A stretch of 64,000 bases of DNA from Fibrobacteria bacterium (GTDB lineage Bacteria; Fibrobacterota; Chitinivibrionia; Chitinivibrionales; FEN-1185), in assembly GCA_037447435.1 (NCBI GenBank), contig JBBIGR010000002.1, forward strand, positions 160,001 through 224,000. Direction: 5' to 3'. The stretch's first letter is position 1; each line of letters opens with the position of its first letter. The notes under the pieces were generated by a model, which saw nothing but the letters and a program-made list of their open reading frames with translations, had not been told where the DNA came from and did no database searches. Made by a program: the position numbers and the translations under genes. Positions 1-64,000 of this stretch are shown here, in pieces.

Positions 1-1984
1 AGGCTCCTGGGGATCGACGGCATTTCCCAAAGCAGCTCATTATTATGTCATGCCAGGAATTTTATATTGTGCCAAGGTGCTCCAGCAGAGCGCTTTGACA
101 AAAGATAGATTTGAAATTTCCTATCGTTTTTTCAACAGCGCGGTGCAATCGCAAACGGAAATCCTTTCCGACATTCTCGCAAGCGATGTCGACTGCATAG
201 GGTTTTCGGTATACTGCTGGAACGTTTCATGGTCTCTGTCCTTAATCCGCAACATTAAAGAAAATTCGCCCTCAAAACTAATCGTTGCGGGCGGTCCCGA
301 ATTATGCATGAAAAACAGTGATGAATGCGGACTATTTTTTAAAAACAACCCCGGCCTCGACATGCTTGTTTTCGGAGAATCCGAGTCAAAGCTTCCAGAA
401 CTTATGGTCGCGTTGTTCGACAACACTCCGTTGTCGCCGCACATTACGGGCTTCGCGTTTTCCCGGGATTTTGGTGCGAGCGGAGAATTTACCAAAGGAT
501 ATACCCTAATAACCGACGACATTCCGACTATCTACCCTTTTGCGCTTGAGGTCAAACGATCTGCATCATGCGGTATCGCCGTGGTGTACGAAACGGGTCG
601 CGGATGCCCGTACAAATGCATTTATTGCCAATTCAGCCATCGCAACCACAAGCCGTACCGATACGACGTTACCAGGGTCGAGCGTGAATTGGAATGGCTT
701 TTCGAGGAGAATTTCGAATGCATACATTTTGCCGATGCCGTGTTTGATCTTGACATTTCGTATGCTAAAACCATTTTAAACATATGCAAAAAGCATAACC
801 GGGCGACATCGTTATTCTTTTATTGCTCGTTTTACAAGATGGACGAAGAGCTTGCAGCGTTATTTTGCGAGTCCCAAGCGCAAATATGCGTCGGAATTCA
901 ATCGACCAACAAGGATGTTCTTTCTAAAATCAATAGGGCACTGAGCCCGCGCCTGTTTCATGACATAAAGGATACTCTTTTAAAATATCCTATCAATTTC
1001 TATGTCGACCTTATTTTCGGGTTACCGCACGATACGCTCAAGTCCTTTACAAAGTCCCTATCCGACACTTTAAAACTTGCGCCCAGTTTCATCATGGTAT
1101 TTCCGCTCACGCTGATAAAAGGAACCCCGCTGGATACCAATGCCGATGCGTATGGAATAAAAGTGCATTCCCCGCAATCCATAAACTCCTTGGACCTCAT
1201 GTGCGACATCGAGTATAAAAACATCGCTTTGTATAAAGACTTCCTTATTGATGACCTCATCGAATTCGACGATATCGCCTTGGCTCTTTTTTATTTTTAT
1301 TCCCGTTTCAGGCTCAGCCTCAGTTATTTGGAAAAACGATGTGGGGAAAATAACGGCTCCCTGTACCAGCGAATCGGGCAAAAAATCAAATCATTTTTAA
1401 AACAGCGAGGGATTGTCGCGACAAACACAAATTTCATCGAAGGGTTCGAAGACGAAATCAAATCCATCTTTTTCTTTGAAGCGAAACGTTGTGGGGCCAT
1501 GCAACGCGAACTACTTGCTTTTGAGGAAATTTTCAAACTGGACATTTACCGTATTCTCATGGTCTCGTCGCCGCAGCGCGAGAAGCTTTTCAAAACCGGT
1601 TTAAAAATGAGACAGGCCGCCGTTGCGAAGGAACTTCTTCCGGAAACGGCACTCATGCGAATTGCGCCGGGAAAAGCCGTTTCAATTCCATTTTCCTTTA
1701 ATGACCTTCTGTCGCTTTCTACCATCAAAGAGGAAATTCAAAATAAACCCGATATTGTTTACGTTTGTTCTCCTTTTTCCCGATGGGATGTTCTCATGAT
1801 GCCTCTATCGCCGTTGCAAAAGTTCTTGCTCGACACAATTCCGGTCGACAGGCCGGCAAAATTCAAGCAAATTCTACAATCCGCAAAGATCGGTTTTTAC
1901 AAAGCTTCCGGTATTGACCCTGATGAAAATTCTATATTTCAAAATGTCCGGATGCTTGCTTCCTTGGATATTATTTCCTTTTGA
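1..1984 (+). CDS. Cobalamin-binding radical SAM protein (probably 5'-truncated by the window edge)
   Basis: The frame is open from position 2. B12-binding-like N-domain (IGFSVYCWN, LIVAGGPE, VFGESE), ETGRGCPYKCIYC (CxxxCxxC), GIQST and DLIFGLP. Confidence 0.9.
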   Translation, partial: GSWGSTAFPKAAHYYVMPGILYCAKVLQQSALTKDRFEISYRFFNSAVQSQTEILSDILASDVDCIGFSVYCWNVSWSLSLIRNIKENSPSKLIVAGGPELCMKNSDECGLFFKNNPGLDMLVFGESESKLPELMVALFDNTPLSPHITGFAFSRDFGASGEFTKGYTLITDDIPTIYPFALEVKRSASCGIAVVYETGRGCPYKCIYCQFSHRNHKPYRYDVTRVERELEWLFEENFECIHFADAVFDLDISYAKTILNICKKHNRATSLFFYCSFYKMDEELAALFCESQAQICVGIQSTNKDVLSKINRALSPRLFHDIKDTLLKYPINFYVDLIFGLPHDTLKSFTKSLSDTLKLAPSFIMVFPLTLIKGTPLDTNADAYGIKVHSPQSINSLDLMCDIEYKNIALYKDFLIDDLIEFDDIALALFYFYSRFRLSLSYLEKRCGENNGSLYQRIGQKIKSFLKQRGIVATNTNFIEGFEDEIKSIFFFEAKRCGAMQRELLAFEEIFKLDIYRILMVSSPQREKLFKTGLKMRQAAVAKELLPETALMRIAPGKAVSIPFSFNDLLSLSTIKEEIQNKPDIVYVCSPFSRWDVLMMPLSPLQKFLLDTIPVDRPAKFKQILQSAKIGFYKASGIDPDENSIFQNVRMLASLDIISF

Positions 1985-2067
1985 GTTTTGATATTTTCGC
2001 TGTCGTCATGCATATTTAACCATTATTTTCCCAATACTCCTCACATCGAAAGTATTTGCATAAAAGT

Positions 2068-2946
2068 ATGTCGCTTTCAAGTCATCTTCAGTCAAAAGAA
2101 TTCATGCACTCGCTTCCCGATTTATCCTTAGAAAAACTCAAGGATCATATCCTGTCAAAAGGCCGTCAATGGTATGACTCCAATCCTTTGGAATCCGAAA
2201 CAATCAAGAAAAACTGCCTCGAATTCGGCTTAGATTGCGACGCACAAAGATTAAAGAATATCCAACATCATATTCTACTTCATTATTATGAAAAGCTTAT
2301 TCCGTTCACCATGACTCCGCATCGCTATGCCGAGTATTTAAAAACCAGAATGACCTTGGCAAACGAAATTTCGTTTATTAAAGAAAGTTTGTCACAAAAA
2401 AAAGGCGTGCTGTTGGCAGTATGCCATTTTGGTGCGGTGGAACTGATCGGTCCGCGTCTGGCCTGCGAAGGAATTCCCTTTACAGGAACTTTGAAATTCG
2501 CAACAGCAGGATTGTCCAATGCCGCAAAAAGCGCCGCGCAAAACCTTTCAAAAACCGGACTTTTTGCCGAAATACAATTCATAGAAGTTGGTTCGACAAC
2601 TTCCGCATCGCCGCTGGAAATGGCTGCCGTACTGAGGCGCGGCGAATTGCTTATGTCGGTTTTCGACGAATTGACCCGATACAGCACGGAAGTCACTTTG
2701 TTTGGTAAAAAGGTTTTGGGCGGCGCAGGCCTCCAAAAACTCGTATCGTTTATGCACGGCGAAATTACGGTCTGCATCGCATTTGCAGTGAGAAGGGAGA
2801 ACGAAACCTATACGCTGCACGTCGCGTCGCTCGATACTCGTGATAAATCGATAATTCAAACAATGTACCGGTCTTTTGAAACAATCACCGCAGGCCAATT
2901 GGATCAATGGTATTTTTTGCATGAAGGAATACCTTTTGTCAAATAA
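2068..2946 (+). CDS. Lipid A lauroyl-acyltransferase-like (LpxL/HtrB family) acyltransferase
   Basis: KKGVLLAVCHFGAVE resembles the HxGxWE motif; VTLFGK and C-terminal QWYFLH are also family-like. ATG at 2068 is preferred over TTG at 2056. Confidence 0.7.
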   Translation: MSLSSHLQSKEFMHSLPDLSLEKLKDHILSKGRQWYDSNPLESETIKKNCLEFGLDCDAQRLKNIQHHILLHYYEKLIPFTMTPHRYAEYLKTRMTLANEISFIKESLSQKKGVLLAVCHFGAVELIGPRLACEGIPFTGTLKFATAGLSNAAKSAAQNLSKTGLFAEIQFIEVGSTTSASPLEMAAVLRRGELLMSVFDELTRYSTEVTLFGKKVLGGAGLQKLVSFMHGEITVCIAFAVRRENETYTLHVASLDTRDKSIIQTMYRSFETITAGQLDQWYFLHEGIPFVK

Positions 2947-4354
2947 TTTCGACGTCGCAATTATCGGCTCCGGTATCGGAGGGCTTACGTGCGGCGCGAT
3001 CCTCGCGCAAAAGGGTTTGCGCGTTTGCGTGGCCGAAAAACATTTCCAAATCGGCGGATGCGCTCAGAGTTTTTCGCGCAAAGGCTTTACTTTTGATTCT
3101 TCGGTGCACTCGGCGCCCATGGCCGACGACGGTTTTATCTGCGGCATCTTGCATGACCTCGGCATTCGAAAAGATTTACGCATTATCCCTTATACGAATG
3201 CAATGCAAACGGTAACGCCTTCGGGGCTGTATTCGTATCCGCGGGGAATTGCGGAAATGCTTAATCGATTCGGAGCCGATTTTCCAAATGAAAAGGACTC
3301 CCTTGTTGCCCTTTTCAACGACACGGCAAATCGATTGTCGATTTACAAAGGTAAGTCTAAGGATATCGAAAAACCTTTGCCGCCATCATCAATGTCGTAT
3401 AGGGAATATATCGCTTCATTCATCCGCAATCCCCAATTGCAAGAAAAGTTTTTTACCATTTGGCCGTTCGGCGGCACATCTCCCTCTTTTGCGCCCCTTT
3501 TTAATGCGTTTATATTCTATGTCCACACCGTAGAGGGGTCTCATTATATCGAGGGTGGGTTTTCAAAACTCGCCGATGCTCTGGCGTCGGTTATCGTAAA
3601 CCGTAACGGTCAAATCAAAACGAATTGGGACGCACAATCGCTGACTATTTCCCACTCAAAAAGGGCTACGGCACTTGTAAATAGCAACAGCGAAACGATC
3701 CGGGCGAACGCCTTTGTTTCGAATATCAGTCCGTATCTTTTGCATACATCGGTTATCCCGGAGTCTTTTAGAAATAAATTGTGGCTATCCCGGCTCAATA
3801 ACCTTCGCCCTTCCCTTTCCGCTTTTTGCGTTTATTGCGGGCTTCAAGGCGATGCGGCGGAGTTCGTCCCGAACAATATTACGCTGTGGTTTGCACATGA
3901 CGACCACGACTCGATTTACAAAAGAATCCTTTCGGGTCCGCCCGATCAAATCGATCATTTGTTAATCATGCGTCCACCGGGCTTGTCGGAAAAAAGCACG
4001 CTTACCTTCATGTATTTTATACGGCACGACGCCTTCGAAAATTGGGCGGCGGCGAAAAACGCTCTGCGCGACGCCATAGTGTCGAAAGCAAAATCGCTTA
4101 TCGGCGATTTTGCCAAACAATTGGTAGTCTGCGAAACCGCAACGCCAAAAACCATAGAGCGGTATACCGGAAATACCAACGGTGCCTTGTACGGTTTCGA
4201 AAACATAAAGACTCTGTATGGTCAAACGAAATTGCCGTCGACAACGCATATCGCCAACGTGTATCAAACCGGTCATTGGACCAAATCGGGCAACGGAATG
4301 TACAATGTCATGGCAAGCGCCCAAGAAACCGCTTTTGCCGTTTTAAACTCATAG
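2936..4354 (+). CDS. FAD-dependent oxidoreductase, phytoene desaturase/CrtI-like family
   Basis: DVAIIGSGIGGL Rossmann motif, EKHFQIGGCAQSFSRKGFTFD, TPKTIERYTGNTNGALYG and NVYQTGHW. Start is uncertain (TTG 2936 after AAGGA, or ATG 2921). Confidence 0.88.
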   Translation: MSNNFDVAIIGSGIGGLTCGAILAQKGLRVCVAEKHFQIGGCAQSFSRKGFTFDSSVHSAPMADDGFICGILHDLGIRKDLRIIPYTNAMQTVTPSGLYSYPRGIAEMLNRFGADFPNEKDSLVALFNDTANRLSIYKGKSKDIEKPLPPSSMSYREYIASFIRNPQLQEKFFTIWPFGGTSPSFAPLFNAFIFYVHTVEGSHYIEGGFSKLADALASVIVNRNGQIKTNWDAQSLTISHSKRATALVNSNSETIRANAFVSNISPYLLHTSVIPESFRNKLWLSRLNNLRPSLSAFCVYCGLQGDAAEFVPNNITLWFAHDDHDSIYKRILSGPPDQIDHLLIMRPPGLSEKSTLTFMYFIRHDAFENWAAAKNALRDAIVSKAKSLIGDFAKQLVVCETATPKTIERYTGNTNGALYGFENIKTLYGQTKLPSTTHIANVYQTGHWTKSGNGMYNVMASAQETAFAVLNS

Positions 4355-4363
4355 AAACGACAC

Positions 4364-5653
4364 ATGAAAATAAGATTGATTTACCCGAAATTCAAAAAGT
4401 TCCTCGAGGACCATCGCGATCTGCGTAACTCGCTTTCGAATCACGTGATCGGCGATTATACCATGCCGCCGTCGCTTGCGTTGCCTATAATCGCGGCTTT
4501 GACCCCCAATGATATCGACGTGGCACTTACCGACGACAATATCGAAACAATCGATTTCGATGAAAAAGCCGATCTTGTTGCAATAAGCTGCTTTACGCCG
4601 CAAGCCGGGCGCGCATATGAAATTGCCGATGCATTTCGAAAACGCGGTACCAAAACCATTTTGGGCGGCATTCATCCAACAGCCATGCCCGATGAGGCAC
4701 TTTTACATGCCGATAGTGTGTGTATAGGCGAAGTCGAAGATCTTTGGGAAACGATTTTACAAGATGCAAAAACCAATTCTTTGAAACCTAAATACAGCGC
4801 ATCCCAGTATTCGGATATCGCCAAACACCCGATTCCAAAGCGCAAAATCTTCAATGAAAACAATTACCGTTGGAACGCGCACCTTGTCCAAGTTATGAGA
4901 GGGTGCCCGGCGCCCTGTGCTGGCTGTCCTGTTCCCTATATGGGCGGCACAATGTTCCGGCTTCGCCCCGTAGACAACATCGTTGCCGACATCCTCTCGA
5001 TGCCATACAAGGAATTCTATTTTACCGATGATACCGTGATGTTGCCCGGCAAAAAACCCATGAAATTTTTACTTTCCATAATGGAACGAACCAAGGAACT
5101 TTCCGACATTAACATATTTTTGGCTTCCACTATGATGATGGCGCCTGATCCGCAATTTTATAAAAAGCTAAAAGAGGGCGGCGTCGCTTCCATGTATACG
5201 GTTTTCGGCTTCGATCGCCTGTCGCAAACATTATTCGATAAAGATTGTTCCAAAGCCGACTGGCAGGCGGGAATCGACTTGGTGAGAATGATCGAAGATA
5301 GCGGCATTCATTTTTTCGGTTCGTTCGGAATCGGGTTCGATATTCAGGACGCCGGCGCTGCCGACAGGATTTTACAATTCACCCGTGACGCAAAAATCGA
5401 TTTGGCGGAATTCTATATTCCCACGCCGTTTCCCGGTACTAAATTCGGCAAACAAATTATTGAAGAGAACAGGCTCTTACACCGGAATTATTCTTTGTGG
5501 AACCATGCGAATGTCGTCTTCAAACCCAAGAATTTTTCGGAAGAGGAATTGTTGCAAAACTTTTTTTATATTTGGAAAGAATTCTTCAAGGACAAAAACC
5601 CGCGAAATACGGTTCGCAGTTTTACACTCAACGATAGCAAAACCGGAAAGTAG
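4364..5653 (+). CDS. Cobalamin-binding radical SAM protein
   Basis: PPSLALPIIAALTP, DLVAIS, LGGIHPT and IGEVE form the B12-binding domain; MRGCPAPCAGC is the CxxxCxxC motif; FTDD and PTPFPGT follow. Confidence 0.9.
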   Translation: MKIRLIYPKFKKFLEDHRDLRNSLSNHVIGDYTMPPSLALPIIAALTPNDIDVALTDDNIETIDFDEKADLVAISCFTPQAGRAYEIADAFRKRGTKTILGGIHPTAMPDEALLHADSVCIGEVEDLWETILQDAKTNSLKPKYSASQYSDIAKHPIPKRKIFNENNYRWNAHLVQVMRGCPAPCAGCPVPYMGGTMFRLRPVDNIVADILSMPYKEFYFTDDTVMLPGKKPMKFLLSIMERTKELSDINIFLASTMMMAPDPQFYKKLKEGGVASMYTVFGFDRLSQTLFDKDCSKADWQAGIDLVRMIEDSGIHFFGSFGIGFDIQDAGAADRILQFTRDAKIDLAEFYIPTPFPGTKFGKQIIEENRLLHRNYSLWNHANVVFKPKNFSEEELLQNFFYIWKEFFKDKNPRNTVRSFTLNDSKTGK

Positions 5654-5678
5654 TACCGTATTGTTTTTCATTATAAAT

Positions 5679-5704
5679 CAAGGGCGATTGATTAATCGCC
5701 CTTG
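5679..5704. terminator. Inverted repeat between convergent genes (REP-like hairpin or bidirectional terminator)
   Basis: CAAGGGCGATT-gatt-AATCGCCCTTG, a perfect 11-bp stem. Confidence 0.6.
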
Positions 5705-5723
5705 CGCAACGGCAAAAGGGTTT

Positions 5724-6944
5724 TTAGCTCTGCCTATATGTTTTCAAGAAATGACCGAGCCTGTTTACCGCCACGGTAATGTCTTCGACGCGCGGTAATA
5801 AAACGATACGGAAATGGTCGGGATGCGGCCAATTGAAGCCGGAACCATGCACGATGAGCACTTTCTCATCCCTTAAAAAATCAAACGCGAACGTTTCGTC
5901 ATTGGTGATATTGAATTTTTTAATGTCAAGTTTGGGGAATATGTAAAACGCGGCTTTCGGTTTTACAAAAGATATACCCGGAATTTCAGAAAGCGCATTG
6001 CAACAGGCTTCACGCTGCTGATATAATCTCCCGCCGGGCGCGATAAGGTCGTTAATGCTTTGATACCCTCCCAATGCCGTTTGGATAATCGATTGGGCGG
6101 GGACATTGCTGCACAGCCGCATCGAAGCAAGCATGGTAAGGCCTTCGATGAAATCTCCCGCATTGCGTTTGTCTCCCGAAACAACCATCCATCCCGATCG
6201 AAACCCTGCGATACGATAGGTTTTAGACAGCCCGCTCATGGTGACAAATAAAACGTCCTCGGCAAGAGAGGCGGTAGACACATGCTCGGCACCGTCATAA
6301 ACGATCTTGTCGTATATCTCATCCGAAAAAACGATAAGGTTATTCTGCCGGGCAATCTCGACGATTTGTTCCAGCAATTCGCGAGGATACAACGCGCCGG
6401 TCGGATTATTCGGATTAATAATGACAATTGCTTTGGTGTTTTTCGTAATTTTTTTCTTAATGTCGTCGATATCGGGAAACCAATTTGCCTGTTCATCGCA
6501 GATGTAATGCACCGGTTTGCCGCCGGCCAAATTGACAGCTGCAGTCCACAACGGATAATCCGGTGCGGGAATCAATATTTCACTGCCGTTGTTGCATAAC
6601 CCTTGCATAACCATGACAACCAACTCGCTGACGCCATTGCCGGTATAAATATCTTCTATGGTGACATTTGCAATTTTTTTCTGCTGATAATACTGCATGA
6701 TGGCCTTACGAGCGGAGAACAGTCCTTTTGAATCACTGTATCCCTGCGTCGTGGCCAAGTTGTGAATCATGTCATGAATTATCTCGTCGGGCGCCATGAG
6801 TCCGAACGGGGCCGGGTTGCCGATATTCAGTTTTATGATTTGGTAACCTTCTTCCTCTTCCATGCGTTTGGCTTCCTGCGGTACCGGTCCTCGAATATCG
6901 TACAGCACATTTTCAAGCTTGTTTGATTTCAGATATTTATCCAT
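5724..6944 (-). CDS. alaA: Alanine transaminase AlaA (class I/II PLP aminotransferase)
   Basis: VLYDIRGP, KLNIGNPAPFG, GYSDSKGLFSARKAI, SGLSKTYRIAGFRSGW and MRLCSNVPAQ. Confidence 0.93.
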   Translation of the reverse strand: MDKYLKSNKLENVLYDIRGPVPQEAKRMEEEEGYQIIKLNIGNPAPFGLMAPDEIIHDMIHNLATTQGYSDSKGLFSARKAIMQYYQQKKIANVTIEDIYTGNGVSELVVMVMQGLCNNGSEILIPAPDYPLWTAAVNLAGGKPVHYICDEQANWFPDIDDIKKKITKNTKAIVIINPNNPTGALYPRELLEQIVEIARQNNLIVFSDEIYDKIVYDGAEHVSTASLAEDVLFVTMSGLSKTYRIAGFRSGWMVVSGDKRNAGDFIEGLTMLASMRLCSNVPAQSIIQTALGGYQSINDLIAPGGRLYQQREACCNALSEIPGISFVKPKAAFYIFPKLDIKKFNITNDETFAFDFLRDEKVLIVHGSGFNWPHPDHFRIVLLPRVEDITVAVNRLGHFLKTYRQS

Positions 6945-7146
6945 GAGAATTTCCTTATTAAAGGTGATCTATGCTGTTTTGAAATATACATTATGATACG
7001 GTTTTCCAATTTTATAGGCTTTTTTCGTTGTAGACGCATTGTTTGGGCAATTCTTTTGGACACCTGCCGGAAAAGATTTATGCCCCTCAATCCGTAGTAT
7101 ACAGAGGCTATTTCTTTCTACAATTAATGGAAGAAGGTGTATTAAA

Positions 7147-7668
7147 ATGGCAAAAAATTACCAGACGATTTTTAATGCAGATCCGGGTAAACAGGAAATC
7201 TTTATTTCCCGTGAGTTTGATGCGCCAAGGGATATTGTTTTCAAAGCTTTCACGGATCCCAAACTTTTTGTCCAATGGCTGGGCCCAAGAGATCTATCCC
7301 TCAAACTTGAAAAATTCGAACCACGAAACGGAGGAATGTGGCGATATGTGCACACGGATAAAAACGGTAAAAATTTCGCATTTCACGGCGTATATCATGA
7401 AGTTTTGTCACCGGAGAGGATAATCCAGACTTTTGAATATGAAGGACTTTCCGAGGCGGGGCATGTTATTCTTGATATTGCTAAATTTGAAGCATTGCCC
7501 ACAGAAACGACCAAATTAACCGAGCAAAGCATTTACCTGACGGTTGCCGATCGAGACGGAATGATTCAAGCCGATATGTTCAGAGGCGTCAATGAAAGTT
7601 ATGAACGGCTTGACGAACTTTTACTACAGGAATTAAAAAAAATCCGTATGAAAGTTGAAATAACCTGA
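7147..7668 (+). CDS. SRPBCC/AHSA1-family protein
   Basis: EIFISREFDAPRDIVFKAFTDPKLFVQWLGP and FHGVYHEV..PERIIQTFEYEG. ATG at 7147 follows GAAGG. Confidence 0.88.
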   Translation: MAKNYQTIFNADPGKQEIFISREFDAPRDIVFKAFTDPKLFVQWLGPRDLSLKLEKFEPRNGGMWRYVHTDKNGKNFAFHGVYHEVLSPERIIQTFEYEGLSEAGHVILDIAKFEALPTETTKLTEQSIYLTVADRDGMIQADMFRGVNESYERLDELLLQELKKIRMKVEIT

Positions 7669-7869
7669 TCATTTGGAGTCTTTTAAGGAACGCTCCTGTT
7701 TCTTCCATATCAACATGCGAAGAGAGGGGAGCGTTCGCGTTAATTGCTTGCTTTCGCTTTTCAAAGACTCTCAACAATTTGCGCTTTTATCGTATAATCT
7801 CAGGTATATTTAACCTTCTATTCATAATGCTTTCTTCGGATTCGTCGTTCAACAATAAGGACTTAGTAA

Positions 7870-10812
7870 ATGGCACAATCGGAACTTAAAGTCAATCAAC
7901 GGGTTGAGGGTTTTGTCTGCGAGAGGATTGAACCGATCGCGGAAATTCGATGTACCGCCTATATTTTCAAACATATGAAAACCGGTGCGCGGCTTATTCA
8001 TTTATACAACGACGACCCCAACAATCTTTTTTCAATTGCGTTTAAAACGCCGGTGTCCGATTCGACCGGCGTTCCCCATATTCTTGAACATTCCGTCCTC
8101 GGCGGCTCACAAAAATTTCCCCTCAAAGACCCGTTCCAGGAGCTTTTAAAAGGCTCGCTGCAAACGTTTTTAAACGCACTGACCTATCCGGACAAAACGG
8201 TCTACCCCGTTTCGAGTCAGGTCGAAGTTGACTTTTACAACCTTGTCGACGTTTATTGCGACGCCGTTTTCCATCCGCTTCTCACGCGAAACACCTTCGC
8301 GCAGGAAGGCTGGCATTTTGAAATCGAAAACGATGGTGACGCGGTAGGAATCAAAGGAATCGTCTACAACGAAATGAAAGGCGTATTTTCCGATTTTGCA
8401 AGCCATGTCGAACGCAAAACCGTTTCTTTTTTATTTCCCGACACGTCGTACTTTTATGAAAGCGGCGGCGAAGTCGAGCATATTCCCGACTTGACATACG
8501 AAAAATTCCTGGAATTTCATAAGCGGTTTTATCATCCGTCGAATTCCTATATCGTTTTGTACGGGAATCTTGAATCACAAAAAACCCTGACGTTTTTAAA
8601 TAAGGAATACCTGTCGGGGTTTGATATGTTGGCGCCCAATTCCGATATTGTCGCTCAGCCGGACTGGAAAACGCCCCGCCGCGCGGTCATCGATGCGCCG
8701 TCTCCTGAAAAAGACGACGGCCTGGCTACCGTCGCAATAGCATGGAAATTCGGAATGTCCGCGGATCCGCTCAATTCTCTTGTCGGCCGTATCTTATACC
8801 GCTATTTCATGGGAACCGAAAGCAGCCCGTTAAAACGGGCGCTTATCGATTGCGGACTCGGCGAAGACCTCGATGATATTTGCGGATTCGGAACCGAATT
8901 CGTTCACGGGATTTTCAGCGTTGGTTTACGAAAGACAAAACCGGAACATGCCGATGCCGTAGAAACGCTTGTGTTCGAAACAATTCGAAACGAAATAGCG
9001 CAGGGGTTTGATGAGGAAATTCTTGAAGGCGCCATTCGCCAAACCGAATTCAAACTACGGGAAATCACCGATGCCGGCCGTTTTCCTTTTAATCTTTTGC
9101 TCGCAGAGCGATGTTACCGTTCATGGGTATACGGCGGCGATCCAATTGCGCATTTGGCTTTTGAAAAGCCGATTTCGATTATTCGAGAACACGCCAATGC
9201 CGGAACGATGTGGTTTTGCGATAAAGCAAAGGAGTTGATTTTAAACAATGCCCACTATCTGAGGATTACGGTTCGGGCATCGTCTTCCCTTGGAAAAAAG
9301 CTCGAAACGCAATCACTTGATCAGGCCAAAAAATTAAGCGCAAATTTTACGGATTCAACAAAAGAGGAAATTCGCAACCAAACCAAGCTGCTCGTTGCCG
9401 AACAAAAAAAGCCATCGGCCCCGGAAGCGGTTGCCACGCTGCCCCGCCTTAAAAAGACGGATCTCCCGAAGATCAACCAAATCACCCCCGCACACATAAC
9501 GACATTGTCAAGTGCAAAAGCATTTTTACACCCGCTTTTCACTTCGGGGGTTGTGTATTGCGATATCGGATTCGATTGTCGCGCCATACCGCAAGACCTT
9601 TTACTGTACTTGCCGTTATATACCGAAATGATTACAAAATGCGGTGCGGCGGGACTTTCCTACGAGGCGATGTCGAAACGAATATCGCTTTCCACAGGCG
9701 GTATCGACAGCTCGATAGTCTGCGAAACAAAAGCAAGCGCAAAAAACGACGATTTGGTTTTTTATTGTTTCATCCATGCAAAGGCATTGCTTTCCCGTTG
9801 CGATGAAATGTGCGGGATTCTCGCGAACCTTTTCAAACTTCCCGATTTATCGAATAAAAAGCAAATTAAAGACCTGCTTTTTGAAATGCGCAACGATATA
9901 AATGCTTCCGTGATCGACAGCGGCCATCATTTTGCGGTAATCCATGCTTCTTCACATCTCATTCCTTCACGAGCACTCGACGAATCGCTTGAAGGTATCA
10001 CGCAATTACGGTTTCTCGATAAATTGATAAAGAGTAACGGTACAGATGATATCGTGAAGGCGTTACAATCGCTTCATTCTTTGATAATCAACAAAAACGC
10101 CTGTGTCGTGTCGATAACCGCAGACGACCCTTCAAAGGTTACCGGTCAAATAGCCGGACTTGTCGAATCCCTGCCATCGCACGAATATAATCCCATAAAC
10201 CTCCCTTTTTTCCAACACCGGACATTTAAAGGAATTGAAATAAGTTCATCGGTAAACTTTGTCGCAAAAACGTGGGATATCGGTATTCCAACGCCCGAAC
10301 AGACCGGGCACTATTTACTTTTGTCCAGAAATCTGTCGACAGGTTATTTGTGGGATAAAGTCCGGGTCGAAGGCGGCGCTTACGGTGGAATGGCAATGGC
10401 CCAAAGCGGACATCCGGTTTTTGCCTGCGCTTCCTATCGCGATCCGAATCTCGCCACCACCTTGAGCCATTTTGAAAAAGGACTTTCCATTGTCGCAGGA
10501 GGACTCGACTCCGCAAGTATCGATCAAAGTATAATAGGAACGATAGGGCGAATCGATGCGCCGCGCACCCCCCATGAAAAAGGGTACGGCGAAACGCTTG
10601 CCTTGCTTTGCGATCGCACTGTGCAGCATCGCCAGCAAGTTCGTGAATCGGTTTTAAACGCAAACAGCGAATCTCTGGCAAAAACCGCGCAGACGATCCT
10701 TGACATAAAGGATGAATCCATAACCGTAGTCGGCAGTGCATCCTCATTTGAAACTGCGGAAAAAGACCAGATTTTTTTGGTGCGCGAACCTCTTTTATAC
10801 GAAGACAATTAA
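7870..10812 (+). CDS. Presequence-protease-like zinc metallopeptidase (M16C, insulinase family)
   Basis: TGVPHILEHSVL (HxxEH), TFLNALTYPDKTVYP, GIVYNEMKG, YLWDKVRVEGGAYG and SYRDPN. Confidence 0.95.
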   Translation: MAQSELKVNQRVEGFVCERIEPIAEIRCTAYIFKHMKTGARLIHLYNDDPNNLFSIAFKTPVSDSTGVPHILEHSVLGGSQKFPLKDPFQELLKGSLQTFLNALTYPDKTVYPVSSQVEVDFYNLVDVYCDAVFHPLLTRNTFAQEGWHFEIENDGDAVGIKGIVYNEMKGVFSDFASHVERKTVSFLFPDTSYFYESGGEVEHIPDLTYEKFLEFHKRFYHPSNSYIVLYGNLESQKTLTFLNKEYLSGFDMLAPNSDIVAQPDWKTPRRAVIDAPSPEKDDGLATVAIAWKFGMSADPLNSLVGRILYRYFMGTESSPLKRALIDCGLGEDLDDICGFGTEFVHGIFSVGLRKTKPEHADAVETLVFETIRNEIAQGFDEEILEGAIRQTEFKLREITDAGRFPFNLLLAERCYRSWVYGGDPIAHLAFEKPISIIREHANAGTMWFCDKAKELILNNAHYLRITVRASSSLGKKLETQSLDQAKKLSANFTDSTKEEIRNQTKLLVAEQKKPSAPEAVATLPRLKKTDLPKINQITPAHITTLSSAKAFLHPLFTSGVVYCDIGFDCRAIPQDLLLYLPLYTEMITKCGAAGLSYEAMSKRISLSTGGIDSSIVCETKASAKNDDLVFYCFIHAKALLSRCDEMCGILANLFKLPDLSNKKQIKDLLFEMRNDINASVIDSGHHFAVIHASSHLIPSRALDESLEGITQLRFLDKLIKSNGTDDIVKALQSLHSLIINKNACVVSITADDPSKVTGQIAGLVESLPSHEYNPINLPFFQHRTFKGIEISSSVNFVAKTWDIGIPTPEQTGHYLLLSRNLSTGYLWDKVRVEGGAYGGMAMAQSGHPVFACASYRDPNLATTLSHFEKGLSIVAGGLDSASIDQSIIGTIGRIDAPRTPHEKGYGETLALLCDRTVQHRQQVRESVLNANSESLAKTAQTILDIKDESITVVGSASSFETAEKDQIFLVREPLLYEDN

Positions 10813-10887
10813 TCATCCGTGGCTTTGCAAAAGATAAAAGCGCAGTGTCGGAGAACCAAGAAAAACGAAAAGTTACCTGAACGTATT

Positions 10888-11331
10888 TTAAACTTTCGAG
10901 CCGTTTTGGTTTTGCAACATTTCCTTGCGGATTGAATCGATGACGCCGTTTACGAATTTTCCCGAGTCGTCGGTCCCATATTGTTTGGCAAGCTCAACCG
11001 CCTCATCAATGACGACCTTAAACGGAACATTTTCACCTTTTCCAAGTTCCGCAACAGCCATACGCAGTATGTTTCTGTCTATAGCCGTCATTCGCTTCAC
11101 GTCCCAGTTTGCCGTGTGCCGTTGCAAAAGGGCATCGATTTCCTCCCGCTTCGAATAGGCTGCAATCACGAGATCCCGGGCATATTGTCCATCCTTGGGG
11201 TCGATACCGGATTCCACGATTATTCCCGATAAGACTTTAGTGCAATCGGTATTATCGCCTATTTCGCATGCGTAAAGCGCCTGTAACGCCAACTCGCGGG
11301 ATTTTCTTCTGTTTTGCTGCATGAGCGACAC
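10888..11331 (-). CDS. nusB: Transcription antitermination factor NusB
   Basis: RRKSRELALQALY, IDRNILR and VVIDEAVELAKQYGTDDSGKFVNGVID; it follows ribH. The start may be ATG 11322. Confidence 0.95.
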   Translation of the reverse strand: MSLMQQNRRKSRELALQALYACEIGDNTDCTKVLSGIIVESGIDPKDGQYARDLVIAAYSKREEIDALLQRHTANWDVKRMTAIDRNILRMAVAELGKGENVPFKVVIDEAVELAKQYGTDDSGKFVNGVIDSIRKEMLQNQNGSKV

Positions 11332-11408
11332 ACATTGTTTCTATATTAACACCGGGGACAACGGAAAACGTCCCCGATTTTAACGTTGTAAAGGTTTTAT
11401 TTCAGTGA

Positions 11409-11873
11409 TTATAACTTCGTCAACAAATCGACCATTTCCATTGCCGATAATGCCGCATCCCATCCTTTATTGCCGGCTTTGGTACCGGCCCGTTCGACAG
11501 CCTGGTCTATGGTTTCTGTCGTCAGGACGCCAAAAATAACCGGGATCTGGTGTTCCAAATTGACCGATGCAATTCCCTTGGAAACTTCGGAGGCGATATA
11601 GTCGAAATGAGGCGTTGACCCTCGGATTACCGCACCAAGACAGATGACTGCGTCGTATTTTCCGCTGGCGGCACATTTTTTTGCAATAAGCGGAATTTCA
11701 AAAGCACCAGGGACCCAGACTATCGTTATTCCGTCTTTGTCGCCATTGTGTCTGATGAGGCAATCAATGGCTCCCTCCAAAAGCTTTTTCCCGATCAGTT
11801 CGTTGAACCTGCTGATGACAATTCCGAATCGTTTTCCCGCTGCGGACAATTGTCCTTCAATTACGGTTGACAT
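11409..11873 (-). CDS. ribH: 6,7-dimethyl-8-ribityllumazine synthase
   Basis: [29 protein letters not shown] and [11 protein letters not shown]. Confidence 0.97.
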
Positions 11874-13078
11874 AATGCTTCTCCTTCAAGAAGGTGACCC
11901 ATTTTTTCTTTTTTTGTCATTAAATACCGTCGATTTTCTCTTCTGCCGGGAATTTCAATCGGCACCCGTTCGACTATTTCGATGCCATATCCCGAAAGCC
12001 CGACGATTTTTTTAGGGTTATTCGTCATGAGTCTGATTTTTTTAATCCCCAAATTTGCAAGAATTTGAGCTCCTATCCCGTAATCCCGCCGATCGGCGGG
12101 AAATCCGAGCTTTTCGTTGGCTTCGACAGTGTCAAGACCGGTTTCTTGCAAAGAATATGCCTTGATTTTATTTATTAACCCTATACCTCGGCCTTCCTGG
12201 CGCAAATACAGAATGACCCCGCCTTGTTTGCCGATTTCCTGCATCGAACGATCGAGTTGTTCCCCGCATTCGCATCGAAGCGAACCTAAAATATCTCCGG
12301 TGAAACATTCGGAATGTACTCGTACCAGAGTTGGTTGACTGGGATCGATGTCCCCTTTTTGCATGACGACATGAACTGCTTTCGTGATGAAATCCTCATA
12401 GCATTTCATCCGAAATTCACCGTACTTTGTCGGCAAAGCGGCTTCTGCGTTGCATTTGATAAGGCTTTCATGCATTGTCCGATACCGGATCAAATCTGCA
12501 ATTGTCAATATCAACAGTTTATGGGTCTTGGCAAATTCGGTAAGTTGCGGCATTCTCGACATGGTGCCGTCTTCGTTCATGATTTCGCAAATCACGCCGG
12601 CAGGGAAAATCCCCCCGAGCTTGGCCAAATCGACAGACGCTTCAGTTTGTCCGCTCCGGACCAAGACTCCGCCTTCTTTTGCCCGGATAGGAAACATATG
12701 TCCGGGCCTTACGAAGTCTGCCGCAGTGCTGTTCGGGTCTACGAGTTTTTTAATTGTCAAGGCTCGGTCCGCTGCTGAAATCCCGGTTGTCGTTCCGTCG
12801 GCCGCATCGACGCTGTCGGTGAATGCGGTTTCGAACCGGGAAGTGTTGTTGCACACCATCATTGGAATCGCAAGCTCGTCCAAGCGCTGTCCTTCCATGG
12901 TTACACAAATAAGCCCTCTGCCGTATTTGGCCATGAAATTGATTTTTTCCGGGGTGCACATTTGCGCCGCGCAGGCAAGGTCTCCTTCATTTTCCCGGTC
13001 TTCGTCATCGACGATAATTATAATGTCGCCGTTTTTGTACGCGGCAATAGCCGCTTCGACATGTGCGAATTTATTCAA
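11861..13078 (-). CDS. ribBA: Bifunctional DHBP synthase / GTP cyclohydrolase II
   Basis: [38 protein letters not shown] and QEGRGIGL. Confidence 0.97.
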
Positions 13079-13740
13079 AATCCAAGCCTTTCCATTTTGT
13101 CTAATAATGAGGACCCGTCGGAACCGCTACCCGGTCCGGGCGATTCGATTCCCCGATGATGCATAAGCCCTTCGAGATACCTGGCTATGACATCGCATTC
13201 AAGATTCACGAAATCGCCAACGCCTTTCAAAGCCATTGTCGTTTCTTTAAACGTAAAAGGGATGAGGGAAATTTCGAGCGTATCGGAAGACACGGTCGTA
13301 ATTGTCAAGCTTATTCCGTCGACCGCCACAGAACCCTTTTCAGTGAAATATCGTCTTTGTTCTTTGGGAAAGCGAATCGATCGAACCGTACTATCCCCCA
13401 CTTTCCGGTCTGCGACAATAGCCCCGACTGCGTCGACATGCCCTAGAACAAAATGCCCGTCGATTCTCCCGGTTACCGCTAACGCCCGCTCGACATTGAC
13501 CCGGTCGCCGATTTGTTTTTTCCCAATTGTCGAACGCTCGAGCGTTTCCGCAACTGCGGTAAAACATAAGACATTGTTTTTTATCGATTCCAAGGTCAAG
13601 CATACGCCGTCGACGGCGACAGATCCGCCAATAGCAACATGAAAATCCGGCGCTGAAACGGCAATGCCGATTAGCGCGCTTTTATTTCCGCGGTTAATTG
13701 TCTGAATCGAACCGATCGTTTCGATAATGCCCGTAAACAC
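13075..13740 (-). CDS. ribE: Riboflavin synthase (alpha chain)
   Basis: MFTGIIE N-terminus, [19 protein letters not shown] and [12 protein letters not shown]. Confidence 0.96.
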
Positions 13741-14874
13741 CTATTCCATCTCCTTAAGCAAGCCGGTCACAAAAATATTGTCGCCGAGTTGTCTCATTTC
13801 CATCTGTTTCAAAGGAATCGCATTTTTTATATGACAAGGCGATACGAAGTCCAGGCCGTTTATCCCGTTACCCATCAGTTTGTTGCCATAAAACAAATAC
13901 AGCCGGTTTACAAGATTATGCTTGATGAAACTTGATGCAAGACGGCTCCCGCCTTCTATCAAAACCGAACATATGTTTTCCTCATAGGCCATAGACAAAA
14001 ACGATTTCAGATTGCCCGAATCGGTCTTGCTTCCGGTATACCACAATTCAACACCTTCCGGCGAAACGCTTTTATGTCGTCCGGAACCGCCGCGAACGAC
14101 GCAAATTCTGCGTTGGGCCATGGCTTCGCCTTTGTTTAAACTGGACACAAAGTAACTTTGCAACGGCAATTTTGAGGTCGACGAAAATACGATTCGCGCA
14201 GGACAAGCTTCAAACCCGTGCCGGACCGTTAATTTCGGATCATCTGCGATCAAGGTCTTTCGCCCAATAGCCACCGCTGCATGCCGTTTTCTCAGTTCAT
14301 GAACAAATGTTCGGCTTGCAGGTGAAGTAATCCACTTGGACTTTCCAAACGAATCTGCAATCCGCCCGTCTAAAGTCATTGCCAACTTTACGCTTACCCA
14401 CGGCAGTTTATTTTTAACCCAGTAAAAAAAATCTTCGTTGATTTTACGCGCCTCTTCGGCAAGTAAACCGGTAAAAACGGTCAGGCCCCTTTTTTTTAAT
14501 ACTTTCATTCCTTTCCCGCCAACCAGAGGATTGGGATCGATTATTGACGCAAACACCGTTTTAATGCCTGCCGCAATAATTGCATCGGTACAAGGGGGCG
14601 TTTTCCCATAGTGACAACAAGGTTCCAAAGAAACATATAGAGTGGATCCGCTCGCCTTTGAACCCGCCATTGCGATAGCATTTATTTCAGCATGCGGTCC
14701 GCCATAATGGGACGTTGTGCCGGTCCCGATTATTTTTCCATTTTTAACGAGTACTGCGCCGACACTGGGATTTGGGAATGTATTTCCTTTCCCGGCCCGG
14801 GCCAGTTCCAAGGCATGGGACATAAACCGAACATCGTTGGAGGAAAACTGTTTCAAAGAACCGTTTGTTGGCAT
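13741..14874 (-). CDS. ribD: Riboflavin biosynthesis deaminase/reductase RibD
   Basis: PNPSVGAV, HAE, LEPCCHYGKTPPC, KLAMTLDGRIA, SKWIT and VLIEGGSRL. Confidence 0.96.
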   Translation of the reverse strand: MPTNGSLKQFSSNDVRFMSHALELARAGKGNTFPNPSVGAVLVKNGKIIGTGTTSHYGGPHAEINAIAMAGSKASGSTLYVSLEPCCHYGKTPPCTDAIIAAGIKTVFASIIDPNPLVGGKGMKVLKKRGLTVFTGLLAEEARKINEDFFYWVKNKLPWVSVKLAMTLDGRIADSFGKSKWITSPASRTFVHELRKRHAAVAIGRKTLIADDPKLTVRHGFEACPARIVFSSTSKLPLQSYFVSSLNKGEAMAQRRICVVRGGSGRHKSVSPEGVELWYTGSKTDSGNLKSFLSMAYEENICSVLIEGGSRLASSFIKHNLVNRLYLFYGNKLMGNGINGLDFVSPCHIKNAIPLKQMEMRQLGDNIFVTGLLKEME

Positions 14875-15055
14875 ACTGTTTTAGGGAATAATTGTAACAT
14901 ATTAATATATTGATAAAATATTTCATGCAAGATTATAGCATCAACATAAGGTTTGAAAAAGTGATTTCTGTAGGAGTAAAGCACAAATTGCATGGAATGA
15001 TGAAACCTTTAAAAAAGAATTATTAAACCTGTCTGCATATATTTATTTTAAACCA

Positions 15056-16039
15056 ATGATAAACATTCAAGATCAAAACCATCTATTGCAGCACCTGGCA
15101 AAAAAAGGTGATCCCTCTGCTTTTTATACTTTAGTCGAGCCTTTTTCCCGTTCTCTTTACCTTGGAATTCGGAATTCTCAAAAAAGTCATAAGGATGCCA
15201 TGTCCATTCTTATTCCATTCCTTAAGGTTTTGTATAAAGATTTCCCCAAAAAAAGCAACGAGGTCGGTTTTGGTGAGTGGTTTGCCATCAAGCAAAAAGC
15301 CCAAGCGGATTTTGCTTCGGTACATTTTCAAGAAAGTTCGGAAGAGGTTTCCTTAGAGCAAATTTCAAGTCAAGATTTATCGCATCTCGATTCGCAAGTT
15401 AAACTTGTTTTCATGCGAAATCACGGCAAAAGTCCTTCTGCGTCAAGCAGTTTCTTTGGAAGGGGACAATTCGGTTTTTTTCCTAAAAACGTTCTACTGC
15501 GATTAGTCTTCATTCTCGTTTTGATCGCCTGTTGTTTGTTTGCTATCTACGGGTATTTAAAAATTACCAACAGCACCTGCACGTTTACTTTTAAAAACAA
15601 TAAAAGCTCGCATAGTATCACGCTTCCTTTTAACCAAACAAATGAGAATTACCGTAAAGATATCATTCAAAAAGGACAAACGGCAGTGCCCGACAAGCCG
15701 TCGGTTTCTTTCGACACGACTGCTCCGGCGATTCATGCCGTTACAAAAACGGACACGGTAAAAAAAACAATCTCTTTTAAAAAACTGCCGAAGCCGCCGA
15801 CGGTAAATGATTCAACAGAGCATAAAGAAATGCAATCGGGGCAATTTCAACCAACGAAACATTCGCATTCTTCAGATACTTTTTCTTCAAACCCTTATTC
15901 GGCAAAAGCTATAATTACAGACCCATTGCAGCCGCAGATTTCAAAACCTAAATCGTCTTCCTCGGACAAAACCAGTAACTATCTCTCTACTCCATCTAAA
16001 AAAATTAATTCCACCGATACCAGCCTTCTTGGTCAATAA
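15056..16039 (+). CDS. Hypothetical single-pass membrane protein with an ECF sigma region-2-like N-terminus
   Basis: 327-aa ORF. KKGDPSAFYTLV...DA...FGEWF resembles ECF sigma2; TM helix LVFILVLIACCLFAIYGYL; S/T/K/P-rich tail. Confidence 0.55.
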   Translation: MINIQDQNHLLQHLAKKGDPSAFYTLVEPFSRSLYLGIRNSQKSHKDAMSILIPFLKVLYKDFPKKSNEVGFGEWFAIKQKAQADFASVHFQESSEEVSLEQISSQDLSHLDSQVKLVFMRNHGKSPSASSSFFGRGQFGFFPKNVLLRLVFILVLIACCLFAIYGYLKITNSTCTFTFKNNKSSHSITLPFNQTNENYRKDIIQKGQTAVPDKPSVSFDTTAPAIHAVTKTDTVKKTISFKKLPKPPTVNDSTEHKEMQSGQFQPTKHSHSSDTFSSNPYSAKAIITDPLQPQISKPKSSSSDKTSNYLSTPSKKINSTDTSLLGQ

Positions 16040-16340
16040 TTATTCCATAATTTATGATGCCTGGGCTTCATACAAGGTCTACATCGAGTATTTAATTACC
16101 CATTTAAACCTTGAATTAGCCATTTTAATAACTTATAATTAAATATCTTATATAGATTCATTGATGAGCTGTTTATGTTTTTGCTCATGAAAAATAATGG
16201 AATTGCCGATTACTGTTTATAGTGGAAAATTTTGGTGCCGGCATTATCGTAGTAATCCACTACAGTTTTAAATTCTGAAAGCAGTGACTTTCGGTTAAGT
16301 TTTTTTGCGCAACAAGAAGGGTACATTCCGAATAAAGCCT

Positions 16341-16979
16341 ATGCGTTTGCTTTATCTGCCGTTGTTTTTACTCTGCGCATTAACTACTCTCAGTTTTGGT
16401 GAAGCGGAAGAATATATTCTGCAACCGGGCGATGTTATTTCAATTTCCGTTGTGGAACATCCCGAATTTTCAGGACGCCACAAAATACGTCCCGACGGCA
16501 GAATCAATTACCCCGTTATCGGTGAAATCGACGTTGCATCTCTTACCTGCGCACAACTTGTTAAAATCATGCAAGGGAAGCTTTCTTCGTATGTAAACAA
16601 CCCCGTTGTTGCGGTTTCCATAGAAGATTATTATTCAAACAAGATATATATCATCGGCGACGTACGCTCTTCGGGCCAATATCAAATTTACGAACCAATC
16701 GACATCATTAAAGCCATAGCCATGTGCGGCGGCGTAAACAATCCTAAAATAAAACTGATTAAAATTATCCGCGCCGACGGAACCATTATCAACGTGGAAA
16801 CGAGAAGTATTTGGGGTACTGAAGGGAAACGCGATTCGAAAAAATACGTCTTATACCCCGGCGACACCATGTACGTACCTGAAAGTTTCGGCATTAATTG
16901 GGCCGCTATTGCTTCAGTCCTCGGCATCATAAGTATCGCCTTGCAAATCGTGTATTATTCCAGCACGCTCAGTAAATGA
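16341..16979 (+). CDS. wza: Polysaccharide export protein (Wza/OPX family, Poly_export + SLBB)
   Basis: EYILQPGDVISISV, IRPDGRINYPVIGEI, IYIIGDV and VLYPGDTMYVP, with a signal peptide from ATG 16341. Confidence 0.88.
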   Translation: MRLLYLPLFLLCALTTLSFGEAEEYILQPGDVISISVVEHPEFSGRHKIRPDGRINYPVIGEIDVASLTCAQLVKIMQGKLSSYVNNPVVAVSIEDYYSNKIYIIGDVRSSGQYQIYEPIDIIKAIAMCGGVNNPKIKLIKIIRADGTIINVETRSIWGTEGKRDSKKYVLYPGDTMYVPESFGINWAAIASVLGIISIALQIVYYSSTLSK

Positions 16980-16995
16980 TATTTTCCACTTTTCT

Positions 16996-17898
16996 ATGAG
17001 TGACCCTGTTTTTATTTCCGTTGGCGGTGGCAAAGGCGGTGTCGGGAAAAGCACTTTGACTGCGAATCTGGGAGCAGTTCTGGCAAAAAAGGGATTTCGA
17101 ATCGGGTTTCTTGATGCAGATCTTGCGGGTGCCAATCTTCATAATTTCGTCGGTGTCAAGCGGCCTCAATTAGGGTTACAGGATTTTTTAGCCCAAAGAA
17201 TCACTGCTTTTCCACAAATAGCATGTGCAACCCAGATCCAAAATTCCTGGCTCATTTCCGGAGCAAGCGACGTGTTCGGTCTCGCAAACCCTAAATTCGC
17301 ACAAAAGCAACGCATTATTTCACATTTAAAACAGATGCCTGCCGATTATATTTTTATTGACCTCGCCGCAGGTGCAAGCAATTCCGTCTCGGATTTTTAT
17401 GCCGCGTTTCAACATGGTATCATTGTTTCCGACAGTTTGCCGACATCCGTGGAAAACGCATATGCATATTGCAAAAACGGCGTCATCCGAGGACTTTGCA
17501 GAATATTCGGAAATAACAAAGAACTGGTTGCTCATATATGCAGACTCTCGGACCCAACGAACAAAAACGGGTTTTCGACAGTACAGGAAATGATAGCTGC
17601 ATCCGTCAAGTTTTTCCCGGAAAATGCGGCGACAATGCGCGAATGGCTTATGGTCAAGAAGCATTATCTGGTGCTTAACATGGTACGGGACGAAGAAGAT
17701 ATCCGTATCGGTAAACGGTTCGTTGAAATGGTTAAGAAATATCTTTCGCTGTCGATACAATATATTGGGTATATTTCCTATGACCCCGCTTTCCGTGAAA
17801 GCGTGCGAAAGAGTAATTGCGTCTCTTTGGAAAACCCACGCATCGAGGCGTGCTTTGATGCGATTGCGGATTCCCTGGTCAAATTGACAAAAAGGTAA
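16996..17898 (+). CDS. MinD/FlhG-family P-loop ATPase
   Basis: SVGGGKGGVGKST deviant Walker A, LDADLAGANLH, DYIFIDLAAG and PTSVENAY. Confidence 0.88.
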   Translation: MSDPVFISVGGGKGGVGKSTLTANLGAVLAKKGFRIGFLDADLAGANLHNFVGVKRPQLGLQDFLAQRITAFPQIACATQIQNSWLISGASDVFGLANPKFAQKQRIISHLKQMPADYIFIDLAAGASNSVSDFYAAFQHGIIVSDSLPTSVENAYAYCKNGVIRGLCRIFGNNKELVAHICRLSDPTNKNGFSTVQEMIAASVKFFPENAATMREWLMVKKHYLVLNMVRDEEDIRIGKRFVEMVKKYLSLSIQYIGYISYDPAFRESVRKSNCVSLENPRIEACFDAIADSLVKLTKR

Positions 17899-17905
17899 AA
17901 CCGAT

Positions 17906-18760
17906 ATGGGATATCAAAAATACTGGAAACTTTCTGAAAAGCCTTTTGAGGAAACCTGTAATACCCGGTTCTTCTTCGAAAGCGACGACCATCGTGAAGC
18001 GCTGGACAGAATGCTGTATGTGGTAAACGACCGTAACATGAATATGGGCCTATTGACCGGGGAAGTCGGCTGCGGTAAAACTTTGACAAAACATGTTTTT
18101 GAAGGCTCGCTTTCAAAGCACCAATTCGAAGTGATAAGCTTTGAAAATTCAAATTTTCCTTTCCTGGATATATTATACGATATTCTGTCGCGTATGTCTT
18201 TTCGTGACGCACGGCTTGCAATGGTCGAAGAAACGGGATCGTTAGATCGACGTGATAAGTACCAAATGATGCAAACGTTTAAAAAGCGAATCGAAACCCT
18301 CGTTTATGAGGAAAAACGGCATTGCGTCCTGATTTTCGATGAAGCGCAGCAAATGGCTCCCGAAGTTATCGACGAAGTAAAGAACTTGACCAATATCGCA
18401 TCCGAAACCCAGAACTATCTGACTATTTTCTTTGTCGGCCAACCTGAACTTCGCGACAAAATCAGAACAATACGACAGGTCGACCAACGGATTTTTTTAC
18501 GATTTCATTTAAATACACTCGATTATAATAATACGACAAAATACATCCAACATCGTCTCCGTATTGCAGGAAGCAACAATATCGGCCTTTTCACAACCGA
18601 CGCCGTTGAAATCATTTTCCGCTCAACAAGCGGCGTTCCCCGAGAAATCAACAGGCTATGCAAACTGGCACTTTCATACGGATTTGCGCAAGAACTGGAA
18701 AATATTGACAAAGACGATATTGAAATAATTCTTGAAGACATGCGAAAACACGATTCATGA
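17906..18760 (+). CDS. ExeA/GspA-family AAA ATPase
   Basis: Y..YWKLSEKPF, LTGEVGCGKT, LIFDEAQ, VGQPEL, YIQHRL and SGVPREINRLC. Confidence 0.92.
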   Translation: MGYQKYWKLSEKPFEETCNTRFFFESDDHREALDRMLYVVNDRNMNMGLLTGEVGCGKTLTKHVFEGSLSKHQFEVISFENSNFPFLDILYDILSRMSFRDARLAMVEETGSLDRRDKYQMMQTFKKRIETLVYEEKRHCVLIFDEAQQMAPEVIDEVKNLTNIASETQNYLTIFFVGQPELRDKIRTIRQVDQRIFLRFHLNTLDYNNTTKYIQHRLRIAGSNNIGLFTTDAVEIIFRSTSGVPREINRLCKLALSYGFAQELENIDKDDIEIILEDMRKHDS

Positions 18761-21700
18761 GTAAAAAAGAAAAGAAGAAATTCAAATTAGGCGATATAAT
18801 TCAAAAACTCAATGAAGCGCAGGCTGCATCGGGTGAATCTTTGCCTGCAGAGGAACCAAAGGAAACAACAAATACCTCTAAAAGCGGTTCCAAACCCAGG
18901 TCTTTTTTTGGCCCGGAAGAACTTTCTTTAGAGCCGGAACCTTCTTCAATTCCTCCCTTTGCCGAATCAGACTATGATAGGGCATCCGATAAAAAGTCTC
19001 AAGGCGCATCGCTATCGAACGAGACTCAAGATGAACCTTTGTTCGGAAATCGGAAATTATCTAAACCTGAGTCACTTCAGAAGAGCTCATCACACCCTCT
19101 CACTGCGGACCCGATTCCGCAAACAGCAACTCAACAAATGCAAAAACCGGTTTTCGACTCCATTCAAAGTGAAACGGAAGAACCGGAATTCGACCTCATG
19201 CGATATGTCGGCGTTATTTTCCGTCGGAAAAACATCATCATCGTTTGTGCCATTTGCATGGGAATATTTTCTTTATTTGGATATATCAAAGCCGTTAAAT
19301 TTTACTCAGCGCACGCGCGGTTGTTATTTTCCCCCGGCTATCAGGACATCATGGGAGATAATACCAATGCATGGATGATTTGGGGCAGAGATGATCAGAA
19401 ATTTAACACGCATTTGGAGCTTTTAAAATCAAATACCGTTGCCCAACGTACTGCAGAGCAATTAGGTAATAAGATAACGGCAACTGATATTTCCGGCGGC
19501 CTCGCCATTGCTCGCGGAGAAAGCGGAGGAGAAAAAAACGATATCATTGATGTGACATACAAAAGCAATGACCCCCACTTATCTCAAACTGTTGCAAATC
19601 AACTGTGCAAAACATATGTCGACTATATGAAAGAGGTAAGCGTCCAAGATATCACCCGGCTACTTATGAAACTTCAGGACCAAATAGATAAGGTACAAGT
19701 CGAGCTTGACCAAAAAGAAAACCTTCTTAAGACCTTTAAAGAAAAAAACAGGACGGTACAACTGTCCTCGGAAACAAATATTACGGTATCAAAACTTTCG
19801 CAACTGGAACTCGAGCTGCAAAAGACCCAATTAGATATATTGGAAAGCAGGGAACGATTTACCGGAATAAAAAAAGAGATCGGCCAGCAGAACATAGACG
19901 TGGTACAATCCATGACCTATTCGAACCCGTTTCAGTCGAAACTCGCCGAACTTGAACTCGAACTGAACAGTCTCTCCGCCGAATACAGCCCGGAACATTT
20001 CAAGGTCAAAATGGTAAAGAGCCAAATCGATAAAATCAAAGACGCGATGAAAACCGATATCACCAAAGAAGCGGCCTCGCGAACTATGGTGAAAAATCCC
20101 ATCCGTGAGGAGTTATTGCAATCTCTTGTCAATTTATCGATAGAAAAAAGCGCTCTTGAATCCAAGGAACTCGCCCAAAAACAACTTATCAAACAACTTG
20201 ATGTAGACCTCGAAAAGCTGCCCTCAATCGAACTGCAATATGCGCAACTGACCCGTGAAACCGAATCATTGATCGAGGTTCAAAAACTGCTTAAATCCCG
20301 ATTTGAAGAAGCGCGTATCAAACACGATTCCCAGGAATCGGACCTTAAAATCCTGGAATGGGCCCAATTACCCGTTGCCGGCGTTTCCAGTGTTCCCTTC
20401 ACAAAAGTTTTACTCGGTTTTCTAATCGGAATAGTCATCGGAATTGCCCTGGCATTTGGTATAGAATTTTTAGATCAGTCAATTAAGGATCCTCAAAGCA
20501 TCGAGCGCGTCATGGAGTTGCCGCTATTAGGCATCGTTCCTATCATTGAAATGGAAAAAGCAATCATCGACGGCACTTCCGAAAAATGGCGCACGGTTTT
20601 AGAACCCTTCCGGGCTCTGAGAGCTACGCTAAAGCATTTGGCAAATGCAAATCAAATTAAAACCCTTATTATTTGCAGCGCGGTCAAAGGTGAAGGAAAA
20701 ACCACTCTTGCGGCAAATCTGGCAATCACGTTTTCCCTTGACGGAAAAAAAGTTATTCTTGTGGACGGCGATCTTCGTCGGGCTCAAATGCATACTTTAT
20801 TTAATATTCCAAAATACAACGGCCTTTCCGATTATCTTTTAGGAACCCGCGATACCGAAGAAATCCTAAAACCGACGGTACATGAAAATCTTCGTGTCAT
20901 AACTGCCGGCGAACATCCCGATAATCCGTCGGAACTGATTGGAAGCGCCCGGTTCGATCAATTAGTTCATGAACTCCGTTCAATGGCGGATTTCATAATT
21001 TTCGATTCCCCTGCATTACTGCCGGTAAGCGACGGCTTGTCGATGGCACCTAAAGTCGATGCTTGCGTAATGGTTTTTCGCGCATTGTGGACTCCTTTAA
21101 AAGCAGCCCAGCAGGCAAAAAATCAGCTCAAACGAATTGGATGCAATATTGTTGGAGGCATACTTAACGGCATATCCCATTCCCGCGGGTATTATCCCTA
21201 TTATTATGGGTATTATCGATACTATGCTTATAAATACACCTACGAAGAAGATCATGATCGTCCGCATAAGGCGCCGACATTACGGGAAGTCGGATTAAAA
21301 ATCGAGCAAGTTTTTCGAAACAGCGTGAAATCATTTGTATTTTCTTTTCCGCAAATTCGTGCCAAGTCGCTTGTTTTTATGGGGCAACTATTCAGAAAAA
21401 AGACCTTCTGGTTGCTTTTATCCCTCCTTGTTTTAATTCCAATTATTTTCTCGATATTAAAATTCGCCGGAATCGGAGTCAATAACCGGGACATCGTTTA
21501 TATGACAAAAAAGGATACTATCCAATATCTATCTCCAACCGCGACGCCTTCCGCAATTGAAACTATCGGCACACCGCCTTCCGCCATAGGTGTCGTAGAT
21601 ACCGCGTCCGCATCAGCCTTTTCAATGTCCCATTCCGGCCTTCAATCCGGATCAGACCAATTTGAAAAACAGCAAAAAGCAATTAAGGTGGCGATTTCGG

Positions 21701-22059
21701 CCCCCCCCATTCTTCTATCGATTAAAGACAGCATTGCTCAATGGGAGACCGCATTGAATGCCGCGAACGCCGAAAGATTTGTTTCGTTTTACGATTCCCT
21801 CAGGTTTAAATTTCCCGGGAAAACATTTACCGAATGGAGAACCGAAATCTCGTCCGTTATAAATAATTCGTCAAAGCCGCAACGCATCGTCGTGGACTCG
21901 ATTTGGTCCGATTCTATTGCAGCTCCTTTTTTTCAAACGTCTTTTGCCTGCTCCCTCTTTACTTCGGTCGATACGCTGATGCGGACCTACAGTCTTGTAT
22001 GGCAAAACATGAGCTCCACTTGGCGGATTATCCGCGAAAAGCACAAGGACCAATTATGA
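18757..22059 (+). CDS. wzc: Wzc-like polysaccharide co-polymerase / BY-kinase with N- and C-terminal extensions
   Basis: Two TMs flank a coiled coil; EPFRALR, SAVKGEGKTT, VILVDGDLRR and IIFDSPA; Tyr cluster YYPYYYGYYRYYAY; then about 270 extra aa. Confidence 0.9.
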   Translation: MSKKEKKKFKLGDIIQKLNEAQAASGESLPAEEPKETTNTSKSGSKPRSFFGPEELSLEPEPSSIPPFAESDYDRASDKKSQGASLSNETQDEPLFGNRKLSKPESLQKSSSHPLTADPIPQTATQQMQKPVFDSIQSETEEPEFDLMRYVGVIFRRKNIIIVCAICMGIFSLFGYIKAVKFYSAHARLLFSPGYQDIMGDNTNAWMIWGRDDQKFNTHLELLKSNTVAQRTAEQLGNKITATDISGGLAIARGESGGEKNDIIDVTYKSNDPHLSQTVANQLCKTYVDYMKEVSVQDITRLLMKLQDQIDKVQVELDQKENLLKTFKEKNRTVQLSSETNITVSKLSQLELELQKTQLDILESRERFTGIKKEIGQQNIDVVQSMTYSNPFQSKLAELELELNSLSAEYSPEHFKVKMVKSQIDKIKDAMKTDITKEAASRTMVKNPIREELLQSLVNLSIEKSALESKELAQKQLIKQLDVDLEKLPSIELQYAQLTRETESLIEVQKLLKSRFEEARIKHDSQESDLKILEWAQLPVAGVSSVPFTKVLLGFLIGIVIGIALAFGIEFLDQSIKDPQSIERVMELPLLGIVPIIEMEKAIIDGTSEKWRTVLEPFRALRATLKHLANANQIKTLIICSAVKGEGKTTLAANLAITFSLDGKKVILVDGDLRRAQMHTLFNIPKYNGLSDYLLGTRDTEEILKPTVHENLRVITAGEHPDNPSELIGSARFDQLVHELRSMADFIIFDSPALLPVSDGLSMAPKVDACVMVFRALWTPLKAAQQAKNQLKRIGCNIVGGILNGISHSRGYYPYYYGYYRYYAYKYTYEEDHDRPHKAPTLREVGLKIEQVFRNSVKSFVFSFPQIRAKSLVFMGQLFRKKTFWLLLSLLVLIPIIFSILKFAGIGVNNRDIVYMTKKDTIQYLSPTATPSAIETIGTPPSAIGVVDTASASAFSMSHSGLQSGSDQFEKQQKAIKVAISAPPILLSIKDSIAQWETALNAANAERFVSFYDSLRFKFPGKTFTEWRTEISSVINNSSKPQRIVVDSIWSDSIAAPFFQTSFACSLFTSVDTLMRTYSLVWQNMSSTWRIIREKHKDQL

Positions 22060-23639
22060 GCCTTTCAAGGGTTTTCAAAAGACGTATCGCCACGATGTCG
22101 ATATACGCGGTTTTGGTCGGCGCAATTGCATGGCAATTGAGTTATTACATACCGAAATTCCTCGGCCGGGATTCTGCGGATGCCGTTGACCACATTCTGG
22201 TAACGGTCAGCGGAAATGTGCTTCACCCGGGACAATACAAAGTACCTTCGGGAACAACTCATTTCGAAATTCTAAAGGTTGCCGGAGTCAAACCGACCTC
22301 CGACATTTCAACGTTCAGTCTTGCGCAACAAATAACCGATAATCAACAGCTGCAGGTCGGTACAATGCCTAATCCGGTTTCGCTTAAACCCGCAAGCGAT
22401 AAAATTCGTTGCGAGTTTTTTCTCGGCGACGTCGCCGTTATCGCTGCCGACGGACATACAAAAGCAAAAGAAGACGGATTGGAAATCACCCCGGGAGACC
22501 GCCTCCTTACCGAAGAGAAATCCCAGACCGAACTTTCGGTTTCAACATTTTCGCGCATTGACGTCGACAATTTTTCGGAACTTGTTTTTGACAAGATCGG
22601 CGTCCAGGAAAACAACAGGAGTACGACCTGGCTAACGCAAAAATCCGGCATTTGTTGGTATAAAATCGTATACGGCTCAAAGGGCGAGTTGTTTCGCGTG
22701 AGTACGCCGCTTGCAACGGTAACCGTTGCCGGCACCGGTGCCGACTTTACCGTTACGGTTAAGCCCGATGAAATAACTATTGACAATATGGACGGCCTTC
22801 TGCTCATCGAAAGGACCGGGAGTACGGAAGCAATCAACCTGATTTCGGGGCAATCCGCATCTATTTTCAACGATAACAGACCGTTTCAGGTTACTTCGCT
22901 GACGGCGGAAGGGAATCCGTCGGACCGGTTTTCCGGATTGACTAAAGAAAAAGCGAACGTGGTCATGCGGCATATGCCGCTTAATTTTGCTTTTTGCGGC
23001 GTCCCCGGCGTTTATTATTTCGGGTCCGTCGACTTTGAACGCGGGCTTATTTCTATTGTAAACTTGCCTCCCGAAACTTCGGTCGAGGAGTACGTGCAGG
23101 GTTGCGCAACGATCGATCAGGCATTTTTATACGGAGGGGGAATATTCGTCACGACCCTCATGGAGCAAATATTCGGAACGAGGATCCCAAAATTCTTTGT
23201 GTTGGAAAAAGAAGATGTAATCCGGATCGCAGGATCTATAGGAGGTTTGAAAATTTCCGTCGACGATAAGGCCGCCAGTCTCATGAGACTTTCAAAGGGC
23301 TCTCAGAAGCTTACCAGTCATCAACTTGCTTTATTTTTAAAACCGGGTTTATCGGGAATCGATGACTTCAGAAACAGACAAAATACCGTTTTAAAAGCGG
23401 TTTTCGATGGATTGAGTTCAAAAAACATCGTTATGACATCCCTTTTGGCGGAACAAATTTTCACTAACACTCACACTAATTTTTCGACAAAGGAAGTCAT
23501 GGACGAATATACAAAATTTACCAATGTCCAAAACTGGCAGTTCCGGCAAAATTCTATGCCGGTAAAGCAAAACGTACGCGGCGGAAAAATGGTATTGGAC
23601 CCGGATATCGAAGCGTATAAAAAACTTAACCAACAGTAA
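22056..23639 (+). CDS. Membrane-anchored SLBB + FecR-like + degenerate LCP (LytR-CpsA-Psr) fusion protein
   Basis: ATGA overlap with wzc. VTVSGNVLHPGQYKV (SLBB); PGDRLLT...VSTPLATVTVAGT..F (FecR); IGGLKISVD...G.QKL...FRNRQNTVLKAV (LCP-like). Confidence 0.7.
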   Translation: MSLSRVFKRRIATMSIYAVLVGAIAWQLSYYIPKFLGRDSADAVDHILVTVSGNVLHPGQYKVPSGTTHFEILKVAGVKPTSDISTFSLAQQITDNQQLQVGTMPNPVSLKPASDKIRCEFFLGDVAVIAADGHTKAKEDGLEITPGDRLLTEEKSQTELSVSTFSRIDVDNFSELVFDKIGVQENNRSTTWLTQKSGICWYKIVYGSKGELFRVSTPLATVTVAGTGADFTVTVKPDEITIDNMDGLLLIERTGSTEAINLISGQSASIFNDNRPFQVTSLTAEGNPSDRFSGLTKEKANVVMRHMPLNFAFCGVPGVYYFGSVDFERGLISIVNLPPETSVEEYVQGCATIDQAFLYGGGIFVTTLMEQIFGTRIPKFFVLEKEDVIRIAGSIGGLKISVDDKAASLMRLSKGSQKLTSHQLALFLKPGLSGIDDFRNRQNTVLKAVFDGLSSKNIVMTSLLAEQIFTNTHTNFSTKEVMDEYTKFTNVQNWQFRQNSMPVKQNVRGGKMVLDPDIEAYKKLNQQ

Positions 23640-23655
23640 AAGCAGGACACAACTC

Positions 23656-24513
23656 ATGAAACTCTTTATTATAGGCTGTAATGGACAGCTTGGACAAGAC
23701 ATGGCGATTAGCGCAAAAAAAAGAGGGCATAGTGTTTCCGGCTCGGATTTTCCCGCGATAGACATTACAAACGAACAAAGCGTTGCGAATGCCGTTGCCG
23801 AAAATTCTCCGGATTGCATAATAAACTGCGCGGCGCATACCGCCGTTGATTTATGCGAAACAGAACCCGAAAAAGCCTTTGCCATAAACAAAAACGGCGT
23901 AAAGAACATAGCGATTGCCGCCCGTAAAACCGGTGCGAAAATCGTCCATATAAGCACCGATTACGTGTTTGACGGAACTAAAAAAGGGCCCTATTATGAA
24001 ACAGATATCCCCAACCCGGCATCGGTGTACGGGAAATCAAAACTTGCGGGCGAAGAAATTCTTGCCCAAAATTATGATCGCTATTTTACCTTTCGATTGG
24101 CATGGCTTTATGGCACTAGGGGCAATAATTTCCTTAAAACCATTCGATCCATCGCTCAAAAACGCGTTGAAACGCATGAACCGCTCAAGGTTGTAAATGA
24201 TCAAATCGGAACACCGACATACACGCTTCACGTTTGCGAACAAATCCTTTCGGTAATTTCCACCGATAATTTCGGTTTATTCCATTCGACGAACGAGGGG
24301 TTTTGCAGTTGGTTCGACTTTGCTAAAGCAATTGTGGAAAGCTATAAGATTCCCGTGCAAGTTTTACCCTGTACTACCGCCGAATTCCCACGGCCCGCTC
24401 CAAGACCAGCAAACAGCGTTCTGGAAAATGAACGTTTGAAAAAACTCGGAATGAACATACTGCCTCGATGGGAAAAGGGGCTACAAGATTATATCAAGGA
24501 AGAAACAATATGA
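23656..24513 (+). CDS. rfbD: dTDP-4-dehydrorhamnose reductase
   Basis: GCNGQLG, INCAAHTAVD, HISTDYVFDG, YGKSKLAGE, DQIGTPT and PAPRPANSVL. Confidence 0.96.
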   Translation: MKLFIIGCNGQLGQDMAISAKKRGHSVSGSDFPAIDITNEQSVANAVAENSPDCIINCAAHTAVDLCETEPEKAFAINKNGVKNIAIAARKTGAKIVHISTDYVFDGTKKGPYYETDIPNPASVYGKSKLAGEEILAQNYDRYFTFRLAWLYGTRGNNFLKTIRSIAQKRVETHEPLKVVNDQIGTPTYTLHVCEQILSVISTDNFGLFHSTNEGFCSWFDFAKAIVESYKIPVQVLPCTTAEFPRPAPRPANSVLENERLKKLGMNILPRWEKGLQDYIKEETI

Positions 24514-25493
24514 AAATACTTGTCACCGGCGGTTGCGGCTTTATCGGTTCGAATTTCATTTTACAAGCATTAAAAAACCATTCGGATTACTCCATAGTTA
24601 ATATCGACCTATTGACCTATGCCGGAAATCCCGATAATTTGCTCTCTATCGAAAAAGACGGCCGATATACTTTTGTCAAAGCAGACATTTGCGACCAAAG
24701 CGCCTGTTCCGCTCTATTTACAAAGCATCAATTCGACGCAGTAGTGCATTTTGCCGCAGAGTCTCATGTGGATAGAAGCATAGAAGGACCAAAGGCCTTT
24801 GTACTCACCAATGTCCTCGGCACGCAAAACCTTCTTGAATGCGCGCGGAACGCTTGGAACGGTCAATGGCAAAATAAACGCTTTGTCCATGTGTCGACCG
24901 ATGAAGTTTACGGCAGTCTTGGAAATACGGGATGTTTTTCCGAAACAACGCCGCTCGCGCCCAACAGTCCTTATTCCGCAAGTAAGGCCGGAAGCGATTT
25001 GATCGCCCGTTCTTATTTCGAAACCTTTGGTTTTCCGTCGATTATAACTCGGTGTTCGAACAATTACGGCCCCTATCAATTTCCCGAAAAATTGATTCCG
25101 CTCATGATTACCAATGCGATGGCAAACAAGCCGTTGCCCGTATACGGCGACGGTAAAAATGTCCGCGACTGGCTTTATGTTACCGATCACTGCGCTGCTA
25201 TCGATACCGTTCTTGGAAAAGGAAGGATCGGCCAGGTCTACAATATCGGCGGCTCAAACGAATGGCATAACATCGATATCGTCAAGCTCATACTTTCCGA
25301 ACTTGGGAAACCCCAATCTTTAATAAACTATGTGACGGACAGGCTTGGTCACGACAGACGGTATGCAATTGATGCAAGCAAAATCAAGCAAGAACTGGGT
25401 TGGACGCCATCAATATCTTTTGCAGAAGGAATCAAACATACAATCACCTGGTATATCGAGAACAAATGGTGGTGGGAAAAACTTTTAAAGTAA
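24510..25493 (+). CDS. rfbB: dTDP-glucose 4,6-dehydratase
   Basis: ILVTGGCGFIGSNF, HFAAESHVDRSI, HVSTDEVYG, YSASKA and GHDRRYAID; ATGA overlap with rfbD. Confidence 0.97.
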   Translation: MKILVTGGCGFIGSNFILQALKNHSDYSIVNIDLLTYAGNPDNLLSIEKDGRYTFVKADICDQSACSALFTKHQFDAVVHFAAESHVDRSIEGPKAFVLTNVLGTQNLLECARNAWNGQWQNKRFVHVSTDEVYGSLGNTGCFSETTPLAPNSPYSASKAGSDLIARSYFETFGFPSIITRCSNNYGPYQFPEKLIPLMITNAMANKPLPVYGDGKNVRDWLYVTDHCAAIDTVLGKGRIGQVYNIGGSNEWHNIDIVKLILSELGKPQSLINYVTDRLGHDRRYAIDASKIKQELGWTPSISFAEGIKHTITWYIENKWWWEKLLK

Positions 25494-25538
25494 CAATGCA
25501 AATTGTTCTATCGTAAAGACTATTGAACCTTTTAAGCT

Positions 25539-26309
25539 TTATACAAACAAAGCTTTTCTTCGAAATTCCGCAGGACCGATTTTCTGCGATCGGATAAATG
25601 CTTTCGTAAAATGATTTCTATCGCAAAACCCCGTTGTTTCGGCGATATGGTCTATACTGAGACTTGAGTATTTTAGTAAATTGCACGCTTTTTGAAATCT
25701 TTTTGCCTCAAAATATTTTTTGGGCGTTGCTTTCATTTTTTGCTTAAAGAAATGAATAAACGCATTTGTATTCATCCCCACAAGTTGAGCAAGCTCCCCG
25801 TTGGCCAGCTTATTTCCTAAATTCGCATCCATAAAATTGCAAACCGTTACCAACCGAGGATCATTCAGAACAGGGGTTTGAATTTTTTCAGACATAGCAC
25901 ACAAAGCTTTCGCAACGATCAAATTCGAAAGCAACAAAAATCTCGGGGTTTCGGATTGTCCGGCATTCAGCAATGAAATTGCTTCGGTAATGGTCTTCTT
26001 TAATTCCGGTGTAATGGTAAAATCATATAGCCCCGGCTGCATTTGCCCGGACGAATAACTGACGGTAAAATGAATGAAAAAATGATGCACTTCGTTTTTC
26101 GTATGTTTGTCGAACGGCGTATTGGGTGGAATAAGCACTACCTTTTCAGGTCCAAGTTCAACAAGCTGCTTTCCAAGAGTTAGGCTGGCTCCTTCGTTTC
26201 CATTCCAATACAATCGCCAAAACGGCGACGATCGGTTTTTGTTGGCCCATGTATCGGTACCAAACGTTTTGTAGCACAAAAGAACCTGAATCGTGAGACC
26301 TAAATCCAT
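25539..26309 (-). CDS. AraC-family transcriptional regulator
   Basis: N-terminal cupin-like sensor and C-terminal double HTH (ELAQLVGMN..F...FK; SIDHIAETTGF.DRNHFTKAF....GPAEFR). It is divergent from the GH2 gene. Confidence 0.92.
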   Translation of the reverse strand: MDLGLTIQVLLCYKTFGTDTWANKNRSSPFWRLYWNGNEGASLTLGKQLVELGPEKVVLIPPNTPFDKHTKNEVHHFFIHFTVSYSSGQMQPGLYDFTITPELKKTITEAISLLNAGQSETPRFLLLSNLIVAKALCAMSEKIQTPVLNDPRLVTVCNFMDANLGNKLANGELAQLVGMNTNAFIHFFKQKMKATPKKYFEAKRFQKACNLLKYSSLSIDHIAETTGFCDRNHFTKAFIRSQKIGPAEFRRKALFV

Positions 26310-26567
26310 GTTTTTATCCTTTAATTTTCTTGTACCCGGAATAATCGGGCGAATTCCATGAAATAAGCGTACTTTGCCATAACATTTTTAAATCGAATTA
26401 TTGAATAAAACTTTATCATACTTGAGGGGTCGTATGTAAATCTTGCATAAATATTCAACAAATCGTACCGGCTTAATAAAATGAAACTACTTTCCCTCTT
26501 CGACTTTCACACGTAATTACTGTATACTTTTAAAATAATAGGTACCGTAAGTACGATATGATTATTA

Positions 26568-26623
26568 TACATAAAATAGATGGATTTATCAATAGATTTT
26601 TAAAAAAAATGCATCGATATTAT
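26568..26623 (+). promoter_or_regulatory. Conserved 56-bp upstream element, copy 1 (before the GH2 gene)
   Basis: 45/56 ungapped identity to 29306-29361, with the first 16 nt (TACATAAAATAGATGG) and last 9 nt (CGATATTAT) identical. Confidence 0.75.
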
Positions 26624-26682
26624 CAAGCAGAGCAATAACTGGAAGTCCATTTTTTATTAACCTTACTGCGGAGCAATAAAAT

Positions 26683-29112
26683 ATGAGGAAAAACAATGTC
26701 CCCTTTTTTTCAAAAATGATAGTGTGTCAACTCCTGGCGGTTTCGTTGCTATTTGCGCAATTTTCGAGGCAGCACTATACCCTCAACTCGCTGGCCTGGA
26801 AATTCAAGAAGGCCGACGTAAGCGGAGCCGAGGCTACAGCGTTCAGTGATGCCGCGTGGCAAAGCATTACCATTCCGCACGATTTCAACGGCGGAATAGA
26901 TAAAGTAAACAATGACGTTTATACCGGCCCCAAAATGTACCGCGGCATCGGCTGGTATCGCGTCCATTTTCCTATCGATGCGAAATATCAGGGGAAAAAA
27001 ATATTCATCGATTTCGACGCTGCGTCGCTGGTAACGGATGTTTGGATCAACGGTACCCATATCGGACAGCATAAAGGCGGGTATACTGCATTTTCTTACG
27101 ACATTACCCCAAATGTTACCATCGGCGGCGACAATGTCCTTGCAGTTAAAGTGAACAGTGCAAACGATCCGAAAATCGCTCCGTGGATGCAAACGCCGTT
27201 TGGAACATATCCCACCAGTTACGATTATGCCGTTTACGGCGGAATTTATCGGAGCGTTTGGATAACCGTAACCGACCAGGCAAAAATCGAAGCGACGTTC
27301 ATCACCACGCCGGGCGTTTCTGCCGCATCTTCGCAAGTGCGTGTAAAAACAGAGGTTACCAACTATGCCGCGACGGCGCAATCGATTACCCTCACCACAA
27401 CCGTCGCGGATTCGACGGGTGCGACGGTAGCAACATTAACAAATACGCAAAGCGTTAACGCCGGTCAATTATATACTTTTGACCAAACGACCGCAAGCAA
27501 CGTCAGCTCCCCGCATCTCTGGTCACCGTCCTCGCCGTATCTTTACAAAGTGCATTCAACGCTTACCGTAGCCGGCACAGAAATCGACCAGTTCGACAGT
27601 CCGCTTGGATTCAGATGGTTTTCCATGCCGAAAACAAACGCCCAGTTCACGCTTAACGGCCAGCCGCTTTTTATACAAGGCGTCAACCGGCATCAGGATT
27701 GGATAGGCCTTGGGTGGTCATTGACAAGCGATCAACATCGTTACGATATGCAACTCATTAAAGACGGCGGATTCAATTTCGTTCGCCATGCCCATTATCC
27801 CGCGGATCAGTCTGCGATGAAAGCCTGCGACGAACTGGGGCTTTTGTCCTGGCTGGAAGTTCCGGTAACGGTTTCAATATCCACAGACCCGGACTTTTTA
27901 GCCAATGCGAAAAGCCAGCTCACTGAAATGATTCGACAAAACTACAACCACCCCAGCGTCATAATCTGGAGCATCGGAAACGAATCGGACCAAGCTGCGG
28001 CAAGTGCAAACCCTGCTTTGACCGAATCATATGCGAATTCTTTCAACAATTCTCTCAACGACCTTGCCCATCAACTCGATGCGACCCGTACCACGGCAGG
28101 CAGCAATTTCAAGCTTACATCCGACCAGGCAATTTCGGACATTTATTCACCCCATGTATTCCTTGGATGGTATGGCGGTGTTTATACCTCATACAGCCCG
28201 GTTGTATTTACAAGTGAATATGGTGCCGACGCGGACGTAACCATCCATAAAGAGCCCGGCAGCCAAAAGCTTGACGATTGGAGCCAGGAGTATCAGTGTC
28301 TGCTGCATGAAGCCTTTGTTGCCCGCGGTCAGGCAGTCAAGACTCAGTTTACCGGCCAATGCTTGTGGGTAATGTTCGATTTCGCATCACCCCGGGCAGA
28401 TAGAGTTATTGCCGCAAACAGCAACACGATAAATTATATGAATCAAAAAGGACTTTTTGGAGCAGATCACACCACCCCGAAAGATGCCTACTATTTTTAT
28501 CAGAGTTTTTATACGGATAAAACCAAAGCCCCAATGGTTTACATTGTTTCGCATTCATGGCTTAACCGTTGGACCGCGGCCGCAAGTAAAACGGTTTGGG
28601 CGTACAGCAATTGCGATAGCGTTGAACTTTTCAATTCCTTTGGGAGCGAATCTTTTGGCAAAAAAGCAAGGACCGCCGGAGAAAACACGATTAAAACCCG
28701 TTTCCAATGGGATAATGCATCGGTCAAATACAACATTCTTTATGCGCAAGGCTATGTGGGCGGTAAGATAGTTGCAAGGGATACGATCGTGCTGAAAAAC
28801 CTGCCGAACCCTCCGGGAGTTTCGTCAATAGTCGGTCTTGGCCAAAAAGCAAAACTATCAACTCCGGAAATTAAAATTACTTCGACAAACGGTCAATATT
28901 GCCTAACCGGCCGAATTCCGGCAAAATATTCCGGGCAATTATCCCTGTATTCAATTACCGGCGTTAAAATTACCACACTTCAAAACAGCAGCGCCGCAGA
29001 ATCGGGCGATGTTTCCGTGGTGTTAAATGCCGGAATGCTTTCAAAAGGAGTTTATTTACTAAAAGCCGAAGGAAAGGCAGCAACCTGGGCTAAACAATTC
29101 TTAGTTTTTTAA
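26683..29112 (+). CDS. Secreted GH2 glycoside hydrolase (beta-glucuronidase/galactosidase-like) with a T9SS-like C-terminal domain
   Basis: Signal peptide; IPHDFN, HKGGYTAF, YGGIYRSV, GVNRHQD, VRHAHYP, WSIGNE and SEYGA; tail LSLYSITGVKI...LSKGVYLLK. Confidence 0.93.
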   Translation: MRKNNVPFFSKMIVCQLLAVSLLFAQFSRQHYTLNSLAWKFKKADVSGAEATAFSDAAWQSITIPHDFNGGIDKVNNDVYTGPKMYRGIGWYRVHFPIDAKYQGKKIFIDFDAASLVTDVWINGTHIGQHKGGYTAFSYDITPNVTIGGDNVLAVKVNSANDPKIAPWMQTPFGTYPTSYDYAVYGGIYRSVWITVTDQAKIEATFITTPGVSAASSQVRVKTEVTNYAATAQSITLTTTVADSTGATVATLTNTQSVNAGQLYTFDQTTASNVSSPHLWSPSSPYLYKVHSTLTVAGTEIDQFDSPLGFRWFSMPKTNAQFTLNGQPLFIQGVNRHQDWIGLGWSLTSDQHRYDMQLIKDGGFNFVRHAHYPADQSAMKACDELGLLSWLEVPVTVSISTDPDFLANAKSQLTEMIRQNYNHPSVIIWSIGNESDQAAASANPALTESYANSFNNSLNDLAHQLDATRTTAGSNFKLTSDQAISDIYSPHVFLGWYGGVYTSYSPVVFTSEYGADADVTIHKEPGSQKLDDWSQEYQCLLHEAFVARGQAVKTQFTGQCLWVMFDFASPRADRVIAANSNTINYMNQKGLFGADHTTPKDAYYFYQSFYTDKTKAPMVYIVSHSWLNRWTAAASKTVWAYSNCDSVELFNSFGSESFGKKARTAGENTIKTRFQWDNASVKYNILYAQGYVGGKIVARDTIVLKNLPNPPGVSSIVGLGQKAKLSTPEIKITSTNGQYCLTGRIPAKYSGQLSLYSITGVKITTLQNSSAAESGDVSVVLNAGMLSKGVYLLKAEGKAATWAKQFLVF

Positions 29113-29146
29113 TTAAAATGCCCATACATTTTTTTTAAATTGTCAA

Positions 29147-29186
29147 AAAAAACCCTGCCCGCAAATATTTGCGGGCAGGGTTTTTT
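29147..29186. terminator. Rho-independent terminator after GH2
   Basis: Perfect 40-bp palindrome AAAAAACCCTGCCCGCAAAT|ATTTGCGGGCAGGGTTTTTT. Confidence 0.9.
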
Positions 29187-29305
29187 ATGTAAAATTGTCA
29201 TATGTACATAAATCGGTTTTTAAAAACCGATAATTTTCCTTGTTTTTTTCGTTATACAGTATATAAATAAGCATTTTTTAGTTTTTAAGTATCTTATGAG
29301 TTTTC

Positions 29306-29361
29306 TACATAAAATAGATGGGGTTATAAATAGCATTTTATTTTAAATGAAACGATATTAT
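29306..29361 (+). promoter_or_regulatory. Conserved 56-bp upstream element, copy 2 (before the sorting-domain-only/GH3 unit)
   Basis: 45/56 identity to 26568-26623; it ends in a TATTAT(AAT) -10-like hexamer. Confidence 0.75.
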
Positions 29362-29433
29362 AATTAATTGATTGAAGACTTTTAACGACATTCAATAACG
29401 GAAAATAACCATTTAAAAAAAGGAGTACCTTCT

Positions 29434-29820
29434 ATGTTGAGAAGAAGCATTCTATCGATCATCGTTGCTTTTTCGCTCGGGGCTTTTGCCGACACTGTTG
29501 TCAAGAGCAGTGCCGCTTTCGCTTTTCCTACAAGCGTATCAACCACAGCCTGGACATTTGCACAAGCCAATGAAGCCTCGTTCAATTTCACGAAGCCACT
29601 GGCAGGAAAAAACATCGTCGAATTTTCTTGGAACCTTCCGAAAAGAATTAACCAGGGAAACATAACGGTATTTTCCGTTTCCGGCGCAAAAGTTAAATCG
29701 TTTCCCATCACATCCTCCTATGGGACCGTGCAATGGAAAACAAATGCAAGCGGTATTTATTTCGCACAGTTATCGGGTGGTTCATTCAAGAAAAATCTTC
29801 AAGTCTTTTTATACAGATAA
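29434..29820 (+). CDS. Small secreted protein made almost only of a T9SS type-A-like sorting domain
   Basis: AGGAG RBS, signal peptide (…LGAFA-D), then ITVFSVSGAKVKSF…VQW…ASGIYFAQL…KNLQVFLYR. Confidence 0.75.
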   Translation: MLRRSILSIIVAFSLGAFADTVVKSSAAFAFPTSVSTTAWTFAQANEASFNFTKPLAGKNIVEFSWNLPKRINQGNITVFSVSGAKVKSFPITSSYGTVQWKTNASGIYFAQLSGGSFKKNLQVFLYR

Positions 29821-29840
29821 GAAATTAACGGAGGAAAATC

Positions 29841-32228
29841 ATGCGAAAAAGCATTATCGGTCTTTTTATGTTTCTTTTTGCGGCGAGCGCAACGAGCATT
29901 TTTGCCGTACCCACAACGTTGGACACGGTGTCGGTCCCGGTAAAACTTCTTAAATGCCTTTCATCATCTCCAACCGTTTCCTATTATGTTGGGAAAGTCA
30001 ACTACGACATGCACATTCACGACAATGATTCCCTGAGCATCGTATTGTCTTTTGATCCTGTCGGAGCGGGCGGCGCGGTCACCGTCGATTCCGTAAAGGG
30101 CGATGTCGGTATTGTCCCTCTTGCCAATGGAATAAACGGGACAAACGAAATTTATTTCTGGTGTCATATTACCGGCACGCCGGCAACGACCTATACGGCT
30201 AAAGTGACGATCAATGACGGTCAAAGCAATATCGAAAAAACAACAAATGCCTTGGTCGCACAAATGACCAACGGAGAAAAAGCAGCTCAATGTTATTCGA
30301 ATGGAAACCGGGAATACCCCGATCTTAACAAATACGGCGGCATTCCGGGATTCTACATGGCCAACGGAACTTCGGGTCCGTGTCAGCTCGTAAGCGGATA
30401 TTCCACATCGTTTCCTACCGGTGCCGCAATGACCTGCACTTTCGATAAGCAGCTTATGGATAGTGTCGGTACTGCCATTGCGCAGGAATTCTGGGCAAAA
30501 GGCCATTATATGATCGAGGCACCCATGATCAACATGGTGATTGACCCGCGCGGTGGAAGAAACTGGGAAACTTTTGGTGAAGACCCGTATCTTGCCGCCC
30601 AACTCGGTCTTGCGTATTGCAACGGCGCTCAGAAATTGAATTGCATTATTACCCCCAAACACATCATTTGCAACGACCGTGAAACAAACCGTTCGAAATA
30701 CAGCTCAAATATCACGGAACGTCCGTTGCGTGAAAATTATTTGTTGCCTTTTGAATACATCGTCAAGGAAGGCAAAGCGTGGGGCATCATGAGTGCATAT
30801 AACCAGGTCAATAATACCTATTGCCCTGCCAACACCCATTTGCTGACCGATATCCTGAAAACCGACTGGGGATTCAGAGGCTTTACGATTTCCGATTGGG
30901 ACGCGATGAACAATAACACCGCCGCACAATGCGCAAACGCGGGTCAGGACGTTGAATTGCCGGATGCCGTCGTGTATTCTCAGCTTGCAAACGTGGTGCC
31001 CAGCCAGGTTGCGCAAACGAGGCTTGACGATATGGCAAAAAGAGTGATTCGGACAAAAGTATGGTCCGGCGTCATCGGTAAACTTGGGACAAATGCAAAC
31101 ACGAAATACGCCGCAACGCTCGAATCGCAAAATCACAAAGACTTGGCATTGCAAACCGCCTTAAAATCAATCGTTCTTGTGAAGAATGCCAATTTCGGAA
31201 CACCGGCCGCACCTACATTGCCGTTAGATCCAAACAAAACCGTTGCGGTTGTCGGAACCTATTATAATCAATGCAGACAATGGGGAGTCGGAGCCATTGC
31301 AAGCGGAAAACCGTGTCCCGACCCTGCCGCCGGTATTCAAGTAGCTCCGGATGCCGGCATCAGTGCCAGAGCGGGCGCAAAGTATCTTGCGCAGAATTGG
31401 CAATCGGCAGACCAGGTCGTAGTCGTCGTGGGTGTTTCCGGCGAAGCTGAAAACCAGGATAGATCTTCATTGTACATTACGCCCGCCAACACGGATAACG
31501 CGCTTATCGCGTCGATTATCGCAGCCGGAAAAAAATGCGTCGTCGTAATGACCGGCGGAAGCCCTGCGGTTCAGGAAGGCTGGGCAAATGCAAATGCGGT
31601 ACTTGTCGAATGGTATGGCGGCCAAGCTCAGGGTACGGCGCTGGCCCAGATTTTATACGGCGATGTAAACCCCTCGGGCCGACTATCGGCTTCCTTTCCT
31701 GCAAGCGCAGGTCAATTGCCTGCATTTTCCGATGCGCCGACCGCTATCCAATATGAAAACTATACGACTGATTTTGGAAGAGGATATCGCTATTACGATC
31801 AGAATAATCTCATCCCGTTGTATGCGTTCGGCTACGGTTTAAGCTACACGACATTCCAATACAGCAATTTAACCATTAATCCCAGCCCTCTGTACGTCGG
31901 TCAATACGTCGTTACGGTCGACATCAAGAATACGGGAACTAAAGCCGGCGATGAAGTCGCCGAACTGTACATTCATCCGAACGCTTCGCCGAAACCCAGA
32001 CCGGTTAAGGAATTGCGAGGCTTTAATCGGGTAACGCTGGCGGCAGGCGAGACAAAAACCGTGTCCTTTACCATTCGAGAAAGAGAACTTGCCTATTTCG
32101 ATGACGGCACGGGCGTGAACAAATTTGTCGTCGCACCGGGCGCGTACACAATCCTGGTTGGGCCGTCATCGTATGCCGGACAAGGGTTGACCGCTTTCCC
32201 CGTTTCCGGAACTCTTACGGTGCAATAG
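29841..32228 (+). CDS. Secreted GH3 beta-glycosidase with an extra N-terminal beta-rich domain and C-terminal Fn3-like domain
   Basis: GGRNWETFGEDPYL, TPKH, IMSAYNQVN, ILKTDWGFRGFTISDW, PSGRL, AFGYGLSYTTF and RPVKELRGF. Confidence 0.95.
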   Translation: MRKSIIGLFMFLFAASATSIFAVPTTLDTVSVPVKLLKCLSSSPTVSYYVGKVNYDMHIHDNDSLSIVLSFDPVGAGGAVTVDSVKGDVGIVPLANGINGTNEIYFWCHITGTPATTYTAKVTINDGQSNIEKTTNALVAQMTNGEKAAQCYSNGNREYPDLNKYGGIPGFYMANGTSGPCQLVSGYSTSFPTGAAMTCTFDKQLMDSVGTAIAQEFWAKGHYMIEAPMINMVIDPRGGRNWETFGEDPYLAAQLGLAYCNGAQKLNCIITPKHIICNDRETNRSKYSSNITERPLRENYLLPFEYIVKEGKAWGIMSAYNQVNNTYCPANTHLLTDILKTDWGFRGFTISDWDAMNNNTAAQCANAGQDVELPDAVVYSQLANVVPSQVAQTRLDDMAKRVIRTKVWSGVIGKLGTNANTKYAATLESQNHKDLALQTALKSIVLVKNANFGTPAAPTLPLDPNKTVAVVGTYYNQCRQWGVGAIASGKPCPDPAAGIQVAPDAGISARAGAKYLAQNWQSADQVVVVVGVSGEAENQDRSSLYITPANTDNALIASIIAAGKKCVVVMTGGSPAVQEGWANANAVLVEWYGGQAQGTALAQILYGDVNPSGRLSASFPASAGQLPAFSDAPTAIQYENYTTDFGRGYRYYDQNNLIPLYAFGYGLSYTTFQYSNLTINPSPLYVGQYVVTVDIKNTGTKAGDEVAELYIHPNASPKPRPVKELRGFNRVTLAAGETKTVSFTIRERELAYFDDGTGVNKFVVAPGAYTILVGPSSYAGQGLTAFPVSGTLTVQ

Positions 32229-32285
32229 CGAAATCGGCTGACTCTGGTATTGAACCTGATGCTTTACAAAAAATCTAAACTCATT

Positions 32286-32324
32286 CCCCGAAGGTATCGC
32301 CGATAAACGGCGATACCTTCGGGG
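32286..32324. repeat. Perfect 17-bp inverted repeat without a U-tract (intergenic hairpin)
   Basis: CCCCGAAGGTATCGCCG-ataaa-CGGCGATACCTTCGGGG. Confidence 0.8.
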
Positions 32325-32391
32325 CCACGATCGCAAACAACGGTGCCGTTTACCAATTGACACAATCCGAGCAATCGACGAAAGGGGTCTT

Positions 32392-33837
32392 ATGAAGAAC
32401 ATGACAGCAAAATCATCCGTACTGGGGGTACTGATTGCTGTATCGCTTTGTTTCGCGGACAATCTTGACACTATGGAATCTCCGACGACGTTAACGCCGC
32501 CGCCGCCCGCTGCAGCGCCGGAGGCTTCGGGAGTAAAAATAAAGCAAAGCGGTTTTCTGGGATTTGAAGGCGGCGAAATCGTTGAAGGAACCATGGATGC
32601 AAACCATTCGACCGAAACCGTCTCAAACGACGGCGGGCAAGGGCTTTTCGAAAAAGCGTGGATGGAAAGGATGTTGTTTCAGTGGGTCAACGATATATCC
32701 GTGACCGATCGCATCAAATTGGTGCTTGCAATCGAATGCCAGATGGGTTTCCACTTTCCGTATGATCAGACCGTTCTGTATGAATCGCATCAACCCGCAT
32801 TCACCTTTTACCCGGACAGGGCCGAAGGTACATATACGTTGGGCGATTTGGACAGACCCTGGTTGCAAATCGGATTCGGTTATTTCCCTTTTAGAACCGC
32901 TCCCGACGTCCGAAACCTCGGGGAATATTTGTTCCGTACAAATACCTATCCCGTCTATGTCATGAACAATTTCAATCGGCCTTATTCAAGACTTCTCGGA
33001 TTTCGATTCAGCAGCACGTTATTCGACAGTCTGCATATGGACCTTCTCTTGACAAGCTCAAACCTTCTTCCGCCCCTGGTCGATTACTCATTATCCTTTG
33101 TCGCCAGCTATCGAGTGCTGAAATGTCTTGATATCGGCGGCGGAATCAGCGCGTGCCATTTGTTCAATACGTATGACGCCCAGGAAACCAATAAAGATTA
33201 CCGTTACATTAAAGATAACGGGGATACGGCGCAATACACGTTTGAAGGCACAAAGCTGATGGCCCGTTTTGCGTTTGACCCTAAGCCGATTTTCGGATTG
33301 CAGAATACGTTCAGTAAAGCGGATCTTCGGCTGTACGGCGAATGGTGCATAACCGGCGTTTCCGACCAAAAGAATTACGATACCGTATCGACGGATCCGA
33401 CGAATTTCGGCGGACATTTTTATGATAATCCCAACGACCGGATGCTTTACATGATGGGATTGAATCTTCCGTTTTTCAGGCTGATTCAATTAGCGTCTTT
33501 TGATGTCATCAAAGAGACTCCCGACGATGTCTTTTCGATCGAAGTCGAGCATTTTCCGAATAAATATGCAAACTCGGGTATGGAAGTTTTCGGCAGAACC
33601 GGGCCCTGGAAACCGATTCCCGATCCGCCGTCCAATGCATTGGTCAGCTCCGTCTTTCCCTGGTTCTGGTCGTTTTATTTTAAAAAGAACTTCCTCGACC
33701 ATTTCGCTCTTATCGTGCAATTGGCCCGGGACCATATGCGTCCGGTCGCCAACAATCCCAACTACTATTACACCGAGGATGTTCTCGAAAGACAACAAGA
33801 CTGGTGGTGGAATGTCCGTTTGAACCTCAACTATTGA
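32392..33837 (+). CDS. Hypothetical outer-membrane beta-barrel protein
   Basis: Signal peptide, aromatic-rich alternating strands and a C-terminal beta-signal-like WWWNVRLNLNY. Confidence 0.65.
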   Translation: MKNMTAKSSVLGVLIAVSLCFADNLDTMESPTTLTPPPPAAAPEASGVKIKQSGFLGFEGGEIVEGTMDANHSTETVSNDGGQGLFEKAWMERMLFQWVNDISVTDRIKLVLAIECQMGFHFPYDQTVLYESHQPAFTFYPDRAEGTYTLGDLDRPWLQIGFGYFPFRTAPDVRNLGEYLFRTNTYPVYVMNNFNRPYSRLLGFRFSSTLFDSLHMDLLLTSSNLLPPLVDYSLSFVASYRVLKCLDIGGGISACHLFNTYDAQETNKDYRYIKDNGDTAQYTFEGTKLMARFAFDPKPIFGLQNTFSKADLRLYGEWCITGVSDQKNYDTVSTDPTNFGGHFYDNPNDRMLYMMGLNLPFFRLIQLASFDVIKETPDDVFSIEVEHFPNKYANSGMEVFGRTGPWKPIPDPPSNALVSSVFPWFWSFYFKKNFLDHFALIVQLARDHMRPVANNPNYYYTEDVLERQQDWWWNVRLNLNY

Positions 33838-33927
33838 CCCTTTGCTTGAAATCAAACGGCACAATCGATCGATTACCGCAATACGGCAACGTATTGCGGA
33901 CATTACAACAGTAAAGGAAAAAGCCTT

Positions 33928-35205
33928 GTGACAGACGCAAAAAAAAATACCGGATATTTCAGATGGATCATTTGCGGCGTCCTCTTTCTTGCCATGACCA
34001 TCAACTATATCGATCGGCAAGTCATCAGCATACTGAAACCCATGATAGTATCCTGGCCCGGTTGGTCGGAACTCGAATATGGCCGGGTCATATCGTTCTT
34101 TCAGCTTTCCTATGCGCTTGCCATGATCGGCGCCGGCGCACTGATTGACAAAATTGGAATCAAAAAAGGCTTTATCATCGCAATTACGTTTTGGAGCCTT
34201 GCAGCCATGGGGCACGCGATTTCCGGAACCGTCGTTTCTTTTATACTATGGCGGATTCTTCTGGGAATCGGCGAAGCCGCGAATTTTCCCGCCGCAGTGA
34301 AGACCGTTGCGGAATGGTTTCCGAAAAGTCAACGCGCCCTCGCCACCGGCATTTTCAATTCCGGCACCAATATCGGCGCCTTCGTTACGCCGTTTGCCGT
34401 TGCATGGATACTGACGTCGCTTGGAACATGGCGCTGGGTTTTCATTTTGACCGGCGCTATCGGGTTTTTGTGGCTTGTATTGTGGCTCATCATTTACAAA
34501 AGACCGGAAAAGCATCCCCGTCTCTCGCCGGAAGAATTGGCATTCATTCAAAGCGAACCTGAAGAAAAAATCGAAAAGACGCCCTGGCTTTCCCTTTTCG
34601 GCCATAAACAAACCTATGCCTTTTTATTGGGAAAATTCCTTACCGATCCTATTTGGTGGGTATGGCTTTTTTGGGTGCCCGGCTTTTTAAACAAGAAATT
34701 TCACGTCAATATTACCGATATGAAAACGATGGGCATTTCTTTGGTCGTCATTTATACCATGGCCAGCGTCGGATCGATTGTCGGCGGATGGCTGCCGGCC
34801 TTTTTCATCAAACGGGGACTTTCATTGAACGTCGCACGCAAAAGCTCGATGTTGCTTTGTGCGCTTTGCGTCGTGCCGGTCGTCGGTGCGGCATTTACGG
34901 CAAATATCTGGGTTGCGGTTTTACTTATCGGACTTGCCTGCGGAGCGCATCAAGGCTGGTCGGCAAATATGTATACCCTCGGTTCCGATATGTTTCCCAA
35001 AGGCGCTGTCGGATCGGTTGTCGGAATTGCGGGTGCGGCCGGCGGAATCGGCGGATTCATCATGGCAAACTATATCGGTGCGATTCTAAATAAGAACGCC
35101 AGTAATTATTTGCCGATTTTCGTTATTGCCGGATCGATGTATTTGCTGGCTCTATTGATTATCCAGGTTATCGTACCGAGACTTGAGAAAGCAAAAATCG
35201 CCTGA
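33928..35205 (+). CDS. exuT: MFS hexuronate transporter (ExuT family)
   Basis: RWIICGVLFLAMTINYIDRQ, GEAANFPAAVKTVAEWFP..RALATGIFNSG, KFLTDPIWW and HQGWSAN; GTG start after AAGGA. Confidence 0.9.
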   Translation: MTDAKKNTGYFRWIICGVLFLAMTINYIDRQVISILKPMIVSWPGWSELEYGRVISFFQLSYALAMIGAGALIDKIGIKKGFIIAITFWSLAAMGHAISGTVVSFILWRILLGIGEAANFPAAVKTVAEWFPKSQRALATGIFNSGTNIGAFVTPFAVAWILTSLGTWRWVFILTGAIGFLWLVLWLIIYKRPEKHPRLSPEELAFIQSEPEEKIEKTPWLSLFGHKQTYAFLLGKFLTDPIWWVWLFWVPGFLNKKFHVNITDMKTMGISLVVIYTMASVGSIVGGWLPAFFIKRGLSLNVARKSSMLLCALCVVPVVGAAFTANIWVAVLLIGLACGAHQGWSANMYTLGSDMFPKGAVGSVVGIAGAAGGIGGFIMANYIGAILNKNASNYLPIFVIAGSMYLLALLIIQVIVPRLEKAKIA

Positions 35206-35234
35206 ATAGGTGGATTTACCAAAAGGTACCGACT

Positions 35235-35666
35235 ATGAAATACGTGTTCGACAGCAAAAACAGCAAACGATATGCGTTTCCTACTCACAGCAACGATTTG
35301 ATAATAGACAGGGCCGATGCGTCCGCATCGGAGGTGTTTATTGTCATTGTAGAACCGGGAAAAGCGGTCCATTTGCATTCGCACGAAGATGTCGAACAGA
35401 TTTTTTATATTTTAGAGGGAGACGGGATCCTCACGATCGGCGAAGCGAAAGATGAAATTGAAGTTCATCCGACAAATGTCGTAAAAATTCCTCCAAAAAC
35501 CCTTCATACAATCCGGGCAAAATCCGATAAGGAAATCCGTTATCTTTGCGTGGATTGCTTTTGTTCGCAGCAAAAAGTAAAGGAACCGACGTGGGATTCG
35601 CATGTGAAAGTGATGTGCAACGAGCAAGGCTACAAATTCGAAGATATCATTAAATTTCAAAAATAA
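35235..35666 (+). CDS. Cupin-domain protein
   Basis: PGKAVHLHSHEDVEQIFYILEG and IPPKTLHTI cupin metal motifs. Confidence 0.85.
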   Translation: MKYVFDSKNSKRYAFPTHSNDLIIDRADASASEVFIVIVEPGKAVHLHSHEDVEQIFYILEGDGILTIGEAKDEIEVHPTNVVKIPPKTLHTIRAKSDKEIRYLCVDCFCSQQKVKEPTWDSHVKVMCNEQGYKFEDIIKFQK

Positions 35667-35699
35667 AATTCTTACATGGCATAAAAGGAGCACAGCGCA

Positions 35700-37151
35700 A
35701 TGGGACAACAAGCAGATATTGCCGTCATCGGTCTCGCAGTAATGGGACAAAACCTCATTTTAAATATGAATGACCACGGCTACACGGTCGCAGCTTTCAA
35801 TCGAACGGTTAGCCTTGTAGACGATTTCCTTGCCAATGCGGCCAAGGGTACGAACGTCGTCGGGGTACGATCGATTCAGGAAATGATGAGCGTTTTAAAA
35901 CGACCTCGGAAAATAATGCTCATGGTCAAAGCCGGATCTCCGGTCGACTCCACAATAGAACAGATTCTTCCGTTTTGTGAAAAAGGCGACTGTATCATAG
36001 ACGGCGGGAACTCCTACTTTACAGATACGATACGCCGCACAAAATTCCTCGAAGAAAAAGGCATATTATTCATCGGAACCGGCGTTTCCGGCGGAGAAGA
36101 GGGCGCCCGGAACGGCCCGTCCATCATGCCCGGCGGAAGTGCCGCCGCCTGGCCATTAGTCAAAGATATCTTCAAGGCTATTTCCGCAAAAACCCCCGAC
36201 GGTTCTTCGTGTTGCGAATGGGTGGGAAACGGCGGCGCGGGTCATTATGTCAAGATGGCGCATAATGCCATCGAGTATGGCGATATGCAAATCATTTGCG
36301 AAGCATATCACCTTATGAAGAATATCGGAATTTCCGCCTCCGAAATGCAATCGATATTCACCCAATGGAACAAGACCGAACTCGACAGCTATCTTATTGA
36401 AATAACAGCCGAAATTTTAGCGGTCAAAGATTCCGACAATACTCCGCTCGTCGACAAAATCCTGGACCTTGCCGGGCAAAAAGGCACGGGAAAATGGTTC
36501 AGCGTAAACTCCTTGGACCTTGGCATTCCGGTAACGCTTATCGCCGAAGCCGTGTACGCACGATGTTTGTCGGCGCTTAAAGACGAGCGTGTTGTTGCAT
36601 CGAAAAAAATCAAAGGACCGTCGACTTTGTTCGGCGGCGATAAAAAGGCGTTTATCGAAGATATCCGCCAGGCGCTTTTGGCATCCAAAATAATTTCCTA
36701 TGCGCAGGGGTTTATGTGCATGCGTGAAGCGCAAAAGGAATACGGCTGGACGTTGAACTTCGGCGACATCGCCCTCTTATGGCGCGGCGGCTGCATCATA
36801 CGCAGCGCGTTTCTTGACAAAATTAAATCGGCATTCGATAAAAACCCCGATCTGGCAAATTTGCTGCTTGACGACTATTTCAAAACCGTTGTCGAAAATT
36901 GCCAGGCGTCCTGGCGCAGGGTCGTTTCCCAAGCCGTGCTGATGGGTATCCCGTTACCCGCCTTTTCATCGGCGCTTGCGTTTTTCGACGGGTATCGAAG
37001 CGAGCAACTGCCTGCGAATTTATTGCAAGCGCAACGGGATTATTTCGGCGCTCATACATACAGCAGGACCGATAAACCGCGCGACCAGGTATTTCATACC
37101 AATTGGAACGGGCGGGGCGGCAACGTGACGTCGAGATCGTATCTTGCGTAG
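35700..37151 (+). CDS. gnd: 6-phosphogluconate dehydrogenase, decarboxylating (NADP)
   Basis: IGLAVMGQNL, IIDGGNS, GVSGGEEGA, GQKGTGKW, WRGGCIIRS and QAQRDYFGAHTY. Confidence 0.98.
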   Translation: MGQQADIAVIGLAVMGQNLILNMNDHGYTVAAFNRTVSLVDDFLANAAKGTNVVGVRSIQEMMSVLKRPRKIMLMVKAGSPVDSTIEQILPFCEKGDCIIDGGNSYFTDTIRRTKFLEEKGILFIGTGVSGGEEGARNGPSIMPGGSAAAWPLVKDIFKAISAKTPDGSSCCEWVGNGGAGHYVKMAHNAIEYGDMQIICEAYHLMKNIGISASEMQSIFTQWNKTELDSYLIEITAEILAVKDSDNTPLVDKILDLAGQKGTGKWFSVNSLDLGIPVTLIAEAVYARCLSALKDERVVASKKIKGPSTLFGGDKKAFIEDIRQALLASKIISYAQGFMCMREAQKEYGWTLNFGDIALLWRGGCIIRSAFLDKIKSAFDKNPDLANLLLDDYFKTVVENCQASWRRVVSQAVLMGIPLPAFSSALAFFDGYRSEQLPANLLQAQRDYFGAHTYSRTDKPRDQVFHTNWNGRGGNVTSRSYLA

Positions 37152-37182
37152 TTAAACATTTTCCGAACGGAACATATTCACA

Positions 37183-38637
37183 ATGTCATATATGTCGAAT
37201 AATTTTTTGCTCCACAACAAGACGGCCGAGACGCTTTTTCATTCCTATGCGGAATCGATGCCGATTTTGGATTATCATTGCCATCTTTCCCCAAAATCGA
37301 TTGCCGAGGATGAAAAATTCGATACCATAACGCAATTGTGGCTCGGCGGCGATCATTACAAATGGCGGCTCATTCGCGCCAACGGCGCGGATGAAAACAG
37401 TATTACGGGAAGCGCATCGGATTTTGAAAAATTCCTCAGGTGGTCTTCCACCCTGTCGCGGGCGATTAGAAATCCGCTTTACGATTGGGCGCATCTGGAA
37501 TTGCAACGCTACTTCGGCATCGACACGCTCTTGTCGGAAGATACTGCGACGGCAATCTACGGCGCTTGCAATGAGAAACTCAAGGAAGAATCGTTTTCCG
37601 CGAGAAACCTTCTCAGATTCATGAAGGTCAAGACCGTCTGTACGACCGACGATCCGATAGATTCTCTTGCATACCATGCCAAATTGCGGGACGACGGATT
37701 CGAAATCGCGGTATTGCCGTCGTTTCGGGCCGATAAAGTAATGGCAATACAAAATCCCGGCCAATTCAACCGGTATCTCGATTTGCTGTCGGAATCGACA
37801 TCGATATCGATACGGTCTTTCGAGGCCATGATCGAAGCTCTTGACATGCGACATGAATTCTTTCATGCCCAAGGATGCAGGGTCGCGGACAGCGCCTATA
37901 CGATTATCCCGACCGGGCAATTCACCGCGTCCCGGATCAAATCGATTTTCGAATGCCTTCGGTCGGGCAACCCGGTTTCGAAGCAAGAAATACCGGTATA
38001 TCAGTATGCCGTGGCGCTCGAACTCTCGAAAATGAACCATAAAAGAAATTGGGTTCAGCAATTGCATTGCGGCGTATTGCGCAATGTACGGACGGCATTG
38101 TTGGGACAAATCGGTCCGGATGCCGGCGGCGACTGTATGGGAGATTATCCGATCGCCGAATCGCTGTGCACCTATTTTAACGATCTTGACCAAAGCGGGC
38201 AACTGGCCAAAACGGTCATGTACAACATCAATCCCCGGGACAATGATTTGCTCGCAAACATCGTCAACACGTTTATGGACGGCTCCTGTCCGGGAAAAAT
38301 CCAATACGGTCCCGCCTGGTGGTTTTGCGACAACAAAGACGGCCTTATTTCTCATTTGAAATCACTTTCATCGAGCGGCCTTTTGGGAAGATTCATCGGC
38401 ATGACCACCGATTCGCGTTCCTTGCTCTCTTTTGTCCGGCATGAATATTTCCGGCGCATCCTCTGCAATTTCCTCGGCACTGAAATGGAAGCCGGAGATG
38501 TTCCGCAGGATATTCCGTTTATCGGCAGACTGATTCGCGATATCTGTTTTTACAATGCCCAGGAATATTTCGGATTCAATTCATCACAACAAACATCAAT
38601 TCGGAGAGAACAATATGAATGCGCAAATGCCCTCTGA
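37183..38637 (+). CDS. uxaC: Uronate (glucuronate) isomerase
   Basis: PILDYHCHL, WLGGDHYKWR, NPLYDW.HLEL, CTTDDP, AWWF.D and GMTTDSRS..S..RHEYFRR. Confidence 0.96.
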   Translation: MSYMSNNFLLHNKTAETLFHSYAESMPILDYHCHLSPKSIAEDEKFDTITQLWLGGDHYKWRLIRANGADENSITGSASDFEKFLRWSSTLSRAIRNPLYDWAHLELQRYFGIDTLLSEDTATAIYGACNEKLKEESFSARNLLRFMKVKTVCTTDDPIDSLAYHAKLRDDGFEIAVLPSFRADKVMAIQNPGQFNRYLDLLSESTSISIRSFEAMIEALDMRHEFFHAQGCRVADSAYTIIPTGQFTASRIKSIFECLRSGNPVSKQEIPVYQYAVALELSKMNHKRNWVQQLHCGVLRNVRTALLGQIGPDAGGDCMGDYPIAESLCTYFNDLDQSGQLAKTVMYNINPRDNDLLANIVNTFMDGSCPGKIQYGPAWWFCDNKDGLISHLKSLSSSGLLGRFIGMTTDSRSLLSFVRHEYFRRILCNFLGTEMEAGDVPQDIPFIGRLIRDICFYNAQEYFGFNSSQQTSIRREQYECANAL

Positions 38638-39466
38638 TCTCAATAACAAACGCGTGATAATCACCGGGGGCGCTGGTATTATTTGCGGCGAAATAGCGAC
38701 CTTCCTCGCACAAGCCGGTGCTTCGGTTGCGATTCTTGATTTAAGCGCGGAGCGGGCAGAGCAGAAAGCTTTGGAAATTTCCAAAACCTGCAACCAAAAA
38801 GCTATCGGCATCGGCTGTAACGTTCTTGACAAGAAATCCTGCGACGCTGCCAACGACAAAATCAAGGAAGCCTTCGGCGGCGCGGACATCCTCATCAACG
38901 GAGCCGGCGGGAACTCTCCCAAAGCAACAACCGCCTGCGAATTCATCGCCGATGCGGACATCGACAACCTCGACCAAACTTTTTTCGGACTGGATATCGA
39001 CGCATTTCGAAACGTTTTCGATCTGAATTTCATGGGCACCCTGTTACCGACCATGATTTTTGCACGGTCGATGGTACAAAACAAAGACGGCGTCGTATTG
39101 AATATTTCTTCAATGAATTCATACCGGCCGCTTACCCGAATTCCGGCATATTCCGCAGCCAAAGCGTCCATCAACAACTTCACGGCGTGGCTCGCCGTTC
39201 ATTTGGCAAAACAGAATGTCCGCGTCAACGCGATCGCTCCGGGCTTTTTATTGACAAACCAAAACAGGTTTCTTTTGACCGACCCCAACACGGCCGAGCT
39301 GACCGCCCGCGGATCGAAGATCCTTTCAGCCACACCGATGAACCGGTTCGGCACACCCGAGGATTTATTGGGTGCGGTGAAGTTCCTTGTTTCCGACATG
39401 TCTAAATTCGTCACCGGTATCGTCATCCCTATCGACGGCGGCTTTTCCGCATACAGCGGAGTATAA
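38615..39466 (+). CDS. uxuB: SDR-family D-mannonate oxidoreductase (fructuronate reductase)
   Basis: ITGGAG, LINGAGGN.PKATT, FDLNFMGTLLPT, NISSM..YRPLTRIPAYSAAK and DGGFSAYSGV, typical of the SDR-type UxuB. It follows uxaC. Confidence 0.85.
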   Translation: MNAQMPSDLNNKRVIITGGAGIICGEIATFLAQAGASVAILDLSAERAEQKALEISKTCNQKAIGIGCNVLDKKSCDAANDKIKEAFGGADILINGAGGNSPKATTACEFIADADIDNLDQTFFGLDIDAFRNVFDLNFMGTLLPTMIFARSMVQNKDGVVLNISSMNSYRPLTRIPAYSAAKASINNFTAWLAVHLAKQNVRVNAIAPGFLLTNQNRFLLTDPNTAELTARGSKILSATPMNRFGTPEDLLGAVKFLVSDMSKFVTGIVIPIDGGFSAYSGV

Positions 39467-39468
39467 CG

Positions 39469-39978
39469 ATGATTATCGTTGTTATGGGGGTTTCCGGGTG
39501 CGGAAAGTCTACGATTGCGGAATTACTTGCAAACAAACTCGGCATTTCTTGGTATGATGCCGATAATTTTCATCCGCAAGCCAATATCGACAAGATGAAA
39601 AACGGAATACCTTTGACTGATGCCGACCGGATGCCGTGGCTGAACCGCCTTTCTTTTGAGATGGTTTTTTGGGAAAACGAAGGCGGCGCGGTGTTGGCGT
39701 GTTCGGCGCTTAAAGAATCCTATCGTACGATCCTACGGGGGCAGGAAAAAGGTAACGTGAGGTTTGTGTATTTGCAAGGAAGCAAAGAATGCATTCTTAA
39801 CCGAATGAAGCAACGGAGCGGTCATTATATGCCGACGTCTCTTTTAGATAGTCAATTTGCAACGCTCGAGGTTCCGCAAAACGCAATTACCGTTTCAATA
39901 GAAGAATCTCCTGAAACCATCGTCGAAACCATTGTATCGCAATTGAAAAAGGCGAAATCACCACATGATGCTCTTTGA
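39469..39978 (+). CDS. gntK: Gluconokinase (GntK/IdnK type)
   Basis: VMGVSGCGKST, DADNFHP.ANI.KM..GIPLTDADR.PWL, LACSALK..YR and HYMP.SLLDSQF.TLE. Confidence 0.93.
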   Translation: MIIVVMGVSGCGKSTIAELLANKLGISWYDADNFHPQANIDKMKNGIPLTDADRMPWLNRLSFEMVFWENEGGAVLACSALKESYRTILRGQEKGNVRFVYLQGSKECILNRMKQRSGHYMPTSLLDSQFATLEVPQNAITVSIEESPETIVETIVSQLKKAKSPHDAL

Positions 39979-41236
39979 AAAAATAAATACGACGGAGTAT
40001 TTGTCCGACCTTGAATTAAAAAACGGTATTTCCACCGCTCTTGCGGCATTGGGAACCGTTACGAAAATGCTTATCGTACCTCCCGATATCACAAGACTCC
40101 ATTCGGAAGCGGGCAAATTGACCCGTTTTGCCTACGATTTTAATCCTTCCGCCATATCGGCGATTATGCCCGCATTGGGCACTCATGTCGCAATGAATGA
40201 AGAAGAGCTTTCGAGGATGTTCGGCGATATCCCGAAAAAACTTTTTAAAGTCCATGATTGGCGAAACGATTGCGTCAATCTTGGGGCAATCAAACGTGAT
40301 TTTGTCAAAGAAGTTTCCCAAGGGGCGGTCGATTACGATATTCCGGTCGAAGTAAACCGTATCCTCGTCGAGCAAAAACATGATTGTATTTTGTCTATCG
40401 GTCAGATCGTGCCCCATGAAGTTGCCGGAATGGCCGGGCATGCAAAAAATATTTTCGTGGGCCTCGGCGGCGCGCAAAACATTCACAAAAGCCATTTTCT
40501 CGGCGCTGCGTTCGGCATAGAGAAAATCCTCGGTAAAACCGATTCTCCGGTCAGAAAAGTATTCGATTATGCAATGGAGACCTATTTGGGTTCATTGCCC
40601 ATTGTCCACGCTCTAACCGTTATCGGACGGGATAAAACCGGAAAATTACGGGTAGCGGGTCTTTTTATCGGTACCGGCAAGGAATGTTTTCTGCACGCTG
40701 CAGAGCTGTCGCGCGCGATAAATTTCGAACAGGTGCCGACTCCCCTTTCTACGGTTGTAACGTATCTTGACCCTGTGGAATATAAAAGTTTTTGGCTCGG
40801 CAATAAAAGCATATACCGCACACGAATGGCAATTGCCGACAACGGTCGTCTCATCGTTATCGCACCGGGATTGAAAGCATTTGGAGAAGATGCCCAAATC
40901 GATTCGCTCATTAGAAAATACGGTTATAAAGGAACGCCGTACGTTATGGATTGCATACGGAAAAACGATGATTTGAAAAGCAATTTAAGTGCGGCGGCGC
41001 ATTTGATACACGGATCGACCGAAGGCCGATTCACCGTCACGTATTGCGTTTCCCATATGAGCAAACACGACGTGGAAAATGCGGGCTTTGAGTATGCGTC
41101 CGCAGAGGATATGCTCAAGCGTTACGATCCGTCTGCCTTGACACCCGGCACCAACATCCTTGCCGACGGAGAAGAAATCTATTTTATTCCGAACCCTGCC
41201 ACGGGCCTTTGGGCCTACGAAGGCAGAATCTCTTAA
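39965..41236 (+). CDS. LarA/lactate-racemase-family protein (DUF2088), putative D-mannonate/D-gluconate 2-epimerase
   Basis: PPDITR, ALGTH, VHDW and VPHEVAGMAGHAK match the LarA DxTR, GxH, PH and GxxK motifs. The substrate is inferred from context. Confidence 0.8.
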   Translation: MMLFEKINTTEYLSDLELKNGISTALAALGTVTKMLIVPPDITRLHSEAGKLTRFAYDFNPSAISAIMPALGTHVAMNEEELSRMFGDIPKKLFKVHDWRNDCVNLGAIKRDFVKEVSQGAVDYDIPVEVNRILVEQKHDCILSIGQIVPHEVAGMAGHAKNIFVGLGGAQNIHKSHFLGAAFGIEKILGKTDSPVRKVFDYAMETYLGSLPIVHALTVIGRDKTGKLRVAGLFIGTGKECFLHAAELSRAINFEQVPTPLSTVVTYLDPVEYKSFWLGNKSIYRTRMAIADNGRLIVIAPGLKAFGEDAQIDSLIRKYGYKGTPYVMDCIRKNDDLKSNLSAAAHLIHGSTEGRFTVTYCVSHMSKHDVENAGFEYASAEDMLKRYDPSALTPGTNILADGEEIYFIPNPATGLWAYEGRIS

Positions 41237-41257
41237 AGTAAACAAGATCGGGGAACT

Positions 41258-42823
41258 ATGGCGTACCGAACCGCACGTTGTTCAGCATTGTTTTTATGTA
41301 TCGTTTTTTTACTTTTCACACCGATTTTTGCGGCAACATCGCTGACGCTCGCCGTTTCGACCGACAGCGTTCGCTTCACGATACCGGATAATTTTATGGG
41401 CCTCAGTTACGGTCCGGACGCCATCGGCGATACGACGCAATTGAGTCCGACCGATAATGCGATGCTGTTGCTTTTGCGCCAAATCGGGCCCGGTGTCCTG
41501 CGCTTTGGCGGAAATTCCATGGACAATAAGGGAATCATTCCTTTCGATTCTTTAAAATATCGGCGAGCCTTGGATTTCGTATCGGCGATCGGGTGGAAAA
41601 CAATGATGGGTTTACCTCTGGGCACCTTTGACACGACCGGTGCAAAAAGCATCGTTTCATTCATATCCTCTTACGGCAAGAAGAACCTGATTTCCTACGA
41701 AATTGGAAACGAACCGGATTTATATTCGCGAAACGGCTTACGGGCAACCACGTATGCGGTGACGGATTATGAAAAGGAATTCTCCCAATATTACGCTGCC
41801 GTCAGAAAAATAGTTCCCGATGCTCCATTTTCCGGCCCTACCACCGCAACCGCGCCGTGGGTCGTTCCTTTTGCCGCAGCCGCCGCTTCACAAATCATGC
41901 TGCTCACGCAGCACCACTATGTCGAAGGCCCGGCAGGAGACCCGAGCGTTACTATTGCGAAACTGCTTAGTCCTTCGTCGAAGCAGGCTATCGTTTCTAA
42001 AATGAACACCATGTACGCAGCAGCTGCCGCAGCCGGCGTTCCGGCAAGATTATCGGAATGCAACTCGGTATACAGCGGCGGCCAAAAAGGCGTGAGCGAT
42101 GTTTTTGCCGCAGCCCTTTGGACGGCCGATTTCATGTTCTCGATTGCAAATGCCGGTATCGTAGGCGTCAATTTCCACGGCGGCGGCACCGGCCCCTATA
42201 CGCCGATCGCCGATTCCGCCGGCACGCTGAAGCCGCGCCCGGAATATTACGGCATGCTGTTTTTCAAGTACGCCTCATCGGGAAAAATCGTCAAATCGAA
42301 ACTCAATGATACGACAGTCAATGTCGGTGCATATGTCGTAAAATCGAGCGGCGATTCGGTAAAAGTCTCCCTTATAAATAAAGACAGCGTAAACGCCTAT
42401 ACGATAACCGTGCAGGGAATATCGTCTCAAAATCCGGGAACGCTTGTCCGTTTACAGGCCGCATCGCTTCATTCGACAAGCGGTATTACTCTTGGCGGGG
42501 ATTCCATCGGTATAGCGAAAGCATGGTCTCCGAGCGCGTCCGAAACCGTCGCGCGCTCAGCCAATCAATATGTGGTGAGCCTTCCGAAGGCAAGCGCAGC
42601 CGTTTTAACCGTTCCGACCGGATTGACATATACGGAACAAAGCAGGAATGCGCCGCGAAAAGAAAACGGTACGTCGATACGTATACTTGTTCCCGGTTCC
42701 AAATTCAAACCGCTAAACAACGCGCTTTACTATTCATTGCGCGGTGAAAAAATGGACGGGTATTTTGAGGCGGGAAATCGTAACCGGCAAATCCTCGTCG
42801 AACGAAAGAATACGGGCGAGTAA
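41258..42823 (+). CDS. Secreted GH79-like beta-glucuronidase/heparanase
   Basis: Signal peptide; FMGLSY, LRFGGNS, YEIGNEPDLY, HHY, RLSECNS…GG..GVSDVFAAALW..D and PEYYGML; degenerate sorting tail YYSLRGE. Confidence 0.87.
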   Translation: MAYRTARCSALFLCIVFLLFTPIFAATSLTLAVSTDSVRFTIPDNFMGLSYGPDAIGDTTQLSPTDNAMLLLLRQIGPGVLRFGGNSMDNKGIIPFDSLKYRRALDFVSAIGWKTMMGLPLGTFDTTGAKSIVSFISSYGKKNLISYEIGNEPDLYSRNGLRATTYAVTDYEKEFSQYYAAVRKIVPDAPFSGPTTATAPWVVPFAAAAASQIMLLTQHHYVEGPAGDPSVTIAKLLSPSSKQAIVSKMNTMYAAAAAAGVPARLSECNSVYSGGQKGVSDVFAAALWTADFMFSIANAGIVGVNFHGGGTGPYTPIADSAGTLKPRPEYYGMLFFKYASSGKIVKSKLNDTTVNVGAYVVKSSGDSVKVSLINKDSVNAYTITVQGISSQNPGTLVRLQAASLHSTSGITLGGDSIGIAKAWSPSASETVARSANQYVVSLPKASAAVLTVPTGLTYTEQSRNAPRKENGTSIRILVPGSKFKPLNNALYYSLRGEKMDGYFEAGNRNRQILVERKNTGE

Positions 42824-42903
42824 TACCGCGTACCGAAAACGAATCATACTAAATCCGGCCCGTTGCGTATCGAAAACACCTCCGGGCCGTTATTTTTACC
42901 TGG

Positions 42904-45179
42904 TCAATTTACTCTTTGAACCCTGCTTGCCGATGTCGCTGCCGCGCCTGTGCCGTTTATCACATGCGTAATTTCACTTCCGGCAGCTCCGCCCAATCGA
43001 AGCGTCAACATATGATGCATTTTAATTCCCGGGCCTGTCGGCGCTTCGACGGCATTAAAGCAGCTTACCGCATTGGTAAAGACGCAATACACTCCTATTC
43101 CCCACGCCTCATGGCTGGTCACGGCATCCGCCACTTTGTATGACGCGTACCCGTTTATGCCGTTATGCTGCCAGGAAGCCTGATCGGGCGGATCATAGGG
43201 CAATTCCGATTGATACATGTACATACGGCCGCCGTTGCCGTTCCAGACCGTTTGATACTCCTCGGTATGCTCAGCCATAAGCCCATAAACGGTCATGTTG
43301 TTCCCATTGACAATAAGCGCATGGAGATTTTTATTGGCATCCCAACCCGGAGTCGCCGCTCCGTCGTCGGCCCTCCAAAGCCACGTATGATCATACAAAA
43401 CATTATTGCTGCCAACGGTAACAAAGGTAGTGGCCAAACCGTTAAACGCGCCGCCGGCCCGGCAAAAAATATCATACAGACAAATCGGATCGGTCGAATG
43501 AGTTTTTACCGTGCCCGAATCCCCGATTTGCAACAGGGTTTTGGAATTGACCGTACCGGCTTCAAAAAGAATTCCGCCGATTTTCACGCCGTCCACATCC
43601 GAGACCACGATCGCCGGAGTACCTTTGTCGGGAATAAGACTGGGAAATCCTATACCGAGAACGATCGTTTGAGGCCGCGCGACCTGAATACTGCTTTCCA
43701 AATGATAGTTACCGGGCGTAAACAGCACGTTCTTCCCCTGGATCAGGGCCGCATTGATGCTCGCCGCATTATCTTTTGCGTCGTGTGCGATGTAGAATAA
43801 ATCGAGGGGGATATATGAGCCGGCCGATTTTCCCGACGACCAACTCGTGCCCTTGCTGCTGTCGGTAACAAGCGCGGGCACGCAAACGGAATACGTCCCG
43901 TTTTTATCTATTGTTAAATACGGTTTTTCCCGTATGAGCGGGGTCTTGTCTATGGTCGTATATAGGGCTGGGACGGCCAAGTCCCCGAAGGAGGATTGAC
44001 GTCGCCCACAAACACGAGATTCCACGATCCGGTGTTCGGCCCCCACGTTCCCCATTCGCAATTCCGAGACAACCACTGTTGTTGAACGCCCGGATCTACC
44101 GTACCGTCGATCTTCGAATCGGCAAGGAAACCGCCGCTTGCCCAGCTTTTGTCCCATAATTTCAAATTCCCTTTGATATGCAGCCGCCGTAAGGGAGTCG
44201 ATTGCGCGACTGCCCACACATTTGCGTTACCGCTTTGCGTCGGGACCACGGAAAGATTTTCGACGCCGCGCCAAAAATTGACGCATGCATTACCCCAGGT
44301 CGTTCCGTCCATGCATCGCACGGCCCCGGTGATTTCAACGCTGTCCGGCGAAAGGCCCAACCCGAGCACCTGAACATAATAGCCGACCCCGACATCAAGA
44401 TTGTATTTACCGGGTTTGAAAAGATATGCATAGCGATTCGTGCCGAATTCGTTTGGTTCCTGCTGCTTATAAATCGTGTTCAATTGGGTTTGCATCGCCG
44501 TCGTCGACATAGTCGGATCAAACATAAGAACATTCGCACCAAAATCAGGAGCCGTATACCGGTCTAAAACAATGTCGATTGTTGCGGATGAAGAACTCAA
44601 TTGTTCAACATGCGACGCGTAGCCTGCTTTTGTTGCCTGCAGCCAATCCGCTGCCGCCGTTTTTCTCAACAAAGCTTGGTCGGCCATCGGGCATTCCCCC
44701 GAAACGGTAAAATCGCATCCTTCCAGCGGAACAAATTTATAATTCGATCTTTTATCCCCGGTTCGTACGCTCATGACGAATGCCTTGCGGCCCAACTTTT
44801 CAAACGAGAATGGAACGACCGTAATACCCTGCTTTGCAATCCCTTCGTATACCGTAGCGATCAAAACCCCTCGGCAATCGAACAGCTTAACCGAAAAAAA
44901 AGAAGGAGTTGCCGTTGTAAAGGCAAACTTGTTTCCTTGATACCGAAGAACATTTGCAGCTTGTTGTTTCGCATTTGTTCCCCGTATCGGGGTCGCTGCA
45001 TTGGTCAAGGTATAAGCGCCGTTTGCATCCGAGGTGTCCGTCAAACGGGCCGACAAAAGAGTCACGATTGCTCCTTGCAACGGTTGGCCCGATTTGTCGG
45101 TAACCGTCCCCGAAATCGAAACGGTTTGACCGAAAATTACTTCGACGAATATGATGATTGATAGTATGATTTTTTTCAT
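42904..45179 (-). pseudogene. Secreted GH55-like (beta-helix, beta-1,3-glucanase-like) gene interrupted by a 2-bp frameshift
   Basis: The 5' ORF has PDFGANV, RYAYLFKPG, NFWR.VEN, WAVAQ and WASGGF. The 3' ORF has TPLIREKPYL, FTPG.Y, DHTWLWRAD, EH..EY and YQSELPYDPP. Removing one TA at 43959-43964 joins them. Confidence 0.85.
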
Positions 45180-45188
45180 TGGACCCGC

Positions 45189-45935
45189 TTATTTGTTTTT
45201 ATCCTTCATGAGTACCTTATCGAGCTCAAGATTCTTTTTTACAAAAGCCTGTTTCGAGGTTACCTGCGAATCGAATTTTTCCTGTGAAAATTTGCCGTCA
45301 TTGCGAACCGATATTTTCTGACCTGCAACGATCGAACGCCATTGTTCCAATGAGACCTCAAAAGGCCCGGGAATTTCCTCAGGCCCGGATATCTCGGTCG
45401 GCTGCTCCGCTTTGGCCGATTTCTTCTTTCCCTCGAGGTCCAATTTCTTTTTAAGTTCGTCGGAGGGACCGACGGCGACTTTCCCCTCATATACGCTGAC
45501 CGCTGAAGCTGAATCGTCGGCGGTCGACATATTGTAAACCGTTCCACGGATTGCGGCGACTGCGGTCGGCGTCGCAACTTCAAATTCCTTGCCGGTCGAA
45601 ATAAGCTTTCGCATATTGACCCATACATTGCCGATCGCGCTTTTGGTCTTCAATGTTTTTTCGGATGAAGACTCCAGCGTGATTTTAGTTTTTTCGTCCA
45701 TGCGAAGCACGGTGCCGATGGAATACCGGATTTCGGCAAAGCTTTCCTGTTGCGTAAAAACCTGGTCTCCTACTTGCAAAGGCATCCCCGGTTTTACATT
45801 CTGCCAATCGGAGGAACCGTTGCGCAGCAGCTGCACCGTTCCTTCGATCGTGGTGATTTTTGCAACCATTTCGGCATGTGCAACCGCGTAAAAATTCATT
45901 AAAAGCAATAAGCACAACGAGATTTTATTTTTCAT
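45189..45935 (-). CDS. Secreted FecR-domain protein
   Basis: Signal peptide; IEGTV, GDQVFT...FAEI and FEVATPTAVAAIRGT.Y...VSVYEGKV. Confidence 0.85.
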   Translation of the reverse strand: MKNKISLCLLLLMNFYAVAHAEMVAKITTIEGTVQLLRNGSSDWQNVKPGMPLQVGDQVFTQQESFAEIRYSIGTVLRMDEKTKITLESSSEKTLKTKSAIGNVWVNMRKLISTGKEFEVATPTAVAAIRGTVYNMSTADDSASAVSVYEGKVAVGPSDELKKKLDLEGKKKSAKAEQPTEISGPEEIPGPFEVSLEQWRSIVAGQKISVRNDGKFSQEKFDSQVTSKQAFVKKNLELDKVLMKDKNK

Positions 45936-45978
45936 TTTCCGCTCCTTTTCGCACTCTATTCACAATGGAATTTTATAG

Positions 45979-47073
45979 TTAAGCAATCCATCTTCGGTCG
46001 GACGTTCCTTCCACACCCTTGACCTTTAACTCAAAGTCGTCGGGATTGCTCGCATTTTGCTTTGCCGTTTGAAACGTGATTAAATCGTCCCTGAAAAGCT
46101 GCAATAAAGACTGGTCGAAAGACTGGGAACCGTATTGCGTGTATCCTTCGCAAATTGCGGGCATGATCAAATGGGATTTTTCCGGATTGAGTATATAGTC
46201 GGCAACGGTGGCATTATTAATCATGATTTCGGCGGCAGGGACAACGCCCGAATTGTCCTTTTTCTCCAAAAGCCGCAGCGAAATAACGGCAACAAGGACG
46301 CTCGACAGAACAAGACGTACCTGTTGATGTTGATGCGGCGGGAAGAAAGAAAGTATGCGGGAAATGGTTTCCATGGCATTCATGGTATGAAGGGTACTCA
46401 TAACCAAATGCCCGGTATCGGCCGCACTCATGGCCGTGTCCATGGTATCCTGGTCCCGGATTTCGCCGATAAGAATAACATCGGGGTCTTGGCGGAAAGA
46501 TGCCCTCAGCGCATTGGCAAATCGCTGCGTATCGGTACCGACTTCCCGTTGAGCGATAATACTCATCTTGTCGCGATACAAATATTCGACCGGATCCTCG
46601 ATTGTCACGATATTGACTGACGTATTGCTGTTAATATGGTCTATCATGGAAGCCAAAAGCGTCGATTTACCGCTGCCCGTCGTACCGGTAACCAGAATAA
46701 GGCCGCGCTTTTTCATCGCGATGTCTAAAATGACGTTCGGAAGGCCCAACTCCGAAAACGAGGGGACATTGGTTTTGATGGAACGGATCGCCAGTGACGG
46801 CGTTCCTCTTTGACGAAAGGCATTTATCCTGAACCGGCCGACGCCTTTAAGCCCAATGGCAAAATCGAGCTCGTTTGTTTTTAAAAATATTTCCTTTTGG
46901 TCGGGTCGCATGATCGCGGTGCAAATGCCTTCCATTTCATCGGCCGTCATGGGCTCGGTTTGCGCCCGGAACAACATTCCGTTTATCCTGAACGTGGCCG
47001 CCGTTCCTACACGCAAATGAAGATCCGATGCATTTTTGTCTATCATTGTTTTTAACAGTGCATTGATGTTCAT
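45979..47073 (-). CDS. pilT: Type IV pilus retraction ATPase PilT/PilU
   Basis: ASDLHL, RFRINAFRQRG, VTGTTGSGKST, TIEDPVE, RQDPDVILIGEIRD and TGHLVMSTLHT. PilT versus PilU is not resolved. Confidence 0.9.
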   Translation of the reverse strand: MNINALLKTMIDKNASDLHLRVGTAATFRINGMLFRAQTEPMTADEMEGICTAIMRPDQKEIFLKTNELDFAIGLKGVGRFRINAFRQRGTPSLAIRSIKTNVPSFSELGLPNVILDIAMKKRGLILVTGTTGSGKSTLLASMIDHINSNTSVNIVTIEDPVEYLYRDKMSIIAQREVGTDTQRFANALRASFRQDPDVILIGEIRDQDTMDTAMSAADTGHLVMSTLHTMNAMETISRILSFFPPHQHQQVRLVLSSVLVAVISLRLLEKKDNSGVVPAAEIMINNATVADYILNPEKSHLIMPAICEGYTQYGSQSFDQSLLQLFRDDLITFQTAKQNASNPDDFELKVKGVEGTSDRRWIA

Positions 47074-48152
47074 TGCAATACCTCGATTAATTCGCGTTCC
47101 GTTTTTGTCAAAACTTCACAGCCGGAATTTGTCACAACGACCATGTCCTCGATTCGGACGCCGCCGAACGAAGTATCGTAAATACCCGGTTCGACCGTTA
47201 TGACGTCGCCGTTTTCGAGCACGGTTTTATCGGTTTTACTGATTCGGGGCTTTTCGTGGATCCGAAGACCGACGCCGTGACCGGTTGCATGTCCGAACAG
47301 CTTCCCATACCCTTCTTTGTCAATCACCGATCTGCAGGCGCGGTCCACATCGCTGGCCGATACGCCGGCATAAACGGCCTCTTTACCGATGTGCTGCGCC
47401 CGATACACGACATCGTAGATTTCTTTTTGCGCGCGAGTTGCTTTTCCATAAACAACGGTCCGGGTCATATCGGAACAATAGCCGTTTATCGTGCAGCCGA
47501 AATCGCAAAGTATCCAATCCCCTTTTTTAAGTCTCGCCTCTGCGGGCCTCCCGTGGGGAAGCGCCGCACGTTTGCCGAATAAAACGATCGTATCGAACGA
47601 AGGCTTTTCGGAACCGTTTTCTTTACAGAATTCTTCGAGCGCAAGCGCCGCCTGTTTTTCGGTCATCCCGATTTTTAAAATTGAAAGCAATTTTGTAAAC
47701 GCAGTATCCCCTGCCTGTGCGGCACGTCTCATACATTCGATTTCATCGTCCTCTTTCGGAATCAAAACCGTTTTGGCAACGGCAGGCATTTTAACGAATC
47801 GTTTTCCCTTGCCGAAAGCCTTTTTAAAATAGTCGAACTGGTCGACGGTGACCGCGTCGGACTGGTAGGCAATTATGCTTTTTGACGGGAAATATTTTGC
47901 CAATCGTGAGAAATCGTTTTCGCGAATTTCAACGAATTCCCAATGGGGATTTTTTTTGCAAAAGGTTTGGGCCGCTTCCTTATACCGGAAATCGCTACAA
48001 AGCAAGTTCCTTGACTTTGAAACAATGCAATAGGCATTGGAAGATCTGAACCCCGATACATACTCGGCGTCGATAGTATCCGAAAAGAAAAAATGGGTGA
48101 TCGGCCCTTTTTTTACCAGTTGCGTAAGTCGGGAAAGCCTTGTTTGGTTCAC
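47070..48152 (-). CDS. Xaa-Pro aminopeptidase/dipeptidase (M24B)
   Basis: PSFDTIV, LPHG, DFG....YCSDMTRT, HATGHGVGL.IHE.P and TVEPGIY....GGVRIED. Confidence 0.94.
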   Translation of the reverse strand: MNQTRLSRLTQLVKKGPITHFFFSDTIDAEYVSGFRSSNAYCIVSKSRNLLCSDFRYKEAAQTFCKKNPHWEFVEIRENDFSRLAKYFPSKSIIAYQSDAVTVDQFDYFKKAFGKGKRFVKMPAVAKTVLIPKEDDEIECMRRAAQAGDTAFTKLLSILKIGMTEKQAALALEEFCKENGSEKPSFDTIVLFGKRAALPHGRPAEARLKKGDWILCDFGCTINGYCSDMTRTVVYGKATRAQKEIYDVVYRAQHIGKEAVYAGVSASDVDRACRSVIDKEGYGKLFGHATGHGVGLRIHEKPRISKTDKTVLENGDVITVEPGIYDTSFGGVRIEDMVVVTNSGCEVLTKTERELIEVLQ

Positions 48153-50740
48153 TTTGATTTTTTAATTCTGTTTTTGTACATTTTTTTTATTCGAACGCCG
48201 GTAAGCGGTTTTGCTTTTTTCTGTTTCTTGATATTCTCTTTTTTCATGGCAACGGGCACAACCGGTTCTTCAACCGTATTTTTGCGAGGCATTTTATTTT
48301 CCGTAACTGCGGCCGGCTCGATTTTTTCCTGCGCCGCATCCATGAGCGAAATATGCTTTTGAATTTCTTTGATTTTTTCCGCAATCGTCTCATTGTCCGG
48401 GTCCGATTGTAAAATTCTTTGGAAAATTTGCAATGCCATGACCGGCTGTCCCTGTTGGAAATAGATGTCCGCAAGCGTAGGAGTAAGAACATGGTCGGGA
48501 ATCGAATATTGGTCCGTCGCTGCGGCATTTTCATCGTTTTTTTGGATTTCGGGCATGAGCAAGGTTTCGGAATTATCTTGTTCGTCAATTTGTTCGGGTT
48601 CCATATCATCATCATCAATCCGGTCCGGCCCCGGTGTCAAGACGATATTTTGCAGCGGATCCAGGGTGTCGTGGTCAAGAAAAATATCCGCCTGCGGCTT
48701 TTCGACGGTTTCATCGGCGTCTTCAAAGACTTCTTCATCGGAAATTTCGGATTTTTCTTCTTCAACGTCGTCTTGTTTGTCTAATTCCGACAACATGATT
48801 TCTTCCGATTTTGAAGTCTCGGCATTTTCACCCGACATCGTGTAAAAACCCTGATTGACTTCAGCCTCTTCCTTTTCACCGTCGGGAATCGAATCGATGC
48901 CCCCGGCGCCGGCTTCCAGCATTTTATCGGAAAAAAGCTCGTCCAACCTGCCGACGACATCATCCCCCGACATTTGCGGCTGCTCATCCGCTGCCACATC
49001 GTCGTCGATACCGTACTCCGCCGCCGCCGAAGGTACCGCGGCAGCTTCTTGATTGACAATCGTATTTTCTTCGGGAGGCAGGGCAATAGTGCCTATCATC
49101 GTCGCATCGTCGGAAGGCATTTCTTCATCGGAAATATCGCCGCCGATCATAATGTTTTGTTCTTCAAAAGCGACATCGGGCGCATCCGACGCGACCGGGG
49201 TATCGGAAATGTCAAGGCTTTCAGTAACGCCCGCGTCCTCCAGGCTGTTAACTTTGTCGATTTCATTTTCCTCGTCCTCAAAAATCGATTCCAAACGGGA
49301 AGCGACATCGTCACCGGATATCACGGAAGCAACGGCTGAATGTTGCAAATCCTGTTCATCGATAGGGCCGGGCATGGTTTCAAGAACATCCATGCCGTCA
49401 CCCCGATTTTCTTCTTCCTCATGGTTATCCCTCGGAAGCAGGTCCTCCGGCATCTCGGCGGGAATATCGCTTTCCGAAACGGCCTTTTGTTCTTCATCGA
49501 GCATCGTACTGTGCATGTCAAGCAATTTCCCGATTTCGGCCAAAGGCGCTTCGATCGACGATGTATTGTCTGAAAACATTTCATTCAAACGCTCGGTAAC
49601 ATCCTCGCCGGAAATGTTCTGTCCCTCAATGAGCGAGGGAGCGGACTTCGGCGGATCGATAAGAACCGCTTCGGTTGATGTTGAAAGGACTTCCGGCTCC
49701 TTGATCATTGCTTTTGGATCATACGCTTGGGTAAAATCGGATACCATATCCGTATCTGCCGGTTCTGCTTGAGGCGTCGTGTCTCCGAACAATTGCTCCA
49801 GCCTCGAGGTAATATCGCTTCCCGAAACAACGGGAACGGCCGCAGCCTCTTGTATGTCTACCAATGATGCCGCGGAAGTTTCTTCATGCAGGATTCCCTG
49901 ATCTTCGGCAACGCTTTCGATTACTTCATTTGCTTCGCCCGAATCTTTATCGAGTGGTCCGGCCTCGTTCTGGGAAATATCCGGTACGGTAAGCTCTTCC
50001 GATTCTCCATTGCCGAACAACATCGACATTCTGGAACTGACATCATCCCCGGTTATTGCGTCGGCCTGTTTTATTTCGGGAGCATCGCTATCGACCAATT
50101 GCTCGGTGCCGGTCAATTCTCCCGGCTTAAATTCCTGCGTTTTTACGAACATTTCGCCGATATTCGAGGTTTGTTCCATTACAGGCGAAAAAGGTTGTGT
50201 GGACAAATCCATTTGAATGGTTTTATCCATGTCTTCCACGGAGTCAAAATGATCTTGCGAAGAAGACGGAGCTGCCGGAGTTTTTTGAGAAGACACCCCG
50301 AGAATTTTCAGTATGTTGGTTTCACCCGTTCCGGCGGACGCATTTGCAAGCCGGGCTAAAGACTGGTTTTCCGGGTCCATTCGCAATAAATACGTGTACA
50401 AATCAGCCGCTTTTTCCTTCATCCCCTGTCGCGCGTAGATATCGGCTATCATTTTTACCGCTACCTGGTTTCTTCTATCGAGCTCGACAACGCGGACAAA
50501 CTCCCCGATCGCTTCTTTAATCTTTTCCTGTTCAAGATAGCAACGTCCGAGGATAACCCTTCCCGTGATATAATTGGGGTGAACGCTCAGGCCTTGCGTG
50601 CAAACGCCGATGGCATCCTGGATTTCCCCTTTTTTCCTAAAGCAATCGGCGAGCCGTGAAAAAACCAATGACTGGGAATTTTCAGTCAAGGCTTCCTGAT
50701 AAAACTTTATCGATGCTTCTTCCTGCCTCACCATAGACAT
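48149..50740 (-). CDS. TPR protein with a long acidic linker containing five SGDDV..RL..LF repeats
   Basis: N-terminal TPRs (FSRLADCFRKKG..., GRVILGRCY), a D/E-rich middle, C-terminal TPTLADIYFQQG TPR and a basic tail. Confidence 0.8.
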   Translation of the reverse strand: MSMVRQEEASIKFYQEALTENSQSLVFSRLADCFRKKGEIQDAIGVCTQGLSVHPNYITGRVILGRCYLEQEKIKEAIGEFVRVVELDRRNQVAVKMIADIYARQGMKEKAADLYTYLLRMDPENQSLARLANASAGTGETNILKILGVSSQKTPAAPSSSQDHFDSVEDMDKTIQMDLSTQPFSPVMEQTSNIGEMFVKTQEFKPGELTGTEQLVDSDAPEIKQADAITGDDVSSRMSMLFGNGESEELTVPDISQNEAGPLDKDSGEANEVIESVAEDQGILHEETSAASLVDIQEAAAVPVVSGSDITSRLEQLFGDTTPQAEPADTDMVSDFTQAYDPKAMIKEPEVLSTSTEAVLIDPPKSAPSLIEGQNISGEDVTERLNEMFSDNTSSIEAPLAEIGKLLDMHSTMLDEEQKAVSESDIPAEMPEDLLPRDNHEEEENRGDGMDVLETMPGPIDEQDLQHSAVASVISGDDVASRLESIFEDEENEIDKVNSLEDAGVTESLDISDTPVASDAPDVAFEEQNIMIGGDISDEEMPSDDATMIGTIALPPEENTIVNQEAAAVPSAAAEYGIDDDVAADEQPQMSGDDVVGRLDELFSDKMLEAGAGGIDSIPDGEKEEAEVNQGFYTMSGENAETSKSEEIMLSELDKQDDVEEEKSEISDEEVFEDADETVEKPQADIFLDHDTLDPLQNIVLTPGPDRIDDDDMEPEQIDEQDNSETLLMPEIQKNDENAAATDQYSIPDHVLTPTLADIYFQQGQPVMALQIFQRILQSDPDNETIAEKIKEIQKHISLMDAAQEKIEPAAVTENKMPRKNTVEEPVVPVAMKKENIKKQKKAKPLTGVRIKKMYKNRIKKSK

Positions 50741-50869
50741 TGCTCCTCAAAAGGGCTGATCCGTTGCGGGGCAACGGATAGTTTTAACCGGATAATTTTT
50801 ATATACCGAACGGAGTACCGTACATACAATCTTACTATGAAACGCTTTTTTTTTCAATCGAGAATATTC

Positions 50870-51406
50870 TTATTTGTTTATTTCAATTTTTTTAACGAGC
50901 AAGGAAGTGGAATGGTCTTTTAAAAATGAAACGATTTGAACCCTGCCGCCGTATTTTTCAACGACCGGCTTTTCGAGTATATCCTCGGAATAATCGCCGC
51001 CTTTAACATGGATGTCCGGGCGAATTACCTCAAGAAAGGCACGGGGATCGTTTTCCCTAAAAATAAAAGCAAAATCGACCATGGCCAAGCTTGCCACGAT
51101 TGTCAGCCTATCTTGCTCGCTTTGCAACGGTCTTTTGGGTCCTTTTAAATTCCTGACCACCTCATCGCAGTTGATACCCACAACCAGGTAATCGCCGAGT
51201 GAAGCAGCTTCGGACAGGTATTGAACATGCCCTGCATGAACAATATCGAAACACCCGTTTGTCGTTACGATTGTTTTGCCGTTTTTTCGCGCTTGGTCCA
51301 AAGCGGCTTTAACGTCCATAGACGATGCCAGGGCTTTTTGGGAAACTATAAAATCCTTCATTACATCAAAATAATTTTCGTCAGGAGACAATTGGCTGGC
51401 GATCAC
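50870..51406 (-). CDS. rfaE2: ADP-heptose synthase adenylyltransferase (RfaE domain II)
   Basis: TNGCFDIVHAGHVQYL, LKGPKRP, RPDIHVKGGDY and HSTS. The true start may be ATG 51361. Confidence 0.88.
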   Translation of the reverse strand: MIASQLSPDENYFDVMKDFIVSQKALASSMDVKAALDQARKNGKTIVTTNGCFDIVHAGHVQYLSEAASLGDYLVVGINCDEVVRNLKGPKRPLQSEQDRLTIVASLAMVDFAFIFRENDPRAFLEVIRPDIHVKGGDYSEDILEKPVVEKYGGRVQIVSFLKDHSTSLLVKKIEINK

Positions 51407-51415
51407 TTTTTTTTA

Positions 51416-51441
51416 AAGAATGTGACGGCCGTCACATTCTT
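51416..51441. promoter_or_regulatory. Perfect palindrome containing a CRP-family box (TGTGA-N6-TCACA)
   Basis: AAGAATGTGACGG|CCGTCACATTCTT in a divergent intergenic region. Confidence 0.6.
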
Positions 51442-51568
51442 AGGGTTTTGCCCCGAATCATTTTTCACAGCAACGCATTAAACGCAGGAACTGAAAATCC
51501 TTTAATTTTTTATCTTTAATCATGTATATTGACACAGCAATAATAACCAAAAACGCCGCTCGAAAGGG

Positions 51569-52159
51569 ATGAAAATGAAACGCGCAATTCTTTTTGTGTT
51601 AGCATTGACGACAATTCTTTTTTCCCAAAACCCTTGCGATGATCCCCGATACCTTGCGCTCAAGAAAAAAAACATAGACAGTATGTCGCAACGCGAATTC
51701 GAATATTTCATGCTCAAGGAAAAGTATTGCATAGACGATGCGAGCAGGACCTCATCGCGGGCACAATGCACGTTGAGCGTTACCATAGACTCGGCCATAA
51801 TCGACGGCAAAGAAAAGGATTTCAAACTGTTTATCGATGACGTTGAAATGCCTGCGAAAGGCCATTGCATCGTGAGTCCGATTACTCCCGGCGTTCACAA
51901 GATAAGCCTTTTTTCCCTGGAGGAAATCGACGACTTTGAGAAAAAAATCAATCGCCGCATTATGACAAACGATAGCAAAAGTCATTTCTTCGGCATCGGC
52001 GTCATGGAAGTGCGGCTGAGGCAAATGAAAAACACGGTAAAAACCATCAGCGCCTCGCTCGGCAAGAAAATCAACGTTCATTATAAATTTTTCTGCGATA
52101 CCGGGAAAACCGGAAAATGTACCGACGACGGATGGATTTTTACGCCGGAATCGAATTAA
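51569..52159 (+). CDS. Hypothetical secreted protein
   Basis: Signal peptide MKRAILFVLALTTILFS-Q, several Cys, followed by a terminator. Confidence 0.65.
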   Translation: MKMKRAILFVLALTTILFSQNPCDDPRYLALKKKNIDSMSQREFEYFMLKEKYCIDDASRTSSRAQCTLSVTIDSAIIDGKEKDFKLFIDDVEMPAKGHCIVSPITPGVHKISLFSLEEIDDFEKKINRRIMTNDSKSHFFGIGVMEVRLRQMKNTVKTISASLGKKINVHYKFFCDTGKTGKCTDDGWIFTPESN

Positions 52160-52169
52160 CAAATCAAAA

Positions 52170-52203
52170 AAAAGGCCCTGTTTGTTTCCAAACAGGGCCT
52201 TTT
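52170..52203. terminator. Bidirectional Rho-independent terminator
   Basis: AAAAGGCCCTGTTTG-tttc-CAAACAGGGCCTTTT between convergent genes. Confidence 0.88.
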
Positions 52204-52206
52204 CAA

Positions 52207-52234
52207 TAGAGACGCGGATATACCGCGTCTCTAC
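52207..52234 (-). repeat. GTAG-type REP-like palindrome
   Basis: The minus strand reads GTAGAGACGCGG-tatat-CCGCGTCTCTA (11-bp stem). Confidence 0.6.
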
Positions 52235-52247
52235 ATACATATCCCGA

Positions 52248-53852
52248 TTACGGATTATATTCTTTCAATACTTCCTTATTGACAACCTGCATTTCAACCC
52301 GGCGATTGATTTTTCTGCCGCCTGCAGTGCGATTGTCGGCCTTGGGTCTGTCCGGACCGTAACCGACCGCGGTCAGCCGGGTGACAAGTTCCGGCGCTAC
52401 CTGAAATAAATACTGCCGAACCGATTCGGCCCGGGCGCTCGACAATCTTCTGTTCGCTTCGATGCCGCCGATATTATCGGTATGTCCGCCTATCTCGATG
52501 ACGAGCTTGGGATACTTTGTCAACATTTTTCCGATAATATTAAGGTACGGTTTTGAATTAATGGAAATTTCCGTTTTTCCCGTTTCAAAATAGACCGCAT
52601 CGAGAATGAGCATACCGGTAGAGAGCAATTGCTTTTCAGCATCGCTTCGTTTCGACATTTCCTCCTGTAACCGTTTTTTCGCATCGACAAGAGCGATTGA
52701 ATCCTGATGTATCTTGGCCGCAAGCGAATCGGCCCGGCGCTTTTCGGCCTCTTGCCTTTGTACCGCGGCAACGGAATCGGCTTTCATTTTTTGCACCAAA
52801 TTAAGGGAGTCGGATTTCATTTTCCTGGATAAGCTGTCCGATTCCGCGATAAGTTTCGCTTTGCTTGAAATCAGGTCTTGTTTTTCCTGAGCCTCTTTGG
52901 CGGCTTTCTCCTTATCTGCTTTTCTCTTTTCAGCAAGCAAATCGAAGGTAAAGTCAAGTCCTGCAAAAACACGATATTTCGCCAATGCCGGAGCAAGATT
53001 CTGGTCCGATCTTGCTTGCGAAACGGAAAAATCGGCGCCGAGAACGACATTCATAAAATACGGCGTTCTAAAATGCAATGACGGCGTCACCCACATCGGG
53101 TCCGACGCGATCGTTGCATTATCGCTCCAGGTGCTTCGTGAATTGAATTCTATTCCTATCGAAAGCAGGGAAAGCGGATTGACCTGTAACCCGGCGGCAA
53201 ACATGATATAGGTACTCCTGTTGCTCTCGGTGGAGAACACGGCTCCTTCGTTAAAGTGAAGCATTATTCCCTGCGATACTTTACCGAAAATAAACGATTG
53301 GAGCAGTTTTCCCATGAAATCGTAACCCGTTCTTGTTTCAAAGTAGTTGTACCCGTCGGCTTTATTGGAATCAAGCTGATTGCCGGACGTTCCTCCGATT
53401 ACAATGCCTTGCGCCGCTAAATGAAAGGGAGACGTGCTTGGAAAAGGAAGCGCGCCTTCAATGCCGGCCAGTATCGTGCCTATCCCCGATTTCGGCGTAG
53501 CATCATAGTCCCGAGTGGTAAAAATGACGCCGGATGCGAAAATATCTATAAAGGGATTTACACCGAAAGACATTGCGCCGATACTCGTTAAGATCTGAGC
53601 GTCTTTATTCGGAGCCAAATCGAGCGGATTTTGACCGACCGCATCCTGCTTATACCAGGTTTGCAATAATGAAAACGACAACCTCCCTGCTCCCAACGTT
53701 TGCGCAGAATGGGTTTGTACCAATCCGCTCGTTCCTAAACAGGTGAATGTAGGATTTGTCGCATCATCGTTTTCCGTCTGACTAAAGCCGGGAAAAATCA
53801 GGCAGGTAATTCCCAAAAACAACAAACTCATATGCTTGAGAATGACGCGCAT
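52248..53852 (-). CDS. OmpA-family outer membrane protein (barrel + coiled coil + OmpA_C)
   Basis: Signal peptide from ATG 53852; VYFETGK, IEIGGHTDNIG...NRRLS.ARAESV, GYG...P.ADN and NRRVE. Confidence 0.9.
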   Translation of the reverse strand: MRVILKHMSLLFLGITCLIFPGFSQTENDDATNPTFTCLGTSGLVQTHSAQTLGAGRLSFSLLQTWYKQDAVGQNPLDLAPNKDAQILTSIGAMSFGVNPFIDIFASGVIFTTRDYDATPKSGIGTILAGIEGALPFPSTSPFHLAAQGIVIGGTSGNQLDSNKADGYNYFETRTGYDFMGKLLQSFIFGKVSQGIMLHFNEGAVFSTESNRSTYIMFAAGLQVNPLSLLSIGIEFNSRSTWSDNATIASDPMWVTPSLHFRTPYFMNVVLGADFSVSQARSDQNLAPALAKYRVFAGLDFTFDLLAEKRKADKEKAAKEAQEKQDLISSKAKLIAESDSLSRKMKSDSLNLVQKMKADSVAAVQRQEAEKRRADSLAAKIHQDSIALVDAKKRLQEEMSKRSDAEKQLLSTGMLILDAVYFETGKTEISINSKPYLNIIGKMLTKYPKLVIEIGGHTDNIGGIEANRRLSSARAESVRQYLFQVAPELVTRLTAVGYGPDRPKADNRTAGGRKINRRVEMQVVNKEVLKEYNP

Positions 53853-53959
53853 TACGGATTCCCCTTTCAATAAATTATTCGACAAGTAATATGCTATCAA
53901 ATTAGGTTAAAAAAAATCATAAAACAACTATTTCTTTCAATCGGCAAAACCGGCGGATT

Positions 53960-55741
53960 TTAATTACAAAATTCGGCGATTGCAGACACGAATTTCGCGT
54001 TTTCATGGGACAATCGTACAGCGATACGCAAATAAGGATGATCGTCGTTAAATTTATGCGAAATATCTTTAACAAATATGGAATGCCGCGACAATAGATT
54101 ATTGACAATTTCGGCAGCCATGTTTTTTTTGCCCCGAAGTCTTGCTAAAAAGAAATTCCCCTGGCTGGGAAACACGGTATCGACACAGGAAAGTTTCGAC
54201 AATGCGGTCATAAATTCCTGCCGGTCTCTGATCGTGTCCTGGAAGGATCCGGCGAGACTTTTACGGTGTTTCAAAATGATTTCCATGGTAAACTCGGCCA
54301 TTGAATTCATGTTCCAAATCGGAATTTTATTTCCTGCAAACGCCATGAAATCCTTATCGGTACTATACACATATCCTAAACGAAGCCCGGGCATACCCAT
54401 GGATTTACTCAGACTTTTAACGATTATGACATTTTCGAGCCCGCCCTTTTCACATGCGGGCATAATCGATCCGGCAACGGAAAATTCGATAAACGATTCA
54501 TCGACAACAATCGTTTTCTTCGGGTTTTTTCCGGCGTATGTTTCGATCCATTTGGCATCCAATGAGGAGCCCGTCGGGTTATTGGGGTTGACAAAGACAA
54601 CAACGTCGCAGGGGCCGGCCTTTTCTTCGATTTCCCGGACGTCAAAACCGACCGCATCTCCGTAGGTTTTTGCATTGGGAAATATCCGGGTGTATTCTCC
54701 AAAAGTAGGGCTCGGAATGCAAACCTTCTTTTCCGAAAATCTCATTTGCAATACCGGGAAGATCTGCGACGCCCCTCCCAATGCATGCACGTTCTCCTGC
54801 CTGCACAACAGAAACCAGGCCATTTTCCGGTCGAGCACGCTTTGGCGAGAACCGTAATTGTATAATAATTCGGGCAAGCTGTTGCGCATCTCGGAAATTA
54901 TCGAAGAATTGGGGAAATACATGTTCCTGATAAAGGCGAAATCGAGTATGTCGTAATTCCAATATCCGCCGAAACCTTCCTCAAGAATAGACAGTCTCTT
55001 GTTTTCGTCGAACGCAAATTCGGCAACATGCAGATCGTTGGGATCATCGACTTCGGCCCATTTTTCTCCCGATAGTATTTCCGCATGCACGGTTTCTTGC
55101 TGCATATAAATGAGAATACCCAGTATCAATTCGTAATAGCAATTATCGTTTATGACGGTTGCATAATAGGTGAGGAGCTTTTTAAACGTCGAATTGCAGA
55201 ATTCTTTGGAAAATTTGTAAATATTCAGCGTCTTATACTTATCGGAAAAATCGAATTTTTCATCCTGCAAATGCGGCGGGATCACGCTGGAAATGACCCC
55301 GTTTTCCACAGTCACCACGGTCCCGTCCATACCGCTGCGGTATTTGTCCACCAAAGCCGCATTTTTAAAAGGCGACTCTATTATCCGCCGTATGACGGCA
55401 CCTTGATATATCAGATCGGATTCGATAAGAATGATATCGTCGTCGATGACCGTATTTTCGAAAGCCCTGGCCATCGAATAAATATTGTTTGTCTCGCGAT
55501 ATCTTTCGTTGTGCACGAAATGCAATGATACGTCCGGATATCTTTTGGTAAGAAACGTCCGCAGTTCCGCATCCCTGTAACCGGTCACGACGATTATCTC
55601 ATGAACGCCGTTATCGACCAATCCGTCGACTATCCCTTCGATGATGGTTTTTCCGCAAACCGTAAGCAATGTCTTGTGAACATTATCCGTCAACGGGCGC
55701 ATGCGGTTTCCATAACCGGCGGCCAAAATAATAGCCTTCAT
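53960..55741 (-). CDS. Fusion of a LicC-like nucleotidyltransferase and a HisC/CobD-like PLP enzyme
   Basis: MKAIILAAGYGNRMRPLT, ETNNIYS, IESDL and WAEVDD; then PTFGEY, VNPNNPTG, VDESFIEF and KSLSKSMGMPGLRLGY. Confidence 0.88.
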   Translation of the reverse strand: MKAIILAAGYGNRMRPLTDNVHKTLLTVCGKTIIEGIVDGLVDNGVHEIIVVTGYRDAELRTFLTKRYPDVSLHFVHNERYRETNNIYSMARAFENTVIDDDIILIESDLIYQGAVIRRIIESPFKNAALVDKYRSGMDGTVVTVENGVISSVIPPHLQDEKFDFSDKYKTLNIYKFSKEFCNSTFKKLLTYYATVINDNCYYELILGILIYMQQETVHAEILSGEKWAEVDDPNDLHVAEFAFDENKRLSILEEGFGGYWNYDILDFAFIRNMYFPNSSIISEMRNSLPELLYNYGSRQSVLDRKMAWFLLCRQENVHALGGASQIFPVLQMRFSEKKVCIPSPTFGEYTRIFPNAKTYGDAVGFDVREIEEKAGPCDVVVFVNPNNPTGSSLDAKWIETYAGKNPKKTIVVDESFIEFSVAGSIMPACEKGGLENVIIVKSLSKSMGMPGLRLGYVYSTDKDFMAFAGNKIPIWNMNSMAEFTMEIILKHRKSLAGSFQDTIRDRQEFMTALSKLSCVDTVFPSQGNFFLARLRGKKNMAAEIVNNLLSRHSIFVKDISHKFNDDHPYLRIAVRLSHENAKFVSAIAEFCN

Positions 55742-55924
55742 GAAATTAGACCTTCCCTAAAAAAAATATCCTTAATTTTCCTCGTGTTAAAATATATCCT
55801 TTTGCTTTCTATAGGTGCAAGATCGAGAGGCGTTTTAAAATCGGACCGGATTCAACAGGTATAACCGCAAATTTCGGTGTGATTAATTATATTTGTATCA
55901 ATACTCATTCCCAAGCGGTTATGA

Positions 55925-56896
55925 ATGCCAAAAGAACTAATAATTATGCCGAATTGGATAGGAGATTGCGCATTGGCGCTATCCATTGTCCATCGGAAAA
56001 TAGTGATGCAGAATGCCGATGTGACGCTGTTGGTTCCTAAAAATCTCGCCCCAATGTGTACAATCCTTTCCGGCCTTCCCGTCATACCCTGGACAAAAAG
56101 CGGTTTGAAAGAAAACTGGGCTGTATTGAATCAAATTCGTAGCCGGAATTTTGATTCGGTCTATGTCCTTCCCCATTCGTTTTCTTCGGCATTATTCGCC
56201 TTTTTAACCGGCATAAAAAAACGGCGAGGGGTGAACAAAGAACTGCGAAGTATTTTTTTCTCGCAAGCGCTTCCGTATTCCGTTCGAAACCGAAGCCAAC
56301 ATATTACATATGAATACGCTTTGGTCCTTGAAACGGATTTCGTCCCGCCCGATTACTGGCAAGGCGTCGATATAGATAAATCGGTCGAACATGCGGGAAA
56401 AATCGTTTTCTGTCCCGGTGCAATGTACGGCAAGGCGAAACAGTGGAGCGGCTTTACCGCTCTTGCGCAATTGCTCCCTTCGAAAAAAATAATCGTCCTG
56501 GGCGATAAACGCGACTATGACATTGCAGCGGAAATACAAAACGGTTCCCCGAATAATGTCGTGAACCTTGTCGGTAAAACGAATTTGCTTGAGGCGTGCA
56601 GGATCATTGCGGGAGCGTCGGTCGTCGTATCAAATGATTCCGGACTTATGCATTTAGCGGGCTATTGCGGCACACCGGTAATCGGTATTTTCGGATCGAC
56701 CTCGCCGTTATGGACCAGGCCGCTGGGGACAAAGGCAAAAATAGCTTCGGTCAAGTACGAATGTTCCCCCTGCCTCGAACGGACCTGCAAATTCAAACAT
56801 TATAATTGTCTGAACCTTGTCAAACCGGAACAGGTCTCTCAAATGGTCTTGGACCTTATCGCGGATCCTTCTTCCCATCATAGGCACGGTCGATAA
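55925..56896 (+). CDS. waaF: LPS heptosyltransferase II (GT9)
   Basis: PNWIGD, LPHSFSSAL, CPGA.YG.AKQW, NLVGKTNL, VSNDSGLMHLA and IFGST. Confidence 0.88.
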   Translation: MPKELIIMPNWIGDCALALSIVHRKIVMQNADVTLLVPKNLAPMCTILSGLPVIPWTKSGLKENWAVLNQIRSRNFDSVYVLPHSFSSALFAFLTGIKKRRGVNKELRSIFFSQALPYSVRNRSQHITYEYALVLETDFVPPDYWQGVDIDKSVEHAGKIVFCPGAMYGKAKQWSGFTALAQLLPSKKIIVLGDKRDYDIAAEIQNGSPNNVVNLVGKTNLLEACRIIAGASVVVSNDSGLMHLAGYCGTPVIGIFGSTSPLWTRPLGTKAKIASVKYECSPCLERTCKFKHYNCLNLVKPEQVSQMVLDLIADPSSHHRHGR

Positions 56897-58124
56897 GTTT
56901 CCTCTTTTCCCGTTTCATGCGCACGTTCATTGCAAATAATGAAATATAAGAGAGAACCGGAAGAAGTTTTCCCAAAAAAGGCGTTTGTATCCGGATTGCC
57001 CGGCTCGGACAGCATTCCTGACAGCAAAAACACCGTATGCATCGGCCGTATCGATATTTCGGCGGGTTTTTGACTCCTTGCTCTTTCCAGTCAACCGCTT
57101 TAGGCGATACCGGACACGAGCGTATGCAATTTCCGCATTTCGTACATTGGGAAGCGTTGATTACCGGACGAGGCACCAAGGCGTTTTTTACCATTCGCAT
57201 GATCCGGTTTGGTCCGACGGCAACCGCAGGAGCCCGGCTGACCGCAAAATCGGGAGTGATTAAAGGCGTCACGTCATCACCCACGATAGTGATGCTTTGA
57301 GGCAAATAATTTCCGCGCCCCGCATTTGCATGGGCGACATTGGTCGGTACGAGTTCCGGGGAAAGTCCTATGATGCGCGCCGCGACGCTGTCGCAGGCGC
57401 AAGGATCCGTTGAAAAAAGCAATACGCCTAAATGCCTCGGATCGCCGCTTTGCGGCCCGTTGCCTTCCATTGCCGTAATACCGTCCAAAACATATAAACG
57501 CGGCCCTACAAACGCGGTAATATCCGAAAGCAATTTTGAAAATTCCATGACGTCGGGAATACGGGCGTGATATTGGCCCTTATATAAACCCGGAACGCAT
57601 CCGTATTGGTTTTTCACCGCGCCGGTCATTCGGGTCAACCCATGCGTTTTTAATTTCGCTACGCTGACGACGCCGTCGCTTTCCAAAACCCCCTTGGCTA
57701 TGACAAACGATTTATAGGCGGCGTTTTCCCCCGCGGCAACGGTTTCCCCGTTGTCCATATCGGCCATCGCCATGCCGAAGTCCCGGGCGATTTCAAAATA
57801 GCCGCATTTTTTCATGGTCGGACCGCATTTTCCCCATCCGGAATACAACGCGGGAGAATCGCCATAAGTCAATTTGCATCCGGTTGTTTTAAGAACCGCA
57901 CAGACGGCCTTAAAAACCGCCGGATGGGTGACGACGCACAACGCAGGATCGGTCGCATTAAGCGCATTGGGTTTAACGAGCACGGTCTCATGCGCTTTTG
58001 CGAAAAGCGCCGCTCCCCCCAAAAGGTCTATTCCGCGTTTCACCGCCGCAAAAACAGCCCCGTCGTCATAGGAACGGCAGGCAACGCAGGCGACGGTCGA
58101 TTGAGGAAGAGGTTGCATGATCAT
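56856..58124 (-). CDS. DUF362 domain protein with a C-terminal 2x[4Fe-4S] ferredoxin domain
   Basis: VLVKPN, THP, KLKTH....TGAVKN.YG, MEGNGP, CTKCGNCIRSCP and CIRCFCCQECCP. ATG 58124 overlaps the lpxB stop. Confidence 0.9.
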   Translation of the reverse strand: MIMQPLPQSTVACVACRSYDDGAVFAAVKRGIDLLGGAALFAKAHETVLVKPNALNATDPALCVVTHPAVFKAVCAVLKTTGCKLTYGDSPALYSGWGKCGPTMKKCGYFEIARDFGMAMADMDNGETVAAGENAAYKSFVIAKGVLESDGVVSVAKLKTHGLTRMTGAVKNQYGCVPGLYKGQYHARIPDVMEFSKLLSDITAFVGPRLYVLDGITAMEGNGPQSGDPRHLGVLLFSTDPCACDSVAARIIGLSPELVPTNVAHANAGRGNYLPQSITIVGDDVTPLITPDFAVSRAPAVAVGPNRIMRMVKNALVPRPVINASQCTKCGNCIRSCPVSPKAVDWKEQGVKNPPKYRYGRCIRCFCCQECCPSRAIRIQTPFLGKLLPVLSYISLFAMNVRMKREKRKLIDRAYDGKKDPR

Positions 58125-59281
58125 GACCGCTTGTCTAGAATTCGTTCTATTGCGAGACAAATTTCTTGGGAAGGGATTTTGTTTCCCAATTTTTCGCGCA
58201 ATGTCCCCAAAGTCCGAAACGTGCCCCGGTAGACCTGCGGAGAATCGACGTACTCTGAAATTGATTGTGCAATTCCCAAAGCGGACGCTTCATCCTGAAT
58301 CAATTCCGGTACTATTTTTTCCGACGCAACGATGTTGGGCAAGCCGATATACGGCAGGGTTATCATCCGTTTCAATAAAGCATACGTCAAGCGCGACGTT
58401 TTATAGCAAACGACCATCGGCACCCGGCACAACGCGGTTTGCAGCGTTGCCGTACCGGACGTGACCATTGCGATATCGCTTTTTTGGAGAATGTCGACCA
58501 AGGGCTCATCGGTAAGAACGATGCTTTCCGCATATTTATCGGTAAACTCACGGCAGGCATTTTCAAAAAGGGTTTTCGGTAATCCCGGGCATTTGGAAAC
58601 AATAATTTGAAAAAGCGGATATTTTTGTTTCAAAATCATGCAGGCGTCCATCATCGGGCCGAGCAGTTGCTTGATTTCCTGGACCCTGCTGCCGGGAACA
58701 ACCGCGCAGCGGATGCGGGAATTCCGGTCGAAACCGGTTGGTTCGCTCCGTGTAACGGCTTGGTCTATTTTTTTGTCAAGGGCTTCGGCGAGCGGATGCC
58801 CGACAAATTCCACCGGAGCGGCATACCGGTTGAAATAAGCGACTTCGAACGGAAACACCACGCCGATGAAAGATGCGTATTTGCCAAGTATCTTGGCCCG
58901 TTTTTTCTTCCACGCCCAAACCTGCGGAACTATGTACCAAACAACCGGTATTCCGCGTTTATGCGCTTCTTTCATAAGAGGAATATTAAAGCCGGGATAA
59001 TCCACACAGACCAGGACGTCGGGTTTGGTGTCGCTGAGCACCTTGATCAAAGTAGCCTTTGCTCTCAGGAAAAACGGCAAATGCGAAACGACCTCGACCA
59101 GGCCCATTCTATTGAACGGTTCGAACGGCATGAGTTGTTTAAATCCGGCAGCGACCATATGCGGTCCGCCGATTCCGAAGACATTCGCGTCGGGTTGTTT
59201 TTTGAGAATCCGGGACACGACAAGAGATGCGTGTTCGTCGCCCGATACATCGCCCGCAATGAACATGATGGAACGAGGCAT
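58121..59281 (-). CDS. lpxB: Lipid-A-disaccharide synthase
   Basis: IAGDVSGD, GIGGPHM, MGLVEV, DYPGFN, PQVWAW, FPFE, FVGHPL, PGSR..E, SGTATL and LPNI. Confidence 0.96.
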   Translation of the reverse strand: MPRSIMFIAGDVSGDEHASLVVSRILKKQPDANVFGIGGPHMVAAGFKQLMPFEPFNRMGLVEVVSHLPFFLRAKATLIKVLSDTKPDVLVCVDYPGFNIPLMKEAHKRGIPVVWYIVPQVWAWKKKRAKILGKYASFIGVVFPFEVAYFNRYAAPVEFVGHPLAEALDKKIDQAVTRSEPTGFDRNSRIRCAVVPGSRVQEIKQLLGPMMDACMILKQKYPLFQIIVSKCPGLPKTLFENACREFTDKYAESIVLTDEPLVDILQKSDIAMVTSGTATLQTALCRVPMVVCYKTSRLTYALLKRMITLPYIGLPNIVASEKIVPELIQDEASALGIAQSISEYVDSPQVYRGTFRTLGTLREKLGNKIPSQEICLAIERILDKRS

Positions 59282-59286
59282 AGGAA

Positions 59287-60369
59287 TTAAAACAATTCCG
59301 CGGGGAATTTTTTATCTTTCATCATGCCGAGATATTTTTTCAAATCCGGCAATAGCGGCTTTGCAATCGCAAGCACGGCATCGGGCGTTACGACCAATAC
59401 CGTATCGCTGAGACCGATCGAAGCAACTACCTTATTTGAAGAATTGAAAATGATTGAGTTATTGCAGTCTTGTTCCAACACGCTTTGCCCAACGGCTACG
59501 GAGTTTTTTGCGTTTTTCGCATGGATTCTGGCAATCGATTCCCATGACCCAATATCGTCCCAGAAAAAATCCCCGCATACCGCGGATATCTTTTTCGATT
59601 TTTCCATGATACCGAAATCTATGGATTCCTTGATGCATTGCGAATAAAAACGATCAATTGCCGCCTTTGAAAAACCGGCCTTTTCCACCGCAGTGATTTG
59701 GTCGAATAATTCGGGCATATGCGTTTCGAATTCACGCAGAATGACCGATGTTTTCCATACGAACATGCCGCTGTTCCATAAATATTCTTTGGACTTATAA
59801 TATTTTTGCGCAACGGGCAACGACGGTTTTTCGACGAATCGTTTTACCGAAAAGCAAGAAATGCCTCCCTTTTCGCAAAGCGGTTTGCCGATATTGATAT
59901 AGCCGTATCCCACGTCGGGACGCGAAGGCCGGATGCCGAAGACGACAAGAGAATCGTTTTCCCGGGCAACCGAAGCGGCAACCTTGACCGCATTTACAAA
60001 GGATTTAACCGGCCGTATCGCGTGATCGGCCGATACGACGACCATGATCGCCTCGCCGTACCGTTTTCGTATCCATGCTGCGCCCAAACCCACTGCCGGG
60101 GCGGTGTTTTTCCCGACCGGTTCCACAATGCAATCGTACGAGTTGGATTTTCCCAGGGCTTTTTTCATTGCCTTGGCGCAGTCGCTGCCGGTAATCACCA
60201 GCGGTTTGGCGTTCCGTACATTGCAAAGCGGCATTACCCGCAACAATGTTTCTTCGATCATGGTTTTGGATCCCAATAAAGGAAGAACCTGTTTAGGCCT
60301 TGACGATCGGGACAATGGCCAAAAACGTTCGCCTTTGCCGCCTGCCATAATCAGTGGAATGGTTATCAT
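59287..60369 (-). CDS. manC: Mannose-1-phosphate guanylyltransferase
   Basis: IMAGGKGERFWPLSR..RPKQ, EPVGKNTAPA, ADH.I, GYGYI, FVEKP, WNSGMF, SIDFGIME and WDDIGSW. Confidence 0.93.
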   Translation of the reverse strand: MITIPLIMAGGKGERFWPLSRSSRPKQVLPLLGSKTMIEETLLRVMPLCNVRNAKPLVITGSDCAKAMKKALGKSNSYDCIVEPVGKNTAPAVGLGAAWIRKRYGEAIMVVVSADHAIRPVKSFVNAVKVAASVARENDSLVVFGIRPSRPDVGYGYINIGKPLCEKGGISCFSVKRFVEKPSLPVAQKYYKSKEYLWNSGMFVWKTSVILREFETHMPELFDQITAVEKAGFSKAAIDRFYSQCIKESIDFGIMEKSKKISAVCGDFFWDDIGSWESIARIHAKNAKNSVAVGQSVLEQDCNNSIIFNSSNKVVASIGLSDTVLVVTPDAVLAIAKPLLPDLKKYLGMMKDKKFPAELF

Positions 60370-60371
60370 TA

Positions 60372-61241
60372 TTACGATCCTGAAATTGAGGAGCTCTTTA
60401 CTTTTTCCAGTTTTTCCAAAAGGCTTTCGATGGCGCCGTACGGAACTTTGGGATTCCCGACCTCGGATTTGCTTTGATGGCCGTTATGAAAATCGGAGCC
60501 GCCGGTAAAAGCGAGATTATGTTTTTTACAATATTGCATATAATAGCGCTCCATGGCGCCGATGTGTTCCGAATGGAACACTTCGATTCCCATGAGGCCT
60601 TCGCGAATGAATTGCGGAATCCGTTCGTCGACTTTAGTGACGCCGGGATGGGCAAGCACGGGAACGCCGCCCGCATTGCGGATAAGCTGAAAAACCTCTT
60701 CGGGATGCATGGATAATTTTTCAACATAGGCGGGAGACTCGTAGCCGATGAATTTATCGAATGCTTCGCGGAAAGAATATACTAATTCTTCTTTAAGTAA
60801 CGCTGCCGCTATATGCGGTCTTCCAATGGCCGCACCGCCGGCAATATTCAATACGGTTTCGAATCGAAGGTCGATTCCTTGTGCATTGAGATTTTCAACG
60901 ATTTTTTCGGCCCTGGCGTATCGGGCCTTTTTTAATTCTGCGAGCTTGGCAATAAGATGTGCGTTATGAATATCCATATAATATCCGAGGATATGGATAT
61001 CCGCTCCAGCAATTTCACTTGAAAGTTCTACCCCAGGAATCACTTCAACGTCGAGCTTTGCACCAAGTTCCTGAGCAAGAGGATACGCATCTATACAATC
61101 GTGATCGGTTATCGAAATCGTTTTAAGTTTCTTGGCCGCAGCCATTTCAACGATTTCCTCTACAGCATGCGTTCCGTCTGAAAACTTTGTATGAATGTGG
61201 AGATCTACATACTTTTTGCCTGTAATTAATTCTCGAAACAT
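60372..61241 (-). CDS. PHP-domain phosphoesterase (YciV/TrpH-like)
   Basis: [36 protein letters not shown] and GGSDFH. Confidence 0.92.
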
Positions 61242-61367
61242 TGTCCTAATGAGGGTGACTGGTTTATATAGAATTGTATAAAATAACCGAAAATGATTTT
61301 AAACGTCAAGAATAAAGTGCACTTTCGTCTTTTATACTAAAACCGGATGATTTACTCGCAAGAAAAA

Positions 61368-64000
61368 TCACTTATGTTTTCGGATGAAATTCCGCAAATT
61401 CGAAATTTGCAAGAGTTCCCACGACGGGCCGGGCAGGGTTTCTTCGAGGTTGACCAAGTACATTTCCGCGATTTCCCACTGCTGCGATTGAATCGCCTTT
61501 TGCGCGAAGAAGAGCTGATAGCCGATATCGTCTTCTCCCGGATACATGGAATTCCAGAATTCCCGCAGCTCGTCGTCGGAAACCATTCCCAAATAATATT
61601 TCGCGATCATACGCGGCACGATGAAGGGATGATTGTTTTTTACGACGTCGTCGAAAATCGCCCTGGGTTTTTCTTCACTTGAGGTAAATTGCGCCAGTTC
61701 GCCCATTTTTAACCGGGCAAACCACTTGGTGGACAGCGATTGCGGACAATCGTCGAAAATTTTCCGATACGTCGTAATCGCATCCGTAAGGTTGGCGTCG
61801 TATCGGTAAATCGCGGCAAGTTCCATCCAGGCCTGCCAAAGCGCCTCGGACGGTACATACGAGGCGATGCATTGATTCAGCAGGTCTATGGCCTGATTTT
61901 TTTGCACTTTCGCCAAATACAATCTGGCCAAGTTGACCCGGGCTTGGGATAGTATTTCATTGTCCGCGGCATGCAGTTTGACAATGGTTTGCCCGACGTC
62001 TATCGCCGCGTCAACTTCCTCGTTGTCCTGATAGCCGTTCATGATTTGCAAATGCACTTTTCCCAAAAACCTGGAGAATTTCGGATACGTTTCCGTCATG
62101 TACACAATTTTGTTCTGCGCGACCTGCTGCTGATTGCGTGCCAAAAGGTCAAGAGACTTTTGCGCCATGCAAATCATTGCTGCGGAAAAAACCGGATGAA
62201 TGCTCGACGCATTGCCGATGGCGAAATACGCGCTGTCGGCCGAGGACGATTCATGCATGCGGTCAAGAAGCACGGCTTTTAAAAACAGTTTTTTAAACTC
62301 CGTGTTCTGGTCCACGTTTTTGAGCGCATCGTCGCCAAGCGTTTGTTTCGCTTTATCGTACCGGCCAAGGCGAATCCAGCATTCAGCTATACGAGTAAGA
62401 ATTTCCTTCGATATGGGAGACGAGGGAAAATCGAGCATCAGTTCCCGATATTCGTCTATTGCCGACGAAAAATCGCCGCGTTCCAATAAGCGGTCGGCGA
62501 TGAGCGTCGGGGACGGCAATTCGGGTATCGCATACCGGTACACCTGGACATTGTTGATCGCGCATTTCGAACCGTTCACAAAGAAACCAAGCCCCTGATG
62601 GTCCTTGCCGATCGGCGGAAACAGGTCGCTTACTTTAGAAATGAGAATATCGTTGATTTTGAACGAAACGACATTTTCCTTTCTTTCCACCGATACGTGG
62701 AAACGTTTTAACGGCGGCAAAGAAAGGGTATTGTACTCGGAGAATAAAAACGATTGTCCCGGCATCGTCAAACCGCATTCGGCATTAGGCCCTCTGAATA
62801 AATGAAAACCGTATCCCGAATCGGGTTCGTTGCCGTATAAGAAAAAAGAAAAGTTGTAAAAGCTGTTGTCCAGAGTGCGCACGTCGAATTCGACCCGCGC
62901 GTCGCGGGTTATCGGCCTGTCGAGCCGGACAAACGACGGTCCGGCCGGCGAATTAAGCTCGCCGTTTTTTACCACCCAGCCCGACACCTTGTCGGATTGG
63001 CCCGGATACTGCGACCATTCGTCGCCGATGGCAATCCCGTTGAAATGTTTCGTGTACATGAGCTGCCAATACGGTTTTTCCTTTTTACTTTGCACATACG
63101 ATGAATAAATCAAAAAAGCGCAGAACAGCGCGATGAGCGCCGATATCGCCAGCGCTGGCCAATGCCTGCGGACAAGATGCCTTGCCTTTGAAAGAATGGA
63201 CGGCGGATTCGCCAGTACCTGCTCGCCCTTTTGATATCTTCGTATGTCAAGAGCCAGTTCCTCCATGGTCTGATACCGGCCTTCGGGTTCCTTATGCATG
63301 GCCTTCAGGGTAATGGCCTCTATTTCGACCGGAAGCCACATGACGAGTTTTCGCGGCGGAATGGGATTTGCTTCGATCACGTTCATGGTGGTTTGATGGA
63401 TCGAACGCGGATCGAGGTAGGGATTTTTAAATGTCAACATTTCGTACAGCATGATCCCCACGGAACAAATGTCGCTTCGGGCATCGGAGCTTTTGCCGAA
63501 CAATCGTTCCGGCGCCATGTATGCGGGCGACCCCATGATTTCGCCGGTTTTCGTCAGGGTCCCTTCATCGCTTTCCAATGCCTTGGCAAGACCGAAATCG
63601 ATGAGCACCGGCGTTGTCGGATCGCGCATAATCACGTTATTGAGCTTGAGGTCCCGATGCACGATTTTCTGATGATGCGCGTACGAAAGCGCATCGGCAA
63701 GTTTTGCCGTGATTTCGAGCACGTCGATGAGTTTTGGTTTCTGGAAATTAAGGTAATAATAAAGATTGACGCCCGGGATGTAATCCATTGCTAAAAAGTA
63801 AACGTTATTTTCCACCGCGACTTCGTGGATGTTGACGATATTGGGGTGATTGAGTTTTGCGACCGCATGCGCTTCGGATAAAAACCTGTCCACGAACCGC
63901 CGGTTTATGGTGATGTTTGCCGGTAAAACCTTGAGCGCGACTTCACGGTCCAGATCGAGCTGCAAGGCTTTGTATACCACTGCCATGCCGCCCCGGTCGA
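61368..64000 (-). CDS. Hanks-type Ser/Thr protein kinase with a TM helix, beta-sandwich domain and TPR repeats (5' end beyond the window)
   Basis: The frame is open to the window end (DRGGMAVVYKA); VALK, HRDLKLNN, DFGLAK and GSPAYMAPE; TM WPALAISALIALFCAFLIY. Confidence 0.93.
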   Translation of the reverse strand, partial: DRGGMAVVYKALQLDLDREVALKVLPANITINRRFVDRFLSEAHAVAKLNHPNIVNIHEVAVENNVYFLAMDYIPGVNLYYYLNFQKPKLIDVLEITAKLADALSYAHHQKIVHRDLKLNNVIMRDPTTPVLIDFGLAKALESDEGTLTKTGEIMGSPAYMAPERLFGKSSDARSDICSVGIMLYEMLTFKNPYLDPRSIHQTTMNVIEANPIPPRKLVMWLPVEIEAITLKAMHKEPEGRYQTMEELALDIRRYQKGEQVLANPPSILSKARHLVRRHWPALAISALIALFCAFLIYSSYVQSKKEKPYWQLMYTKHFNGIAIGDEWSQYPGQSDKVSGWVVKNGELNSPAGPSFVRLDRPITRDARVEFDVRTLDNSFYNFSFFLYGNEPDSGYGFHLFRGPNAECGLTMPGQSFLFSEYNTLSLPPLKRFHVSVERKENVVSFKINDILISKVSDLFPPIGKDHQGLGFFVNGSKCAINNVQVYRYAIPELPSPTLIADRLLERGDFSSAIDEYRELMLDFPSSPISKEILTRIAECWIRLGRYDKAKQTLGDDALKNVDQNTEFKKLFLKAVLLDRMHESSSADSAYFAIGNASSIHPVFSAAMICMAQKSLDLLARNQQQVAQNKIVYMTETYPKFSRFLGKVHLQIMNGYQDNEEVDAAIDVGQTIVKLHAADNEILSQARVNLARLYLAKVQKNQAIDLLNQCIASYVPSEALWQAWMELAAIYRYDANLTDAITTYRKIFDDCPQSLSTKWFARLKMGELAQFTSSEEKPRAIFDDVVKNNHPFIVPRMIAKYYLGMVSDDELREFWNSMYPGEDDIGYQLFFAQKAIQSQQWEIAEMYLVNLEETLPGPSWELLQISNLRNFIRKHK

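Follow-up and report, generated by a model that had tools for sequence, protein, structure and literature searches.

A likely glucuronate operon in a Fibrobacteria bacterium, with a predicted nickel-pincer 2-epimerase in place of mannonate dehydratase

The window analysed here is a stretch of 64,000 nucleotides from a Fibrobacteria bacterium of the order Chitinivibrionales (assembly GCA_037447435.1, contig JBBIGR010000002.1, positions 160,001 to 224,000). The open reading frame list and family scans placed seven tandem genes, exuT-cupin-gnd-uxaC-uxuB-gntK-larA, on the forward strand at 33928-41236, followed by a glycoside hydrolase gene:

33928..35205, + strand: ExuT-like MFS transporter (PF07690), likely for hexuronate uptake
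35235..35666, + strand: Cupin_2 protein (PF07883)
35700..37151, + strand: gnd, decarboxylating 6-phosphogluconate dehydrogenase (TIGR00873, 752 against a cut-off of 427)
37183..38637, + strand: uxaC, uronate isomerase (NF002794, 548 against a cut-off of 387)
38615..39466, + strand: uxuB, SDR-type D-mannonate oxidoreductase (fructuronate reductase; NF006132, 385 against a cut-off of 281)
39469..39978, + strand: gntK, GntK/IdnK-type gluconokinase (TIGR01313, 184.8 against a cut-off of 113.75)
39965..41236, + strand: larA homologue, LarAH group 18 (GntE-type; NF052594), predicted D-mannonate/D-gluconate 2-epimerase
41258..42823, + strand: GH79 beta-glucuronidase homologue (PF03662 and PF16862)

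The first four genes were separated by gaps of 29, 33 and 31 nt. Further downstream, uxaC overlapped uxuB by 23 nt (the uxuB start at 38615 was picked from a GGAGAG site), uxuB and gntK were 2 nt apart, and gntK overlapped larA by 14 nt. This agreed with an earlier note on this DNA, which had described tight packing from exuT to larA on one strand, with the last four genes overlapping or abutting. A scan for promoter-like sites (11 against 14.6 expected) and terminator-like sites (21 against 16.7 expected) was uninformative.

The GH79 gene, overlooked by the earlier note, begins 21 nt past larA. Its product had a signal-peptide-like N-terminus and matched the beta-glucuronidase of Acidobacterium capsulatum (3VNY/5G0M) with E 5e-82. 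We interpreted this gene to be probably the eighth of the operon and a source of its substrate. A flanking GH2 gene was also beta-glucuronidase-like.

The best NCBIfam match of the MFS protein was TIGR00893, at 224 bits under the cut-off of 395, and the protein was 30% identical to Escherichia coli ExuT; its homologues adjoined larA in 4 of 26 related genomes of the order whose loci were fetched. UxaC was 45% identical to its E. coli counterpart. The SDR-type UxuB was 51% identical to the SDR of a uxuA-uxuB-eda-kdgK operon in another genome of the order (G045), and its Asp42 presumably indicates NAD(H) as the cofactor. In Gnd, Asn34-Arg35-Thr36 form what we take to be an NADP-type motif. The genome (G000) has two gnd copies, the other one at C13:12146.

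Of the 295 other genomes searched in the phylum, just 2 had a homologue of the cupin; one homologue lay some 14 kb from that genome's copy of the operon, next to a likely GH67 gene, and the other in an unrelated context. The cupin is not conserved as a member of the operon. An essential role in the route was rejected because most relatives lack it; its PDB and Atlas matches were generic cupins.

The LarA homologue scored 593.4 against NF052594 (LarAH group 18, putative hexonate epimerase; cut-off 500), and 32-56 bits against the models of other LarA groups. It matched Thermotoga maritima GntE2 (PDB 4NAR) with E 2.4e-38, the match spanning residues 13-356 of 423. Residues D41, H74, H151 and K281 corresponded to the catalytic D72, H108, H174 and K298 of LarA, and R44, K161 and H177 to its cofactor-binding R75, K184 and H200. 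The substrate signature was checked at the E-V loop, the W in helix 11 and the A-H in helix 14. E152-V153 and A345-H346 reproduced the published GntE signature E,V,A,H, and the group-18 row W L N K S A A L I H S was matched by W277, L278, N280, K281, S342, A344, A345, H346, L347, I348, H349 and S351 (the I220 column was left out).

All 120 homologues had the same residues at the catalytic, cofactor and E,V,A,H positions, save that V153 was kept in 118. Identity to distant GntE-like proteins of the phylum was only 23-27%. A LarA tree (35 rows, quick method, N-terminal extensions trimmed) served descriptively only; the assignment to group 18 was based on the NF052594 score and the signature residues. 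A single-protein search of the genome contigs for the epimerase gave 5 loci.

The absence of uxuA, kdgK and eda from the window, reported by the earlier note, was confirmed. Across the genome, which is 99.6% complete, uxuA was not found and no protein qualified as KdgK; an eda homologue, on the other hand, was present outside the window. ManD/RspA was not found in the genome either: the sole enolase-family (MR_MLE) match sits in a menaquinone operon, in a MenC context, and was rejected as ManD. Edd was likewise not found genome-wide, the sole Edd-like match being IlvD.

Carbon might still leave by an Entner-Doudoroff-type exit, through a dehydratase that is promiscuous or went unrecognised, followed by a PfkB kinase and the orphan Eda, with the epimerase-Gnd arm as a side branch, as it may be in Thermotoga. 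Some IlvD enzymes dehydrate sugar acids. The orphan eda homologue (C5:90748) passed the TIGR01182 cut-off (170 against 156), but its neighbours, read by eye, were proline-synthesis and alanine-racemase-like genes. One PfkB protein was 27% identical to E. coli KdgK, but reached only 81-111 bits where the KDG-kinase cut-offs are at least 400. T. maritima does carry both branches, the second as kdgA-kdgK-uxuB-uxuA, whereas the present genome lacks the dehydratase branch. In six relatives with LarAH18, enolase-family matches were only 22-24% identical to RspA. Taken with the absence of UxuA, ManD and Edd, this made such an exit extremely improbable.

In the order, three second LarAH18-like copies passed or came near the NF052594 cut-off; their specificity residues are altered and their gene neighbours differ, so that the model alone leaves the substrate unfixed. 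These copies would fit an epimerase that prefers another hexonate or an aldarate, in an operon serving different or wider uronates, such as mannuronate or galacturonate-derived acids. The mannonate KM of GntE1 (group 19) is 120 mM, and those who described the enzyme suspected another substrate; the cupin, too, is unexplained. On the other hand, the group-18 residues were unchanged in the LarA homologue of this operon, Gnd and GntK require gluconate, and the flanking GH79 and GH2 genes resembled those of beta-glucuronidases. UxaE and UxaA of the galacturonate route were not found in this genome (some relatives carry UxaE nearby). A different substrate was thus judged very unlikely, and mannonate is retained as the predicted one.

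The order of epimerization and phosphorylation was considered separately. In one genome of the order (G075) GntK was fused to LarAH18, and 12 such fusions occurred among the 120 listed proteins, 10 with GntK first and 2 with LarA first. The occurrence of both domain orders favours epimerization before phosphorylation. In the reverse order, also raised by the earlier note and followed in Lactobacillus suebicus, mannonate would first be phosphorylated, here by GntK, and 6-phosphomannonate would then be epimerized to 6-phosphogluconate, here by the LarA homologue. The accessible text of the GntE papers held no test of phosphorylated substrates, and the paper on human gluconokinase did not name mannonate in its main text. 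That enzyme, however, is of the same GntK/IdnK type as the kinase here and, by the same text, showed strict specificity for gluconate when 122 compounds were compared. The tested GntEs turn over free mannonate, and the LarA homologue keeps the group-18 signature. A gluconate kit is a gluconokinase/Gnd couple, and with such a kit gluconate formed from mannonate was detected in the published GntE assay. Phosphorylation first is less likely here, and we consider it improbable.

Among 81 genomes of the order, which are not independent and many of which are fragmented, uxaC occurred in 27 and LarAH18 in 27, with both in 26 and neither in 53. None of the 26 carried uxuA. The sole uxuA genome of the 81 was G045, which has uxaC and the uxuA-uxuB-eda-kdgK operon without LarAH18. 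In the one genome with LarAH18 where uxaC was not found (G007), the assembly consisted of 900 contigs. At the loci of 26 relatives, the epimerase was linked with gnd in 19, an SDR gene in 14 and uxaC in 9; linkage to a reductase, a kinase and gnd was conserved in relatives. Fifteen genomes that lack LarAH18 have GntK, and 69 of the 81 have gnd.

The kinase step appeared to be filled in the order by unrelated genes: GntK, a PfkB clade, or an HAD protein with or without a PFK-like partner. Distant PfkB homologues (44-47%) were rejected as operon kinases and read as KdgK; they adjoined eda in the 3 loci, of 4 fetched, that had a visible upstream gene.

The earlier note had also pointed to larB, larC and larE. 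All three were present in the genome, away from the operon and above cut-offs (C16:14823, C7:75195 and C17:80444, respectively). Since larB occurred in 72 of the 81 genomes whether LarAH18 was present or not, these genes are not specific support. For the downstream pathway, tkt, tal, rpe and rpiB were present.

We therefore propose a route whose enzyme activities and flux are predicted from the gene content, family membership, residues, absences and co-occurrence described above. The GH79 enzyme would release glucuronate from a glucuronide, and the ExuT-like transporter would take it up. UxaC would convert glucuronate to fructuronate, and the SDR-type UxuB, likely with NADH, would reduce fructuronate to D-mannonate. 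The LarAH18/GntE enzyme, its cofactor supplied by way of larB, larC and larE, would convert D-mannonate to D-gluconate by proton-coupled hydride transfer at C2. GntK would then use ATP to form 6-phosphogluconate, from which Gnd would produce ribulose 5-phosphate, CO2 and NADPH, and ribulose 5-phosphate would enter the non-oxidative pentose phosphate pathway.

That the operon serves to take up glucuronate and turn it into ribulose 5-phosphate and CO2, with a nickel-pincer 2-epimerase replacing the missing mannonate dehydratase, we regard as highly likely. The proposal of the earlier note that the LarA homologue bridges mannonate and gluconate thus gained support from its family and residues, the absence of the dehydratase, the pattern in the order and the GntK-LarA fusions. 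Two of its descriptions were corrected. The route is not 'non-Ashwell', since it keeps UxaC and UxuB from the upper part of the Ashwell pathway and replaces only the lower half. NADPH is not a net yield, because the reductase uses one NAD(P)H; the route would be redox-neutral overall, in effect exchanging NADH for NADPH.

Compared with the Ashwell isomerase pathway (UxaC, UxuB, UxuA, KdgK, Eda), the operon shares the first two enzymes; UxuA and KdgK are absent and Eda is an orphan elsewhere in the genome. The predicted products are pentose phosphate and CO2, against pyruvate and GAP.

The route was proposed for Thermotoga by Rodionova 2012 (as cited in PMC6978723, PMC3750489 and PMC7953866). 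The Thermotoga gluconate 2-epimerase mentioned in the earlier note is real: T. maritima GntE2 (LarAH20, PDB 4NAR), encoded in aldH-pelB-gnd-uxaRED-gntEK (PMC3750489, PMC7583248), epimerizes free D-mannonate in vitro. As predicted here, mannonate passes by way of gluconate and 6-phosphogluconate to the pentose phosphate pathway, and a LarA-family epimerase with identical catalytic residues shares its locus with genes for a reductase and a kinase and with gnd. On the other hand, GntE2 belongs to group 20, for which a COG1070 sugar kinase is listed, and the present epimerase to group 18, with a GntK/IdnK kinase. Unlike in Thermotoga, uxaC and the transporter lie inside the operon, and the lack of UxaE points to glucuronate rather than galacturonate.

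Desguin 2020 demonstrated the GntE reaction in vitro and gave SDR, gnd and uxaC as neighbours of group 18, there called 'G2E3'. The published neighbours are SDR (36%), gnd (32%), PfkB kinase (16%), MFS (12%) and uxaC (12%). The operon shares these neighbours as well as the model and signature residues of group 18, but GntK/IdnK is not among the listed neighbours, and the whole route with GH79 in one operon sets it apart from published group 18. In the LarA-family papers covered, cofactor-dependent D-mannonate/D-gluconate epimerase activity was demonstrated only for GntE1, GntE2, LarAH15 and, weakly, LarAH10. LarAH15, the GntE of Phytophthora nicotianae tested in 2024, epimerized free D-mannonate in vitro (PMC11770544). 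It probably belongs to group 18, judging from a primer-encoded N-terminus that matches the P. infestans group-18 row rather than from a full alignment. No tested bacterial enzyme of group 18 was found in the LarA-family literature covered. The role of GntE in cells has been described as probable (PMC7583248).

The isomerase/phosphoketolase route of L. suebicus was found biochemically, its genes being unknown (PMC6978723). There also UxaC and UxuB feed 6-phosphogluconate and Gnd, and the path to ribulose 5-phosphate is redox-neutral. Mannonate is phosphorylated first, whereas the GntE-type enzyme and gluconate-type kinase here point to epimerization first.

The route itself is already published and would not surprise a specialist. 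The additions are modest: the order-wide pattern of epimerase present and dehydratase absent, and the GntK-LarA fusions. Among the papers listed by a literature search that covered few subscription journals, none dealt with the route in Fibrobacterota. Since 26 of the 27 uxaC genomes have a group-18 GntE and no mannonate dehydratase, the epimerase route may be the only glucuronate route of the order and not a side branch as in Thermotoga. This is reasonably probable, and would entail strict dependence of uronate use on nickel and larBCE and interchangeable kinases, with the GntK version and the GntK-GntE fusions fixing epimerization before phosphorylation.

The assignment corrects the annotation of many such proteins, which are labelled 'lactate racemase' in databases, and reconstructions that demand uxuA would score these bacteria as glucuronate non-users. 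For engineering, a path that leads from uronate to pentose phosphate in a redox-neutral way is of interest (PMC6978723). The lack of a dehydratase branch, the gluconate-type kinase and the one-operon route make it easy to test the role of GntE in cells. If the epimerase route is the only glucuronate route in the order, a first in vivo test would find its cleanest module in this operon.

The earlier note had described seven genes packed on one strand, which was borne out: the first three gaps were 29, 33 and 31 nt, after which uxaC and uxuB overlap by 23 nt, uxuB and gntK are 2 nt apart and gntK and larA overlap by 14 nt. A GH79 gene, absent from that note, started 21 nt past larA.

33928-35205 (+), exuT-like transporter
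35235-35666 (+), cupin
35700-37151 (+), gnd
37183-38637 (+), uxaC
38615-39466 (+), uxuB (SDR)
39469-39978 (+), gntK
39965-41236 (+), LarA homologue, predicted mannonate/gluconate 2-epimerase
41258-42823 (+), GH79

Curated NCBIfam cut-offs were exceeded by Gnd, UxaC, the SDR mannonate oxidoreductase, the GntK/IdnK kinase and the LarA homologue. The transporter was an MFS protein (30% identity to E. coli ExuT). The cupin was a generic Cupin_2 with homologues in only 2 of the phylum's 295 other genomes, and the route can be explained without it. The GH79 protein matched the Acidobacterium capsulatum beta-glucuronidase (E 5e-82), and the gene points to glucuronate as the substrate.

Further upstream lay a GH2 gene (26683-29112, +), followed by a GH3 gene (29841-32228). 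The top PDB matches of the GH2 protein were GH2 enzymes, beta-glucuronidases among them, and it contained an N-x-K motif, typical of glucuronidases. A 481-aa protein (32392-33837, +), encoded 90 nt upstream of the transporter, gave no Pfam or NCBIfam match. It resembles a secreted or outer-membrane protein and might be cotranscribed with the operon.

From these genes we infer enzyme activities that would convert glucuronate through fructuronate, mannonate, gluconate and 6-phosphogluconate to ribulose 5-phosphate and CO2, at the cost of an ATP and an NAD(P)H and with one NADPH formed. Asp42 of the SDR and Asn-Arg-Thr of Gnd suggest that NADH is consumed by the SDR and NADPH yielded by Gnd.

Against NF052594, the model for LarAH group 18 (putative hexonate epimerase), the LarA protein reached 593 bits, over a cut-off of 500; no model of another LarA group gave it more than 56 bits. 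Its top PDB match was 4NAR (E 2.4e-38), GntE2 of T. maritima (PMC7583248). D41, H74, H151 and K281, with R44, K161 and H177, were the counterparts of LarA catalytic and cofactor-binding residues. The GntE signature E, V, A, H was matched by E152-V153 and A345-H346, and the residue string agreed with the group-18 rows in Dataset S2 of Desguin 2020, in a comparison that covered 20 of 25 rows. These positions were invariant in all 120 close homologues except V153 (118 of 120). Records labelled Chitinivibrionales, Chitinispirillaceae and Fibrobacterota were the source of close homologues. LarAH15 was added as a specific GntE by Urdiain-Arraiza 2024 (D-mannonate KM 9.4 mM, kcat 111 per s; PMC11770544). 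By eye, its cloning primer encodes the same residues as the start of the LarA part of the group-18 P. infestans protein. We infer that group 18 already includes a tested member; the paper itself assigns LarAH15 to no group.

Second group-18 copies were present in three genomes (L066, L068 and L069 in G078, G077 and G079). Their specificity residues were altered (E-L loop, V-S/A-H-I-I-I), and they lay in a regulator-SDR-SDR-(2-hydroxyacid dehydrogenase)-larA-glyoxalase-fold cluster. Their substrate is probably a different one, so the family model alone is insufficient to fix the substrate. Elsewhere in the phylum, orders outside this one had a distant LarA (23-27% identical, WT/VxG/AK motif) adjoining the SDR, gnd or uxaC (L073-L078, in G001, G288, G295, G291, G242 and G294). 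These are predicted to be the same route using another GntE subgroup.

Genome-wide (99.57% complete, 96 contigs), no uxuA was found, nor RspA/ManD, Edd, UxaA or UxaE. The sole enolase-family protein over cut-off was rejected as ManD, as it sits in a menaquinone operon, and the sole Edd-like match was IlvD. None of the four PfkB proteins was KdgK-like: the closest shared 27% identity with E. coli KdgK and reached 81-111 bits where the cut-offs are at least 400, in a scan of three of them, the fourth being read as a ribokinase. An orphan eda homologue was present (contig C5, 90748-91404) in this genome, which lacks kdgK, edd and uxuA; the same-genus relatives checked (G062, G064) had an eda-kdgK pair instead. 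larB, larC and larE were all over cut-offs on three other contigs, and a single LarA homologue was found. The genome also encodes zwf, tkt, tal, rpe, rpiB and a second gnd.

Across the 81 genomes of the order, which are related and not independent counts, uxaC occurred in 27 and group-18 LarA in 27 (25 over cut-off, two fragments at contig ends). Both were present in 26 and neither in 53. uxuA occurred only in G045, which carried uxaC and a uxuA-uxuB-eda-kdgK operon without the group-18 gene. G007 (900 contigs) had the epimerase and no uxaC match. Enolase-family proteins in six epimerase genomes were only 22-24% like RspA. All five same-genus genomes lacked both uxaC and the epimerase. In the stretches around larA from 26 relatives, gnd was found 19 times, the SDR 14 times and uxaC 9 times; a number of these loci stop at contig edges. 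G009 kept the window gene order without the cupin (exuT-gnd-uxaC-uxuB-kinase-larA). The earlier note had set against its own reading the case of a uxuA elsewhere carrying the flux, with the linkage unconserved; given the co-occurrence of uxaC and larA, the restriction of uxuA to G045 and the conserved linkage, that test did not refute the reading. Together with the group-18 residues and the absent dehydratase, this supports the claim that the LarA homologue would bridge mannonate to gluconate.

larB and gnd are not specific support, since they occurred in 72 and 69 of the 81 genomes. A LarA homologue was detected in 36 genomes, and larB without one in 37, including the same-genus G062-G066, by a weak Pfam Lar_N model that gave no match in the C. 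glutamicum control. The LarB-dependent cofactor may have another client in the order.

As candidates for the kinase step, 3 of the 27 epimerase genomes carried GntK, 12 a member of a tight PfkB clade (78-100% identical) and 9 a HAD hydrolase, and none of these was found in 3; the three sets did not overlap. GntK by itself is unspecific, since 15 genomes have it and lack the epimerase. In G075, GntK was fused to the epimerase within a uxaC-uxuB-gntK-larA operon (L067:5586-7352). Twelve such fusions were among the 120 database proteins listed (P0121-P0129, P0133, P0136 and P0137), GntK first in 10 and LarA first in 2. Their records include Lentisphaeria, Sumerlaeota and Saccharobesus; the Saccharobesus litoralis plasmid protein is named D-mannonate epimerase by NCBI. 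In a quick-method tree, the window LarA was sister to a PfkB-slot protein, in a clade of 13 (11 PfkB, 2 GntK), so GntK was probably recruited to the slot at least twice.

Mannonate might instead be phosphorylated before epimerisation, the order employed by L. suebicus (PMC6978723). In contrast, the slot genes, the GntK-LarA fusions and human GntK, which was gluconate-strict among 122 compounds in a study whose main text does not mention mannonate, together favour epimerisation first in the window operon.

The conserved HAD hydrolase adjoined the epimerase at L043-L050 and L072 (for example, L047:12303-13193), and none of these nine genomes had GntK or the close PfkB clade. Of the best 80 of 546 metagenome loci (L117-L196), 32 were at least 7 kb long; among these 32, SDR was found in 24, larA in 21, gnd in 20, a PPi-PFK-like gene in 17, and gntK or PfkB in none. 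One possible role of the HAD protein is as part of an unknown gluconate phosphotransferase; another is as a phosphatase that repairs phosphomannonate. Seven of the nine HAD genomes also had another PfkB subfamily (about 35% identity with the slot kinase; L088-L093 and L044:5979-7064), which lies directly after gnd in G017 and may be their gluconate kinase. The other two carried a PFK-like gene instead.

The reaction was demonstrated for GntE1 and GntE2 by Desguin 2020, who had D-mannonate probably entering the pentose phosphate pathway through it, proposed that group 18 acts on a hexonate and gave the frequencies of its gene neighbours (SDR 36%, gnd 32%, PfkB kinase 16%, MFS 12%, uxaC 12%; PMC7583248). 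Valk 2020 recounted the proposal of the route for Thermotoga by Rodionova 2012 and reported the phosphorylate-first route (PMC6978723). The Thermotoga operon is accompanied by a parallel kdgAK-uxuBA operon (Rodionov 2013; PMC3750489), whereas the window module is dehydratase-free. The route itself was thus already known; what is added is a complete predicted dehydratase-free module with a canonical gluconokinase, the replacement pattern across the order and the GntK fusions.
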